Source: Nitrosopumilus sp. (GTDB lineage: Archaea > Thermoproteota > Nitrososphaeria > Nitrososphaerales > Nitrosopumilaceae). Taken from it: a stretch of DNA of 64,000 nucleotides. Positions 1 to 64,000 of the stretch are shown here, in pieces; position 1 is the first letter of the stretch; each line of letters starts with the position of its first letter. Position numbers and translations under genes: made by a program. The stretch spans positions 192,001-256,000 of the forward strand of contig OZ252243.1 of NCBI GenBank assembly GCA_965249555.1, read 5' to 3'. Under the pieces are notes generated by a model that saw nothing but the letters and a program-made list of their open reading frames with translations, searched no databases and was not told the DNA's origin.

Positions 1-58
1 AAATATATTCCTGTGACCGTCATCTTCATACGCATAAACTCGTCTTGTGTTTTTTTAA

Positions 59-955
59 CTATGTTTGTCGAGGTAAATGCGTAGAGGTAGTAATAGATAC
101 AATGAAACTCTCAAATATTTTTGTGTTATCGGGTCCTTGGTTCTTCAAATGTATTATTGAGCGAACATATAATTCCCATACCCAATACCATAATTCAGAA
201 TGTAAATCAATTAATTCAACATTTAGTTTTAGGATTTCTTTGGCTTCTTTGTGATTTATTACCTTTCCGTGTGATTTGTATGTCTTTCCATCAGATAACC
301 ACTTTGCAACATTCTCTGCTTGTTTCGGATTTTCTTTTAACATGTATTTTGAGAGCCAATTTTTTGCAAAACATTCTGCATCAGCTATTGCAGAAGTACA
401 TATAGAAATTATTTCAGGTCGTACTTTTTGTAACATTGATAGATACATGTTTGGAGGATCACCTGCTTTTACGTTCTTTCTTACCATTTCCAATCCGTCA
501 ATAAAAGAACGTGCAGGTATTAGAGGATCTCTCAGCAATGATATTTGTGGATCAATCGGACCTAATTCTGCAAGATATCCCATCATGATTTTATCCGATC
601 CAAGGCACATCATTGTTGCTGCACTTTTTGCAAAATTTGGAACAATCACAGTAAAACTTTCAGTGAACCTTTCTCTGCACATAGAAAGTAGTTTTTCTGC
701 AGCGTTACCACTACCTCCAGAAGAGTTTAAAATCAAAATTCCTTTCTTAGAATCTCCAGTAGAGCGCAATAGATCTTCAAATGGAATTACGTCGTCATTA
801 TTAATAGCTGCATATGGATGTTCAGGATTTGCAAAATAACATATTACTTTACCGTTTAACTCGTCTTCAATTAATTTGATTAACTTTTTACGAGTTATGT
901 GATCATTTTCATTTAAAATTGATGTAAAAATTGGATCTGTAATTATGTCTTTCAT
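59..955 (-). CDS. SDH-family Clp-fold (SppA/ClpP-like) serine protease
   Basis: LILNSSGGSGNAAE, VPNFAKSAATM (catalytic Ser), LGPIDPQ (Asp), YKSHG (His). Confidence 0.85.
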   Translation of the reverse strand: MKDIITDPIFTSILNENDHITRKKLIKLIEDELNGKVICYFANPEHPYAAINNDDVIPFEDLLRSTGDSKKGILILNSSGGSGNAAEKLLSMCRERFTESFTVIVPNFAKSAATMMCLGSDKIMMGYLAELGPIDPQISLLRDPLIPARSFIDGLEMVRKNVKAGDPPNMYLSMLQKVRPEIISICTSAIADAECFAKNWLSKYMLKENPKQAENVAKWLSDGKTYKSHGKVINHKEAKEILKLNVELIDLHSELWYWVWELYVRSIIHLKNQGPDNTKIFESFIVSITTSTHLPRQT

Positions 956-1101
956 GTGTTCGAGATAAAATCACATCGGAGATGTATGGGTTTATCTCTT
1001 GTATCCAAGGCATCTAAAATTTGTTGAAGTTCGTCAAGATTATTAGTCTCCTTTTTCCCTTGTCTAATTGTATCTTTTACAAAAGTTTCTAATGACTGCA
1101 T
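952..1101 (-). CDS. 49-aa small protein translationally coupled to the Clp-fold protease
   Basis: Read by hand: MQSLETFVKDTIRQGKKETNNLDELQQILDALDTRDKPIHLRCDFISNT*; its TGA overlaps the protease ATG (ATGA). Confidence 0.55.
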   Translation of the reverse strand: MQSLETFVKDTIRQGKKETNNLDELQQILDALDTRDKPIHLRCDFISNT

Positions 1102-1325
1102 GTTATAGTTATGTTAAACACCTAAATAAATAAATTTCCCAGTCCAAAATTTTTATGTTAGATCTATTACTTAGGCTCTCCATCTTTCAAGATATATAAC
1201 TATATGTGAATACCAAAAGAAGGAATTCAGATAGCATAGGAAATGAACCCAGGTCCAGGAGTCGTAATCCATCGTCCTCAAAGAAAAAGCCAAAGAAACA
1301 GATTAGGGCAAAAAAAGACAAGTGC

Positions 1326-2321
1326 ATGTATGTTGGCATTGACTTGCACAAGGAATTTCTTCAAGTAGCAACAATGGATAATGACGGAAAGATATTACAA
1401 AACATAAAAGTTGAGAACACTCATGAATCAATCAGGAAACATTTTACAGACATACCAATTCATGCAAACATTGTCATGGAATCATCATCAGTCTGGTATA
1501 ACACGTATAGATTTCTTACAGATGAATTAGGATACAAAAACGTGACACTCTCAAACCCATATCTTACAAAGGCAATAGCTGCATCAAAAAAGAAGACAGA
1601 CAAGATTGATGCCAAGATACTGGCAGATCTTTTGCGTGGAGGATACATTGCAACATGCTATGTTCCAAACAAAAAGATAGTAAAACATCGCCAGCTGGTA
1701 AGATACAGAAAAAAACTCGTTCAGTGGAGGACCTCTCTCAAAAATTCTGTCCATGGAATTTTGTTACAGGAGGGAATCAAGATACCTGGAGTCACGTTCA
1801 CTGTAACATACAACAGAAGACTCGCCTCCCTAGGTGACTATCGCATAGACGGATTCGTACGACAGATAGGCCATATCAATCTGCAAATTGCAGAGATTAA
1901 TTCAAGAGTGTATGCTGCCGTAAAGACCAGTCCTGATGCCATGATAATAAAATCAATGCCCGGAATTGGCGATTACTCGGCACTAGTTATTGCAGCAGAA
2001 ATTGCAGGTATTAGCAGATTCAATGACTCTCACAAGTTATGCGCATATGCAGGAGTCGTGCCATCAGTTAGAAACTCTGCAGACACGATACACCATGGCA
2101 GCATAACCAAAAGGGGAAGCATGACACTACGATGGGTTCTCATCCAATGCGTCCATACCCATGCACTGCATGACAAGAACAGTGACATTACAAAATTTTA
2201 CAATCGCATTAAAAAGAAGAGAGGCTCATCAAAGGCCGCAGTTGCCGCATCATCAAAGATCCTGCGAGTGATTTACTGGATGCTAAAAGAGAGGAGAGAA
2301 TTTGTACAGAATTACAGTTAG
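1326..2321 (+). CDS. IS110-family transposase/recombinase
   Basis: MYVGIDLHK, VMESS, KKTDKIDA (DEDD RuvC-like), MPGIG..SALVIAAEI, YAGVVPSVRNSA (Ser), ITKRG; start placed at ATG 1326 rather than GTG 1206. Confidence 0.95.
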   Translation: MYVGIDLHKEFLQVATMDNDGKILQNIKVENTHESIRKHFTDIPIHANIVMESSSVWYNTYRFLTDELGYKNVTLSNPYLTKAIAASKKKTDKIDAKILADLLRGGYIATCYVPNKKIVKHRQLVRYRKKLVQWRTSLKNSVHGILLQEGIKIPGVTFTVTYNRRLASLGDYRIDGFVRQIGHINLQIAEINSRVYAAVKTSPDAMIIKSMPGIGDYSALVIAAEIAGISRFNDSHKLCAYAGVVPSVRNSADTIHHGSITKRGSMTLRWVLIQCVHTHALHDKNSDITKFYNRIKKKRGSSKAAVAASSKILRVIYWMLKERREFVQNYS

Positions 2322-2490
2322 GACTGCAAGTCGCGTTTTATATGTTGAGGGAAAGCCTCGGTTAATAACTGCGGATAGGTCCTAATAAAGGGATGAAGAT
2401 AGCATTGAGGAAGAAGCCTCGTATGGATACATGTCCGTCATCTTTTGATTGAAAGCATTCCCTAGCGAAAGCTATGCCTTGGGATGCAAA
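2318..2490 (+). ncRNA. Candidate bridge/seek RNA of the IS110 element
   Basis: Two parallel stem-loops capped by GAGG-loop-CCTC hairpins, each followed by 7 nt + AC; loop sequences match the element junctions; third GAAA-capped hairpin 2455-2487. Confidence 0.7.
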
Positions 2491-2563
2491 AAAGTAGGAA
2501 ATGTTTAAAAACAATTCACATGGATACATATAATCTGCAAATAAAATAATTATTTTGTAGAAT

Positions 2564-5308
2564 ATGAATCCCGAAGATAAAGCCCGTCAGAATATTGATA
2601 AAATGCTGATTGATTCAGGCTGGATTATTCAAGACTATGAGAATAGAAATCTCAGTGAAGGATTGGGGGTAGCAGTTAGAGAATACCCATTAAGTAAAGA
2701 TAATGCAGATTATGCCCTTTTCATTGATTCACAGCCAGTTGGGGTGGTTGAGGCAAAAAAATACGGACATACACTTAGCGGTGTAGTTGAGCAATCCGAA
2801 AAATATCTAGATGGATTATATGAAAAATTTGTCAGTACTCCCATAAGACCTCCATTTTCCTATGAAACGACTGGTATTGAGACTAAATTTGCAGACAGGC
2901 GTGATCCTGATCATCGTTCTCGTTATGTCTTTACATTTCATAGACCCGAATTACTACAAGAGTGGTTACAAGAAGACAAGACATTGCGTGCAAGACTAAA
3001 ACAGATTCCCGAATTAAATTTTGAAAAACTTTGGGACTGTCAGACTGAAGCAATCATAAATTTAGAGGACTCACTTTCACAAAACAAACCACGTGCATTA
3101 ATTCAGATGGCAACAGGTTCTGGCAAGACAATCACAGCAGTAACTTCAATTTATCGATTAATTAAATTTGCAAAAGCAAAAAAGATTCTATTTTTAGTTG
3201 ACAGGTCAAATTTGGGTAGACAAGCGTTACGTGAATTCCAACAGTATGAAACACCTGATGACGGTAGAAAATTTACTGACTTGTATAACGTACAACTATT
3301 ACAATCACACACAATTGATCCTGTTCCAAAAGTTGTAATCTCTACAATTCAAAGAATGTTTTCAATTCTAAAAAATAATAAAGATTATGAGGATGAAAAT
3401 GATGAATTTTCATCATTTGAAGATTCACAAGATGCGACTCCAGTTGAAGTACATTACAATGAAAATATACCAATTGGAGAATTTGATTTTATCATAATTG
3501 ATGAATGTCATCGTTCAATCTACAACAAATGGAAGCAGGTATTAGATTACTTTGATTCATTTTTAATTGGATTAACTGCAACCCCTTCAAATGATACTGT
3601 GGGATTTTTCAACAACAATCAGGTAATGAGATACACCCATGAAAGAGCTGTAGTTGATGATGTTAATGTTGGATATCACGTATACAGGATTAAAAACAAA
3701 ATTGGGGAGCAAGGAGGCACTATAGATGCAGGTCAATTTGTTGAAAAAAGAGACAGACTCACGCGGAAATCTGAGCAAGAGTATCTGAATGAAGATCTAA
3801 TTTATACACCAAGTGACCTTGATAGGTCAGTAGTAGCAAAAGATAGCATCAGACTAATTATTAGAACATTCAAGGAACGGTTATCTGAAATTTTTCCAAA
3901 CAGGACTAATGTTCCTAAAACCCTGATTTTTGCAAAAGACGACGCTCATGCAGAAGATATTACAGAAATTGTAAGAGAGGAATTTGGACTAGGAAATGAA
4001 TTTTGCAAAAAAATCACTTATCGTACAAAAGAAAAACCAGAGGAATTAATTACCTCGTTTAGAAATTCACCAATGCCCAGAATTGCAGTAACAGTTGACA
4101 TGATTGCAACTGGAACTGACATCAAACCATTAGAATGCATTATTTTTATGCGAGATGTCAAAACAAAGAATTACTTTGATCAAATGAAAGGAAGAGGGAC
4201 CCGAAAGATAGCAGATGATGATTTGATTGCAGTTACTCCTGATGCCAAAGCCAAAACTCATTTTGTCATAGTTGATGCGGTAGGCGTTTGTGAGCATACA
4301 ATGACTGACACTCACTCTTTATCTAAAAAACCAGGTGTTTCTTTCAAAGTATTGCTGGATAAAGCAACTGACAAAAATGCAGATGCAGACGATGTTGAGA
4401 GTTTGATTTACCGATTGTCCAGACTGAACGGAAAATTAAGTCAGGACGATAAAGATGAAATAAGCAATGCAAACAACGGAAAAACTCTGACAGATATTGA
4501 AAAAACATTGCTTGACGGAATTGACGCAGACAAGACACTAGAAAAAGCAAAAGAGCAGTGTCATACAGAAGAGCCAACAAATGAGCAGCTTAGAACTGTA
4601 TCAAAACAGATGATTGATGAAGCATGCAAGGTATTTGATTCGGCAAAACTACGAAAGACAATCCTTGACATCAAAAGCAAAAATGAGCAAATCATTGATG
4701 ATGTATCCATTGACGAATTGCTAGAAGCAGGATTTGTAGATAAAGTACAGAATATTGATAAAAAGACAGTTGATAACTGGATTGACTTTGTAGAGAAAAA
4801 TAAGGATCGAATTATAGCACTTGACATCATCTACTCCAAACCATATAGGATGAGAGAAATCACATTTGCAGATATTCAGAATCTGGCCAGTGCAATTGAG
4901 AAACCCCCGTATAATTTGACTCCTGAAATGCTTTGGAATGCATATCAGAGACTGGATAAATCAAAGGTGAAAAACAATCCCGCCAAAATGCTGACTGATT
5001 TGATATCTATTGTACGATATTCTGCAGGAAAAGAAGAATCATTATTGCCGTTTTCAGAAATAATTACAGAGAAATTTGAAAAATGGTTAACTGCCCAAGA
5101 ATCTTCTGGACGAAATTTTACATCAGAGCAAAAAGAATGGCTTGTAATGATTAAAAATACTATTGCAAGTTCTGTCTCAATTGGTATTGATGCACTAGAC
5201 GATGTGCCATTTAATCAGAAAGGTGGCAGAGTAAAGTTTTATGAAATATTTGGAGATGACTATGAAAAGATATTAGAGGATCTGCATGAGGCTCTGATTA
5301 ACCAATAA
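2564..5308 (+). CDS. hsdR: Type I restriction enzyme R subunit (EcoEI/EcoAI-like)
   Basis: ADYALF..VVEAKK nuclease motif, MATGSGKT, IIIDECHRS, GLTATP, QMKGRGTR. Confidence 0.93.
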   Translation: MNPEDKARQNIDKMLIDSGWIIQDYENRNLSEGLGVAVREYPLSKDNADYALFIDSQPVGVVEAKKYGHTLSGVVEQSEKYLDGLYEKFVSTPIRPPFSYETTGIETKFADRRDPDHRSRYVFTFHRPELLQEWLQEDKTLRARLKQIPELNFEKLWDCQTEAIINLEDSLSQNKPRALIQMATGSGKTITAVTSIYRLIKFAKAKKILFLVDRSNLGRQALREFQQYETPDDGRKFTDLYNVQLLQSHTIDPVPKVVISTIQRMFSILKNNKDYEDENDEFSSFEDSQDATPVEVHYNENIPIGEFDFIIIDECHRSIYNKWKQVLDYFDSFLIGLTATPSNDTVGFFNNNQVMRYTHERAVVDDVNVGYHVYRIKNKIGEQGGTIDAGQFVEKRDRLTRKSEQEYLNEDLIYTPSDLDRSVVAKDSIRLIIRTFKERLSEIFPNRTNVPKTLIFAKDDAHAEDITEIVREEFGLGNEFCKKITYRTKEKPEELITSFRNSPMPRIAVTVDMIATGTDIKPLECIIFMRDVKTKNYFDQMKGRGTRKIADDDLIAVTPDAKAKTHFVIVDAVGVCEHTMTDTHSLSKKPGVSFKVLLDKATDKNADADDVESLIYRLSRLNGKLSQDDKDEISNANNGKTLTDIEKTLLDGIDADKTLEKAKEQCHTEEPTNEQLRTVSKQMIDEACKVFDSAKLRKTILDIKSKNEQIIDDVSIDELLEAGFVDKVQNIDKKTVDNWIDFVEKNKDRIIALDIIYSKPYRMREITFADIQNLASAIEKPPYNLTPEMLWNAYQRLDKSKVKNNPAKMLTDLISIVRYSAGKEESLLPFSEIITEKFEKWLTAQESSGRNFTSEQKEWLVMIKNTIASSVSIGIDALDDVPFNQKGGRVKFYEIFGDDYEKILEDLHEALINQ

Positions 5309-5415
5309 ATGGATTTATTTTAGGAAAAAATAATGAATTACTCAAATTGCATAAAAACAACAGTTGATGTAAACGGTATTGTGACTGTTGATGATAACAA
5401 ATGACTTGCAATAAT

Positions 5416-6786
5416 CTAAAATGCACATAACAAAGAAAGTATTATAATTTTATGAGTTATTTTATGTATGGCAAATGTTGCATTTGCATCAATCCTACCA
5501 AAGATTGATTCAATTTTTGAGACGATTCTTTTTTGTTCGGGAAGAGGGGCTATGGGTAACTGGAATTTTTTTATATCGTATTGAAATAAATGTGGTATGG
5601 ACATTCCTTTTATTTTTTTTCTTACAATTTTTTGAAAAAAAGGTGATTTAAAATAATAAAATAAACATCTTGGAAAAATAGATTCAACCGGACGTACAAC
5701 TAGAATGGATGAGTTTACGGTAGTAGGTTGTGCTATATTATCTACATAACCAATTTTTCCTATTGTGCCGTCCTTTGTGATTAAGATATCTTTTTTATAA
5801 AGTTTAATTTCTGGAGATTCATCATACCTGAATTTGGAAAGATGATCCATTACGTTTTTGTAATTTATTGATCCATTTTCATTAATATCTTTAACAGCTA
5901 ACAATAAAGGACCTTCATCAGTATATTCATTTCGTTTTAATCCTCTCCAACCAATTCTAGCGTTAATGTTTATGTAATCACTTAATATTATTGTTATCCA
6001 TCCCTTTGGAAGATTATCTTTCTCGAAAACCAATTCTTTTGTAGAATCATTGTGGATCTTTTTCAAAAGAACTTCAGCTGGTTCATCATTAGGATCTTGC
6101 GATACTAGTTTTCCCTCAAAGACTTGCTTTAACACAGCTTGTCTAGATTGCTTCAACATTTTTCTGACATTTTCTAACTTTTTTCTACTTGCATCAATCT
6201 GTGTGAAGATTGATTCAATTTTTGAGACGATGCGTTTTTGTTCGGAAAGTGAAGGTAAAGGGATTTTTATTTTAGATAATTTATTAGCGTTAAAATTTGG
6301 TTGTGCAATCCCTATATTTCCTGAATGGATTTGTTGCCAATAAAGATCTGATTTAAAAAAATGGCTCACATAATTTGCATATGTGTTATTAGATAACACA
6401 ATTCTTACTAAATAAGATGCAAAAACTGCATTAGGGGGATTCTTGATTAGAAAACTTTTTCCTACAGTAGCACCAGTTCTTGCAAATACTAAATTATTTG
6501 CTTCTAATAGAAAAGCAGATATTTTCTTTGTAGGTATCTGACAATATGGAACCTTATCCCAGTTCACAGTATTATTTTGTATGTCTGTTATTCGTAAATA
6601 TTTAGGACCAATGTTTGCTTTCGTTGATTTTGCTGTATATCCATAATGAATTTTTATGGATAATTTATCAATAATTGTAATGATCCATCCTTTTGGAAGA
6701 TTATCTTTTTCAAAAACCAATTCTTTTGTGGAATCCTTGAGATATACATCTGGCAAGTTCTGGAACCTCTGATACAAACACCCCAT
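5416..6786 (-). CDS. hsdS: Type I R-M specificity subunit, two TRDs, rearranged 5' end and probably truncated 3' end
   Basis: LPKGW x2, P(S/P)LxEQKRIVSKIESIF x2, central KQSRQAVLKQVFEGKL; first ~15 residues derive from a hicB-like sequence read out of frame. Confidence 0.85.
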   Translation of the reverse strand: MGCLYQRFQNLPDVYLKDSTKELVFEKDNLPKGWIITIIDKLSIKIHYGYTAKSTKANIGPKYLRITDIQNNTVNWDKVPYCQIPTKKISAFLLEANNLVFARTGATVGKSFLIKNPPNAVFASYLVRIVLSNNTYANYVSHFFKSDLYWQQIHSGNIGIAQPNFNANKLSKIKIPLPSLSEQKRIVSKIESIFTQIDASRKKLENVRKMLKQSRQAVLKQVFEGKLVSQDPNDEPAEVLLKKIHNDSTKELVFEKDNLPKGWITIILSDYININARIGWRGLKRNEYTDEGPLLLAVKDINENGSINYKNVMDHLSKFRYDESPEIKLYKKDILITKDGTIGKIGYVDNIAQPTTVNSSILVVRPVESIFPRCLFYYFKSPFFQKIVRKKIKGMSIPHLFQYDIKKFQLPIAPLPEQKRIVSKIESIFGRIDANATFAIHKITHKIIILSLLCAF

Positions 6787-6820
6787 CTTCGTCTTTTTTG
6801 ATGAATATTCTAAACTTCAT
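6710..6820 (-). pseudogene. HicB-family antitoxin 5' fragment joined to hsdS
   Basis: MKFRIFIKKDEDGVFVSEVPELARCISQG then stop after 7 codons; 76/87 nt identical to 9315-9401 in inverted orientation. Confidence 0.75.
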
Positions 6821-6917
6821 ATGATTTATTAAATTATTTAGTATAAAAATCTAAATTATGTGAAATCATGACAAGTTTTACAAAATATGATTTAGACTCA
6901 AATTTCTAGTTTATAAT

Positions 6918-7886
6918 TTAATCAATGGGATGAGTACGTGCATAATTATTTAATCTGTATATGTTTTCCATTATTGGAGTTTTGTTATTTATTGGAAGTT
7001 GTGATACTAGAAAAATTTCTATAATTGACTTTAAATCATTAGTAAGATAGTTTAATTCTTTCCCACCCTTGATAAGATATTCTTTATTTACATCACTTCC
7101 ATGCACATTATAATTTCTAGTGTTTACTATTTTGTCCACAAAATTATCTTTGTCAATACATTCTCTGATTTGTTCTGGACAAAGATCTAAAAACCACTTT
7201 ATCTTGTTTCTAAATTCTTCATGCTTTGCTTCAGTTGCATCATAAAATCTTTGTATTACATGTGTGTGTTCTGTAAACATTGTATGTAGTGACATGTCAC
7301 TCTCAAATATATTGAAAAAATCATACATTATTTCATATGTTTTGAACCATATTTCATTCCATTTTTGGATTATCTTCTCAAAATTATCTTTTAAATCATG
7401 GAATCGTATTACTCCATCATCTGTTATTTTTGGATTCTCGAGTCTGTTGTTTCTATGATAACGTATCAATCAGTAAGGATAATACTTGAAATTTTTTGAG
7501 TTCGTTGTAGTTCCCTTAATGTATTTTGGAAAAACTGGTTTACCCATACATAGTCTTAAAAAATGATTGATTTTAGATGTCTCATCATCTAATTCCATTC
7601 CAGATTCTGGTTCAATTTGAAAAAATTCGAATTGTGTTGTTTTTTGCTCCAATAAACTAAAACTGGATTCCATGGTTTGTCCTATTTTTAATTTTGTAGA
7701 CTCACTTATGTTCACTGTTTCATTAATCTTATAGAATACTCCATATGTATCATCCTCCGGGGTTTTACTCATGAATGGTCCCCAAACAAATACATCTCTC
7801 AATCTGATAAATTTACAATTGTAATTTCTCATACTAATAAAAATTTGAATATAAATAATGAATCTGATTTTTGGTTGTTTGGACAT
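6918..7886 (-). pseudogene. ApeA-like HEPN ribonuclease split by one in-frame TGA
   Basis: ORFs 7470-7886 and 6918-7469 share a frame and are separated only by TGA (YYPY*LIRY); C-terminal FVDKIVNTRNYNVHG RxxxxH motif. Confidence 0.65.
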
Positions 7887-7984
7887 ACATCTCTGTTTGA
7901 TCTAGTAGCGTAAAATCCAATAATAAAAGTGATCATTTGATCGAGTGTTTTTTATATCTAAAAAATTCATAATTTAATGTAAGG

Positions 7985-8800
7985 TTGATAATGTCTGATT
8001 CTAATAACTCAAAAACAGATATGGATCAAAACAAATCTAAAAATAATAGACAAACACCATTAAGTAGATTCTGGGCTTGTTTTTTCAGTTCTACAATTTT
8101 TGCGTTATTGTGGACAGGTAAAATGAAAAAGACCAGACAATGGATTCTTTTGTTTACTTTTTTTATTACAATATGGTTTGTCTTAGATTATATTTTGTAT
8201 CCGTTTTCAGATGATTCTGATTTTACTCTAGATAATGTTGTGGATCATTCATTTCGTATTGAACCGAATTATCATCTAGAGACATTTTTGAGTAGTATGA
8301 TTTATGACTATTTTCCCAACAGTGGGAATTTAGATGATATAATATTTTTAATATCTTTTTCATTGATTGTTTTGTATAACCTAGTAATTTTTATCGGTTC
8401 ATTGTTAATGATTGTTTATTTTATGTTAAAATGGACTACACAATACAATCTAGATAATTTCAACTACAAGTCAAAACGAGAATGGAAAAAAGCAAACATA
8501 CCACAACATAACATTACTGAAAAAATTAAAGAACATTCTAGCAATATATTTTCAAACATGAAGGACATTAGTAAAAAGACAAGTGCAAAGATACCATCTG
8601 AAAAAATTATAGAAACAAGTACAAAAACAGCAGAAAAAATTGCAGATACTGCAAAGAATCTAAAACCAAAAATTAAGATGAGTGAAAATGATAAAAGAAA
8701 CCAGATAAGAGAATGGCATGATATGATGACTTTGGGGATTATTACTGAATCAGAGTTTGAAAAGAAAAAAGAAGAATTTTTAAAAGCAAATAATGACTAA
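7985..8800 (+). CDS. Membrane protein with C-terminal SHOCT-like domain
   Basis: Hydrophobic segments; ends IREWHDMMTLGIITESEFEKKKEEFL. Confidence 0.7.
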   Translation: MIMSDSNNSKTDMDQNKSKNNRQTPLSRFWACFFSSTIFALLWTGKMKKTRQWILLFTFFITIWFVLDYILYPFSDDSDFTLDNVVDHSFRIEPNYHLETFLSSMIYDYFPNSGNLDDIIFLISFSLIVLYNLVIFIGSLLMIVYFMLKWTTQYNLDNFNYKSKREWKKANIPQHNITEKIKEHSSNIFSNMKDISKKTSAKIPSEKIIETSTKTAEKIADTAKNLKPKIKMSENDKRNQIREWHDMMTLGIITESEFEKKKEEFLKANND

Positions 8801-9302
8801 AGTTTGATCAAGATGAAATTAGTGTTATTATCTACATTGTCTATAATTTTAGTATGATACAAAGCCAACACAAAATAGTAAGGATGTTTAATTTGTCTTA
8901 CTTTACAGGAGAAGATTTGTATATCTTGATTTTTCATTTTTGGGATTAGTGATCATCGTTGTTTTGATCAGAGACAAATAAATGAGACATGGTATAATTC
9001 ATTCTCATTTTTAACCGATTTCTCAAATTATTCAAATGGAAAAAGCAAAGGATCTCATCATGTTTTGTTCATTGGAATGATTACAGAACAAATAAAAATC
9101 CCTAGCAAGATTCTATCTGAGTCATTTCTTGTTGGTGTTTTGTATCTGGCGGGAACACTATATCTGTATGAGAATGCAGTGAGACGAGGACTACCATATG
9201 TCCATTCGACTGTTCTAATGGTGTAATTATACATCATAAAGTCATGGATGAGAATTCCAAGTGACAGCACACTGCATTATTTTCTCTCAATCAAATGTAC
9301 CA

Positions 9303-9449
9303 ATGACAAATCACATAAAGTTTAAAGTATTCATCAAAAAAGACGAGAACGGGATGTTTGTATCAGAGGTTCCAGAACTTTCTGGATGCATATCTCAAGG
9401 AGACACAAGAGAATTGGCAACAACTAACATCAAGGATATGTATCCATAA
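9303..9449 (+). pseudogene. Short/truncated HicB-family antitoxin
   Basis: KFKVFIKKDENGMFVSEVPELSGCISQGDTRELATTNIKD; no hicA adjacent. Confidence 0.7.
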
Positions 9450-9563
9450 AATAATCTTTTACCTTAACAAATTTCTTTTTATCTATTATTTTTCCATCAT
9501 TGTATTGTGTAGTTAGTTTGAAATGTAATTTCACTTTGGTTTCTAATTTGGACAATTTTTGAA

Positions 9564-9752
9564 TTATAATTTTTGATATGGTATGTTGTTTTCAGTTAAT
9601 TGGTTACATTGTTCATTTGATATTAGATAATCTGTTTTTGAAATTGCTGAAAAATGTTTACCTGATTCCATTAATACACCAACCATTGAAACTTCATTTT
9701 TTGGATCTACTCTGATTCTTCTATATGAAAAAGGATTGTCATTTTTTGCCAT
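9564..9752 (-). CDS. Small hypothetical protein
   Basis: ORF from MAKNDNPFS with protein-like composition. Confidence 0.45.
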   Translation of the reverse strand: MAKNDNPFSYRRIRVDPKNEVSMVGVLMESGKHFSAISKTDYLISNEQCNQLTENNIPYQKL

Positions 9753-10211
9753 GGTTTGTATAATAAATGGTTTTTTATAAATCATATAAATCCTGATTCT
9801 GTTGAGTTATAGTGATATGGTCTGTCTGGTTGTAGAGTTCAAAAGTTGAACTGGAATGCAGATTTATCAGACTCAATTCAAAACACCATAATAGACATTT
9901 TCTTAAAAAGCAGATCAAAGATTGTTCAAGTATTGGTTTAGTCAAATATTAATTCAAAGTTCAATTCGGAGAAAATTCACATTTCATAATTTATCCCGGG
10001 ATAACTTTACAGAACTTTTAATCACTACTATTTTATAATAAAACAAATTCTAAAATTTTAGAATGTCAAAAACATTAGCGTCGACTATGTTAATGGCAGT
10101 TTCTATAATTTTTGGAATTAATACAGTTTATGCAGAATATTGTAGAGTCGAATGGAGATTCCACTCATTGAACATAACGTAAATAATCTTAAACATATCT
10201 TGTATGATTAA

Positions 10212-10946
10212 ATGACTGCTTGTAATGATCCTAAATGCCCATTAAACAGGCAAGGCGTATCTCATGAAAATCATGATTCTATTGAAAGTAAGCCTATAAA
10301 AAATCCCTGTAATGATCCTCGATGTGCAATGAATAGAATGGGAATGAGCCATGAAACTCATGATGGACAGACAAACTATGAAGAACCAAAGCAACAAAAA
10401 CATGTAGAATACCAATTTGGTAGATCTCCTGTAAAAAGACAGACAAACTATGAAGAACCAAAGCAAGAAAAACCCCCAAAACAATCTAGTGATGAATTTC
10501 ATGGTTCAGCAGATGATGCATTACATGAATTAGGTAGGTTAGTTAACAAAGAGAATCCAAATAAACTATCCAGAGGGAAAATACTTGAAGAGAGAAGGAA
10601 GAGAGGAAGACAGCCAATAGAACAGGAAGCTCAAGAGGAAGTTAAACGTAGAGAAAACCTAAAACAAGAAAAAGTTTCTACAAAATCTAAAATATTTTCA
10701 CGTTCTAGTTCTGGTTTACCCTCAATTAATCAAATTTTACACAGCAGTAATCCTTATGAGACTTTTAACATAGAAGAAGAATCCACCTGTGATGATATTA
10801 AATCAAAATACAAAGAATTGAGTAAAAATTACAATGCAACTAGAGGAAGTGTCAACAGAACATCTGAGGAACAAGAACTATTAACTAAAACTCAAAGTAA
10901 AATAAACATCGCATACGACTTTTTAAGAAAAAAACATTGTGGATGA
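10212..10946 (+). CDS. J-domain-like protein (no HPD) with two N-terminal Cys/His repeats
   Basis: CNDPxCxxNRxGxSHExHD x2; C-terminal NPYETFNI..IKSKYKELSKNYNAT..KINIAYDFL; overlaps the next gene. Confidence 0.7.
   Translation: MTACNDPKCPLNRQGVSHENHDSIESKPIKNPCNDPRCAMNRMGMSHETHDGQTNYEEPKQQKHVEYQFGRSPVKRQTNYEEPKQEKPPKQSSDEFHGSADDALHELGRLVNKENPNKLSRGKILEERRKRGRQPIEQEAQEEVKRRENLKQEKVSTKSKIFSRSSSGLPSINQILHSSNPYETFNIEEESTCDDIKSKYKELSKNYNATRGSVNRTSEEQELLTKTQSKINIAYDFLRKKHCG
10366..10466 (+). repeat. 29-bp direct repeat (2 copies) within the J-like gene
   Basis: gacagacaaactatgaagaaccaaagcaa at 10366-10394 and 10438-10466. Confidence 0.85.
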
Positions 10947-13008
10947 CATGATTGTTTTAGGAATTGATTTAGGGACTAACAGATCTGCTGCTGCTGCAAT
11001 GATTGATGGTAAGATACAGCTTGTTTCATCTGCTGATACAAATTCTGCCGATACAGAACCATTTCATTCAGTTGTTTCATTTTTTGAAGATGGAGGTTGT
11101 CTTATTGGCAAACAAGCATTAGAACAAGCATCATACAATCCTAAAGGAACCATATTCAATGTTAAGAGATTAATGGGTTCTGGAGAAAGGGTTCAGGCTT
11201 TGAAGAAAAGCTATCTTCCACAGTTTATCTCAGCACTGCTAATCATGGAGATGAAGATAAAGGCAGAGAAATTATTCAAGCAAACAATCACTCAGGCAGT
11301 AATTACAGTCCCTGCCTACTTTAATGATAATCAGCGTCAGGCAACTAGAGATGCTGGAAAGATTGCAGGATTGAAGGTAATTCAGGTGTTAAATGAGCCC
11401 GTATCAGCATCAATTGCCTACGGCTTGAATAGATTGGAGGGACCAACAAAAATTCTTGTCTTTGATATGGGTGCTGGAACATTGGATGTATCAATTTTAG
11501 AAGTGGACAAAAATTTCTTTGAAGTATTGTGTACAACTGGTGATGTGAATCTTGGAGGAATTAACATCGATGAAATTATTTCAGAATTTCTTTTAGCAGA
11601 AATTTTAAAAATAAAACCTGGTGAAAAAATTGATGATCTCTCAAAATTACAAATTATGCAATTAGCTGAATCAATTAAAATTAAATTATCTGATGAGAAT
11701 GCCCTTGATTTTGTAGAAGATATTGCATTAACTGACTTGCATGTTGATTTGCCAATATCAATTAACAGAGATACATTTGACTCTATGATTGAACCCATAC
11801 TAGAAAAGTCTAAAATATGTATATTTGATGCACTAAAAGGTGCAAATCTAACTTCTGATGAAATTGATAAAGTGCTTCTAGTTGGCGGACCTGTTAAAAT
11901 TCCTGCAATTAGAAAAATGGTTTCAGATTTTATTTCTGAACCTGAATCAGACATTGATTCTACATTTACAGTAGCATCGGGAGCTGCAATTCAAGGTGCA
12001 GTACTATCTGATGATAAAAATTTGCCAGTTGCATATCAGAATCTAATATTGCTAAATAAAACACCATTAGACTTGGGAGAACACGCTAAGAAAAGTGGAG
12101 AGGACATTATTCAATTAATGATTCCAAAAAATACCACTTATCCTACTGAATTTACAGATGTGTTTTATGTAAACAAACCAATGCAGACTGAGGTTTCAAT
12201 TAGTATTTGGCAAGGTGATTTTGAAAAAAATCCCGGATTCCAAAACAATGTAAACATTGGGCAGTTTTGGTTACGGGGTTTACGAGAGGGAATAAAAAAA
12301 GAGATTGAAATAACATACAGAATAGATGGTGATGGAATAATTGTAGTTTCTGCATATGAAATAGAAGGGAATACCCATGATGAATTAGTTATAGATGAGA
12401 TGGGAAATTCAGTCATACCTCCACCAGAACTTGATTTTGCACATGAAGAAATTGAGAAAATTGAGAAAAAACGCAGACGAGACACAATGAGTCCATATGA
12501 AATTCCTGTGGATGATTACGAATTTGCATCACCAAACATATCTGCAGAATACTCTAAAGACTATGATTGGGTTTGTGGCAGTTTAGCCAAAGCAATTGAT
12601 ATTATTAAAACTCATCATAATCATCCAGAATACAGTCCCGAGTTTTTTAATACTGCAAGATTTGAAATATACCTGCAATTAGATATGCAGTATGCATATG
12701 CGTATATTCAATTAACAGGGGGACCCGTATATCCAATTCACATTCATAATGCTCTCAAAGAAGAATCAGAAGTGAATAAAAAAATCATGGTAGTAACACT
12801 GGTGCACGAATTACTACATGCAATACATCCTGATTGGGGACACAACAAAATACGTCCAGCAGAAAGAAGACTTGCAAATCTAGCAATGTATTTTGATGCA
12901 TACAGAGAGATGGAGATAAAATTTCTTAGTGGAAAAATGTCTTTGTGCAACAATACTATGACATCTAGAGATCAAAAAGTTAGAATTCAATGTAAGGATG
13001 AAGTTTAG
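10939..13008 (+). CDS. Hsp70/DnaK-like protein fused to a C-terminal HExxH metalloprotease-like domain
   Basis: GIDLGT, TVPAYF, NEPVSASIAYG, FDMGAGTLDVS, LLVGG, linker LILLNKTPLDLG, SBD-beta; helical lid region replaced by a domain with VHELLHAIHPDWGH. Confidence 0.85.
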   Translation: MDDMIVLGIDLGTNRSAAAAMIDGKIQLVSSADTNSADTEPFHSVVSFFEDGGCLIGKQALEQASYNPKGTIFNVKRLMGSGERVQALKKSYLPQFISALLIMEMKIKAEKLFKQTITQAVITVPAYFNDNQRQATRDAGKIAGLKVIQVLNEPVSASIAYGLNRLEGPTKILVFDMGAGTLDVSILEVDKNFFEVLCTTGDVNLGGINIDEIISEFLLAEILKIKPGEKIDDLSKLQIMQLAESIKIKLSDENALDFVEDIALTDLHVDLPISINRDTFDSMIEPILEKSKICIFDALKGANLTSDEIDKVLLVGGPVKIPAIRKMVSDFISEPESDIDSTFTVASGAAIQGAVLSDDKNLPVAYQNLILLNKTPLDLGEHAKKSGEDIIQLMIPKNTTYPTEFTDVFYVNKPMQTEVSISIWQGDFEKNPGFQNNVNIGQFWLRGLREGIKKEIEITYRIDGDGIIVVSAYEIEGNTHDELVIDEMGNSVIPPPELDFAHEEIEKIEKKRRRDTMSPYEIPVDDYEFASPNISAEYSKDYDWVCGSLAKAIDIIKTHHNHPEYSPEFFNTARFEIYLQLDMQYAYAYIQLTGGPVYPIHIHNALKEESEVNKKIMVVTLVHELLHAIHPDWGHNKIRPAERRLANLAMYFDAYREMEIKFLSGKMSLCNNTMTSRDQKVRIQCKDEV

Positions 13009-13284
13009 ACTAGATCATTATGGAATATTTTACAAAAATAACTGATGGATTACCAGATTACAATTTGCAAAAATTAAAACAGTACAATTGATCACTCCAA
13101 TGAGTTACAATTAGTCGTGTATGGTTTTCACTAGGTGGAATTTCAAATGATATCTTGCGCCATGAATAATGCATAGCTTACGCTACACATGATTAAAAAT
13201 GAAATCATCGTACAAGTCGTGTATATTTTCCACTTGATGAATTGAAAATAATCCATCGTGCATAGTCTCTATGTAAGTGGCTGA

Positions 13285-16275
<2,991 letters not shown>

Positions 16276-16389
16276 GCAAATTCAGCCACATATTACACGA
16301 CTATGCACGACGATCATTGCAAACCCCCTGGCAGGGGTCTGCTACATCCTTCATACAACACTTTCGTGATGTATTGCATCGATGATTTT

Positions 16390-17976
<1,587 letters not shown>

Positions 17977-18118
17977 TTTCAGATATGATCTTTTGATCAA
18001 ATCCTCATTTTGTATGCGTAACTGGAGGCCCATGAATCATAACTTGGCATATTGCCATACTTCATCACGAGCGCCGCCTATTGCGTTACGTATGCAGAAG
18101 TTGAAGAAGGCGGAATCC

Positions 18119-18126
18119 ATATAAAC
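18119..18126 (-). promoter_or_regulatory. Putative TATA box of the rRNA operon
   Basis: TTTATAT on the minus strand ~220 nt upstream of 16S. Confidence 0.4.
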
Positions 18127-18245
18127 CATGCGTGAAATTATGCCTGATCGATGCAAAAAATTGAAAGAATTACAATAAAAACTAGGCATAAATGTATATG
18201 AAAAAGTAGTCTTGATAGTTAAAATGTTAGATTTTGTTTTGAAAG

Positions 18246-19541
18246 TTGCTTTTGAATTACATTTCTGAATACAAAAAGAAAACCAAAACATCTGCAAAGA
18301 TATTTGCAAAGTCTTCAAAACTTCATATTAATGGAGTAAGTCACAACATAAGATTCTATGAACCATATCCATTTGTTGTAAAATCATCTACAGGAAAAAA
18401 TCTCATCGATGTAGATAACAACAAGTATGCAGATTACTGGATGGGGCATTGGAGTTTGATATTAGGACATGGTCCAAAAAATGTCAAAGAATCTTTGAAA
18501 AAGCAGATTGAAAAAAGTTGGATGTATGGAACAGTAAATGAGCAGACAATAAAACTATCAGAATTAATTTCAAAAGCAGTTCCAGTTGCAGAAAAGATTC
18601 GTTACGTAACATCAGGTACTGAAGCTACAATGTATGCAGTAAGACTTGCGCGTTCAGTTACAGGTAGAAAAATTATTGCAAAGATTGATGGTGGATGGCA
18701 CGGATATACATCAGATTTACTAAAGAGTGTAAACTGGCCATTTACAGAATCAGAAAGCAGTGGAATAGTCAATGAAGAAAAAATCATCTCAATTCCGTAT
18801 AATGATTTGGAGAATTCTTTGAGGATTTTAAAAAAATATGCAAAGAATTTAGCAGGAGTGATTGTCGAGCCGGTATTAGGCGGAGGCGGATGCATTCCTG
18901 CCACTCAAGAATACCTCAAAGGAATTCAAGAGTTTGCTCACAAAAATAAATCACTATTTATTTTAGATGAGATAGTTACGGGTTTCAGATTCAGATATGG
19001 ATGTCTCTATCCAACGATGAAACTTGATCCTGACATTGTAACTCTAGGGAAAATTGTAGGAGGTGGAATGGCAATTGGTGTCATGTGCGGCAAAAAAGAG
19101 ATCATGGAATATGCAGATACTACGGATAAGAAAAAATCAGAACGCTCCTATGTAGGGGGCGGGACATTTTCTGCAAATCCCGCATCAATGACTGCAGGAT
19201 ATGCAACACTTGGTCATCTAAAATCAAAAAAATCAGTTTATTCAAAAATTAACTCACTTGGAAGATTCACCAGAAAAGAGATGAGTAAAGCATTTGATGG
19301 AAAAGTTGCAGTTACTGGAAAGGGGTCATTGTTTATGACTCACTTTCTAAAGGATGACATTACAGAAATTACAAATTCGGCACAGGCTGCAAAATGTGAC
19401 GGTGCAATGCTTGCAAATTATCATTTCAAGATGATTGCCCATGATGGAATATTCTTTTTGCCAGGTAAACTAGGGGCAATATCTGAGGCACATAGTAAAG
19501 AGGATATCAAGAAGATGATTAAAGCATCTGAGGATTTCTAG
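18246..19541 (+). CDS. hemL: Class III PLP aminotransferase, glutamate-1-semialdehyde 2,1-aminomutase-like
   Basis: [46 protein letters not shown]. Confidence 0.75.
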
Positions 19542-19900
19542 ATATTACGATTTTGGAATTCATCTCTCCAAGAAATTAGTTGGTTAAAGACATCCACATG
19601 ATTTTCAGATTTTATTGTAATGTGAACATGGGCATAAAGTTCTTCAAATTGAGCCTCAAATATCAGAGTACACTCTTCTTTGAAAAAAGGCACTGTAATT
19701 CCAATTTTTTTAATAGAATTAAATTCAAAATTCTCAATTTGAATGGTTTTTTCTTTAATTGTAACTTGTCTCTTTTCTGGATTTTTGTTAATTGAATCAT
19801 CAATCTGTTTTTGTGTAGAATCATCCCAGATTGGAGAATCTTGAGGCCACCTATGCACATGAATTTTATCAGATAGATACTTTAGTTGAGAATCAGGCAA
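19538..19900 (-). CDS. Hypothetical protein
   Basis: 120-aa ORF filling the gap between genes. Confidence 0.6.
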
Positions 19901-19978
19901 TAAACAGAGTCATTTCTAATTCAAATTAAGCATATCTTTGAAGATTCAGTTTTTATAAAATAAACAAGTCCAGAAAGC

Positions 19979-20098
19979 ATGGAAAAGAAAAAAGAAGGAA
20001 GAGAGGATTACGCTACAGATGACCCTACAGATACAACAGCCCAAGAGCAAGAAGAGATGTCAAGAGAGGCAATCAAAAAATTCAAGTCACTAGGATAA
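19979..20098 (+). CDS. 39-aa small protein
   Basis: MEKKKEGREDYATDDPTDTTAQEQEEMSREAIKKFKSLG*, with TATA-like ttttataaa upstream. Confidence 0.45.
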   Translation: MEKKKEGREDYATDDPTDTTAQEQEEMSREAIKKFKSLG

Positions 20099-20135
20099 GC
20101 CAAACTTTCATTAGCCATATCATTTTGTAGAAATT

Positions 20136-20957
20136 ATGGGACTATTTGGCTCAAAGGTAAGCTCTGAAGATTTAATGTATGATGCAATGTCTATGATGGA
20201 GCAAAATCAGCCAAAAGTAGCCATATCATTATTTAACAAAATTCTAAAACAAGACTCTGAAAATGTTTCAGCATTATTTAACAAAGGTTTAGCACTAAAT
20301 CAGAGAAAAAAATACACTGATGCAGTTACTTGTTTTGAGAGACTACTAGAGATCAATCCAAAAGACGCTCAAGCACTCAACAACAAGGGAATAGCAATGG
20401 CAGAGATGGGAAATATTCAAGCTGCTGCAGAATGTTATGACAAAGCAATAGAGGCAGATCCAAAAAATGCGGCATCTTATTTTAACAAAGGAGTGTTACT
20501 TGATAAATTACAAGAACGTGAAGAAGCAATAGAATTTTTGGACAAAGCAATATCCATAGAACCAAGAAAACCAAATGCAATGGTCTACAAAGGAATTGTA
20601 TTAGGTAAAATGAAAAAACATGAAGAAGCTTTGAACTGTTTTCAAAATGTTTGCAAAAAATATCCTAACAATCAGGATGCATTTTTTCAAAAAGGCATCC
20701 AATTAGCAGAATTGGGACAACATAAAAAAGCACTTGGGGTATTTGATGAGATTCTTGAAAAATTCAAAGACAATGTGAATGTCATTTATGCAAAATCACG
20801 AAGTAAAGCCGCATTAGGAATGTACCCAGAATCATTAGAATTACTAAAACTGGCAGTTTCTAAAAACCCCAAAGTAATCCGCGGATGGGCAAAAGAAGAA
20901 GAAATCTTTGAGCAATTACATGGAAATGACCAATTCAGAAAACTTGTAAAACTTTAG
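20136..20957 (+). CDS. Tetratricopeptide repeat protein
   Basis: Repeated A(L/Y)FNKG..L..A..FDKAI..DP units. Confidence 0.9.
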   Translation: MGLFGSKVSSEDLMYDAMSMMEQNQPKVAISLFNKILKQDSENVSALFNKGLALNQRKKYTDAVTCFERLLEINPKDAQALNNKGIAMAEMGNIQAAAECYDKAIEADPKNAASYFNKGVLLDKLQEREEAIEFLDKAISIEPRKPNAMVYKGIVLGKMKKHEEALNCFQNVCKKYPNNQDAFFQKGIQLAELGQHKKALGVFDEILEKFKDNVNVIYAKSRSKAALGMYPESLELLKLAVSKNPKVIRGWAKEEEIFEQLHGNDQFRKLVKL

Positions 20958-20963
20958 AACCAA

Positions 20964-21668
20964 TTACAGAATCTTTTTTCGTACTGCGTCTATACGAATA
21001 ATTCCAACTTTCTTTTTAGGACCAATTAGTCTTGCCTCAAAGAGTGGAACATAGACTTCGGTAATTTCACGCAAAATAAATTCCTCAGTTAGATCACGAA
21101 CATCTGTTTCCACAGGTCTTTTGAGTTGAGATTGAAGTTTCTCAATTGCAGCATCATTAGTTATTTCAGGTTTTTTGATATTTTGCTGGTTTTTTTCCAA
21201 GATTCGTTTGGGATAATTTTCAACAGTCTTTGAATTAATTTTAAATGGGAACTTTATTTCATGGCCATGATGATCAAATGCAAGTTCATCTTCTTCCTCA
21301 ACAAAAACATGTTCTTCTAATTTCAAATCAATTTTATTTTTTCCATGTTTTCCGGAAAGCGCCTTTGCAAATCCAGATTTAGAACGTATGAAGAATAGAC
21401 CCCCACCCAGCACTACATCCCGAATATTATAATTTACAGAAATTGTATGAGTTGCTTTCCGGTAATAATCAGCGATAAATTTTCCTGAAACCATTAAGAT
21501 ACATTCATGGTATAATTTCAATGAATGAACATGTACTTGTTCTTTTTTTGGACGTGAAAGCAGAGACTTGAAAGGGGTTGTTTTCTTTTGTTGAATAATT
21601 TCCATTGCCTCTGCTTCATCAATCTTTTTTCTTAGAACAACTGTCTTTACATCATTAGTCTTTGCCAA
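20964..21668 (-). CDS. Hypothetical protein
   Basis: 234-aa ORF. Confidence 0.7.
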   Translation of the reverse strand: MAKTNDVKTVVLRKKIDEAEAMEIIQQKKTTPFKSLLSRPKKEQVHVHSLKLYHECILMVSGKFIADYYRKATHTISVNYNIRDVVLGGGLFFIRSKSGFAKALSGKHGKNKIDLKLEEHVFVEEEDELAFDHHGHEIKFPFKINSKTVENYPKRILEKNQQNIKKPEITNDAAIEKLQSQLKRPVETDVRDLTEEFILREITEVYVPLFEARLIGPKKKVGIIRIDAVRKKIL

Positions 21669-21755
21669 AACTACACAAAGTATACGATTCCATCTATTAA
21701 ACCAATTCGACTAGGAAAGAGATAATAGATTTGAAATGATTCAAACAAGGTAGGT

Positions 21756-22148
21756 ATGACAAAAAAAGGCGGTTATATTGAAAAATTGCTAAAAAAAGCA
21801 GACAAGGCACTTCAAGAAGGGGTCAAAAAAGCAGACAAGGCATTTCAAGAAGGGGTCAAAAAAGCAGATGATGTATTAGATAATGCAGTAGAGCTTGGAG
21901 TAATGACTGCAAAACAGGCTAGTCAGACAAGTAAAGAACTTCGAAATCATGCAAAAAAAGAAAGAGAGGCATTACAGAAAAGAGGAATTAAAAAACTAAA
22001 TGAAGGAATCACAGCTGCAAAAAATGTAACATCTAATACTCAAGAAGGCTTGGAGATACTAAAAAAACTTGGAAAGTTAAGAACTAATGGGGTTATTACA
22101 GAAAAAGAATTCCAGGCAAAGAAAAAGAAAATTTTGGATAGAATTTAG
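21756..22148 (+). CDS. SHOCT-domain protein with a 33-bp internal duplication
   Basis: KKADKA(L/F)QEGV x2; ends LRTNGVITEKEFQAKKKKIL. Confidence 0.7.
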   Translation: MTKKGGYIEKLLKKADKALQEGVKKADKAFQEGVKKADDVLDNAVELGVMTAKQASQTSKELRNHAKKEREALQKRGIKKLNEGITAAKNVTSNTQEGLEILKKLGKLRTNGVITEKEFQAKKKKILDRI

Positions 22149-22149
22149 T

Positions 22150-22605
22150 ATGAAAAAATCAAATATTTTTGGATCAGGAGATAAAAGAACAGTAAACCCA
22201 AATTGGTTTACAAATAAAACATGGATGAAGGTTCTCTCAGAGAAAATAAAAGCAAAGGACCAAGACATCTATCATGTTCATTTTGAGCGAGGAGCCAGAA
22301 CCAAACTTCATGCACATAACGGAAATCAAGTATTAATTGCAACAAAAGGGGATGGAAGCCTTGAGATTTTTCGAAGATATGGCTCAAGTAAAACTAACTT
22401 TAAGATAAAAAGAACAGAGAAGATCATCCTCAAAGAAGGAGACATGGTACACATTCCGGCAAAAACATATCACACCCATGGCTCAATTAATAAAAAGAAA
22501 ACATTTTCCCACATTGCAATAAACATCTTGCCTAAAAAAAATGCAATATACAAAACAGTATGGTATGAATCAGATTTTAAAACCAAAGTATCAGAAATCA
22601 TTTAG
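22150..22605 (+). CDS. Cupin-domain protein
   Basis: GARTKLHAH, GDMVHIPAKTYHTHG. Confidence 0.8.
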   Translation: MKKSNIFGSGDKRTVNPNWFTNKTWMKVLSEKIKAKDQDIYHVHFERGARTKLHAHNGNQVLIATKGDGSLEIFRRYGSSKTNFKIKRTEKIILKEGDMVHIPAKTYHTHGSINKKKTFSHIAINILPKKNAIYKTVWYESDFKTKVSEII

Positions 22606-22610
22606 GCAAT

Positions 22611-22973
22611 ATGTCATTAAGAAAAAATTCTGAAATCAAATCTATTCAAGGAGATGAAGGATCTAAAATTAAACAATACTTTCATCCACACAACACACTA
22701 AATGGAATTAATTATAGTATGGCACAATTTACGCTAGAACCAGGAAAGAAATCTAAACTTCACAAAATGAGTTCATCTGAGATCTACTATATTTTAGAGG
22801 GGAATGGAAAACTAGAGATCGAGGAAGAAGAATATCATCTTGAAAAAGATGATTCTGCATATGTTCCGCCAAATTCAAAGCAGTTTATTGAAAATACAGG
22901 ATCAACTAATTTGAGATTTTTGTGCATAGTTGAACCTGCATGGAAGGCAGATGATGAAATTTTGTTGGAATAA
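22611..22973 (+). CDS. Cupin-domain protein
   Basis: EIYYILEGNG, YVPPNSKQFIENTG. Confidence 0.85.
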   Translation: MSLRKNSEIKSIQGDEGSKIKQYFHPHNTLNGINYSMAQFTLEPGKKSKLHKMSSSEIYYILEGNGKLEIEEEEYHLEKDDSAYVPPNSKQFIENTGSTNLRFLCIVEPAWKADDEILLE

Positions 22974-23035
22974 AACGAGTTTAATGCTAAATTTTGTGCA
23001 ATTGTTTTTAACATATTACAAGTTATTGCTTCTTA

Positions 23036-23710
23036 GTGAACTCATATCAAGCACTCAAAGTACTGAATGTAAAACCAAACTCATCTCATGCGGAGATCAA
23101 GGCGGCTTATCGAAAGTTGGCACTAGAACTACACCCGGACAAAAATAAGGACAAAAATGAGGATTTGGAATTTAAAAAAATTACAGAGGCATATACACAC
23201 CTCAAGAAAAATTATAATCAAAATAGCAATTTACTAAATCAAGAATATACTGAAAGCAAATCAAACACAGACTTTAAGAGAAAATCCCAATGGGCAGCTC
23301 CCGAAGAGCAAAAAATTCCAGAACAAGACTGGGGCAAATATACTCGTGAATTTGAAGAGGATGACCCAAATTTTTGGAAAGAATATGAAGATAAATTCTG
23401 GAAAGATTACAATGCACGTATACGCCCAGACGGTAAAAATGGAGAATTTGATAAAGCAAAAGAGCCTAAAAAACAACCAACCATTTTTGTCGATGTAGAT
23501 GAAAGCTTGTGCATTGGTTGTTGCAGTTGTGAAACTATAGCACCGGAAGTTTTTGAAATAAATAAACAAAGTAGATCAAATCCCAAATCATCGGTAATCA
23601 ATCAAAAAGGAGCAGGCATAAACAAAATAATGAATGCCGCACAAACTTGCCCAACAAAAGCAATCAGAGTAGAGAATACAGTTACAAAAGAGAGATTATT
23701 TCCTTACTGA
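23036..23710 (+). CDS. DnaJ-ferredoxin fusion protein
   Basis: J domain with HPD; CIGCCSC...CP ferredoxin motif. Confidence 0.9.
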
Positions 23711-24120
23711 GATTGGATTTTTAATTTATTGCAAAGTTCTTCAATTTCAGATTCAGATAGTTTCAATGTAGAATCAAACATACTGTGTATGGTACCTGCA
23801 GAATCATCTGTACTTCGTGGCACTAGATGCACATGAACATGTGGAACTTCTTGTCCAGCTTCTTCTCCGTTATGTACGGCAACCAAAGTTGCACCAGTTA
23901 TAGCATCTACCTTAGAAATCATCAAGTGAACTAGTGAAAACAAATCAGTATTTTCTTCATTACTCATGTCTTGGATTTTTTTATGATGATTCTTTGGAAT
24001 CACAAGTACATGGCCCTTTGCAAGAGGGAAGGCATCTAAAAAAGATATAGAGTTTGAGGTTTCCTTGAGAATTTTTGCTGGGATATCGCCTGCAATAATT
24101 TTACAAAAAATACAGTCCAT
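23704..24120 (-). CDS. HIT family hydrolase
   Basis: [20 protein letters not shown]. Confidence 0.92.
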
Positions 24121-24158
24121 TGTATTTCATCAGATTTTTTAAAATATTAAACCATCGA

Positions 24159-24438
24159 TTAGGGGGTAACAATGCTTGCCCATGCAAGATCCTTGCCAAA
24201 CTTTATAGTTGTTTTATCACCTGGGTTGAGAGTGTAATTTTTGATTATCTTTGGAACATCATCCATAGTCTCAACATAGCAAATACCGGTCATCATTTGT
24301 TAATATCACTACATCTTCAAAGACATCTTCACGAATTAGATGCCAAAATGGGAAGACAATAGTCGATAGAGCAATTCCTGCAACTAAAAATGCACCTCCA
24401 AAAACTAAACCAGCCTTTTGACTTGAGCTGAGTTCCAT
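24159..24438 (-). pseudogene. Small membrane-anchored protein with a 1-nt frameshift near 24288
   Basis: Removing one C at GATGACCGG extends the frame to DDGICYVETMDDVPKIIKNYTLNPGDKTTIKFGKDLAWASIVTP*. Confidence 0.5.
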
Positions 24439-24439
24439 T

Positions 24440-24607
24440 TTACCACAGACCACCGTCACCTGAATTTGGATCTAATTTCTTTTCAGGAACGTTGCCATGT
24501 GCTTTTTTCATATGTCTTTTCAAACGCTCAGGATCATGTAATTCAGTGCCGCATTTTTCACATTTTGTTTGGTTTTCCTTCTCTTTGTTACGTTTGAACA
24601 AACCCAT
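24440..24607 (-). CDS. C2H2 zinc-finger small protein
   Basis: MGLFKR..CEKCGTELHDPERLKRHMKKAH..GGLW*, read by hand. Confidence 0.7.
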   Translation of the reverse strand: MGLFKRNKEKENQTKCEKCGTELHDPERLKRHMKKAHGNVPEKKLDPNSGDGGLW

Positions 24608-24661
24608 TAACTGATAACATTTTGAAATACATTATAAAGGATGCTCAATTTTTGAAAAACT

Positions 24662-25801
24662 GTGACAGTAAAAAACATCACAGTTTTGGGTTCCGGTGTT
24701 ATGGGACATGGAATTGCTCAGGTTTCAGCAACTGCAGGATACAATGTAGTGTTACGAGACATCAAACAAGAATTTTTGGACAAAGCCATGGAGAAAGTAA
24801 AATGGAGCATAGATAAACTAGTTTCAAAAGAAAAAATTTCAAAAGAAGAAGGTGATGCGATTTTTGCAAGAATCAAACCAGTCATAGATTTGAATGAAGC
24901 AGTAAAAGATGCAGAACTAGTCATTGAGGTAGTTCCAGAAATTATGGATTTAAAGAAAAGAGTCTATGCAGAATTGGATAAAGCAGCGGCACCAGAAGTG
25001 GTCTTTGCATCAAATACAAGCACACTACCAATTACTGAAATAGCAAATACAACATCACGACCTGAAAAATTCATAGGAATTCATTTTTTCAATCCACCAC
25101 AATTAATGAAACTAGTAGAGATAATTCCAGGAGAAAAAACATCACAAGAAATAATTGATTTGACTCAAGAATATGTAAAATCAGTTAACAAGACAGCAGT
25201 GATATGCAGAAAGGACGTTCCAGGGTTCATTATCAACAGATTATTCATTCCGATGGTCCATGAAGCCTGTTACCTAAAAGATAGAACAGGTGCAACGCTT
25301 GAAGAAATTGATTCTGCATTCAAATTCAAATTAGGATTTCCAATGGGTATCTTTGAATTGGCAGATTTTACAGGAATGGATGTAATTCACAAAGCTACTG
25401 TAGAGATGCATCTACGTGACAAAAAAGTAATCAATCCTCATCCACTAGTTGAAAAAATGTTTGATGCAAAAAAACTCGGACAGAAATCAGGAGAAGGGTA
25501 TTACAAATATTCAGAGGATAAATACGAAAGAGTTGCACTATCAGAGGAATTAGCGGCAAAATGTGATCCAATACAGATTGTTGCCAACATACTAAACAAC
25601 GCAGCATGGCTTGTTACAAATGGTGCAAGCGACATAGAAGAGATTGAGAAAGCAGCTCAGTTAGGGCTAGGACTCAAAAAGCCATTATTTGAAACAGCAA
25701 AAGAGATGGGCATCAAAAAAATTGTTGACGAGCTAAACAAGCTTGCTGAAGAACATGGTGAGTTTTACAAGCCAGATCCGCTACTAGTCTCTATGCAGTA
25801 A
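24662..25801 (+). CDS. 3-hydroxyacyl(3-hydroxybutyryl)-CoA dehydrogenase
   Basis: GSGVMGHGIA, ASNTSTL, GIHFFNPP, PGFIINR, PMGIFEL. Confidence 0.92.
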   Translation: MTVKNITVLGSGVMGHGIAQVSATAGYNVVLRDIKQEFLDKAMEKVKWSIDKLVSKEKISKEEGDAIFARIKPVIDLNEAVKDAELVIEVVPEIMDLKKRVYAELDKAAAPEVVFASNTSTLPITEIANTTSRPEKFIGIHFFNPPQLMKLVEIIPGEKTSQEIIDLTQEYVKSVNKTAVICRKDVPGFIINRLFIPMVHEACYLKDRTGATLEEIDSAFKFKLGFPMGIFELADFTGMDVIHKATVEMHLRDKKVINPHPLVEKMFDAKKLGQKSGEGYYKYSEDKYERVALSEELAAKCDPIQIVANILNNAAWLVTNGASDIEEIEKAAQLGLGLKKPLFETAKEMGIKKIVDELNKLAEEHGEFYKPDPLLVSMQ

Positions 25802-25978
25802 TTAGGCAAATTAGAGAATTTTTAATTTATTCATCAGATGATCTTCTGCTTGGCCTAACTGGTACAAAGAATCGCATCTTACTTCCAATCATAGATTCAT
25901 TACGTCAAATCAGCCCATAAAGAAGGAGGGGTCGAGACATAACTAGATCCAAAACGGAATAAATAATCACAGATAGTG

Positions 25979-26590
25979 TTAACTCGAATCCTTTTGAGCC
26001 ATTCTTAAAGCCTCACCACTTTTAATTTTATTAAAATCATCAAGGATTTCGGCATCAGTTGATTCTGTGTCTTTGTTGGATGATGTAGAAATTAATTCTA
26101 AAATTTTCTTTACTGCATCTTGAGGTGTGTCAACTCCAATAATTTTGATGTTTTCTCTATGATCAAGAAAACCGTCAATGTATTGTTCAATAGAACCTCC
26201 AATGTTTCTGATTGCAACCATTGGTTTTTTGTACATATATGCAGCACATACTTCTGATAAAGTACCAGAACCGCCACCTACAATAATTATTCCATCAGCA
26301 CTTAATGCATTTAGAAAGTCACGGGCAAGTCCCATGCCAGTTGGAATTACAATGTCACAGAATTGATTAGCCAATGTAGCATCATCTTGAGGAATTATTC
26401 CCACAGTCAAGCCATTTGCATCATGAGCACCATGTGATGCAGCTTTCATCACTCCTCCCAATCCACCAGTTATCAGAACAGAGCCAGATTTTGCAATATG
26501 TTCTCCAACATCGTATGCAATCTTTTCATGTTTTGGCGTACATCCATTGATATTATTACCAATAACTAAGATCTGATGTTTCTTTGTCAT
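25979..26590 (-). CDS. LOG/TIGR00725 family nucleotide-binding protein
   Basis: ITGGLGGVMKA, PTGMGLAR, GGGSGTLSE. Confidence 0.85.
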   Translation of the reverse strand: MTKKHQILVIGNNINGCTPKHEKIAYDVGEHIAKSGSVLITGGLGGVMKAASHGAHDANGLTVGIIPQDDATLANQFCDIVIPTGMGLARDFLNALSADGIIIVGGGSGTLSEVCAAYMYKKPMVAIRNIGGSIEQYIDGFLDHRENIKIIGVDTPQDAVKKILELISTSSNKDTESTDAEILDDFNKIKSGEALRMAQKDSS

Positions 26591-26841
26591 TCATTTTCTC
26601 CTTCACGAATTAATTTGAGCTTTTTGGTAAGAAGACTTTGGAATGTTATTTCCATTGGTGTTGATGAATGTTTAATTATTTTCTGACTTTGTATTATTTC
26701 ATTTTCCAGTCTTTCCCGTATTGCCTGATCAGATAAGATTTGACGTTTTAATGAGATTGCTTGCTTTTGGCCACTAGTGTATATTTGAATCCAGCAATAG
26801 CCAGTTTGACTGTCATCAATGTCTATTTCAGTTATTTTCAT
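26587..26841 (-). CDS. Hypothetical protein
   Basis: 84-aa ORF coupled (ATGA) to the downstream gene. Confidence 0.6.
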   Translation of the reverse strand: MKITEIDIDDSQTGYCWIQIYTSGQKQAISLKRQILSDQAIRERLENEIIQSQKIIKHSSTPMEITFQSLLTKKLKLIREGENE

Positions 26842-26874
26842 ATTAGAATTATGAGATATTTGCTTTTTAGGGTT

Positions 26875-27279
26875 TTAATTTTTTTTAGAAGGTAAATTGG
26901 AATTATTGTATAAAATCACACATACAAAAATACCCTTACCTGAAATGGCCTGCGCACTATGTTGCATTCCCTTTGGAATGAATATGGTTGAAGGTGATGC
27001 CACCTCGTATGATTCATCTTCTAATTGTATATCATATGTCAAGCTAGAATCTTCAGATAGTATCAAATTAATCTCATCATGATCATGTTTGTGTAATTCG
27101 CTATATTTTGGAAGAACCGCAGAGGCATCAACAAAGTGAACTGCAATGTGTGTGTCTGATTGAGGAATCAAAGTTTTGTTCAGCATTGATAATCGTTTGA
27201 TTGGAGCCTTGCTATGAAAAGGAACTTTGTCAAGTGATTCAATAACTCCTTTTTTGATAAATTTTTGATATTTATTCAC
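26875..27279 (-). CDS. Cupin-like protein
   Basis: HKHDHDEIN, IFIPKGMQH. Confidence 0.7.
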   Translation of the reverse strand: MNKYQKFIKKGVIESLDKVPFHSKAPIKRLSMLNKTLIPQSDTHIAVHFVDASAVLPKYSELHKHDHDEINLILSEDSSLTYDIQLEDESYEVASPSTIFIPKGMQHSAQAISGKGIFVCVILYNNSNLPSKKN

Positions 27280-27311
27280 AAATCAATTGGTCATTCTATC
27301 AATTATATCAG

Positions 27312-28052
27312 TTGTCCATCCGTGATCATATAAGCAACAAAGTCCAAATAACACCATTGCAAGTAGATAGAACTTCAGAATGGTTTGTTCCAAAATTTGG
27401 CTCTAAAAGATTTCGAATCGGTATAGGGATTTTGTTTTTGCCATACACAAGTATTGTTACATGCTTTGCCGCATTAGGAGCAATTTCAGGACCACTACAA
27501 TTAGAACGGGTTGCAGCAATTTGTGTGATTTACATTTTAGCACTTGGAATTGGTGCGCATCTGCTTGATGCTGTAGGAGGTAAAACAAAACCTTGGGGAG
27601 ATCTACCAAAAAGAAAGATTGGAGTTATGGCATTGGGTGCTGTAAGCATTGCGTTTTCTGTTGGAATTTATTTTGCATTTTTAGATTCTCCTTGGCTTTT
27701 TCCAATAGGGATTATTGAAGGGTTTTTCCTATTTGCATATAGTCTAGAACTCTTTGGAGGTAAATTTCACAATAATATATCAACAGTATTTTCATGGGGC
27801 ATTCTACCTGTTTTTGCAGGTTCTGTTATCCAGACAAATTCAATTACAATGGAGACGGTAATTATTGCCACAATTACGGCACTAGTTACCTATGCATTGA
27901 TAAAAACATCCAGACAATACAAACTGCTCAAAAGAGACAATGGAGATATACACATCATCAAAAAGAAAGAGCGTATTTTAAAATTAATTACAGTCGGAGT
28001 TGTTGTATCAACTATCATTTTTTTCATTGCAAGATATTATAATTTGGTTTGA
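27312..28052 (+). CDS. Multi-pass membrane protein
   Basis: Several hydrophobic helices. Confidence 0.7.
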   Translation: MSIRDHISNKVQITPLQVDRTSEWFVPKFGSKRFRIGIGILFLPYTSIVTCFAALGAISGPLQLERVAAICVIYILALGIGAHLLDAVGGKTKPWGDLPKRKIGVMALGAVSIAFSVGIYFAFLDSPWLFPIGIIEGFFLFAYSLELFGGKFHNNISTVFSWGILPVFAGSVIQTNSITMETVIIATITALVTYALIKTSRQYKLLKRDNGDIHIIKKKERILKLITVGVVVSTIIFFIARYYNLV

Positions 28053-28156
28053 GTAATTAGAAAGCCAGATAAATGGAGAATATTGAAAATACGGATCATA
28101 CAAAAAAGACTCGTTCTGAGAGTAAAGGATATTAGTTAATTATACAAACAATATTC

Positions 28157-28279
28157 ATGGAAAGACGCTCAATGCCAGTATGTTTTACTAAAAAACAATA
28201 CAAAATGATCGAAGAATTCGCCAAGAAAAATGGCATGCTTAATGCAAGTCAAGCTCTTGAAAAAATCTTAAACAATTAA
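28157..28279 (+). CDS. 40-aa ribbon-helix-helix-like small protein
   Basis: MERRSMPVCFTKKQYKMIEEFAKKNGMLNASQALEKILNN*. Confidence 0.5.
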   Translation: MERRSMPVCFTKKQYKMIEEFAKKNGMLNASQALEKILNN

Positions 28280-28395
28280 GTGATTTTTGTTATTTTTATC
28301 TTTCACTGATTAACGTAAGTTATGTCTCAGTTCACTCTGATCATTTCTTTTTTATTACATTTAATAGATTAAATTATTTAAAATCTCATAGAGAC

Positions 28396-28806
28396 ATGGG
28401 ACTGTTCAGTAAAAAACCATCATTTTGTGCCGTATGCAACAAAGAGCTAACTCACAAACACAAACCAAAAAAAGAGTGGAATATAGACGGTCGACTTTGC
28501 GGGGATTGTCATTTTGATAAATCAAAGGAATACTATGAAGGAACAATAAGACAGCCATGTGTAGAATGTAAAACAACCAGAAAAATTACAGATTTGTGGG
28601 AACCCAGATGGCAATGGGACATGCAAGGTTTGTTATGCAAAGAATGCTTTGACAAAAAAGAAAAAACCCATACTAAAAAGAAAAATTTCTGTGCATTATG
28701 TGGTGGAAAGATGGGACTGATCAGATATAATGCAAAAGGAGATTGGAAGATTGAAGGTCAACTTTGCAGAACTTGCTGGGATGAAAAGAAAGCAGAGTTT
28801 GGATAA
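28396..28806 (+). CDS. Cys-rich repeat (zinc-binding) protein
   Basis: Three CxxC...W.I.G.LCxxC units. Confidence 0.75.
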   Translation: MGLFSKKPSFCAVCNKELTHKHKPKKEWNIDGRLCGDCHFDKSKEYYEGTIRQPCVECKTTRKITDLWEPRWQWDMQGLLCKECFDKKEKTHTKKKNFCALCGGKMGLIRYNAKGDWKIEGQLCRTCWDEKKAEFG

Positions 28807-28808
28807 AA

Positions 28809-29006
28809 GTGGGTTTTTTTAATAAAAGTAAATGTGACATTTGTAACAAAAAATTTTCAAAAGAAGAAGAGATGATGAATCATAAACAAATTATTCATGG
28901 AAAAGATTTGCAATACGACTGTAAAGAATGCAACAAATATTTCTCAAACATGGAAGATATGAGAACACATTTGCAAAGAGAGCACAGTTACAAAAAAGAC
29001 AGATAG
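28809..29006 (+). CDS. Double C2H2 zinc-finger protein
   Basis: CDIC..HKQIIH, CKEC..HLQREH. Confidence 0.8.
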   Translation: MGFFNKSKCDICNKKFSKEEEMMNHKQIIHGKDLQYDCKECNKYFSNMEDMRTHLQREHSYKKDR

Positions 29007-29216
29007 TTAGACTGCTTTTACTGTTTTTACTACAGGAGGTCTTACTTTAGTAAAGACTCTGAATCCACATATACATTTGATTTCAGGTAAGCGAGACAGG
29101 TCAGTGTTGGAAACATTAGTTGCACACCTAAGACAAGAGTAAATTACATCAAATGCCTCAACAGGGGTTTCTTCAACAGGGGTTTCTTCAATAGAATCTG
29201 AGTTTTCTTCAACCAT
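29007..29216 (-). CDS. rpoP: RNA polymerase subunit Rpo12 (P)
   Basis: YSCLRC..IKCICGFRVFTKVRPPVVKTVKA. Confidence 0.85.
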   Translation of the reverse strand: MVEENSDSIEETPVEETPVEAFDVIYSCLRCATNVSNTDLSRLPEIKCICGFRVFTKVRPPVVKTVKAV

Positions 29217-29254
29217 ATTTATCATCAAAATTTCGATAATTTAAGGATACCAGA

Positions 29255-29563
29255 TTACGTCAGGGACAATTCAATGTAGACATCATCAGGAATGTGGAGC
29301 CTCATTAGTTGTCTAATTGCTTTATCATCAGCATTAATGTTAATTATTCTTCTATGCATTCTCATTTCCCATTTCTCATAGGTTTCAGTGCCACTGCCAC
29401 AAGGGGATTTTCTAGTAGCAATATGTAATCTTTTGACAGGAAGTGGAGTAGGACCTTTTACTTTAACACCAGTTTTTTTACCGATTCCCATGATTTCTCC
29501 ACAAACACCATCTAATTTTTTTAAACTGGTAGATGTGAGTTTTACACGGGCGGTTTGTGTCAT
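29255..29563 (-). CDS. rpsJ: 30S ribosomal protein uS10
   Basis: GPTPLP, TRKSPCGSG, WEMRMHRR; downstream of EF-1alpha. Confidence 0.95.
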   Translation of the reverse strand: MTQTARVKLTSTSLKKLDGVCGEIMGIGKKTGVKVKGPTPLPVKRLHIATRKSPCGSGTETYEKWEMRMHRRIININADDKAIRQLMRLHIPDDVYIELSLT

Positions 29564-29573
29564 GAAAATCTGC

Positions 29574-30872
29574 CTATGGTTTGAACTCTTCAGTAATTTC
29601 TTTAACGATACCTGCTGCGATTGTCGCACCCATATCTCTAAGAGCGAATCTGCCCATTTCAGGAAAATCTTTGAAAGTTTCGATACAAGTTGGTCTTACA
29701 GGTCTAATTTTTACAATTGCAGAATCACCAACTTTTAGGAACTTTGGATTTTCTTCCTCAACTGCACCGGTTGCTGGATTGATCTTTTGGAGGAATTCAG
29801 TAACAGTTGCCGCAACTTGTGTAGTGTGTGCATGCATAACTGGTGTATATCCAGGAGCAATTGCTGTTGGGTGGTGAATAACTATAATTTGTGCTTTGAA
29901 TTCTTTTGCAACCATTGGTGGTTTATCAGGACTTCCAAGTACATCGCCCCGCTTGATATCTTTCTTTTCAATACCTCTAAGATTGAAACCAATGTTATCG
30001 CCTGCTTCTGCAGTTGGCATTTCTGTGTGGTGTGTTTCAATTGATTTAATTTCACCAAGAGCGCCAGAAGGCATTACAATTATTTTCTCGCCTGCTTTCA
30101 TAGTTCCGGTTTCAACTCTACCTACAGGTACTGTACCTACGCCAGTAATGGTGTAAACATCTTGAATTGGGACACGTAGTGGTTTACCAGTTGGTTTGTC
30201 GGGTACAGTAAAGTCATCAAATGCTTCAAGTAGTGTCTTTCCTGCATACCATGACATGTTCTCAGATTTTTTAACTAAATTGTCTCCTTTCCATCCAGAA
30301 ACTGGGATAATTGCTACATTGTCCAGTTTGTAACCTACAGATTTTATCAATTTTTCACCTTTTTCTTTGGCTGCTTTGAATGCGTCCTCTTTGTAATCAA
30401 CTGCATCCATTTTATTGATTGCAACAATTAGTTGGCCTACACCGAGTGTTTTTAGTAAGAATGCGTGCTCTCTTGCTTGTCCACCTGCTGCAATTGCAGT
30501 ATCAGTTTCACCTTCTTTTGCTGAAAGCACCAAGATAGCAGCATCTGCTTCAGAAGCGCCAGTAATCATATTTTTAATAAAGTCCCTGTGGCCAGGTGCG
30601 TCAATTAATGTAAAGAAATACTTTGCAGATTCAAACTTTTGGAAAGCAAGATCAATAGTAATACCTCTTTCTCTTTCATCTTTGATATTATCCATAACCC
30701 ATGCGTACTTGAAAGTATCACCCTTTCCGGTCTTTTCAGATTCAACTGCATGTGCTGCAATTGTTCTTTCATCTACAACTCCTAAATCCATCAAGAAATG
30801 ACCCATAGTTGTTGATTTACCGTTATCAATGTGACCAGTAACAATCATGTTCAAGTGTGGTTTGTCTGCCAT
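29574..30872 (-). CDS. tuf: Translation elongation factor EF-1alpha
   Basis: GHIDNGKST, RGITID, DAPGH, NKMD. Confidence 0.97.
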   Translation of the reverse strand: MADKPHLNMIVTGHIDNGKSTTMGHFLMDLGVVDERTIAAHAVESEKTGKGDTFKYAWVMDNIKDERERGITIDLAFQKFESAKYFFTLIDAPGHRDFIKNMITGASEADAAILVLSAKEGETDTAIAAGGQAREHAFLLKTLGVGQLIVAINKMDAVDYKEDAFKAAKEKGEKLIKSVGYKLDNVAIIPVSGWKGDNLVKKSENMSWYAGKTLLEAFDDFTVPDKPTGKPLRVPIQDVYTITGVGTVPVGRVETGTMKAGEKIIVMPSGALGEIKSIETHHTEMPTAEAGDNIGFNLRGIEKKDIKRGDVLGSPDKPPMVAKEFKAQIIVIHHPTAIAPGYTPVMHAHTTQVAATVTEFLQKINPATGAVEEENPKFLKVGDSAIVKIRPVRPTCIETFKDFPEMGRFALRDMGATIAAGIVKEITEEFKP

Positions 30873-31002
30873 ATGGACTGCCTCTCATAGGTCATTTATT
30901 AGCGTTATGAATTTTTGAAAAAAACTATACTTTTTTTCAATTTATTTCAGATCTTATTACTTTGTCAAAAGCACATAAATCAAAGAGATAAAAAGAGAAA
31001 TT

Positions 31003-32139
31003 ATGAAGATTACGGTTTCAGTTATCAAAGCAGATGTCGGCGGAGTTGGCGGACATACAAAACCAAGTGATGCTTTAATTGAAGCAGTAAGAGATACGGT
31101 AAAAAATTCAGCAGATCTACTAATTGATCATTACATTGGGTATTGCGGAGATGATGTCCACATTGTAATGTCTCATACACATGGAGTGGATAACCAACAA
31201 ATTCACAAACTGGCTTGGGACGCATTCATGGCAGGAACACAAGTTGCCAAAGAAGAGGGGCTTTATGGAGCAGGACAAGATTTACTGAAAGATTCTTTTT
31301 CAGGAAATGTAAAAGGCATGGGTCCGGGGGTTGCAGAATTAGAATTTGAAGAAAGAGCAAATGAGGCATTCACAGTATTTGCAGCAGACAAAACAGAGCC
31401 TGGAGCATTCAACTATCCAATTTACAGAATGTTTGTAGATGCATTAAGTAACACAGGTTTGATTGTAAACAAGTCACTTGCTAGTGGTGTGAAGATAAAC
31501 ATAATGGATGTAGAGCAAGGAACAATTGCTGAGCTTGAATTGTGGCAAGACAAGCCAACTATCGAAGCTGCATTAATGTATCCGGGAAGATATGTTGTTG
31601 ATTCAGTTAATACTAAAGATGGGGAACCAATTCTTGCAGCATCAACTGACAGATTACATAACATTGCCGGAACATATGTTGGAAAAGATGATCCAATATG
31701 CCTAATCAGAACACAAAAGAATTTTCCAGCTACAGAAGAGGTTGGAAGTGTATTTAATAATCCACATTATGTAGCAGGAAACACAAGAGGCAGTCACAAT
31801 ATGCCACTAATGCCTGTAAAACTAAACTCTCCAGCAACGATCAATTTCTGTATTCCAATTGTTGAGGCACTAGTGTTTAGTATGCACAATGGAAAGTTTA
31901 CGGGTCCATTTGACGGATTCTCAACTCCAGACTGGGATTACATAAGAGAGATTGCAACAAAGAAAGCAATGGCAATTAGAAGTCAAGGATTCATTCATCC
32001 AGCAACTCTTGTTCCATCAGAATTAGAATATGCAGAAGGATACAAAGATAGAATGAGTATTCTTGAAAGTAAGATGAAGCCAATGGAAGGATACACCACA
32101 CGTGGTGAAAAGAAAGATAATTACGAAGATCCGGATTAA
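31003..32139 (+). CDS. fbp: Fructose-1,6-bisphosphate aldolase/phosphatase
   Basis: IKADVG..GH, LYGAGQDLL, FSGNVKGMGPG, DKTEPG, YVGKDDP. Confidence 0.93.
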   Translation: MKITVSVIKADVGGVGGHTKPSDALIEAVRDTVKNSADLLIDHYIGYCGDDVHIVMSHTHGVDNQQIHKLAWDAFMAGTQVAKEEGLYGAGQDLLKDSFSGNVKGMGPGVAELEFEERANEAFTVFAADKTEPGAFNYPIYRMFVDALSNTGLIVNKSLASGVKINIMDVEQGTIAELELWQDKPTIEAALMYPGRYVVDSVNTKDGEPILAASTDRLHNIAGTYVGKDDPICLIRTQKNFPATEEVGSVFNNPHYVAGNTRGSHNMPLMPVKLNSPATINFCIPIVEALVFSMHNGKFTGPFDGFSTPDWDYIREIATKKAMAIRSQGFIHPATLVPSELEYAEGYKDRMSILESKMKPMEGYTTRGEKKDNYEDPD

Positions 32140-32202
32140 CAGTTTAGTTTGTCATCAAAATTTTAGGAAATAGTTAAATCAAAAAAGACCTCATCAAAAT
32201 AG

Positions 32203-32616
32203 ATGATAAGTTATTTTCAACAAGTCTTTGATTACAAAACATACCTTGTTACAGCACTAGCACTAGTCACATTTTCAGATTTTGTGGTTGTTTTATTTGG
32301 GCAGACCATACCCGGAGTCATTTTGACATTTTTCAAAATGGCTGGAGAGTATGTAATTTTAGGCTCTGTTTTTGTTTTTGCACTGTTTTGGCTTGTAAAA
32401 GCAAGACCTCACAATCGCCCAAAACAATACTCAGTGGTCGTATTTGATGTGTTTGGAAAAAAGAGTCAAATTGACGGCATTAGAACTGAATTCAAAACAC
32501 ATGATGTTGCTTGGAGTTTCATGAAACAATACAAAAAAGAATATCCACTATGCAACTTTGCACTAGTGACTGAGCAACCAGAATCAGACAAACCAACGAT
32601 TTTCAGATACATCTAG
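32203..32616 (+). CDS. Membrane-anchored hypothetical protein
   Basis: N-terminal hydrophobic helices. Confidence 0.65.
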   Translation: MISYFQQVFDYKTYLVTALALVTFSDFVVVLFGQTIPGVILTFFKMAGEYVILGSVFVFALFWLVKARPHNRPKQYSVVVFDVFGKKSQIDGIRTEFKTHDVAWSFMKQYKKEYPLCNFALVTEQPESDKPTIFRYI

Positions 32617-32653
32617 TTTCAAACTTTTATTCAGGATTACATAAAGAATTAGA

Positions 32654-34420
32654 ATGGAGTTCTCCATTTTAGCTGATTCTTTTAATAAAATGGAATCAAC
32701 TAGGAAAAGATTAGAGTTAACACAGTTTCTAGTAGAATTATTTGAAAAAACACCTCATGATGTAATTTCTAAGATTGTGTATCTTTTACAGGGAAAACTA
32801 CGACCAGACTTTGAAGGAATTGAATTAGGTGTTGCTGAAAAACTTGCATTAAGGGCAATCTCAAAGTCATCAGGAATCACAATTAAGAGAATAGAGGAGG
32901 AATATAGAAAAGAAGGAGATCTAGGACATGCAGCATCAGTAATACTAGAACAAAAAACACAGACAACATTCCTTGTAGAAGATATCACAGTCGAGCGAGT
33001 ATATGAAACATTATTCAAAATTGCCAAGTTGGAAGGAACGCGCTCACAAGACATGAAAATAAAATATATTTCGAGTTTACTTAATGATGCAAACCCATTA
33101 GAGGCAAGTTTCATTTTGAAAATTTTGTTGGGATCATTGAGACTAGGAATTGCAGAGAACACAGTAATGGATGCATTGGCAATAGCATTTTCTGGAAATA
33201 AAGATAACAGAAAAATTTTGGAGCATGCATACAATGTGTCTAGTGATTTAGGGAAAGTTGCAGAAACCATAGCAACAAAAGGTCTCGAAGGAATTGAAAA
33301 ATTTGAGATCATTTTGTTTAATCCAATCAGACCTATGCTTGCTGACAGAGTCAAAAGTGAAGAAGAAGCAATTAAAAAAATGGGAGACAATTTTGCAGCT
33401 GAATACAAGCTAGATGGGGAAAGAGTTCAACTTCACATTGAGGGAGACAAAGTCGTATTATTTTCTAGGAGTTTAGAAAACATCACAAGTTATTATCCAG
33501 ACATTATAGAAAAAATTCCAAAAGCAATTCAAGCAGAGAATGTAATTTTGGAAGCAGAGGCAGTTGCAATCAAAGAAAGTACTGGAGCATTTTTACCGTT
33601 TCAAGAATTAATGCACAGAAGAAGAAAATACAAGATAGAAAAAGCAGTTACTCAGTATCCAATCACAGTAAATTTTTTTGATATCTTATACTGTAATGGA
33701 AAAAGCTGCTTAGAGTTAAACTACAAAGATAGAAGAGAGAAATTAGAAAGAATTGCAAAAGAAGATGAATTTGCAAAACATATTCCAATGGCAATAGTCA
33801 AAAATGACAATGAGGTTAAGGACTTTTTTGAAAACAGCATTAATGCAGGTAGTGAGGGATTGATGCTAAAGATGCTTGACAAGCCATACCAAGCAGGTTC
33901 GAGAGGAAGTAATTGGTTAAAGCTAAAACGAGAGTATCAAAATGAGTTAGGAGACAGTTTAGATCTTGTGGTAATAGGGGGATTTTTTGGAAAAGGAAGA
34001 AGGACAGGAAACTATGGGACACTACTACTTGCAACATATGATGAAGATACTGACACATTCACCAGCATTTGCAAAGTAGGGACCGGATTTTCAGATGAGA
34101 GTTTGGACCAGTTATATCAAATTTTGAATCCAAAAGTTACAATCAAGAAAAACCCACGCATAGATAGTGAAATGGAAGCAGATGTGTGGTTTGAACCAGA
34201 ACTAGTAATCGAAGTGGTGGCATCAGAGATTACACTCAGTCCGATTCACAAAGCAGCATTAGATAGAATAAAAAAAGATGCGGGTCTTGCTTTGAGATTT
34301 CCTAAATTTACAGGAAAGATTAGAGTTGAGAAGGCAGTTGAGGATGCATCCACAAATGAAGAAGTAATCACACTATACAAAGGACAAAAAAAGGTAGCAC
34401 ATGATAAAAATTTGATATAA
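32654..34420 (+). CDS. lig: ATP-dependent DNA ligase
   Basis: EYKLDGER, SEGLMLK, WLKLK, LRFPKF. Confidence 0.96.
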   Translation: MEFSILADSFNKMESTRKRLELTQFLVELFEKTPHDVISKIVYLLQGKLRPDFEGIELGVAEKLALRAISKSSGITIKRIEEEYRKEGDLGHAASVILEQKTQTTFLVEDITVERVYETLFKIAKLEGTRSQDMKIKYISSLLNDANPLEASFILKILLGSLRLGIAENTVMDALAIAFSGNKDNRKILEHAYNVSSDLGKVAETIATKGLEGIEKFEIILFNPIRPMLADRVKSEEEAIKKMGDNFAAEYKLDGERVQLHIEGDKVVLFSRSLENITSYYPDIIEKIPKAIQAENVILEAEAVAIKESTGAFLPFQELMHRRRKYKIEKAVTQYPITVNFFDILYCNGKSCLELNYKDRREKLERIAKEDEFAKHIPMAIVKNDNEVKDFFENSINAGSEGLMLKMLDKPYQAGSRGSNWLKLKREYQNELGDSLDLVVIGGFFGKGRRTGNYGTLLLATYDEDTDTFTSICKVGTGFSDESLDQLYQILNPKVTIKKNPRIDSEMEADVWFEPELVIEVVASEITLSPIHKAALDRIKKDAGLALRFPKFTGKIRVEKAVEDASTNEEVITLYKGQKKVAHDKNLI

Positions 34421-34474
34421 TCGTGCTCAAAAAACATCAAAAATCATAGAGGATTTAAATTACCTGAGGAATTT

Positions 34475-35140
34475 TTGGCTTCTGTTATGTATAGTGGAGA
34501 ACTAGAAGTTCAAGCAAAAAGAAAGGCCATAGCAGTTTTACAAGACGAAATTAACCGAATTCTAAACGCCGCCAGGGAACTTGCAACACTACCTGAGCTT
34601 ATGATGAAAAAAGACAAGACAGGAATCAAAGGTGTACTAGAGCAAATTTCAACGATTGAAGAAGAAGTGGAGAATCTAAGAAGAAAGATTACGAGAGAAG
34701 TGGCAGATGTGGGAGGATTAATCATGAATAGGGAAAACCTTCTCAATACAGCATACACAATGGATGAAATTGCAGGTTACATTACAGGTATTGCATTCAA
34801 ACTCTCAAACGTCAAAGTAACCACACTAAAAAGTGCAAAACTTGACCAGGACATCACAAAGTTAATTGAACTAGTTGTAGACGAAGTTTACAAGCTAAAT
34901 GAAATCATTAGAAGTCTCAACACAAACACTGCTAATGCAATTGAATTAGCCCAAGAGACACAAACAATAGAGAGAGAGATTGATATCAAATATAGACAAG
35001 CCACAATCAAAATTCTATCCGAAGTAGCAAATACAAAAGAATTGTTGTTGATGAAAGATGTAATAGAAGGAATAGAAGAGATGGCAGATAAATGTCAACG
35101 AGTGTCAGATTCTTTCATATTACTAGCATTGAGCCTGTAA
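34475..35140 (+). CDS. DUF47/PhoU-like protein
   Basis: IEEEVENLRR..NRE..DEIA; IEEMADKC. Confidence 0.75.
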   Translation: MASVMYSGELEVQAKRKAIAVLQDEINRILNAARELATLPELMMKKDKTGIKGVLEQISTIEEEVENLRRKITREVADVGGLIMNRENLLNTAYTMDEIAGYITGIAFKLSNVKVTTLKSAKLDQDITKLIELVVDEVYKLNEIIRSLNTNTANAIELAQETQTIEREIDIKYRQATIKILSEVANTKELLLMKDVIEGIEEMADKCQRVSDSFILLALSL

Positions 35141-35239
35141 AGAAAACACATAATTTTTCATTTTTACTTTATTTTTAATTCCTCAAAATTACTACACTCA
35201 ACTAGAGAATTCATATACACACAATGATGCCCAATAATT

Positions 35240-35776
35240 ATGAAAGGTGAGTTAATAGAGAATAGAATCATTGTTTGGAATATAGAGGATTCACGTAAAC
35301 TTTTCAGCCAAGGATATTATGGAAAACCAATAGGCATTCCAAAACCAAAAATTGAGGAAATAGATGTGCCATTAATTTTAGATCTTATCGAAGGATTGTA
35401 TCTTTTAGAAAATAAGAAAATTACAATTACCAAATCAAAACAAAAATTAAACATTGATCAAATGATTGAGATTTGTAAACAAGAATACCATGATTTTGAT
35501 AAAAAATATCTAGTTTACAAAAATTTCAGAGACAAAGGATACGTCATCAATCCCGGAATAAAATTTGGATGTGACTTTGCAGTATATGAAAAAGGGCCAG
35601 GAATTGATCATGCACCATATCTGATTCAAGTTTACAACAGAAATGAATCAATTTCATCAACAGGGATTGTTCTTGCAGGAAGGCTTGCATCAACAGTTAG
35701 AAAGCAATTCATCTTAGCAATTCCAAAAGGTAAAGACAAGGTGGATTTTCTTGCTTTAGACTGGTGGAGGGCTTAG
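35240..35776 (+). CDS. endA: tRNA-splicing endonuclease
   Basis: GIKFGCDFAVY, GIDHA, RLASTVRK. Confidence 0.92.
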   Translation: MKGELIENRIIVWNIEDSRKLFSQGYYGKPIGIPKPKIEEIDVPLILDLIEGLYLLENKKITITKSKQKLNIDQMIEICKQEYHDFDKKYLVYKNFRDKGYVINPGIKFGCDFAVYEKGPGIDHAPYLIQVYNRNESISSTGIVLAGRLASTVRKQFILAIPKGKDKVDFLALDWWRA

Positions 35777-36150
35777 ATTGCTTTAATGTGACCAGCTATT
35801 TTGTTATAAATTTCATAAAGTTCTTTGGTAATACCAAAGGCAATGTGATCATCCCATTTACTTCTAATTCTTACTGCACCATCAGTAGGCTCCACATAGA
35901 TAGTAGAATTTTTGATTGATTGCTTTGCAATCATTTCATTTAGTTCATTATCATCATTTAGTTTTGAAGCTAAACTGCCAGGACCATTCCATTCAACTTT
36001 AACAACAGTTTTTGAACCAAAATGCCCTTTAGTTGTTAGTTCTGTTTTTGCAAGATAGTCTCCATCTGCATTACCAGTGTCTTTTCTTACAATGAAATGT
36101 GCTTGAAATCTGTCTTGGGCACCCCAGGGGATTGGATTTGGATCTTGCAT
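35773..36150 (-). CDS. Hypothetical protein
   Basis: 125-aa ORF. Confidence 0.7.
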   Translation of the reverse strand: MQDPNPIPWGAQDRFQAHFIVRKDTGNADGDYLAKTELTTKGHFGSKTVVKVEWNGPGSLASKLNDDNELNEMIAKQSIKNSTIYVEPTDGAVRIRSKWDDHIAFGITKELYEIYNKIAGHIKAI

Positions 36151-36152
36151 TT

Positions 36153-36389
36153 CTATCCCTTTTGAATTATTTGAATTACATCGATGTTAGAGTTCTTAAC
36201 ATCAAGGCATCCTCGATTAGTTATCATTCTAGGTGTTTGAGCAAAATATCTACTATAGTAATCATCTTTTTCAACATCATCAGTTCCAATCTCTTTTGAC
36301 TCTGAATCCACTCCGATCTCCTTTAACATATCACTAAATTTTTCAGGCCATGTTTTGGAAACAAATGTATCTAATTCAGCATCATGCAT
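36153..36389 (-). CDS. Hypothetical protein (possibly 5'-truncated)
   Basis: 78-aa ORF directly upstream of the previous gene. Confidence 0.55.
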   Translation of the reverse strand: MHDAELDTFVSKTWPEKFSDMLKEIGVDSESKEIGTDDVEKDDYYSRYFAQTPRMITNRGCLDVKNSNIDVIQIIQKG

Positions 36390-36594
36390 GAAAAATCAAG
36401 AGGCATACCCACAAATAAAGTTAGTCAGATTAGTTTTATCTACTTGAATTTATTCTAGTCACAGTTTCTATATGTTATTTTCAGATGACATTAAAGACAG
36501 TTAGATTTTTTGCAAAAGGCTTTTTTAGATGATATACATTTTCTTCAAGTTGTGTACTTTAATTTTAGGCAATAAAATAAATCCCGATTATCAA

Positions 36595-36855
36595 GTGAAT
36601 CGATCAACAGAACTCGACATTATGATGATGTTTGGTGCTGGTGCATCAAGTCCATCTGGAATTCCAACAATAGATGAAATGACATCAGAATTTTTAGAAG
36701 AATATCAAAAAAAAGAATGCCATCTATTTTGAGTGTATTAAAGAAGATTACTAAATTCCAATTTGAGAAAGTGGGTCTAGATACTATTATGGGTGTGGTC
36801 GTTCAATTTGAAGACAAAAAATATAGAGAACTTTTGGAGAATAAATTTTCCCAAC
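36595..36855 (+). pseudogene. SIR2-like protein remnant
   Basis: MMMFGAGASSPSGIPTIDEM (GAGAS..GIP Sir2 start), then frameshift/stop in an A run. Confidence 0.6.
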
Positions 36856-36988
36856 CCCATAATACTCACAAATTTACTTGTAATTGTGAATAATTAATTC
36901 ACAAGCCATTGAAACCAATAATAGGCATTATACTTTGAAATCACAGGTAATTTCTGATTTAATCAGACAGTCGCAAAAGTGTAAGCGA

Positions 36989-37252
36989 TTACACAGCATT
37001 AGCTGCCATTTCTTGTTCAGCTATTTTCATTGCACGTTCTGTAGCAATACTTGATGACAGTTTTTCTAAATACTTGGATTTTGAAGAATCTGGATTCAGC
37101 TTGAATAACATCGCTTTTCCAACATTTCTATTTTTAAAAATTACATTTTCTGCTGCCAGTTTGTTTACTTCTTTTAGAGTAGTTTTAAAACCTATTCCAG
37201 AATTTCTTGCAATGTCTGAAATTGAATAGTCATAACTTCTAAAAGTTATCAT
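36989..37252 (-). pseudogene. HTH protein with its 5' end cut by the adjacent transposon
   Basis: YSISDIARNSGIGFKTT HTH; ORF begins 10 nt from the left terminal repeat. Confidence 0.55.
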
Positions 37253-37374
37253 AAAATGATAACTGTAACGTTGTCGTTACTTGAAATACGGATCTTCTAA
37301 GGATTGAAAGGGGTAATTATTCGTGTTAACTGTTGAGGGATGAGCTTTTAGATTAGTTAGAATCTTGTAAAATT

Positions 37375-37449
37375 GGACTTGTTGCATAGTTTGGATAGTG
37401 CAGGTGGCTTCGAACCATCAGGTCAGGGGATCGAAGCCCCTCAAGTCCT
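37375..37449 (+). tRNA. tRNA-Arg(TCG), transposon-borne divergent copy
   Basis: Stems GGACTTG/CAAGTCC, GCAT/GTGC, GGTGG/CCATC around CT-TCG-AA, AGGGG/CCCCT. Confidence 0.85.
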
Positions 37450-38364
37450 TTACCACCATTCACTATCATTATACATATTGTTTGGAACACCAACAAGTCT
37501 AACGTCAAATTTTAATGAAGGCTCAATTTTTGTCCTGGCGTTATGAATCCTAAATGACAATTCCCAACCTTGATCAAATATCATCTCTAGTTTGTTATTG
37601 TTAATTATCCGAGTCCTGATAATTTCAGTAGGAAATCTTAGTTTTTTAACATTGTAATTGGGTTTTATTCTGCCTGATTGTCTGTTCAATGTACCATAGA
37701 AATTATACCCCTGAATCTGCGTGTATTTGTCATACTTCATGATCTTGTAAAAGTCGTTTGTACCTACAAGATATTTGATAAGTTGCATTGGAATACGGGA
37801 ATTTTCCTGTGTAAATCTACAAATTTCTGTTTCAAATGCCTTTAGAACTGGCATGTAATAATCAATATGCTTGTTTTCTAGCTGATTCCATTCCATAAGA
37901 CTATCCAAACCTCTGAGTTTTCCAAAAATTTCTTTAGCACTATTCATGTATGTTTCAGAACATCTTATCCCAAACCATTGTTTGCCAAAGTCTATACTGT
38001 CTGATAGCCTTGAATGTTTTACTGCATTGTTTTTATTTTTGGCAGAAAAACCAATTTGCCATGAATCTGTATTTAATATTACAATATCTCTGACATCACC
38101 AGATATTTTCTTTTGATCTGATTGAATGGTAATTGTCATAGGATTAGTGTCTTTCAAGTGTGGCTCTAGGTTTATGATGTGGCTTATTGCAGCTTGTGAA
38201 GCTGATTTGTATTCCTGTTGCGATGCTTCATCAAATAGATTGAAGCATTTTTGTGCCGTATCATAAGATGAATCTTTTACAAACTTTGCATTCTGTACCT
38301 TCTCATACAATGAATGACCTAAAGCATATTCAAAGGCTTTGCCTGATTGAGTCTGACTAGGCAT
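37450..38364 (-). CDS. HaeIII-family type II restriction endonuclease
   Basis: GKAFEYA, GDVRDIV, SAKNKNNAVKHSRLS, FRIHNA..EPSLKFDV. Confidence 0.8.
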   Translation of the reverse strand: MPSQTQSGKAFEYALGHSLYEKVQNAKFVKDSSYDTAQKCFNLFDEASQQEYKSASQAAISHIINLEPHLKDTNPMTITIQSDQKKISGDVRDIVILNTDSWQIGFSAKNKNNAVKHSRLSDSIDFGKQWFGIRCSETYMNSAKEIFGKLRGLDSLMEWNQLENKHIDYYMPVLKAFETEICRFTQENSRIPMQLIKYLVGTNDFYKIMKYDKYTQIQGYNFYGTLNRQSGRIKPNYNVKKLRFPTEIIRTRIINNNKLEMIFDQGWELSFRIHNARTKIEPSLKFDVRLVGVPNNMYNDSEWW

Positions 38365-39145
38365 TTTTCTTATCAGCCAAATCGTTACTCAGTATCAGGA
38401 CTTCCCTTGAATTTTTATTGTTTGACATTCCATATTTCCATTTAGGATAATAAAATTCAAAGGCATCATACATCTTGTCAATCTGACTACAGTCATTATA
38501 CGATAAAATCCAGTTGTCTCTATTCTTTAGAATTTTTGCCAATCCCTCATGGTCAAAGCCACAATGCAAATCTCCTTTATTTCCATAAAGTTTCTGATCA
38601 ATCAGGTATGGCGGATCAAGATATAACAGATTGTCTTTTGATTTAGGTATTGATTCCTTAAAATCAGCTTGTTCCACATGTAGGTTTTTTATCTGGAAGT
38701 TTTCAATTCTCTCTATTGATGAAATAGTAAATCGTGGATGGTTGGGAGACATACCACCTGACATTGTAGTACCAGAAAATGATGAGCGATTTAATACATA
38801 AAAAATAGCTGCTCGTTTATATTTTGACTGTGATCTGTGTTGGGATTTTTGAAGTTCATAAAATCTATCCTTGGATAATGGATAATATTCTTTGATGATT
38901 TTTGCAAGTTTGATTCTGTTATTCAAAAGACACTGCCAAAACTCTACAAGTGGTTTGAAATTATCATACCCATAGACAGTGATTCCGTTATTGACACATG
39001 CCAATTCAATAGATCCGCCTCCAAGAAAAGGTGAATAAATTACATCTGTTTCATGTGGAATAAAACTTGATATTTTAATTATCCCTCGTGATTTTCCTCC
39101 CGCATATCTTAGCGGTGAACGTGGCTCTTTTCTCAATACCAACAT
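38357..39145 (-). CDS. Dam/D12-class amino-methyltransferase
   Basis: SPLRYAGGKS, SPFLGGGS, LYLDPPY, ILSYND. Confidence 0.9.
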   Translation of the reverse strand: MLVLRKEPRSPLRYAGGKSRGIIKISSFIPHETDVIYSPFLGGGSIELACVNNGITVYGYDNFKPLVEFWQCLLNNRIKLAKIIKEYYPLSKDRFYELQKSQHRSQSKYKRAAIFYVLNRSSFSGTTMSGGMSPNHPRFTISSIERIENFQIKNLHVEQADFKESIPKSKDNLLYLDPPYLIDQKLYGNKGDLHCGFDHEGLAKILKNRDNWILSYNDCSQIDKMYDAFEFYYPKWKYGMSNNKNSREVLILSNDLADKKNA

Positions 39146-39182
39146 TTTCTGTTACTTCCTTTTACATTTTCTAATCTTACAA

Positions 39183-39356
39183 TCATTCCTTCATTAATTC
39201 CAAAACAATTTTCCCTGTCTTGAGATCCAATGTCCACTTTAGTTTGTCATTAGTCGTAATCTCCAACAGATCTGCAATGTATTTAGGAATTGTACAGCGT
39301 ACAGTTTGATTCTTGTTTGCGATTACAACGTTTGAATATTTTACCAAATTCTTCAT
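39183..39356 (-). CDS. AbrB/MazE-like small DNA-binding protein
   Basis: MKNLVKYSNV..VRCTIPKYIADLLEITTNDKLKW..; divergent from the transposase. Confidence 0.6.
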   Translation of the reverse strand: MKNLVKYSNVVIANKNQTVRCTIPKYIADLLEITTNDKLKWTLDLKTGKIVLELMKE

Positions 39357-39433
39357 GCCTATCTTTATGACCTGTTATATTTATGCCTATATCAAAGGGC
39401 ATAACTCATATCGGCATATTAATGCCTATAAGC

Positions 39434-40559
39434 ATGAATCAAATAACTCAAAGAGCCAAACTGATGATGGAAAACCAGACTGTGCAGTACAGTTTAGCCC
39501 TGACAAATTTAGCGTAAGATCACAGAGCATTCCTCAAGTTCATTATATCATATCAAAGACAGACAACGGATTGATCTGTGATTGTCCAGACCACATCAAG
39601 AGAAAATCAGACTGCAAGCACATCAAGATTGTACTGGAGCTAATCAAGAAAAATCAAGGTAACATTCAAGAGTTTAGAATGATGGACAGGTCAATATTCA
39701 ATCTTTGCAAGTTCTGTGATTATGGCAGACTAATCAAAAAAGGAATCAGAAAAAACAAGCAAGGGGATGTCCAGCAATACAGATGTAAAGATTGTAATAA
39801 AATATTTACTTTGAATCTTGGCTTTGAGAAAATGAAATCCAAAGACGTTCTAATCACCAGAGTCTTGCAGATGTACTTTGCAGGAATGTCAGTCAGAGAC
39901 ATTGCAGACTGTTTTGAACAAGAAGACATCAAGGTATCTCATATGACAATCTACAGATGGATTGAAAAATACTCCAAAATAACCAGTAATTATCTCAAGG
40001 GCGTAGTGCCAAGAGTATCTGAAATTTGGAGAACAGATGAAATCTTTATGAAAATCAAATGCGATATGAAACTACAGTATTCCATGCTTGACCATGAGAC
40101 CAGATTTATGATAACTCAATATGTGGCAAATACCAAAGGCACTGAAAATGTCAATCCAATGTTTAGAGAAGCTATGATGATTATAGATAAGATACCAACC
40201 ACACTAATTTCTGATGGAGCTGTAAACTTTCACGAAGCATGGGAAGAAAATTACAAGGCAAAGAATTTTCTTTGGAAAGATACCGAACACATCAGACATA
40301 TTCACATGAAAGGCGACAAGAACAACAACAGAATAGAAAGATTAAACGGTACAATCAGGGATAGAGAAGTTGCATACAGAGGGATAGAGAAGATGAACAG
40401 TCCATTATTTGATGGCTTTCAAACGTTCTATAATTTCTCAAAAAAGCACACAGTAGAATTGGCAAGAAGACTACAGCTGAGATGGCAGGTATTCTAGTAG
40501 ATGGAAATAACAAGTGGAAAACTATCATACAAAACGCCTCACTTAGTCAATACCAATAA
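39434..40559 (+). pseudogene. IS6-like DDE transposase with SWIM and Zn-ribbon domains, apparently frameshifted twice
   Basis: CDCPDH..CKH, CKFC..CKDC, WRTDE, ISDG, NNRIERLNG; frameshifts near 39470 (A run) and 40450 (CACACA) would restore MNQITQRAKLMMEKP and GKKTTAEMAGI..NKWKTIIQNA. Confidence 0.75.
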
Positions 40560-40690
40560 TCATCATTTTAGGAATTTTAGAACTTGTAAATTTTTCAATC
40601 CTTAGAAGATCCGTATTTCAGGTAACGACAACGTTACAGTACCCAGAGATCAATCCAATTAAATATCACAAAAGGTTTTACAGTTCATCT

Positions 40691-42460
40691 ATGCTGAAAT
40701 TTCAAGACAAAGTTGCTCTAATTACAGGTAGTGGTACTGGAATAGGTTTAGCCATTGCTACGAAATTTGTTGAAAATGGAGCAAGTGTAATTATCCTTGG
40801 AAGAAGAAAAAAAGTGCTAGAAGAGGCAGCAATAAAACTAGAAGATGCCATATCCAAAGTAAACAGTGGATCAAAAGTTACAATTTTTGCAGGAGTTGAT
40901 GTAGCTGATGAAGCTGCAATGAATAACATGTTTGATTCACTAAAAAATGACAACGTTACAATAGATTACATAATTAACAATGCAGGGGTTTCAGGTCCTG
41001 TTACATGTTTTGCAAATGCACCACTTGATGAATTCAAAAGTACTATTGCAATACACCTAACGGGAACATTTTGGGGCTCTGTACAAGCACTAAAAGTAAT
41101 GAAAGAAGGAGGAAAAATCATTACAATTTCAACATTCTTTACTGAAGAGAGACCATTAGAACAGAGACCTTACAGATTTAGAAGTCCATACACTGCATCA
41201 CAAGGTGCAAAGAACAGACTAGCTGAGGCAATGTCATGGGAATTAACAGACAAAGGAATTATATCCATTGCAACAAACCCAGGACCAGTACACTCTGATA
41301 GAATTTACAAGACAGTTTATCCAAAAGCTGCATCAGAATTTATGAGAGTTGGTGGATTTGAAGATCTAAGTCCAGTTGAAGTTGAAGAGGCAAGCAAAGA
41401 ATTGTTAGAATGTATACTGAAAGAGGGGGTAGATACAGAGGGAATTGCAAAAGTATCTGAAAAACTAGCAAACGGAAAGGATGTTGCCAAAGTGACTGGG
41501 ACATTTACAAAGTTATTAGAACAAATTCAAAGTCTTGCAGGAAAAATTCAAAATAACACATCACATATGATTGCAAATAAAGAATTTCTATCACAAGTAC
41601 AAGTTGCAGAATCAGTTCTCAACTTGTGTGATGATGAAATAGCAAAAATTCTAAATGGAAAAGTTGTTCCTGGAGACAGGGTATTTTATCCTGTAAGACC
41701 GCATATTGGAACCACAACACCGGGAGTTCACCAAGCGGATTTTAGCGGCAAAGTAGTTGTATTTACCATTGATGCAACTGATAAAGTAGATGCAGAAAGA
41801 GTAGTATTTTTGGCACAGCATATTGAGAAAAATGGGGGAAGAGCTGCATGTTTCATTTCAGAGTCTACACCAAAAGAACTTCAAGAGTATATCAGTAGCA
41901 AATGTCACACACATATTTTTGACATCAAGAATACTGAAGAGGTCGAAAAGTGGTTAAACACTGCTAAAACTAATCACGGCGAGATCCTAGCAGTAGTTCA
42001 TGTTACAGGAAAATTACCAGAAATATCAAAATTAACTGAATTATCCAGAACTGCATGGGAAGGACTTGTTGAAAAATTCATTTCAACTCCAGCAACTGTA
42101 TCTCAGAGGGCACTAGAACAATTTGTTCCAGGTGGAGGTAAAGACCCACGTCTTTACAAAGATGCAAAAGGTGCAATCATGATAATTGGTCCAGACCTTC
42201 CAATTGGAAGAAAAGTTACGGGAACGCAAAGAGCTCAGGTAGAAGTTTTCAGAGGGGCACTAAGACCATTCACAACTACAGTTAACCAAGAACTAAGTGA
42301 TGTTCTAAAATCAAAAATTAGAATGTTTACAGTATTTCCAGGTACAGTTACGGGTTTAGAGCCAAACAATCAAAGAATTGCAGATGCATTTAATTTCCTT
42401 GTATCAGATAGTGCAGCCTCATCAGCAGAAATTGTTTTCTGTGTTGATGAATCAAGATAA
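40691..42460 (+). CDS. Large SDR-family oxidoreductase
   Basis: ITGSGTGIG, INNAGVSG, PYRFRSPYTASQ, NPGPVHSDR. Confidence 0.85.
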   Translation: MLKFQDKVALITGSGTGIGLAIATKFVENGASVIILGRRKKVLEEAAIKLEDAISKVNSGSKVTIFAGVDVADEAAMNNMFDSLKNDNVTIDYIINNAGVSGPVTCFANAPLDEFKSTIAIHLTGTFWGSVQALKVMKEGGKIITISTFFTEERPLEQRPYRFRSPYTASQGAKNRLAEAMSWELTDKGIISIATNPGPVHSDRIYKTVYPKAASEFMRVGGFEDLSPVEVEEASKELLECILKEGVDTEGIAKVSEKLANGKDVAKVTGTFTKLLEQIQSLAGKIQNNTSHMIANKEFLSQVQVAESVLNLCDDEIAKILNGKVVPGDRVFYPVRPHIGTTTPGVHQADFSGKVVVFTIDATDKVDAERVVFLAQHIEKNGGRAACFISESTPKELQEYISSKCHTHIFDIKNTEEVEKWLNTAKTNHGEILAVVHVTGKLPEISKLTELSRTAWEGLVEKFISTPATVSQRALEQFVPGGGKDPRLYKDAKGAIMIIGPDLPIGRKVTGTQRAQVEVFRGALRPFTTTVNQELSDVLKSKIRMFTVFPGTVTGLEPNNQRIADAFNFLVSDSAASSAEIVFCVDESR

Positions 42461-42708
42461 GAATAAAATCTAAAATTAAAATAGATTAATCCTCATATTC
42501 GTCATCATTTCTTCGTGATGGTCTTATAGGAATGTACAATATTGTCATAATCATAAATTATGGAATTTGTATTTAGCAGAGATGTAGAAAGTTTCATGTA
42601 TTAGATTAGTGTCTGATATTATTATGGAACATGACAATAGTATGCATACAATAAATACTATTTCCAATACTATGCTGAGTTTATTTTTTTTAACATCTCA
42701 GAAAACAA

Positions 42709-43242
42709 TCAAGAATATTTTAACGAATCCAATTTTGACAACAAAACTATTTCGTTCTCATCGTCATCCTTGTGGATTAGTAAAATACTCATCGTTCCAT
42801 CGGTAAAGTCACTTTTTCTATCGTATATGCTTTTTCTATCGTATATGCTTTTTCTATCGTATATGCTTTTTCTATCGTATATGCTTTTTCTATCGTATAT
42901 GCTTTTTCTATCGTATATGCTTTTTCTATCGTATATGCTTTTTCTATCGTATATGCTTTTTCTATCGTATATGCTTTTTCTATCGTATATGCTTTTTCTA
43001 TCGTATATGCTTTTTCTATCGTATATGCTTTTTCCGCCAACAAAAATCATTTGATAATCATTTGCTTTGCAGTATTCATTGAAATCATGAACTTTTTCTG
43101 GTTGGACATGGTATGGAAAAAAGACCATTGATTTTGAAGTTGAAGGAATTCTGAACAGGTGATCTACATTGAATCGCACTTTATTCTGAGACAAATCAAG
43201 AAATTCATTATTCAATCCAATTTTGTATGATATATCAATCAT
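42709..43242 (-). CDS. Hypothetical protein with (KSIYDR)12
   Basis: Open frame through the tandem repeat; start chosen at MIDISY. Confidence 0.55.
   Translation of the reverse strand: MIDISYKIGLNNEFLDLSQNKVRFNVDHLFRIPSTSKSMVFFPYHVQPEKVHDFNEYCKANDYQMIFVGGKSIYDRKSIYDRKSIYDRKSIYDRKSIYDRKSIYDRKSIYDRKSIYDRKSIYDRKSIYDRKSIYDRKSIYDRKSDFTDGTMSILLIHKDDDENEIVLLSKLDSLKYS
42812..43034. repeat. Perfect 18-bp tandem repeat x12
   Basis: Unit ctttttctatcgtatatg repeated 12 times plus a 7-nt partial. Confidence 0.97.
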
Positions 43243-43314
43243 TGTAATTATCAAGCCATCTGATGTATTTAAAAGAAATTTTAATGTGGAGTTTAAGAAT
43301 ATATGTGATACAAT

Positions 43315-43995
43315 TTGAAAATTAGTGAAATCTTTGAATCCATTCAAGGTGAAGGAGTTAATGCAGGAAAAGAATCTATTTTTATCCGAACTGCTCTGTG
43401 TAATTTAAAATGTTCCTGGTGTGATACAAAATACACTTGGGATTGGAAAAATTTTGATTATGATACTGAAGTTCATGAACTGTCAATTGATGAAATATTA
43501 CAAAAATTAGAAAATTTTTCTGCAAAGAATATTGTAATTACTGGAGGCGAGCCATTAATGCAGCAAGAAGAATTGATCTCATTGATATTATCATTTCCAA
43601 AAAAATTCTTTATAGAAATTGAAACAAATGGAACAATTCTTCCCTTAGATAAATTAGTTTCATTAATTGATCAATGGAATGTATCGCCTAAAACTTCAAA
43701 CTCTAATAATCTGATTGAACAATGTGAGATTGCAAATTGTTATAATTTTTTTAAGAATAATTCAAAAACATTTTTTAAATTTGTCGTAGAAACTGAATCT
43801 GATATTTTCGAAATAACTGAACTTGTAAAAAAATACAACATTGATAAATCTAAAATTTTTCTTATGCCTCAAGCTATTACAAAAGATGATTTAATTTCAA
43901 AAGAATCTTTGATAAAACCTTTATGTGAGAAAAATGGTTTTAGATATTCACCAAGATTACATGTACTAAAATGGGGAAATGCTAGAGGGCGCTAG
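43315..43995 (+). CDS. queE: 7-carboxy-7-deazaguanine synthase (radical SAM)
   Basis: EIFESIQGEG, CNLKCSWCDT, ITGGEP, IETNG, VSPK, PRLH. Confidence 0.9.
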   Translation: MKISEIFESIQGEGVNAGKESIFIRTALCNLKCSWCDTKYTWDWKNFDYDTEVHELSIDEILQKLENFSAKNIVITGGEPLMQQEELISLILSFPKKFFIEIETNGTILPLDKLVSLIDQWNVSPKTSNSNNLIEQCEIANCYNFFKNNSKTFFKFVVETESDIFEITELVKKYNIDKSKIFLMPQAITKDDLISKESLIKPLCEKNGFRYSPRLHVLKWGNARGR

Positions 43996-44229
43996 TTACT
44001 TTGAAACCAAACAATACGCTGAATTTCCCTCAAAAAATCTTACACTAGATAGAGGTATTTTCCCTTCAAGATTCTCAAAAATCCATGCTGCTATGTTTTC
44101 AGATGTGGGAAAATCAAACATTTTATCCAGATCTTTGTGATCTAGTTGACTGATTACATTCCAGCATGTTTTTTTCATTTCATCAAAATCTAATATCATA
44201 TTGTCTTGGTAGGTAGGGCCTTTTTTCAA
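43996..44229 (-). pseudogene. queD: 6-carboxytetrahydropterin synthase C-terminal fragment
   Basis: MILDF..LDH..PTSENIA..FE; N-terminal His motifs absent. Confidence 0.7.
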
Positions 44230-44239
44230 TGCAGTTTGG

Positions 44240-45154
44240 CTATTTTCTAGGATCCAAGCCTAACTGAAGCAATTTTCGAATACATTCATTACGAAATTTT
44301 TCTGCTTCGGCTCTTTCTTTTGTGATGCATTCTTCAGGATTTCCATAGGTCCAATCATTCATTAATGACAAATGACAAAAGAATCCCATAAAAAATGATG
44401 GTAGTTGTTGCCAAAATTCAGGAATTTTTGTAGTATCCATAAATATTGTGGTGTTGACTAAATCATAAAAAACATAATTGGAATTTATCAAATTTGTTTT
44501 TATTTTTATTTCTGGAGGGTTGATTTCATAAAATCCTGAAAATAAGAGTACTGCATCATTGTATTTTTTGTTTTTTATCAACTCATACACGTTTACTAAA
44601 ATTTTATCAGATGGTCTTTGATATCTATCGTATTTTGTTGTTCTATTGAGAAAATTTTCTATGATTGGATTTTTAACTTCCTTCCCTTCAAGTATATCTT
44701 CTATTTGCTCATTTTCATTAAATCCTTGAATTGATTCTTCTACCATTTCATCAATTAGTATTGATGCCATATCTGCATAATTTTTCCAATTTATGTTGCC
44801 TTTTGGAAGTATCAGTCTGTCATATGCAATAATCAAACAATCATTAGTGGGTGTTAAAATATTACTGATTTTAGTTTGGCTTCCCTCCTTCCCTCTATCT
44901 GATTCTTCGTTTTCATTCATGTATTCTTCCATGTCCTCATTAACATAATCCACAATATCATTTGCTTCTTTTTTTGTGAATTTGGTTCTCTCTCTTTTCC
45001 AAATTAGCATGTATTTTGAATCTGGTACGGAAAATTTGAATTCAACTGATTCCCAAGTTCTACTACTTTGTAAATCATCAGAAACATGAAAATCATATAC
45101 TTCTCCATCCTTGTTTGCAAAACCAAAAATGTATGATAAGGCAGGTTCTTTCAA
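44240..45154 (-). CDS. Hypothetical protein
   Basis: 304-aa ORF. Confidence 0.7.
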   Translation of the reverse strand: MKEPALSYIFGFANKDGEVYDFHVSDDLQSSRTWESVEFKFSVPDSKYMLIWKRERTKFTKKEANDIVDYVNEDMEEYMNENEESDRGKEGSQTKISNILTPTNDCLIIAYDRLILPKGNINWKNYADMASILIDEMVEESIQGFNENEQIEDILEGKEVKNPIIENFLNRTTKYDRYQRPSDKILVNVYELIKNKKYNDAVLLFSGFYEINPPEIKIKTNLINSNYVFYDLVNTTIFMDTTKIPEFWQQLPSFFMGFFCHLSLMNDWTYGNPEECITKERAEAEKFRNECIRKLLQLGLDPRK

Positions 45155-45229
45155 TAATGATTAATAATTTATTCTAATATTTGAAACTATTCTTGTGTCT
45201 GCTAAATAGAATCACTAACAAACAAATAA

Positions 45230-45670
45230 CTAAGTTCTTTTATCTAAATCATTCATAAGATCAGATAATTTATGTATAATTCCAGTCAACTGCTGTAAGT
45301 ATTCTGAGTGCTCCGGTGATGGAATTGCAAAAATGTCTTTTCCTTTTGTCATGGAACCTTGAAAGCATTGGTTAAGTTGCCCAAATGATGTTTTTTCATG
45401 TTTAATTATTATTACTAGTGCTCCAAACTTTCCAGCACCTCCATATGGCTCCTCCCAAGCTTTGATGTCTGTATAGACTAATACTGGGCACGATTCAGAT
45501 AATCTAAATTCTATTATTGGCATTACATCATTTGATGTTATGATTATCCACCATTCTTCACTTCTAATGTATGAATGAATAATTCCAAAGATTTCTTCTT
45601 GTTTTACTTCTTTTGGATTTAGTTTATACATTATTCCTTCAACCCTCTTACTTTGGTATAAATTTGACAT
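45230..45670 (-). CDS. Hypothetical protein
   Basis: 146-aa ORF. Confidence 0.65.
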   Translation of the reverse strand: MSNLYQSKRVEGIMYKLNPKEVKQEEIFGIIHSYIRSEEWWIIITSNDVMPIIEFRLSESCPVLVYTDIKAWEEPYGGAGKFGALVIIIKHEKTSFGQLNQCFQGSMTKGKDIFAIPSPEHSEYLQQLTGIIHKLSDLMNDLDKRT

Positions 45671-45808
45671 AATTTGAGACTAACATCCACAGTATACCTG
45701 GGCTCCCCATAACAACAGTTTTAATCAAATGCATATTTACTGATGTTATATATACATAATTGTATATGTACATAAATACATATATACATAAATGTACATA
45801 TTATTATT

Positions 45809-46090
45809 ATGAGTGCAAGTACTGTTCTACGTAGACCTCACAGTCCAAATCTTGATACAATTGAGATGATTGAACAAACAATTGAGAAAAATCATGATTT
45901 TCGAACTGTAACTGAATTGTATCATGCATTGCCCCGTGGTGTACAACATGCTACTTTCAAGAGAGTTTTGGGTTATTTGGAAAAATCAAACAAAATATCG
46001 TATGACAACAATGGTGCAGTATTTTGGATCTTTGCTGGAGATAATCCTGGTTTGGCTTTTCTAGAAAAAAATTCTATCCAAAGAAAATAA
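45809..46090 (+). CDS. Winged-helix-like small protein
   Basis: TVTELYHALPRGVQHATFKRVLGYLEKSNKI. Confidence 0.6.
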   Translation: MSASTVLRRPHSPNLDTIEMIEQTIEKNHDFRTVTELYHALPRGVQHATFKRVLGYLEKSNKISYDNNGAVFWIFAGDNPGLAFLEKNSIQRK

Positions 46091-46207
46091 TCAATCTAGT
46101 TATTTTAGTGAGTAAAATACCGGAGAGCCGACTTGGTCTCTCCAGTCCTTTAGCTCAGAGACCTAACGAACAACATACATTATAAAAGCACAAGAAAGAA
46201 TTCTAGG

Positions 46208-46981
46208 CTAAAATCCAAAGATGGTTGCACCATCAGATATAGAATCAAAAAACAGTTTCGCAGCAGCTATCAAGATTACAACAGATACTATAATTTTCAA
46301 ATATCTTTCTTTGATATCTAAAGATAATCTTGCGCCAACTAATCCACCAAGAAAAGAACCTATTGCTAAAAATCCTGCCTGCGTAAAATCAGGATGCCCC
46401 AATACACTATGAGCTATCACCCCAGATAATGATGCAAATAACAAAATCATTTGAGAAGTAGGAGCAGCTTTTTTCATTGCCATCCCCATTCCGACTACCA
46501 TTAGAGGCACAAAGATTATCCCACCACCTATTCCAAAAAATGAGGAAATTATTCCTGCAAAGAAACTAGCACCTATTGCAAAAACCATCATCTGTTTGGA
46601 TATTGTTTTTTCTCTAGTCTCAATTTTTTTTCTCAAAAATATGTAAGCTGCAGATGTAATCAATACAAAGCCAAATAATATTTTAAAAATATCAGGAGCT
46701 ACATCTGTAGAAATAACTGCACCAAGAATGGTTCCAGGAATTGCAAGTAATCCAAGTTTTAGACCTAATGAATATTCAATTCTTTTTTGTCTAGAATATG
46801 AAATAGTTGATGCAATGGCATTGCTTAATGCAGCAAAAAGACTGTTACTTGCAGCAGCTGTTGGAGAAAATCCCAGAAAGGTCAATACAGGGACCACTAT
46901 AATTCCACCACCAAGACCAATCATAGAACCCAATACTCCTGCAACAAATCCCAGAGGAATTAACCATAGATGATCAATCAT
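46208..46981 (-). CDS. Sulfite exporter TauE/SafE family protein
   Basis: GLGGGIIVVP and GIGGGIIFVP repeats, multi-TM. Confidence 0.9.
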   Translation of the reverse strand: MIDHLWLIPLGFVAGVLGSMIGLGGGIIVVPVLTFLGFSPTAAASNSLFAALSNAIASTISYSRQKRIEYSLGLKLGLLAIPGTILGAVISTDVAPDIFKILFGFVLITSAAYIFLRKKIETREKTISKQMMVFAIGASFFAGIISSFFGIGGGIIFVPLMVVGMGMAMKKAAPTSQMILLFASLSGVIAHSVLGHPDFTQAGFLAIGSFLGGLVGARLSLDIKERYLKIIVSVVILIAAAKLFFDSISDGATIFGF

Positions 46982-47021
46982 TGTAATCGCCAGTCAAAGA
47001 ATTTTGTTGTATATAATTAGA

Positions 47022-47672
47022 CTACTTTAGAATGATTAATGTATGTAAGATGGAATTTTCCTTAGATGTAACTTCCAAAGTTATTACAGAAGGTCCTAAA
47101 TCGTCAACCTGAGATTTGACATTACGTTGACCAGAATCATTGTAAAAACTATGAACAGCATCCAACCATGCAGAAATAGATTCAAGGTCATCATCAGATT
47201 TCTCTTCCTCCCAGCAGTCACAAACAAGTGTTTCAATCATTACCTCAATGACTGCAAGAACATCATCTTGGTTTGATTCCAAAGTTGTAGTTTCAAGATT
47301 AGCTATAGCCAAGATGGGAGAATTTGTATTACCACCCATGTTGATATTTCCCAATGGGTTTCCTTCAGAATCTATCACATTAGTAGTAGTGCAATAATTA
47401 ATTTTTTTTGAAAGTTTATTTTCAAAGATCATGCAGTATTTGTTTATAGTGTGATCAGTAATCGCAACAGGAATAGACACTGTGATATTTTGTTCAGATA
47501 AAGTGGTTTGAATTGTTTCAATATCATAATAAGTAAAACCTTGATCGTAAATTGATTGGGATTCAGAAGGCTCTTCAGAAACAAAGATCAATGAAAATGA
47601 AATAACTGCCGCAACGCCAAGTATAATTGGAACCAAAAATAAGTTCTTATTCATAAAACATAATTTTAGCAT
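47022..47672 (-). CDS. Membrane-anchored/secreted hypothetical protein
   Basis: N-terminal TM, acidic Cys-containing ectodomain. Confidence 0.7.
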   Translation of the reverse strand: MLKLCFMNKNLFLVPIILGVAAVISFSLIFVSEEPSESQSIYDQGFTYYDIETIQTTLSEQNITVSIPVAITDHTINKYCMIFENKLSKKINYCTTTNVIDSEGNPLGNINMGGNTNSPILAIANLETTTLESNQDDVLAVIEVMIETLVCDCWEEEKSDDDLESISAWLDAVHSFYNDSGQRNVKSQVDDLGPSVITLEVTSKENSILHTLIILK

Positions 47673-47694
47673 TACAAGATAAGTTTTTGCAATT

Positions 47695-48186
47695 CTAAAT
47701 TGAGATAATACTCAAAATGGAATCTTTTGTAATATTATTTTCTTCAATAAACCCCGAAGTAACCTCAAGAACATAAACTGATTCACCTTCAGGGATAATA
47801 CTTTGACAGGTTGTAATTTCTAATGCATTTTTACATGGAGGAACATTTTTTTCAATATGTACAACTTTTCCGTCTTGATCAAACCAAATCATATCAAGAG
47901 GAAATTGCATGTTAAGCATCCATAGAGAATGAAGCCCGGATTCTTGAAATACAAATATCATTCCCTGATCTAAAGGAAGTTGATCTTGAAACATCAATCC
48001 CCGAACGCGCCTGGGTTCAGTATCAGCAATCTGTACTTGAAGAGGAACATCATCAACTTTGATTGTACCCATAGGAAATTCAACTGATTCTAATTTGATT
48101 TCACTTGGAAGGGTAGCCAAACCAACAACCCCAACTATTACAGCTGCAATGAAAATAGGAAGTATTACCTGAGTCCTAGTTGTCAT
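47695..48186 (-). CDS. DUF192 family protein
   Basis: IADT..RGLMF..GMIFVF..WMLNMQFPLDMIW..YVLEV. Confidence 0.88.
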   Translation of the reverse strand: MTTRTQVILPIFIAAVIVGVVGLATLPSEIKLESVEFPMGTIKVDDVPLQVQIADTEPRRVRGLMFQDQLPLDQGMIFVFQESGLHSLWMLNMQFPLDMIWFDQDGKVVHIEKNVPPCKNALEITTCQSIIPEGESVYVLEVTSGFIEENNITKDSILSIISI

Positions 48187-48253
48187 AAGTTAATTTATCC
48201 AAAGTCCTTTTAAAATACGTACCTGAAAAAATTTTAGAAATCATATAATAATG

Positions 48254-48774
48254 TTAATTCGGTGGATTTTCTTTGTAAAATTTTACAGCCTCTGCTATTT
48301 GTCTAAATTCTAAGTCATCTTTGGTGAATGGCTTTAATTTTTTTCAATCAATATCTTCATAGCAAAACATCGCAATTAGGCTCAAATCTTCAAGATCTGG
48401 GTCTCTATTTGCCCTGAATTTTGTAACAATTAATACTTCCAAGCAAATTACATTAACAGTAGTGCCTTTTTTGTCTACTGAGATTGTTGCTCTTGTTTCA
48501 ATAATTGTCTCTAGCGGAATGTCATTTAATTCTCGTGAATCATGAACATCAATCTTATAGTTTCTAGGTGTGTATGTAACTTTTCCGTTTTTGACTATGA
48601 ATCTGTATTCTAAACTCAGAAATTCATCACGAGTTATTTGTTTGGCAACAACAAAATTCAGATCTTGTATTCTCTACTTTTTTTAGTATGTAAAAATACA
48701 GCTACTGCTCCAACAAAAGTTGCATCTCCCAAATCTTGTGTAATTAGAACCGCTTCTTCAATGTACGGATTCAA
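48254..48774 (-). pseudogene. AbiEii-like nucleotidyltransferase toxin, disrupted
   Basis: Read by hand: FVGAVAVFLH..RE(frameshift)QDL..KIDV..LIVTK..DLEDL; internal TGA; overlaps the upstream gene. Confidence 0.6.
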
Positions 48775-49438
48775 GTGACAAATCTTCCTGAACTTTTAGT
48801 AACATATCTATGGTAAATCTAGCTTTGATAGTAATTTTATCCCTATGTTTTAGTTGAATTGCAATTGCATCCATCATGCTTCTTCCTCCTTTTGCAACAC
48901 AATCTAGAAAAACTCTTTCTGTTAGATTTTCAAATGAACCTATCTTTGGAAGAATTATAATACTTCCTTTTGTTCCTTCTCTAAAATTATTTTCTTTTAA
49001 AAATTGAACTGTTTTTTCAACATCATCAACATACACATAAAGATCATGGGCAGATTGAAATTTTGTCATTTTATGTGCTGAATAATCTAATGTTATCATA
49101 GACTTTTTTGGTAAATTCTTCATCATAAAATCAATGTCAGATTGTCTATAGTACTTTCCAAATCTTCTTGCTTGCATAAATGCAGCAAATGATGGAATTA
49201 GTTTTTCTAGAATAATGAGTGGTTGTGCTATAACTTCTCTTTTAATAGTAAATTGTCCTCGATTATATTTTGCTAGTCCTATCTCTGTTAATTTTTTTAC
49301 TCTTCTACGAACGGTTCTTTCATGAACACATTTTGCAACCTCTTTTACTTTATAGATCGGTCTAGGTGGAAGCCCCTGAGCAAATTGTAACGCGTCTTTG
49401 TATCGTGTTAAAATTGATGCCATTTCTTGTTGTGTCAT
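48758..49438 (-). CDS. AbiEi-like HTH antitoxin/regulator
   Basis: N-terminal HTH (HERTVRRRVKKLTEIGL), C-terminal ERVFLDC; precedes the NTase remnant. Confidence 0.55.
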   Translation of the reverse strand: MTQQEMASILTRYKDALQFAQGLPPRPIYKVKEVAKCVHERTVRRRVKKLTEIGLAKYNRGQFTIKREVIAQPLIILEKLIPSFAAFMQARRFGKYYRQSDIDFMMKNLPKKSMITLDYSAHKMTKFQSAHDLYVYVDDVEKTVQFLKENNFREGTKGSIIILPKIGSFENLTERVFLDCVAKGGRSMMDAIAIQLKHRDKITIKARFTIDMLLKVQEDLSLESVH

Positions 49439-49812
49439 ATAGCATATACTGTATGCAATATACTTATAGTTTGGACAAATATATCCATTTGTATATATAT
49501 GACCTTCAATTATTATGCCCATATTTTCTCAGAATGATATTTTGCAGTTAGTGTTTGATGAGTTTGTTTTCCATATTTTCTCTCCAATCTATCTTTCTCA
49601 AGATCTATCTCTTCGTCTTTTCTATTCATGTTTAAGATATCAACAATTCCATCATCAATTCGTTTTTTTGCCCATTGTCTTAGGGTAATATTCAGTACTG
49701 TCTGCAAGTAATGCTACAGATTCTTTTGTAGGATTGTTAATAATTCTCTCATACCAATGACAGAAATAGCAAAGATGCATGGAGATATTAATTATGATTT
49801 ATAAGGAGAAAA

Positions 49813-50163
49813 ATGAGAATTGGAAATAAGGAGAAAGATATGAGTGTATTAGCTAATCAGGATATGTATAAGGAAGAAATAAAATTCGTCAAAAAATATG
49901 ATGAATTAGCAATGTGTACTCTAGATCAATTAAGTAAACAAAACCAACTAAAATTCAAAGAATTGCATAAAATTGTAGATACTTGTCTCGATGAAAAAAT
50001 AACGAAAAAAAGTTTCGAACAATGTGTTAGAGGAATGCTTTTGAAAGGATTGGTAATAGAAACATTTTCAAAAGATCAACAATTCAAAATCGAGTTATCT
50101 TCAATTGGTAAAGTAGTGCATAAAACAATTAAAAAAGACAGCAAACACTTAGCTACAATATAG
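49813..50163 (+). CDS. Winged-helix-like hypothetical protein
   Basis: LKFKEL..MLLKGLV..ELSSIG. Confidence 0.55.
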   Translation: MRIGNKEKDMSVLANQDMYKEEIKFVKKYDELAMCTLDQLSKQNQLKFKELHKIVDTCLDEKITKKSFEQCVRGMLLKGLVIETFSKDQQFKIELSSIGKVVHKTIKKDSKHLATI

Positions 50164-50165
50164 TC

Positions 50166-50558
50166 CTAAAACAAACCAAGGTTTTTGGCCCTTCTTTTTG
50201 TCCATGTGTGAATCATTTCAACTATTTCATTATAATTTGAATAAGAGTACTGCATCTTTATACCATCAACAAAAAGACCTGATGTGATGCAAGATGAAAG
50301 AATTTTTTTCTTGTTAGCATGTTTATCAATTAGAAAACCTAACTCTTCTTCAAGTCTTTTTTTACCAGATTTATTCAATCCAAATAAACCACAAATAAAT
50401 CCGATCTCAAATGTTAAACCAAGTAAATAGCCTTCTTTAGTAGATATCACAATACAAAGAAGTCTTTGCATTTTTAATAAATCTGTAAATTTATCAACAT
50501 GTGTGATTTGTTGTGCTTTCGCTTTTTCTTCTTCCATTACATATGTATTAATGCCCAA
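50166..50558 (-). CDS. Hypothetical protein, possibly a TIR/NDT-like fragment
   Basis: GLTFEIG motif; frame stays open upstream of the called start. Confidence 0.45.
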   Translation of the reverse strand: MGINTYVMEEEKAKAQQITHVDKFTDLLKMQRLLCIVISTKEGYLLGLTFEIGFICGLFGLNKSGKKRLEEELGFLIDKHANKKKILSSCITSGLFVDGIKMQYSYSNYNEIVEMIHTWTKRRAKNLGLF

Positions 50559-50794
50559 TTTTTTTAGATCGTTTTTGATACGAATTCTTCTATTTAATTC
50601 AGTTTTTGGAAAACTAGGTTCAAGAATTAATACATTAATTTTTTAATTGCTTTTTTGACTTTCATCATTGTTTTTAGCATGTTTTTTCTTTGGTTTTGAT
50701 TTCTTAGGTTGTTTTGTTTTTCTAGCTGAAGATTTTCTTCTAGTATGTCTCTTTTTATATCTTGTAACTTGTCTAGATCTGAAAGGATTGTATT

Positions 50795-53700
50795 ATGAGC
50801 ATCACATTAAATGAACAACAAGCAAAGGCTGTAAACCATAAGGACAGTGCTCTCTTAGTAATTGCAGGACCAGGTAGTGGGAAAACTAGAGTAATAGTAG
50901 AAAGAGTTGAGTTTCTTACAAAAAATGGAATTCCTTCAGAGAATATCCTCTGTCTTACTTTTACGCACAAAGCTACAGGTGAGATGAAAGATAGATTAGA
51001 AAAAAAAGGAATTGTGGATGCAACTGTTTCTACATATCATTCATTTTGTAGAGATCTATGTGCAGAAAATGCAGAAGTTACGGGTTTAGGAAAAGGAACG
51101 AAGATAATTCCAAAATCAAGTATGTTAGTATGGTGTATGAAAAATACTGATTCATTTAATTTTGATCCAAATGTTATAGATTTTTCAGCAGATCATATTT
51201 CAGTTTACACTGCGATGCATGAAGGGATTTCTAATTTTAAAGAAGAGATGGTAACACCTGATGATTTAGAAAAGTGGCTTGATGCAGAACAAAAGAGTTT
51301 AGATGAATTATCTGATGGAGAAAAAACAAATAGAACAAATCGTAGAAGACAAGAATATGTCTTAAAACATCGTGAATTCAATAAAGTATATAGAAGATAT
51401 GTAGAATATGAAAAAGAAAAAATGTTAGTTGATTATGATGACATGATAAACAAAGCAATCACTCTATTGAAAACAAATAAGACAGTTTTAGAGGATTGTC
51501 ATGAAAAATACAAATACATTCTAGTTGATGAATTTCAAGATAATAATTTTGCACAATATGAATTACTGAAACTTCTCTCAAAGGATGGAAATGTTACTAC
51601 TGTGGGAGATGATGATCAATTAATTTACAGTTTTCAAGGTGCAGATTCAAACAACTTTACAAGTTTTGAAGAACATTTCAAGCCTGTAGAAAAAGTTTTT
51701 CTTGAAGAAAATTATCGTAGTACAAAATGCATTGTTGATACTGCAAAACTACTTCTTCCAAAAAGTACTAGTAAGAAATTATACTCTAATTTAGAGCAAG
51801 GCGAGCCGGTTCATATAGTTAGACCAAATGATGATAAGGCAGAACTTGGGTTTGTTCTGAGAACTATACAAAATTTGGTTGGAACAAAATTCACTCATAG
51901 AGAGAGAGGTGAAACTACAATACAGTACAAAGATTTTGCAATTTTATCAAGAAAAAAAGAAACAGGTGACAAGTTTGCACAAATTCTAAAGTCATACAAT
52001 ATTCCATCAACATATGTTGGAAATTACAATATTTTTTCTAGTCCTTTCATTCATGAACTAATAGACTATCTCAAAGCTACTAGTTCTCCTAGTACAAACG
52101 GCCAAATTTTATACAAAATTATGGTGATGAGAGGAATTGAAGATATTAACATTCAACTAATTTTAAAAGAAGCATACAAAATTGCAAGAAACATTACTCC
52201 TGGGAAATCAGATTATGTTTATGAAAAAATGAAAGGATGTAATTCATTTGAGATAAAACAAAAACCTGAAGTCATGGAAATTATAGAATTAATTGAAAAA
52301 CTCCGAGAAGAAATGTCAAAGACTAGTTTGATAGAGTTTTTACGTAAAGTAACTTATGAAATGACAGGAATATTTCAGAGATGTCTAAAGATGGAGACAT
52401 TAGAAAGTAGACGAAGTGTTGCAATTCTTAATGCATTTTATGAATCTGCTGTGGAGTTTTCTGATCTAAATCCTGATGCAGACATTAAGGAATTTCTAGA
52501 GCACATTAGTTTTCTTAACAAATTTGAATTAGATTTTGAAGAGGCAACTACAGATGATGATAGTGTACAAATAATGACTATGCACAAAAGTAAAGGAAAA
52601 GAATTTCCAATTGTATTTATCCCAGAAATTGTTGATAGACGATTCCCACATGATTATAGAAATAGGAAATATTTTCCTCCAGATGGTTTGATTAAAGGTA
52701 TAGACAAGGAAAGGCATTCTAAAGAAAAACACATCCAGGAAGAAAAAAGACTACTTTATGTGGCTATGAGTCGTGCCCAGAATCGGCTTTATGTGCTTGC
52801 ACCTATGAGTTATGGAGATGTTGATAAGAAAGTTTCAATGTTTTTGACACAGATTGGATATGACAAAAATCCTGAAATTATGAAGTCTTATGATTACAGA
52901 GGAGAAGGAACACTTCAGGATACATCAACTGGATTCATAGAACGAATTACAAAAGAGAAACAAAAAGCTGCATCTATTGCAATAGATCAAATGTCAATTA
53001 CTACTGCAGCACATAAACTAATTGAGCTTGCACGAATAAAATATTTTGAAGAACATAAAAAAGATGATCCTGAATGTAAAAACTTTGATGCAATAAAAGT
53101 CTTTGATATTGATTTATCTCAAGTTTCACTAGAAGAAGATCTTGGTGGCAAAATTGTACCAATGTTTAATGAAAATAATCTTACACTATCTGCATCAAGT
53201 CTTAATACATACCTGACATGTCCATATCAATTCCAATTAAATAGAATGCGTGTTCCTGGGCCAAATAAGATCTATTTTGATTTGGGTAAATCAGTTCATG
53301 GAGCTATACAAAAAATATCTGAAGATAAGATTAAAGGTAAAGCACCAACTGTTAATGAAGCTGAAAAAATTCTTGATAACAAATGGATTTTTAGAACATT
53401 TGAAAGTGGTCAACAAGAATCTACTGTGAAAGATATTGCAAAGGAAATGATTGAGAAATATGTAGAGATGGAGAAAGAAAATAAGAATGAAATTGTTGGA
53501 GTAGAAAAAGAATTTACAATAAAAAGAAAAAATGTTACTATTAATGGCACAATAGATAGAATAGAGAAAAATGATGAAGGGGAATTTGAATTATTTGACT
53601 ATAAGACTGGAAAGACTATGATGAAACCTGTAGAATTGGTTTCAGATGTACAACTAAATCTTTATGCTGCAGCTATGAAGGAGATTTCCAAATATGGGAA

Positions 53701-53902
53701 ACTTCCTGTAAAGGCCACTTTGGTGTACCTTAGAAAAGAACCTGTTTCTACTGCTATTTCAGAGATGAATGTTAATTTGGTTATGAATATTGTAGATGAG
53801 TCCATAGATGATATTTTAGAAGGGAAATTTGAGGCTACTCCATCCAATAACGCCTGTAGAAACTGTCCGTACAAGAATATGTGTGAGTTTGCAGAATGGT
53901 GA
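50795..53902 (+). CDS. UvrD/PcrA-like helicase fused to a PD-(D/E)XK nuclease with four Cys (AddA/Adn-like)
   Basis: AGPGSGKT, LVDEFQD, GDDDQLIYSFQG, ENYRS, MTMHKSKGKEF, LYVAMSRA, GTIDRI..DYKTG, CP..CRNCPYKNMC. Confidence 0.92.
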   Translation: MSITLNEQQAKAVNHKDSALLVIAGPGSGKTRVIVERVEFLTKNGIPSENILCLTFTHKATGEMKDRLEKKGIVDATVSTYHSFCRDLCAENAEVTGLGKGTKIIPKSSMLVWCMKNTDSFNFDPNVIDFSADHISVYTAMHEGISNFKEEMVTPDDLEKWLDAEQKSLDELSDGEKTNRTNRRRQEYVLKHREFNKVYRRYVEYEKEKMLVDYDDMINKAITLLKTNKTVLEDCHEKYKYILVDEFQDNNFAQYELLKLLSKDGNVTTVGDDDQLIYSFQGADSNNFTSFEEHFKPVEKVFLEENYRSTKCIVDTAKLLLPKSTSKKLYSNLEQGEPVHIVRPNDDKAELGFVLRTIQNLVGTKFTHRERGETTIQYKDFAILSRKKETGDKFAQILKSYNIPSTYVGNYNIFSSPFIHELIDYLKATSSPSTNGQILYKIMVMRGIEDINIQLILKEAYKIARNITPGKSDYVYEKMKGCNSFEIKQKPEVMEIIELIEKLREEMSKTSLIEFLRKVTYEMTGIFQRCLKMETLESRRSVAILNAFYESAVEFSDLNPDADIKEFLEHISFLNKFELDFEEATTDDDSVQIMTMHKSKGKEFPIVFIPEIVDRRFPHDYRNRKYFPPDGLIKGIDKERHSKEKHIQEEKRLLYVAMSRAQNRLYVLAPMSYGDVDKKVSMFLTQIGYDKNPEIMKSYDYRGEGTLQDTSTGFIERITKEKQKAASIAIDQMSITTAAHKLIELARIKYFEEHKKDDPECKNFDAIKVFDIDLSQVSLEEDLGGKIVPMFNENNLTLSASSLNTYLTCPYQFQLNRMRVPGPNKIYFDLGKSVHGAIQKISEDKIKGKAPTVNEAEKILDNKWIFRTFESGQQESTVKDIAKEMIEKYVEMEKENKNEIVGVEKEFTIKRKNVTINGTIDRIEKNDEGEFELFDYKTGKTMMKPVELVSDVQLNLYAAAMKEISKYGKLPVKATLVYLRKEPVSTAISEMNVNLVMNIVDESIDDILEGKFEATPSNNACRNCPYKNMCEFAEW

Positions 53903-54224
53903 GAGATTCATTTAGTTCTAACGTTGGAACAAAAAACTTGGCATTCTATAGTGAGGATAAGATGGAAAAGAAAACTGGAACAATGGGAATAACGATCGTA
54001 TGTATCAAGCACTTTAGATGTATTCTATCATTTCAGAAAACATGTTCAATCCCCTAGTTGTATGATGATTTTTTCATGACCACAATCTGACATGTTTTAT
54101 ATGATGATTTAGTTGATCTTAGATCTTTTTGTGTAATGGTATTGATTTGTGCGTAAAGGTTGATACATACTAACGATCAAACTTAATACTGTGAAATTCA
54201 AACTAAATACCTCTAGGTGTAATC

Positions 54225-55625
54225 ATGAGTACTGAAGAAATTAATGAAAATGAAATACATGAAGATTCAAATAGAAAAAAATATTTTGAAGAGCTTTGGG
54301 AGAAAACTTCAACTGTACAAGTTACAGTAGATAATGAAACAGGACCAAAATATTTTGAAGTATTCTATAAATCAAATACCGAAATGGATCGTTTACCTGT
54401 AAAAGAAATTCCTATCGATATAGATAAAAACACAGGTCTTTGGTATAATCCTTTCAATTCAAGAATTTTAGCTTACAAACTAAGAAAAGAATCTGAATTA
54501 GAAAAAAGTGGAGATGACAGAAAATTATCTGCACAAATTAAAGAAGATAGAGAGTACATACAACAAGTATTACTTGAAAGTGCATTTTATTCAGGTAAAG
54601 CGACAGAAGATCTTGAAAAAGAATTAGAAGAGACAGGACAAATAGATCCTGCAATTATCTCTGCAGACGGAATAATTTGGAATGCAAATCGTAGAGTTGC
54701 CATTAGACAAAAATTATTTAAACAAACAGGAGATCCAAAGTGGAATACAGTAGAAGCTGTCAGATTACCAAGTCTGTCATTCAAACAGCTAAAGCAACTT
54801 GAACATCGTCTTCAAATGGCTAAAGAATTTAGAGAAGAATATGGTTCTGTGAATTTACGATTAAGATGTAGGCAAGCGACCAATCCCCCTGAAAATTGGA
54901 CGATGGCAGAATTACGAAATTCATTTCATTACAAATACTCTAAAGCGGATATAAAGAAATTCATTGAAGAGATTGATTTAATCGACGAATTTTTAGAATT
55001 TGCAAAAGCACCTTCAGATTATCCATTAATTGAACAAAAAGCCAAAGGCAGGGGGGTTGAAATTTTTACTGCATTAAATGATCAGATAAAATGGGAAACA
55101 GAACACTATACAAAGGAGGAAGATGAAGCAAATAGAGAGAACATAAAATATATAGGTTTTTCAATAATTCACAATAAAAACACAACTTACAAAGATGTTA
55201 GAAATTTTAGAAATATTTTACGAAAAGAGGTTACAAGAAAAGCTTTCTTAGAAAATTCCGTGATTTATAAAAACCCTACAGAATACATTATCACAACAGA
55301 TGACTCTGCACCTCTTGCATTAAAACCTGAAACAACTCAAGAAGAATATAATAATTTAGAGAAAGAGATGGCAGTTTACGAATCTCTGGAAAATACACCT
55401 ACTGAAGTTACTACAGAAGTACTGAAAAAATTATTGAGCATTGTTATGGATCGAATTGATTCTAAAGATGAAGAATTTAAAAAGAGTGCATTAGGTGTTG
55501 TTGAACGTATAGACACATTGATTTCTAAATGTGACTTTACGGAACAAGAGGCTAATAATTTTACTGTTATAATAAAAAATCTTGCAACAAAATTTGGTTA
55601 TGAATTAAAATCAAAATCATTATGA
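54225..55625 (+). CDS. ParB/Srx-like domain protein
   Basis: YNPFNSRI, GQIDPAIISADGIIWNANRR. Confidence 0.6.
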   Translation: MSTEEINENEIHEDSNRKKYFEELWEKTSTVQVTVDNETGPKYFEVFYKSNTEMDRLPVKEIPIDIDKNTGLWYNPFNSRILAYKLRKESELEKSGDDRKLSAQIKEDREYIQQVLLESAFYSGKATEDLEKELEETGQIDPAIISADGIIWNANRRVAIRQKLFKQTGDPKWNTVEAVRLPSLSFKQLKQLEHRLQMAKEFREEYGSVNLRLRCRQATNPPENWTMAELRNSFHYKYSKADIKKFIEEIDLIDEFLEFAKAPSDYPLIEQKAKGRGVEIFTALNDQIKWETEHYTKEEDEANRENIKYIGFSIIHNKNTTYKDVRNFRNILRKEVTRKAFLENSVIYKNPTEYIITTDDSAPLALKPETTQEEYNNLEKEMAVYESLENTPTEVTTEVLKKLLSIVMDRIDSKDEEFKKSALGVVERIDTLISKCDFTEQEANNFTVIIKNLATKFGYELKSKSL

Positions 55626-57577
55626 TAAATATTTCTAAAAAAGAAGAGAGCCTAGAAATATCATCAAACTCAAATAACATTTTAGCACCAATTATAAAAA
55701 ATTGGTTGGTCAAAAATGGATTTTTAATAAATTCAGAGAAAAAATGTGTATTTTTTTCAGGAAAGATCAATGAACAATTTTTAAATAAAATTTATAAATT
55801 TCTCAATACATATGAAAAAGAAATTATTTTAGATTCATATTGTAAATCAGCACTAGAAAAAATTGAAAATGAAAGAAAAGATTACGCATCTTTAGTACAA
55901 CAAGCATTAAAAATTAAAAAATCAGTAAAAGAGATTAATTCATTTAAAGTTCCCAGAATGAAGGAGGGGTTAGAACTTAAATGGTATCAAAGAATGCCTG
56001 TATTACACGCAGTAACTTTAGAAAACTCTGCTAATTTCTCAGTTCCCGGATCAGGAAAAACATGGATGGCCTATTCAACTTTTTTTATGTTGAAAGAAAA
56101 AAATATTGTAAATAAACTTCTAGTTATTGCACCATTAGCAGCGTTTAAGCCATGGGAAATTGAATATAAAGAAATTACTGGTAACCGAGGTCATATAGAG
56201 AGACTAACTGGAACTCCACAAGAGAGAGATTTGAAGTTTAGAATGGTTAGTGGATATGAAATTTTTCTTGTAAATTATGCAATTGCAGGAATTGAAAATT
56301 TTATGTTACAACGTCTTTTACAAAATGATGATTTTTTAGTTGTTATTGATGAGTCTCACCATGTTAAGAACATTAATACAGATAGAACACAAAAGGTATT
56401 AGAATTAAGTAAATTTGCAAAACGAAGAATGATTTTAACTGGAACAATGATGCCAAAAGAATTGTTCGATATTTGGTCACAGTTTCAGTTCTTGTATCGA
56501 GAACATAATAGAGAATTGTTAGGAACTGCACCTTCTTTTGAAACAAGATCAAAAGAATTGGGGGCTATCCGTAAATATTCTGAAATACTCTCACCCTATT
56601 TTACACGAGTTTCAAAAAACATGCTTGGATTGCCAGAACCAGTTTTTAATCCAACCAATAAGGGGGATCCACATATTGTAAAAATGGGAGAAATTCAAAG
56701 AAGGATTTACAATGCTATTCGGGGTAGAATTAGAGGTGAAGTTTCTGATTTTAAAAATGATTCTTTCGCCTTAAGAGATTATGTTAAAAAGGCTATTATC
56801 TATTTAATAGAAATTTCCACAGATCCTTCATTGATAACGCATAACACTCAATTTGATACAGCAGAGTTAGAAACACTTCACATGGATGCATTAGATATGT
56901 TGGAGAAATATCCTAGATTGAAAGATGAACCTCATAGTAAATATAAAAAAGCAGTGAGTTTAGCACAAGATACTCTCAAAAACGGTGGTAAAGTCATTAT
57001 CTGGACAAATTTTATTACTTCAGTAAAAAAACTCAAAAAATATTTTAATGACGAAGGATACAATTGTGTTCTTATCTATGGAGCAATTCCAAAAGATGGA
57101 GAAGAAAATGCTAATTTTAATAGAGAATTAGAAATAGAGAAATTCAAGACAAACCCTGATTACAATGTTTTAATTGCAATTCCTGCATCATTAGCAGAAT
57201 CTGTTTCGTTACACAAAGAGTGTCATCATGCGATATATGTTGATAGAACTTACAATGGTGGTCATTATATTCAAAGTTTAGAACGAATTCATCGTGTAGG
57301 ACTAGATGAAAATGTAGAAACGCGATACGACATTATAGAAAGTGAAGATTCTATTGATCAAGAGATCGAGTTTAGCTTAAGATTGAAAAAAAGAAACATG
57401 GATGAATTTTTCAATAGTTCTGATTTAATAATACAGGATTTAGATTTAGAAGAAAGTTCAGATGAGGAAGAAAATTCAAGTGCTTATTCAAATCCAGTGG
57501 GAAATAAAAATGAATTTGAAAATGATCTAAGATCTATTTTAGATTACATTAACAAAAAAACATCTAATGATGAATAA
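55622..57577 (+). CDS. SNF2-family SF2 helicase
   Basis: NFSVPGSGKT, IDESHHVKN, LTGT, KVIIWTNF, AESVSLH, QSLERIHRVG. Confidence 0.88.
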   Translation: MINISKKEESLEISSNSNNILAPIIKNWLVKNGFLINSEKKCVFFSGKINEQFLNKIYKFLNTYEKEIILDSYCKSALEKIENERKDYASLVQQALKIKKSVKEINSFKVPRMKEGLELKWYQRMPVLHAVTLENSANFSVPGSGKTWMAYSTFFMLKEKNIVNKLLVIAPLAAFKPWEIEYKEITGNRGHIERLTGTPQERDLKFRMVSGYEIFLVNYAIAGIENFMLQRLLQNDDFLVVIDESHHVKNINTDRTQKVLELSKFAKRRMILTGTMMPKELFDIWSQFQFLYREHNRELLGTAPSFETRSKELGAIRKYSEILSPYFTRVSKNMLGLPEPVFNPTNKGDPHIVKMGEIQRRIYNAIRGRIRGEVSDFKNDSFALRDYVKKAIIYLIEISTDPSLITHNTQFDTAELETLHMDALDMLEKYPRLKDEPHSKYKKAVSLAQDTLKNGGKVIIWTNFITSVKKLKKYFNDEGYNCVLIYGAIPKDGEENANFNRELEIEKFKTNPDYNVLIAIPASLAESVSLHKECHHAIYVDRTYNGGHYIQSLERIHRVGLDENVETRYDIIESEDSIDQEIEFSLRLKKRNMDEFFNSSDLIIQDLDLEESSDEEENSSAYSNPVGNKNEFENDLRSILDYINKKTSNDE

Positions 57578-58563
57578 TGGTAAATATTTTTGAAATTAAC
57601 AGATTGATATCTTGTCTTTACATACTGAAGAAAGATAATAATTTGGCTAAAAGAGATTATGTATTACAAAGATATTCAGATGAGTTTTTTATTGAACAAA
57701 ATTCTTTATTAGAAGATGTACTTGAAATTTCATTAAAACTTGAATTTATTCAAACATCCGATGAGTTCTTAAAACTTACTTCCATAGGGGAAGATTACAT
57801 AAAATTATCAAAAAATACATCAAATCCTTCAAAAAAACAGTTAATCTTTCTCGAAGATTTACTTACCAAATCATCATTTTTTTATAACGAGTTTAAAAAC
57901 CATTTTTCAAATTTTCGTGTTGATTACTCTGAGGAAATTCCAACTTATCGAACGATTAGAAGAAAATCTAAGGAACAAACAAACTCATTTGAAATATTTA
58001 AAAATATGAATATTTTTGATAGTGATGAAGATGGTTTTTTTATTCCAATTGAAAAAAATCACCTTGTTTCATTTCTAAAAAATAAAGAACATCTGAAAAA
58101 AACAAATTTTGAAGATATCAATAAAAAGAAAACTGAAATTGGAGAAATAGGTGAAAAACTTACATTAGATTATGAGTCAGAGCGATTAAAAAATTCTGAA
58201 GAGCATGTTCAAAGAATTACACAGATTAGTAAATTTGATGATGCCGCAGGTTTTGATATTAATTCATTTGAAGATATTACATCAAACAAATGGGATAGAA
58301 TGATTGAAGTAAAAGCAACAACCGATTCATATCCTCATTTTTATCTTAGCATGAATGAAATAGAAATTTCATCGTATTTGGAATCACAATATTGGATTTA
58401 TTTGTGGACAGATGTACTAAAAGAAAAACCAAAATTAATAAAAATTCAAGATCCTTTTAAAGAAATATTTCTAGAAAGTAAAATTAAACCAGAACCAACT
58501 TCATATTTTATTAATAAACATTTGATTCAAAGTCTCAATCAAGTTAAATCTACTAAGGTGTGA
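57577..58563 (+). CDS. DUF3883/NO-VEIN-C-like PD-(D/E)XK nuclease
   Basis: GEIGEK..YESERL, GFDINSF, IEVKAT, FYLSMNE. Confidence 0.75.
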   Translation: MVNIFEINRLISCLYILKKDNNLAKRDYVLQRYSDEFFIEQNSLLEDVLEISLKLEFIQTSDEFLKLTSIGEDYIKLSKNTSNPSKKQLIFLEDLLTKSSFFYNEFKNHFSNFRVDYSEEIPTYRTIRRKSKEQTNSFEIFKNMNIFDSDEDGFFIPIEKNHLVSFLKNKEHLKKTNFEDINKKKTEIGEIGEKLTLDYESERLKNSEEHVQRITQISKFDDAAGFDINSFEDITSNKWDRMIEVKATTDSYPHFYLSMNEIEISSYLESQYWIYLWTDVLKEKPKLIKIQDPFKEIFLESKIKPEPTSYFINKHLIQSLNQVKSTKV

Positions 58564-58570
58564 TATATTT

Positions 58571-59464
58571 ATGAAATTTTCTGGTACTGGTACATCATCT
58601 TTCAAAAAATTTAAGGAATATTATAAGAGTATGAGAAAAAAAGAACAGAAAGAAATTGGAATTAAATCTAGAAATTTGGCAGAAGAACTTATCAAAGAAT
58701 ATTTTAATTCAACAAAACCAAAAGAAAGTGAAAAAATTAAGAAACGATTAGAAAGGAAAAGGGTCTTTTCTTCTTGGGAACAACAAGTATTTGAAAAATT
58801 AAAAGAGAATAGGATAGAATTTAATAAAAAATTTAGAAAATTTCCAATTAAAATCAATGATAATCTTACTATAAATTATGAACCCGATTCTCTTTTAGAA
58901 AAATATGAGTTCGATGGAAAAGAAATTATCATTGAAGCACATGAAGAATTGACAAATGATGATATAGTAAAATATTCTACATTTATGAAAAACTATTTTT
59001 CCGTTTTTCATTTGATAATGATTGTAAATGAACATGAATTAAGGAAATGGAATGGTTTTGATTCATCAAATAGATTATTTAATGACATTTGGACCATAAA
59101 CGATCTAAAAGATCTAATCAATTGGATAAAAAGACAGAATATAAAAGAAGAAGATTTTGTTACACAAACAAAATGTCCCCACTGTACAACAACTGCAGTT
59201 GGTTCTAAACAAATTAACAGTTTTTTTGGATTCAGAAAGAAAAAAAATGGAGAGTCATTTCCTCAAGCTTTATGTAGAGAATGTAGAAGACTTCAATTAA
59301 AATTAGGAACAGATGGTTTGAAAGATTTTCTTGAACAATCTAGAAGAGAATTAGTTATAGAAGTTCAACGATTTTGTACTGGATGTGATAATTATTTTGA
59401 AACAAAAATTCCCGATGAGGCATTTTGTGTTGAATGTAATAAAAAATATTGGAATAAGGTATGA
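58571..59464 (+). CDS. Putative PD-(D/E)XK-like nuclease with C-terminal Zn ribbons
   Basis: SSWEQQV..YEPD..IIIEAH; CPHC, CREC, CTGC, CVEC. Confidence 0.55.
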   Translation: MKFSGTGTSSFKKFKEYYKSMRKKEQKEIGIKSRNLAEELIKEYFNSTKPKESEKIKKRLERKRVFSSWEQQVFEKLKENRIEFNKKFRKFPIKINDNLTINYEPDSLLEKYEFDGKEIIIEAHEELTNDDIVKYSTFMKNYFSVFHLIMIVNEHELRKWNGFDSSNRLFNDIWTINDLKDLINWIKRQNIKEEDFVTQTKCPHCTTTAVGSKQINSFFGFRKKKNGESFPQALCRECRRLQLKLGTDGLKDFLEQSRRELVIEVQRFCTGCDNYFETKIPDEAFCVECNKKYWNKV

Positions 59465-59528
59465 TAAATCAAATTAAGAACTAATCAATGTTTGAAGATG
59501 ATTATAATGAATTAATTACAAAATATTT

Positions 59529-60096
59529 ATGAATACCAAATCTCCATTACGCTATCCTGGAGGAAAATCAAGAGTAGTAAAAACACTCTACAATTACATC
59601 TCTACAATTACATCTCTACAATTACATCCCTTCAGGCACAAAATCACTATGTTCACTATTCTTTGGAGGTGGATCTCTTGAGATTTACTGTGCACAGATG
59701 GGAATAAGGGTTTACGGATATGACTACTTTGAACCTCTTGTAGATTTTTGGCAGTGGTTACTAAAAGATCCAGCAAAATTAGCTGATGATGTAGCAAAAT
59801 ACAAACCTGTAAATTTTAGTGAACCTGAATTTAAGAAATTAAAGAAGAAGCATCCAAAGACTAAGAGTTCTTTTAAGAAAGCGGTTGAATTTTATGTTTT
59901 GAATAGAACATCACACTCTGGTAATCCAACCGCAGTTGGAATGGCAAAAAAATACACTAGACGAGAAAATGGAACAGTGAATGTAGATAAAAATCTAAAA
60001 CCAATCATCAAGAAAAAAGTTAATCAAGTAAATAATGAGAAACATAAAAATAAATTTAAAACAAGAAAAGATGCTTATCACTTCGAAAAACAATAA
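59529..60096 (+). pseudogene. Dam/D12-class methyltransferase, frameshifted and 3'-truncated
   Basis: MNTKSPLRYPGGKS, FFGGGSLE, FYVLNRTS; frameshift from the 14-bp repeat; no DPPY. Confidence 0.8.
59586..59628. repeat. 14-bp tandem repeat x3
   Basis: ctctacaattacat x3. Confidence 0.95.
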
Positions 60097-60106
60097 TGGT
60101 AAAAAC

Positions 60107-60325
60107 TTAAACTTTTTTGTATGTAGAGTCACCGATTCGGTTTATCTCACCTTTCTTTTTCATATAATAGATGATACTGCGAATTTGATGTTTACTCACA
60201 GTAATTCCCAAGTTACTATCGCTCTCTTTTTGTGTTATACTATACAATTCATCTAAAGTTCTTGTTTCTTGTGAGAGAAAAGCACTTTTAACTAAATCAG
60301 CAACTTTTCTATCTTTCATTTTCAC
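60107..60325 (-). CDS. Small winged-helix protein
   Basis: TLDELY..KHQIRSIIY..GEINRIGDSTY. Confidence 0.65.
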   Translation of the reverse strand: MKMKDRKVADLVKSAFLSQETRTLDELYSITQKESDSNLGITVSKHQIRSIIYYMKKKGEINRIGDSTYKKV

Positions 60326-60353
60326 TCGTTAATTTTTTCAAATAATAGATATA

Positions 60354-60566
60354 TTATTCAACCTTTTGATAAGTTGCAGTAGCAGAACGTTTTACCTTGT
60401 TGAATTGTTGAAGATTATAAAGTGCACTTCTAACTCTGTGTTTTCTAACAGGAAGATCCCATGTGAACTCTGAATTCTCCCCTATAATTTTATACAGTTC
60501 ATTTAAAGTAAGTTCATCTTTTGTTGATAATGCATCTAAAATTACATTATTTAATTTTGAGACCAT
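60354..60566 (-). CDS. Small winged-helix protein
   Basis: TLNELY..KHRVRSALY..KVKRSATATY. Confidence 0.65.
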   Translation of the reverse strand: MVSKLNNVILDALSTKDELTLNELYKIIGENSEFTWDLPVRKHRVRSALYNLQQFNKVKRSATATYQKVE

Positions 60567-60596
60567 GATAAAATTCAGTATTTCTACATATTAAAA

Positions 60597-60824
60597 TCAT
60601 TTTTGATTATACTTGTATTTGCCTCTGGATATTCTTTTGAGAGTTCCTCTGTTTGTTTGAAGGTAAATCTTTTGTCTAATATTGTGACCTACAAATTTTC
60701 TTAATTCCGTGTTTTTGTTATCAGGGCAAAATCGTGCTAAAAGTTGGAGATATGTAACTACGCCTTTCTTTTGGATGTAATCCATGACTTCTTTAGTGGA
60801 AATCTTGGGTTTTCTGAAAACCAT
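60597..60824 (-). CDS. Small winged-helix protein
   Basis: TYLQLL..HNIRQKIY..GTLKRISRGKY. Confidence 0.6.
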   Translation of the reverse strand: MVFRKPKISTKEVMDYIQKKGVVTYLQLLARFCPDNKNTELRKFVGHNIRQKIYLQTNRGTLKRISRGKYKYNQK

Positions 60825-60864
60825 GTAAAATGTTGGGTTTTAGTGGTTTTTAGGATTATGAAAA

Positions 60865-60939
60865 AGGGCTCGGAGGGCTTCGATCCCTCGACCTAGCGGT
60901 TCGAAGCCGCTCGCACTATCCAGACTGTGCAACGAGTCC
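60865..60939 (-). tRNA. tRNA-Arg(TCG), resident copy
   Basis: GGACTCG..GCAC/GTGC, AGCGG-CT-TCG-AA-CCGCT, GAGGG/CCCTC, CGAGCCC. Confidence 0.92.
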
Positions 60940-61091
60940 AAATTACAACAGGAATAACGAATCTAAAAATCTGTCTAGAATTATGAGAATTTTGTAATTT
61001 TCTTATTTTCATAAATAATAGTACGATCAAGATCAGAAGTGGCAACTAAAGAGTAAAAAAGAAGAATTTCACTAATGATCTTGCAGAACGA

Positions 61092-61433
61092 ATGATGGAA
61101 TGGCTTGAAAAAGAATATCTTGGTAGAAAAGAGAGAGAATCACATTTTGCTAGAAGCGAATTTTTTAATTCGATAGGGTTCCCTGCCATATATGATGAAA
61201 AGGCTAGAGCTCTTCGTGAAAAAACTATTTCAATAGTAGATCGTATAATGGAGGAAAAAGAAAAGATGCCCAAATTAATTGATGAATGTATTCAATGGGC
61301 TGAAGAAAATAATTTAAAAAAACTAACTAAAGCTCAAATGACAGTATTCCTTGATGAAAAAGATTGCTCACTGACTTGGACTAATGATGATATTCTTTAT
61401 ACAAAAGTTAATTTCAAACTAAAATCAAAATAG
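61092..61433 (+). CDS. Hypothetical protein
   Basis: 113-aa ORF. Confidence 0.55.
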   Translation: MMEWLEKEYLGRKERESHFARSEFFNSIGFPAIYDEKARALREKTISIVDRIMEEKEKMPKLIDECIQWAEENNLKKLTKAQMTVFLDEKDCSLTWTNDDILYTKVNFKLKSK

Positions 61434-61542
61434 TAATCCATTATATCTTAAAAAACATGTCAAATTTATTGGAACTTGGAATCTGAAATTTAATGTAAAA
61501 AAATATCCTCAGGAATTCCAGGTTTTAAAATATATCAGAACA

Positions 61543-61719
61543 ATGTCTTCTCATGATTTGACTGCAACTGTAGAATCAATTTGTAAAAGATTTGGGCTTG
61601 ATGAAAAAATGGTTCAGGGATATGTTACATTTCTAATTAGTATGGTGGAAATATTAGAACAACAAGAAAATAATGAAAGAATTTTTGTTACAGACAGATG
61701 GTTTGAGACAAAGAACTGA
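61543..61719 (+). CDS. 58-aa hypothetical protein
   Basis: MSSHDLTATVESICKRFGLDEKMV..FETKN*. Confidence 0.4.
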   Translation: MSSHDLTATVESICKRFGLDEKMVQGYVTFLISMVEILEQQENNERIFVTDRWFETKN

Positions 61720-61893
61720 GGATCATATACTTATCAAAAGCGAGATTGAAAGAATTGAATAGGTCCTTCCAATCTCATGAAGAATGGAGAGAATCCGTTC
61801 TTCATAATTGCGTTTTGATTACCCGATTTGGTAATCGCGATTTTTGGAATCACGCAACAGATTACCAGTATGGGGATGTAAAAACTAAGTGGG

Positions 61894-62244
61894 CTATATT
61901 ATAGAATTCTTAAAGTCACGTATTGATGTAAAGGCATGTTTTGCCTCATGGCCAATATCATGAATAGTGGCGCTATTGTATTTTTTGTCAAGATATCTTC
62001 CAGCAACTATCAACGGAGCGCCTACTGCACAAGTAACACCAGTAGGTTCAGGAACCCATAACATCAAAAATCCAATTTTTTGAAGTTTTTTACCAGGTGC
62101 AGAAGCTTTCTGAAGAGCGCCCAACGAACTAGTATTAGGTCCTTCATTCATTTTAGCCATATCTGTGTACAAACTTGCTCTGCGTTTAGCTGATTCAGCA
62201 GATTTTCGCAATTTGTCAAGTCGTGCCTTTAAGGGATCAACCAT
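61894..62244 (-). CDS. Hypothetical protein
   Basis: 116-aa ORF with a VPEPTG hydrophobic hairpin. Confidence 0.65.
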   Translation of the reverse strand: MVDPLKARLDKLRKSAESAKRRASLYTDMAKMNEGPNTSSLGALQKASAPGKKLQKIGFLMLWVPEPTGVTCAVGAPLIVAGRYLDKKYNSATIHDIGHEAKHAFTSIRDFKNSII

Positions 62245-62378
62245 TCCAGCCTATGATTTAGAAGAAGTTAGTTAAGATTCAAAGATCAATTACGGTAACA
62301 TCCAAGTCAACAAAGAGTAACTAAAATCGACAGAAGATAATCCAATTATACTAGATTTGATTTAGATACAAAGATCAC

Positions 62379-62843
62379 ATGAAACCTAAAAATTCAAAAA
62401 GACTGGATTCAATAAAAGCTGCCCATCAATCAGAGAGAACCCAATCAAGTACAAGGATGGAGGACTATTTGGAAATAATATCAGAACTAGTTGAATTGAA
62501 AGGTTATGCAACTACACTAGACATTTCAAGATACATGGATGTAAGTGCACCCAGTGTTACTAAGATGCTCCAAAGACTAGACGAGAATGGGTTTTTAGAA
62601 TATGAAAAATATCATGGAATTAATCTTACAGACAAGGGAGTGCAAATAGCTGAGGGAATTAGACAGAAACATGGAATCTTGTTGGAATTTTTTGAAATCT
62701 TAGGGGTTGGATATGATACTGCGAATCAAGATACCGAAGGAATTGAACACCATCTTAATCCAAAAACAATAAAGCAGTTAAGAAAATTCATTACTTTTCT
62801 TAAAGCAAACCCAAAGGTAATTGAAAATTTTAAAAATCTTTGA
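62379..62843 (+). CDS. DtxR/MntR-family metal-dependent regulator
   Basis: MEDYLEII, VSAPSVTKML, LTDKG, IEHHL. Confidence 0.92.
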   Translation: MKPKNSKRLDSIKAAHQSERTQSSTRMEDYLEIISELVELKGYATTLDISRYMDVSAPSVTKMLQRLDENGFLEYEKYHGINLTDKGVQIAEGIRQKHGILLEFFEILGVGYDTANQDTEGIEHHLNPKTIKQLRKFITFLKANPKVIENFKNL

Positions 62844-64000
62844 TAGATATTTGAATATCATTTTGTGATGATGCAGAATTCATAAGATTTCTTGCAGCAT
62901 CAGAACGTTTTGGAATTTTTATCTGCCCTTTTTTGCCAATTCTTACTGATGTGACATATTCATTATTAACAGAAATATCAGCATGCATTGAAGTGTATTC
63001 TCTATCAACAGTTAGAAGCAGTGCGGTTTTTAATTCTGAATAAGTAAACGGTAGATCATTTGTTATTCCAGATGAATGGTTAGAATCCTTTTGAACCACA
63101 TCAATGTGCACTTTGAGAAATTTTTCAATTTCACTAATATTTGAGCCTCCTCTTCCAATAATAGAGGCGATACACTGCTCATCCACCATTACTTTAACTC
63201 TATTGGCAGATAAAATTTCAACTTCTGCATGAGGGTCATATTTTTTGAAAGTTTCTCTTACCTTATCTTCAGCAAGCTTTTCAATTCCAACTTTTTGAAC
63301 TCTTTTTGAGATAGGCACAATGACATTTTCTTCTCCAAATGTGTAGATTTCATGCTCTAAAACATTATCTGCAAAATTACTGATTTCAATTACAGGTCTT
63401 GCCAGATCAGATTCAGTCATTCCAGAAGGCACTTTTACTTTTAATTCCAAGTCAAGGACTTTTTCAATTATTCCATCTTTTACAAAGACTACAGTATCTA
63501 AGACACTTGGAATTATACCAAGCTCAATCTTTCCAATAAAACGTTGAATTGCATCTATGGGGGAATTTCCATGAACCACTCCAACCATTCCCACACCAGT
63601 TAACCGCAAATCAGCAAAGGTTCTAAAATCTTCTTGTCGTCTTATTTCATCAAAAATAGTATAATCAGGACGTACAAGTAACAAAATATCAGCACTGTTA
63701 TCAAAACTTCCATCCAATTTACTGTACTGAGTAACTCCAGGATCAACTTGCAAATCACGTGGTGATTCAAATGTTTTGACAATTTTTCCTTTATTATGAT
63801 AAAAATTTGCCAATCCTGATGCAAGAGTGCTCTTTCCAGAACCTGGAGCGCCAGAAATCACAATTCCCTCTGCCCTATCAGAGAAACGCTCCATTAACTC
63901 ATCAGAAATGCCATAATCTTCAAGAGATAATTTTACGATTGGATGAACAATTGTTATTTCAAAAGATTCAGAAAAAGGAGGATGAGTAATTGCTATACGA
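62830..64000 (-). CDS. PIN-domain/KH ATPase (PINA-like), 5' part outside the window
   Basis: GAPGSGKST, ESPRDLQ, LVRPDYTIFDE, IIGRGG KH motif. Confidence 0.88.
   Translation of the reverse strand, partial: RIAITHPPFSESFEITIVHPIVKLSLEDYGISDELMERFSDRAEGIVISGAPGSGKSTLASGLANFYHNKGKIVKTFESPRDLQVDPGVTQYSKLDGSFDNSADILLLVRPDYTIFDEIRRQEDFRTFADLRLTGVGMVGVVHGNSPIDAIQRFIGKIELGIIPSVLDTVVFVKDGIIEKVLDLELKVKVPSGMTESDLARPVIEISNFADNVLEHEIYTFGEENVIVPISKRVQKVGIEKLAEDKVRETFKKYDPHAEVEILSANRVKVMVDEQCIASIIGRGGSNISEIEKFLKVHIDVVQKDSNHSSGITNDLPFTYSELKTALLLTVDREYTSMHADISVNNEYVTSVRIGKKGQIKIPKRSDAARNLMNSASSQNDIQISIKDF

Follow-up and report, generated by a model that had tools for sequence, protein, structure and literature searches.

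An IS1111-type element in a Nitrosopumilus-like archaeal genome with a predicted bispecific guide RNA and naturally varied target loops

Results

An IS110-family element with an intact recombinase gene

The window, the 64,000-nt stretch of archaeal DNA analysed here, carries at positions 1199–2526 of the forward strand an inserted element of 1328 bp (ACTATATG...CATGGATA). Its boundaries were placed by BLAST against its own genome and by comparing occupied with empty paralogous sites, and can be rotated by at most 4 nt inside a shared GATA. A recombinase gene at 1326–2321 (+; ATG at 1326) encodes 331 amino acids; the frame is open from a GTG at 1206, which would give a protein of 371 residues. 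The product matches PF01548 (DEDD_Tnp_IS110, N-terminal; 6.9e-25) and PF02371 (Transposase_20, C-terminal; 7.2e-21), both above their curated cut-offs, and residues 2–324 match the NF033542 'IS110 family RNA-guided transposase' equivalog with 225 bits (cut-off 140). It also matches the IS621 structure 8wt6 (E 2.9e-11) with the D/E/D/D and Ser residues aligned: D6, E52, D92, D95 and S251 fall opposite D13, E62, D104, D107 and S243 of chain 8wt6_A, which would be the published D11/E60/D102/D105/S241 if the chain has two extra N-terminal residues.

Searching the element against its own genome returned 44 HSPs, self included, and hence about 43 further copies or fragments. Copies that differ in their guides (see below) are 90–95% identical, and the 373-codon open frame is intact in three copies, the window copy included. 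The alignments stop at window position 1196 on the left and 2530 on the right; the termini of other copies, 21 on the left and 29 on the right, coincide with the ends proposed in the initial annotation, which were thus placed to within a few bases. Subterminal inverted repeats of 8 bp, also correctly read there, lie 5 nt from either element end, ATGTGAAT at 1204–1211 (+), written (T/C)ATATGTGAA in relatives, and ATTCACAT at 2514–2521 (+), seen in copy ends and kept in relatives. Such repeats measure 7–17 bp and have short terminal extensions in IS1111 elements, as described in the available part of PMC11208160. The non-coding sequence downstream of the gene (205 nt, 2322–2526) is longer than that upstream (127 nt, 1199–1325) and holds the guide modules described below. 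On its non-coding end, its inverted repeats and the order of its guides, the element is classed as IS1111-type. Its C-terminal motif, GVVPSVRNSA, departs from the IS1111 pattern GL-P----S(t)G in having S-A, where the variants given in the available text of PMC11187229 are SG, TG and occasionally TA.

An outward-facing TATA-like box, TTTAAAAA, is located at 2504–2511 (+), about 12 nt before the right inverted repeat, and TTTAAAAA, TATAAAAA or TTATAAA occurs at an equal offset in the elements of relatives. Such a box could drive the recombinase gene across a circle junction.

A conserved two-module fold in the 3′ non-coding end

By analogy with known systems, a bridge RNA or seekRNA of about 120–130 nt is most likely encoded at approximately 2317–2446, overlapping the recombinase stop codon. 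RNAalifold on 19 sequences, combined with pair counts, gave a fold of 26 pairs in which 99.4% of cells are paired, against 31–45% when partners are slid. Compensatory changes occur in 10 of the 26 pairs, a value reached by none of 500 shuffles; these counts, like the covariation counts for loop 2 below, come from kindred sequences and so overstate the number of independent events. The fold is conserved in Nitrosopumilus and Cenarchaeum relatives, and a search of 1000–2800 against Rfam returned no family, only two chance matches (E 6.6 and 9.6).

The fold has two parallel parts. The predicted target-binding module (2317–2386, +) consists of P1 (2317–2324/2379–2386), P2 (2331–2335/2370–2374) and the P3 hairpin (2346–2350/2356–2360); helices 1–3 are 97–100% paired, with compensatory changes in 7 of 16 pairs, and the single-sequence minimum free energy (MFE) structure of this module agrees with that from RNAalifold. 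The predicted donor-binding module (2391–2436, +) consists of P4 (2391–2395/2432–2436), which is 100% paired with zero double-sided changes, and the P5 hairpin (2406–2410/2417–2421), with compensatory changes in three of five pairs. An alternative basal stem for the second module, 2392–2396/2438–2442, forms in the MFE structure of the window copy and, according to duplexfold, in many relatives. The initial annotation had read the outer stem of module 1 as TTAGGAC (2318–2324) with GTCCTAA (2379–2385) and the caps as TGAGG...CCTCG at 2346–2360 and 2406–2421, all of which are present as quoted. The strings GATGA (2392–2396) and TCATC (2438–2442) are present too, but form one of two possible basal helices rather than the sole outer stem of module 2.

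Beyond the second module lies an oligo-T run (2443–2446, +), which in 17 relatives' sequences is T4 in ten, T3 in three and missing in four; it is possibly an archaeal terminator marking the 3′ end of the RNA. Further along, at 2463–2474 (+), is a small, conserved putative hairpin, TAGC-GAAA-GCTA, with a GNRA-type loop; relatives have it as a CTAGCG-NNA-GC block, and its counterpart in relative L066 reads TAGT-GTAA-ACTA.

Loop 1 varies among copies and tracks the target flanks

The 5′ strand of loop 1, TTTTATATGT (2336–2345, +), is complementary to the top strand of the core A plus the right flank (2526–2533). In the window copy the match is 8/8, and TTATATGT at 2338–2345 is, as first noted, the exact reverse complement of 2526–2533; the right target half that this strand is predicted to bind is CATATAA (2527–2533, +). 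The 3′ strand, GTTAATAAC (2361–2369, +), has the same sense as the left flank followed by TA and AC, and here agrees with the left flank at 6/9 positions, four of them in a constant TAAC. Read 5′ to 3′, the RNA presents the match to the top strand before the match to the bottom strand, the order reported for IS1111-type seekRNAs (PMC11187229). The strings GTTAATA-AC (2361–2369) and TATGGAT-AC (2422–2430), which the initial annotation read after the two caps, are both in place.

Other copies match their flanks over longer stretches. The 5′ strand matches over 10–11 nt in the copies at genome positions 533489 and 282294, and the 3′ strand matches the left flank at 9/9 positions in the copy at 709346 and in relatives L022, L024, L033 and L079. 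Guide and flank pairs in the same genome include ACAATCATAAC (11 nt), ACATACAAAA (10 nt) and GTTGATAAC (9/9), and those in relatives include L039 (10/10) and L021, L022, L033 and L079 (9/9 each). Ten loop-1 guide variants, among whose strands are TTATGATTGT/TTTTTTAAC, coexist in the one genome. Across 20 of its copies, nucleotide diversity is 0.334 in the loop-1 5′ strand and 0.379 in the variable part of the 3′ strand, against 0.000 in the TAAC of the latter and at most 0.136 elsewhere outside the loop-1 guide strands.

This variation follows the flanks, as the initial annotation had proposed to check. The mean longest exact match is 6.29 nt on the right, against a null of 3.98 (31 distinct arms), and 4.49 nt on the left, against 2.87 (16 arms); on neither side did any of 2,000 permutations over distinct arms reach the observed value. 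At 22 of 30 right junctions, an unbroken stretch of 6 nt or more is complementary to one of the ten guide variants, compared with 3.6% of random TA|C sites. These 30 sites were taken with a strict right-end pattern; a looser one took 102, many from other elements. A guide and a right junction are both present in 21 copies of this genome, and in ten of these the junction agrees with the copy's own guide over no more than 5 nt; these ten must have moved in trans or decayed. Loop 1 is hypervariable among copies and tracks their flanks.

Loop 2 is constant in the genome and tracks the element ends

The second loop behaves differently. Both of its strands have a diversity of 0.000 among the same 20 copies, and in relatives they covary with the element ends. 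Within the 5′ strand, AAGATAGCAT (2396–2405, +), ATAG at 2399–2402 is complementary to CTAT of the left end (1200–1203, +), its proposed pairing partner, and pairing with the left end is limited to these 4 nt. ATAG accompanies AACT, and ATGG accompanies AACC, in 45 of 46 elements; L066 breaks the covariation. The 3′ strand, TATGGATACA (2422–2431, +), has the same sense as the right end, ATGGA plus TA, and its fourth base, G or A, equals that of the right-end CACAT[G/A]GAT in all of 88 elements. With the multi-copy alignment, the fold and the permutations, these figures bear out the proposal that the non-coding end encodes a bispecific guide, here a predicted RNA.

We also considered a reading of the loop-2 3′ strand as a handshake, in which the bases after its TA equal the first bases of the right flank. 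It fits the window-element family, L055 and the L068/L097 types, misfits L021, L023, L039, L066 and L092b, and keeps a low probability.

The insertion site and its core

Comparison of occupied with empty paralogous sites places insertion between TTGATA and CATAC, with 4 nt (GATA) common to the right end. There is no long target duplication, and donor and target have a short core in common, TA or AT, as in other IS110 elements. TA stands at the joint in six of seven paralogous empty-site families, the site family CTGA-TC-ATATT fitting AT better; both RNA loops also carry TA without variation at a distance of 2 nt from the basal helix, whereas relatives do not keep AC in loop 2. Judging from these sites, the core is most likely TA inside GATA and not AC. 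Its proposed left copy (1197–1198, +) closes the left target half, ..GATATA-TA, and its right copy, placed from paralogous empty sites, lies at 2525–2526 (+).

The empty site of the window copy itself is reconstructed from the paralogous sites of other copies and would be a look-alike, GATATA-TA-CATATAA (GATATATACATATAATC), for which the right guide carries the matching base. A search of 30 relatives yielded no orthologous empty site; the downstream hsdR gene is found in two of them at about 80% identity, and the upstream regions are unrelated. In contigs of four runs (X1–X4), both occupied-site junctions are bridged, and no joint skips the element or joins its ends. One contig of run X1 has an 807-nt internal skip. 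A metagenome scan for the right-end/left-end junction gave 43 loci, none with the element's non-coding end upstream, and by their sequence they look like unrelated inverted repeats. A search for RNA sequencing runs that contain the element returned none.

Across the family, the usual target reads as ..TTGA-TA-CATAC and forms the tip of a terminal inverted repeat that belongs to an IS66-family element in the same genome. The AT-rich target first proposed falls short of this, as the natural site of the family is that inverted-repeat tip.

Alternative explanations

The initial annotation had proposed the same architecture with an AC/GT core, present as a duplicated AC at the two junctions, with gatatata-AC-atataatc as the empty target and catggat-AC-tatatg as the circle junction. 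AC is indeed present at 1199–1200 and 2526–2527, it occupies positions 8–9 after the hairpin in both 3′ strands, and the loop-1 5′ strand of the window-element family ends in GT beside the hairpin. We nevertheless consider this core quite unlikely. The genome has 62 uninterrupted copies of TTGATACATAC and none of TTGATAACATAC, and AC-core insertion into TTGATACATAC should leave TTGAT-AC-TATATG, where TTGATA-AC-TATATG is seen. An empty site without AC, GATCAACTAAATC, becomes CAACTA-AC-TATATG. At one empty site AA takes the place of the AC found at the occupied left junction, which assigns the left AC to the element. The loop-2 3′ strand of relatives reads TA-TG, TA-AT, TA-CG and so on, not AC. 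With TA as the core, the empty site and the circle junction as first proposed probably each deviate by one base. The predicted circle junction is CATGGATAACTATATG under a TA (or AT) core and CATGGATACTATATG, with one A fewer, under an AC core.

Two further explanations would assign less to the RNA than a guide with two working loops. In one, only module 1 guides, as a short seekRNA, and module 2 is a structural or terminator hairpin while the protein recognizes the ends through the subterminal inverted repeats. An 82-nt ISEc11 seekRNA carrying the target matches sufficed for movement (available text of PMC11187229), pairing between the left end and the 5′ strand of loop 2 spans only 4 nt, and the oligo-T run follows module 2. 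We regard this as unlikely, given that 7 nt of the right end, together with the core, recur in the loop-2 3′ strand, that the G/A of this strand follows the right end without exception and changes even from one close relative to another, as from L068 to L097, that ATAG/ATGG likewise follows the left end, and that loop 2 is invariant among copies in which loop 1 varies. In the other, the matches reflect chance in AT-rich DNA, or duplication of element and flank together, and the non-coding end has no guiding role. The genome is AT-rich, the left match of the window copy is short, and the consensus flank ACATAC is common to many copies, occurring at 17 of 30 right junctions. This is highly improbable, however, in view of the permutations over distinct arms, the concentration of variation in precisely two loop strands, and the pairing of non-consensus guides with non-consensus flanks (AC-AATCATAA, ACATCTAAA and ten different targets in relatives).

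Discussion

We conclude, with a probability of roughly 85% for the explanation as a whole, that positions 1199–2526 are an intact copy of an IS110-family element, of IS1111 type, in the genome of a Nitrosopumilus-like archaeon. If IS621 and the IS1111-type seekRNA elements are apt analogues, it would excise as a circle and re-insert by DEDD/Ser recombination, its recombinase (1326–2321) guided by the RNA of about 120–130 nt. This RNA would present two near-identical modules, each a basal helix, an internal loop and a UGAGG/CCUCG hairpin. The 5′ loop strand of module 1 would pair with the right flank, and its 3′ strand would carry the sequence of the left flank; for module 2, the 3′ strand would serve the right end and the short 5′ stretch ATAG would pair with the left end, with donor and target exchanging at a common core, most likely TA. 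From the same analogies we infer transcription, binding of the RNA by the protein, a circular intermediate and the order in which the strands are exchanged.

A more ambitious joint reading can be drawn, to which we give slightly less than even odds. It takes the genome as a living repertoire of ten retargeted loop-1 guides in copies 90–95% identical, with diversity raised about five-fold or more in the guide strands, three intact-frame copies matching their own flanks, and a family that lives by inserting into the tips of insertion sequences. The bottom-strand guides would run 2–3 nt past the TA core into the product, with AC(T), the start of the left end, in loop 1 and CA(T), the start of the usual right flank, in loop 2; this could amount to a handshake like that described for IS621 but made on the other strand.

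As an IS110-family element, its 3′ guide RNA included, this is a known kind; it offers a clean example of natural guide retargeting, and the mechanism is not new. IS1111-type 3′ seekRNAs are known from ISEc11, ISPa11 and ISKpn4 (Siddiquee et al. 2024, PMC11187229, available text). The same text describes a long non-coding region downstream of the recombinase gene, subterminal inverted repeats, two short target matches whose overlap falls at the insertion point and of which the top-strand one comes first (5′), and natural retargeting through guide change, all of which recur here. Unlike those elements, ours resides in a Nitrosopumilus-like archaeon, has two clearly parallel modules of which the second covaries with both element ends, keeps ten guide variants side by side in one genome of closely similar copies, and ends its C-terminal motif in S-A in place of S-G or T-G.

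The bridge RNA of IS621, of the IS110 group (Durrant et al. 2024, PMC11208160; Hiraizumi et al. 2024, PMC11208158; available parts), offers a second comparison. Both proteins have a DEDD RuvC-like domain and a Tnp domain with a serine nucleophile, and the RNA predicted here would, like that of IS621, be bispecific, with a target loop, a donor loop and a 2-nt core common to donor and target. However, the protein similarity is remote (E about 1e-11), the RNA is in the right end rather than the left, the strand order inside each loop is reversed in an RNA estimated at about 120–130 nt, the core is probably TA rather than CT, and the right-donor pairing is only 4–5 nt. Insertion into the terminal inverted repeat of another transposable element has a precedent in the title of a paper cited by PMC11208160 on another IS110-family element; here, in contrast, the insertion sequence that receives the element belongs to the IS66 family and resides in an archaeal genome. 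In the literature consulted on IS110 elements in Nitrosopumilus and on bridge RNAs of IS1111 elements in archaea, as far as its available parts extend, this particular RNA is not described, although the supplements of PMC11208160 and PMC11187229 may include archaeal elements, those of Nitrosopumilus among them.

The finding leaves the known mechanism unchanged, and its interest lies in the system itself. Recombinases with bridge RNAs or seekRNAs are under development as programmable DNA-insertion tools. This one is compact, a 331-aa protein with a guide of about 120–130 nt in two almost identical modules, and its many natural guide and target pairs should yield rules on which positions are programmable and which fixed, such as the TAAC of loop 1 and the GATA of loop 2. 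The initial suggestion that it is potentially reprogrammable draws its support from the natural guide variation. The element also bears on how mobile DNA spreads in ammonia-oxidizing archaea rich in insertion sequences, where other insertion sequences may serve as safe landing sites. Among the relatives, the left end of an IS110 subfamily is also a landing site for a sister subfamily.

An IS1111-type element in many copies

A recombinase open reading frame (1206-2321), part of an IS1111-type element of the IS110 family, is flanked by genes for a ClpP-like SDH protease (59-955, minus strand) and a type I restriction R subunit (2564-5308; ResIII, EcoEI_R_C, HSDR_N). Read from ATG 1326, its 331-aa product matches PF01548 (6.9e-25) and PF02371 (7.2e-21) and, over residues 2-324, scores 225 bits (cut-off 140) against the NCBIfam equivalog NF033542, 'IS110 family RNA-guided transposase'. 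A search of solved structures returned the IS621 transposase (8wt6, E 2.9e-11) and ISCro4 (9t56) as top matches, with the IS621 catalytic residues aligned to D6, E52, D92, D95 and S251. Relatives at 45-86% protein identity occupy 77 loci in Nitrosopumilus, Cenarchaeum and Nitrosopumilaceae assemblies, supporting the archaeal assignment. The recombinase frame is also open for 40 codons from GTG 1206 to ATG 1326 (1206-1325), which would encode a very basic, low-complexity stretch. The R-subunit gene begins 37 nt downstream of the element, with the protease gene on the opposite side.

BLAST of 1150-2580 against the source genome (G000:C1, one contig of 2.23 Mb, of which the window is 192001-256000) gave 44 HSPs including the element itself, corresponding to about nine full-length copies at 90-95% identity together with many truncated copies and solo ends. 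The 21 left and 29 right ends line up, with similarity beginning at 1196 and ending at 2530, so the initial annotation had placed the ends correctly to within a few bases; the strings and coordinates that it quoted all proved correct on direct check of the sequence. A 373-codon frame is intact in three copies, the present one plus two others (genome 709482 and 282860). Neither an empty allele nor a circle of the element was seen in contigs of the four runs searched, and a search of 30 relatives yielded no orthologous site in its empty state. A metagenome scan for joined right and left ends returned 43 loci, none with the element's non-coding end upstream, and a search for RNA runs containing the sequence identified none.

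The same genome carries a second IS110-family lineage with PF01548 matches. Seven own-genome copies start exactly at the equivalent of 2016 (for example, G000:C1:2219668, 2075544, 1839073, 1584120, 57115 and 1558715), and six of these share an unrelated upstream sequence of about 75-140 nt. They look like a chimeric element in which a different 5' part is joined to the last 512 bp, comprising the recombinase C-terminus, guide RNA and right end.

A predicted two-module guide RNA

RNAalifold, run on an alignment of 19 sequences, 17 from relatives and two from this genome (the present copy and one other), predicts five helices in the 3' non-coding end: P1 (2317-2322/2381-2386, extended in this copy by 2323-2324/2379-2380), P2 (2331-2335/2370-2374), P3 (2346-2350/2356-2360), P4 (2391-2395/2432-2436) and P5 (2406-2410/2417-2421). 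Standard pairs fill 99.4% of the 493 cells that these helices define, compared with only 31-45% when partners are slid by 1-3 columns, and 10 of 26 pairs change on both sides, a value reached by none of 500 shuffles. The two modules are built alike, each with a basal helix, an internal loop (loop 1, 2336-2345 and 2361-2369; loop 2, 2396-2405 and 2422-2431) and a UGAGG/CCUCG hairpin. For module 2, the initial annotation had drawn a more distal outer stem, which the window's minimum-energy fold uses and which duplexfold allows in many relatives, whereas the RNAalifold consensus gives P4. P4 contains no double-sided change, and both stems are candidates for the basal helix.

Loop 1 follows the insertion site

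Among 20 own-genome copies, nucleotide diversity is concentrated in the loop-1 5' strand (0.334) and the variable part of its 3' strand (0.379); the TAAC ending the 3' strand and both loop-2 strands are invariant (0.000), and all other regions reach at most 0.136. Read as its reverse complement, the 5' strand reproduces the sequence across the right junction; the match is 8 nt long here, 11 nt (ACAATCATAAC) in the copy at genome 282294, 10 nt in the one at 533489 and 7-8 nt in six others. The 3' strand repeats the left flank at genome 709346 (GTTGATAAC, 9/9) and 283438 (TTTTTAAC, 8/8); in this copy only 6/9 positions match. Relatives with quite different guides follow the same pattern, with guide/flank matches at L039 (ATGATTCATA, 10/10), L021 (ATAAATTTT, 9/9), L092 (AGTTGTCTG, 9 nt), L065 (ACGCATAAA, 9 nt) and L055 (ATGTGTTTA, 9 nt), and left-flank matches of 9/9 at L022, L024, L033 and L079.

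When data were grouped by distinct arm and flank groups permuted 2000 times, no permutation reached the observed score on the right (6.29; null 3.98, sd 0.19, maximum 4.8) or the left (4.49; null 2.87, maximum 3.9). The loop-1/flank match first noticed in this copy is thus borne out by own-genome copies, relatives and permutation alike. Not every copy matches its own guide: across 21 copies, the right-junction match is at least 7 nt in nine, 6 nt in two and at most 5 nt in ten. Of 30 right junctions, 22 are complementary over 6 or more contiguous bases to one of the ten guide variants in the genome, compared with only 3.6% of random TA|C sites, so action in trans of the RNA from a different copy, or decay since insertion, can account for the mismatched copies.

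Loop 2 tracks the ends of the element

The loop-2 3' strand, (T/A)AT(G/A)GATA, repeats the right end, CACAT(G/A)GATA, and their G/A states agree in 88 of 88 elements (63 G/G, 25 A/A), switching even among close relatives such as L068 and L097. A 5' strand reading ATAG accompanies left end AACTATATG in 33 elements, and ATGG accompanies AACCATATG in 12, a compensatory pair. The 5' strand tracks the left end with the sole exception of L066, through pairing of only 4-5 bp. The counts for both strands come from related sequences and hence represent few independent events.

A probable TA core and a preference for IS66-family tips

Seven copies are flanked by a 33-nt sequence that was identified as the terminal inverted repeat of a different element, of which the genome contains about 47 ends. 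This multicopy IS66-family element of about 1.42 kb encodes a 442-aa protein (DDE_Tnp_IS66, PF03050 4e-41) and has imperfect terminal repeats (GTATGTATCAACC.../...GCTT(A/G)ATACATAC); one copy (G000:C1:80043-81464, locus L108 44-1464) has an 8-bp target duplication, TTCTGGAA, and the window contains one end of another (about 54138-54170, minus strand). Of the 21 left junctions, 12 lie inside it, and its tips are where the IS110-family element mainly lands.

The sequence of uninterrupted tips is ..GGTTGATACATAC or ..GTGCTTGATACATAC, and that of occupied sites ..TTGATA-AC-TATATG...CATGGAT-AC-ATAC; the genome contains 62 instances of TTGATACATAC and none of TTGATAACATAC. Insertion thus adds ACTATATG...CATGGATA, that is, 1199-2526. 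GATA is common to donor and target. The AC core of the initial annotation finds no support in this comparison: TA stands at the joint in six of seven site families with paralogous empty sites, and in one of these, GATCAAC-TA-AATC, the occupied form is CAACTA-AC-TATATG although AC is absent from the empty site, which assigns the left AC to the element. In every relative's RNA, both 3' strands also place TA 2 nt away from the basal helix, and the bases that follow it are not the same in the two loops. From the joints, the 62 versus 0 sites and this position, we give a TA core a probability of roughly 65%. A core of AT or ATA is the alternative, and AT better fits the seventh family, CTGA-TC-ATATT. 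The circle junction is predicted to be CATGGATAACTATATG and the empty site of this copy GATATATACATATAATC.

At seven left junctions (94803, 1239984, 1247674, 1854327, 2071119, 2194383 and 2210591), the shared left flank consists of 31 nt from the IS66-family inverted repeat, with GC rather than AC next, and the right flanks of these copies do not continue the repeat. This suggests either one old insertion at a secondary site (AAATCAA-TA-TCATTAC) with subsequent rearrangement or co-mobilization with the IS66-family element. At five Nitrosopumilus loci (L032, L068, L069, L086 and L092), two IS110 subfamilies adjoin, with the right end of one directly next to the left subterminal repeat of its sister (..TTCACAT(G/A)GATATGTGAATAA..); as the guide complement of the inserted subfamily (ATGTGAAAA / ATATGAAAA) matches the sister's left end, one subfamily targets the end of the other.

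Relation to known systems

In the guide, the match to the top strand lies on the 5' side of the match to the bottom strand, the order reported for IS1111-type seekRNAs (PMC11187229) and the reverse of that in IS621 (PMC11208160). Archaeal IS110 recombinases are known, with 662 counted in one study (bioRxiv 10.1101/2024.06.21.599552); for 93% of IS1111 elements, Durrant et al. (PMC11208160) predicted a bridge RNA in the right end; and IS-rich Nitrosopumilus genomes have been described (PMC13343696). NCBI model NF033542 would already call the recombinase an RNA-guided transposase. The element is therefore a further case of a known kind. Its contribution is a compact RNA of two modules for which the natural evidence is unusually clear: hypervariable, flank-matched guide strands in one genome, an invariant donor loop and targeting of other IS tips. 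In the literature that our search covered, supplements excepted, this RNA is not described.

Further conserved parts of the right end

An oligo-T run (2443-2446) follows the modules, being T4 in 10, T3 in 3 and absent in 4 of 17 relatives' sequences. A small GNRA-type hairpin (2463-2474) and an outward-facing TATA-like box (2504-2511) are conserved in all relatives inspected; the former could be a third RNA element and the latter a junction promoter. In a circle, the box would fall about 26 nt upstream of the left-end start and GTG 1206, a position from which a single transcript could cover both recombinase and guide. In the integrated element, it points toward the R-subunit gene (2564-5308).
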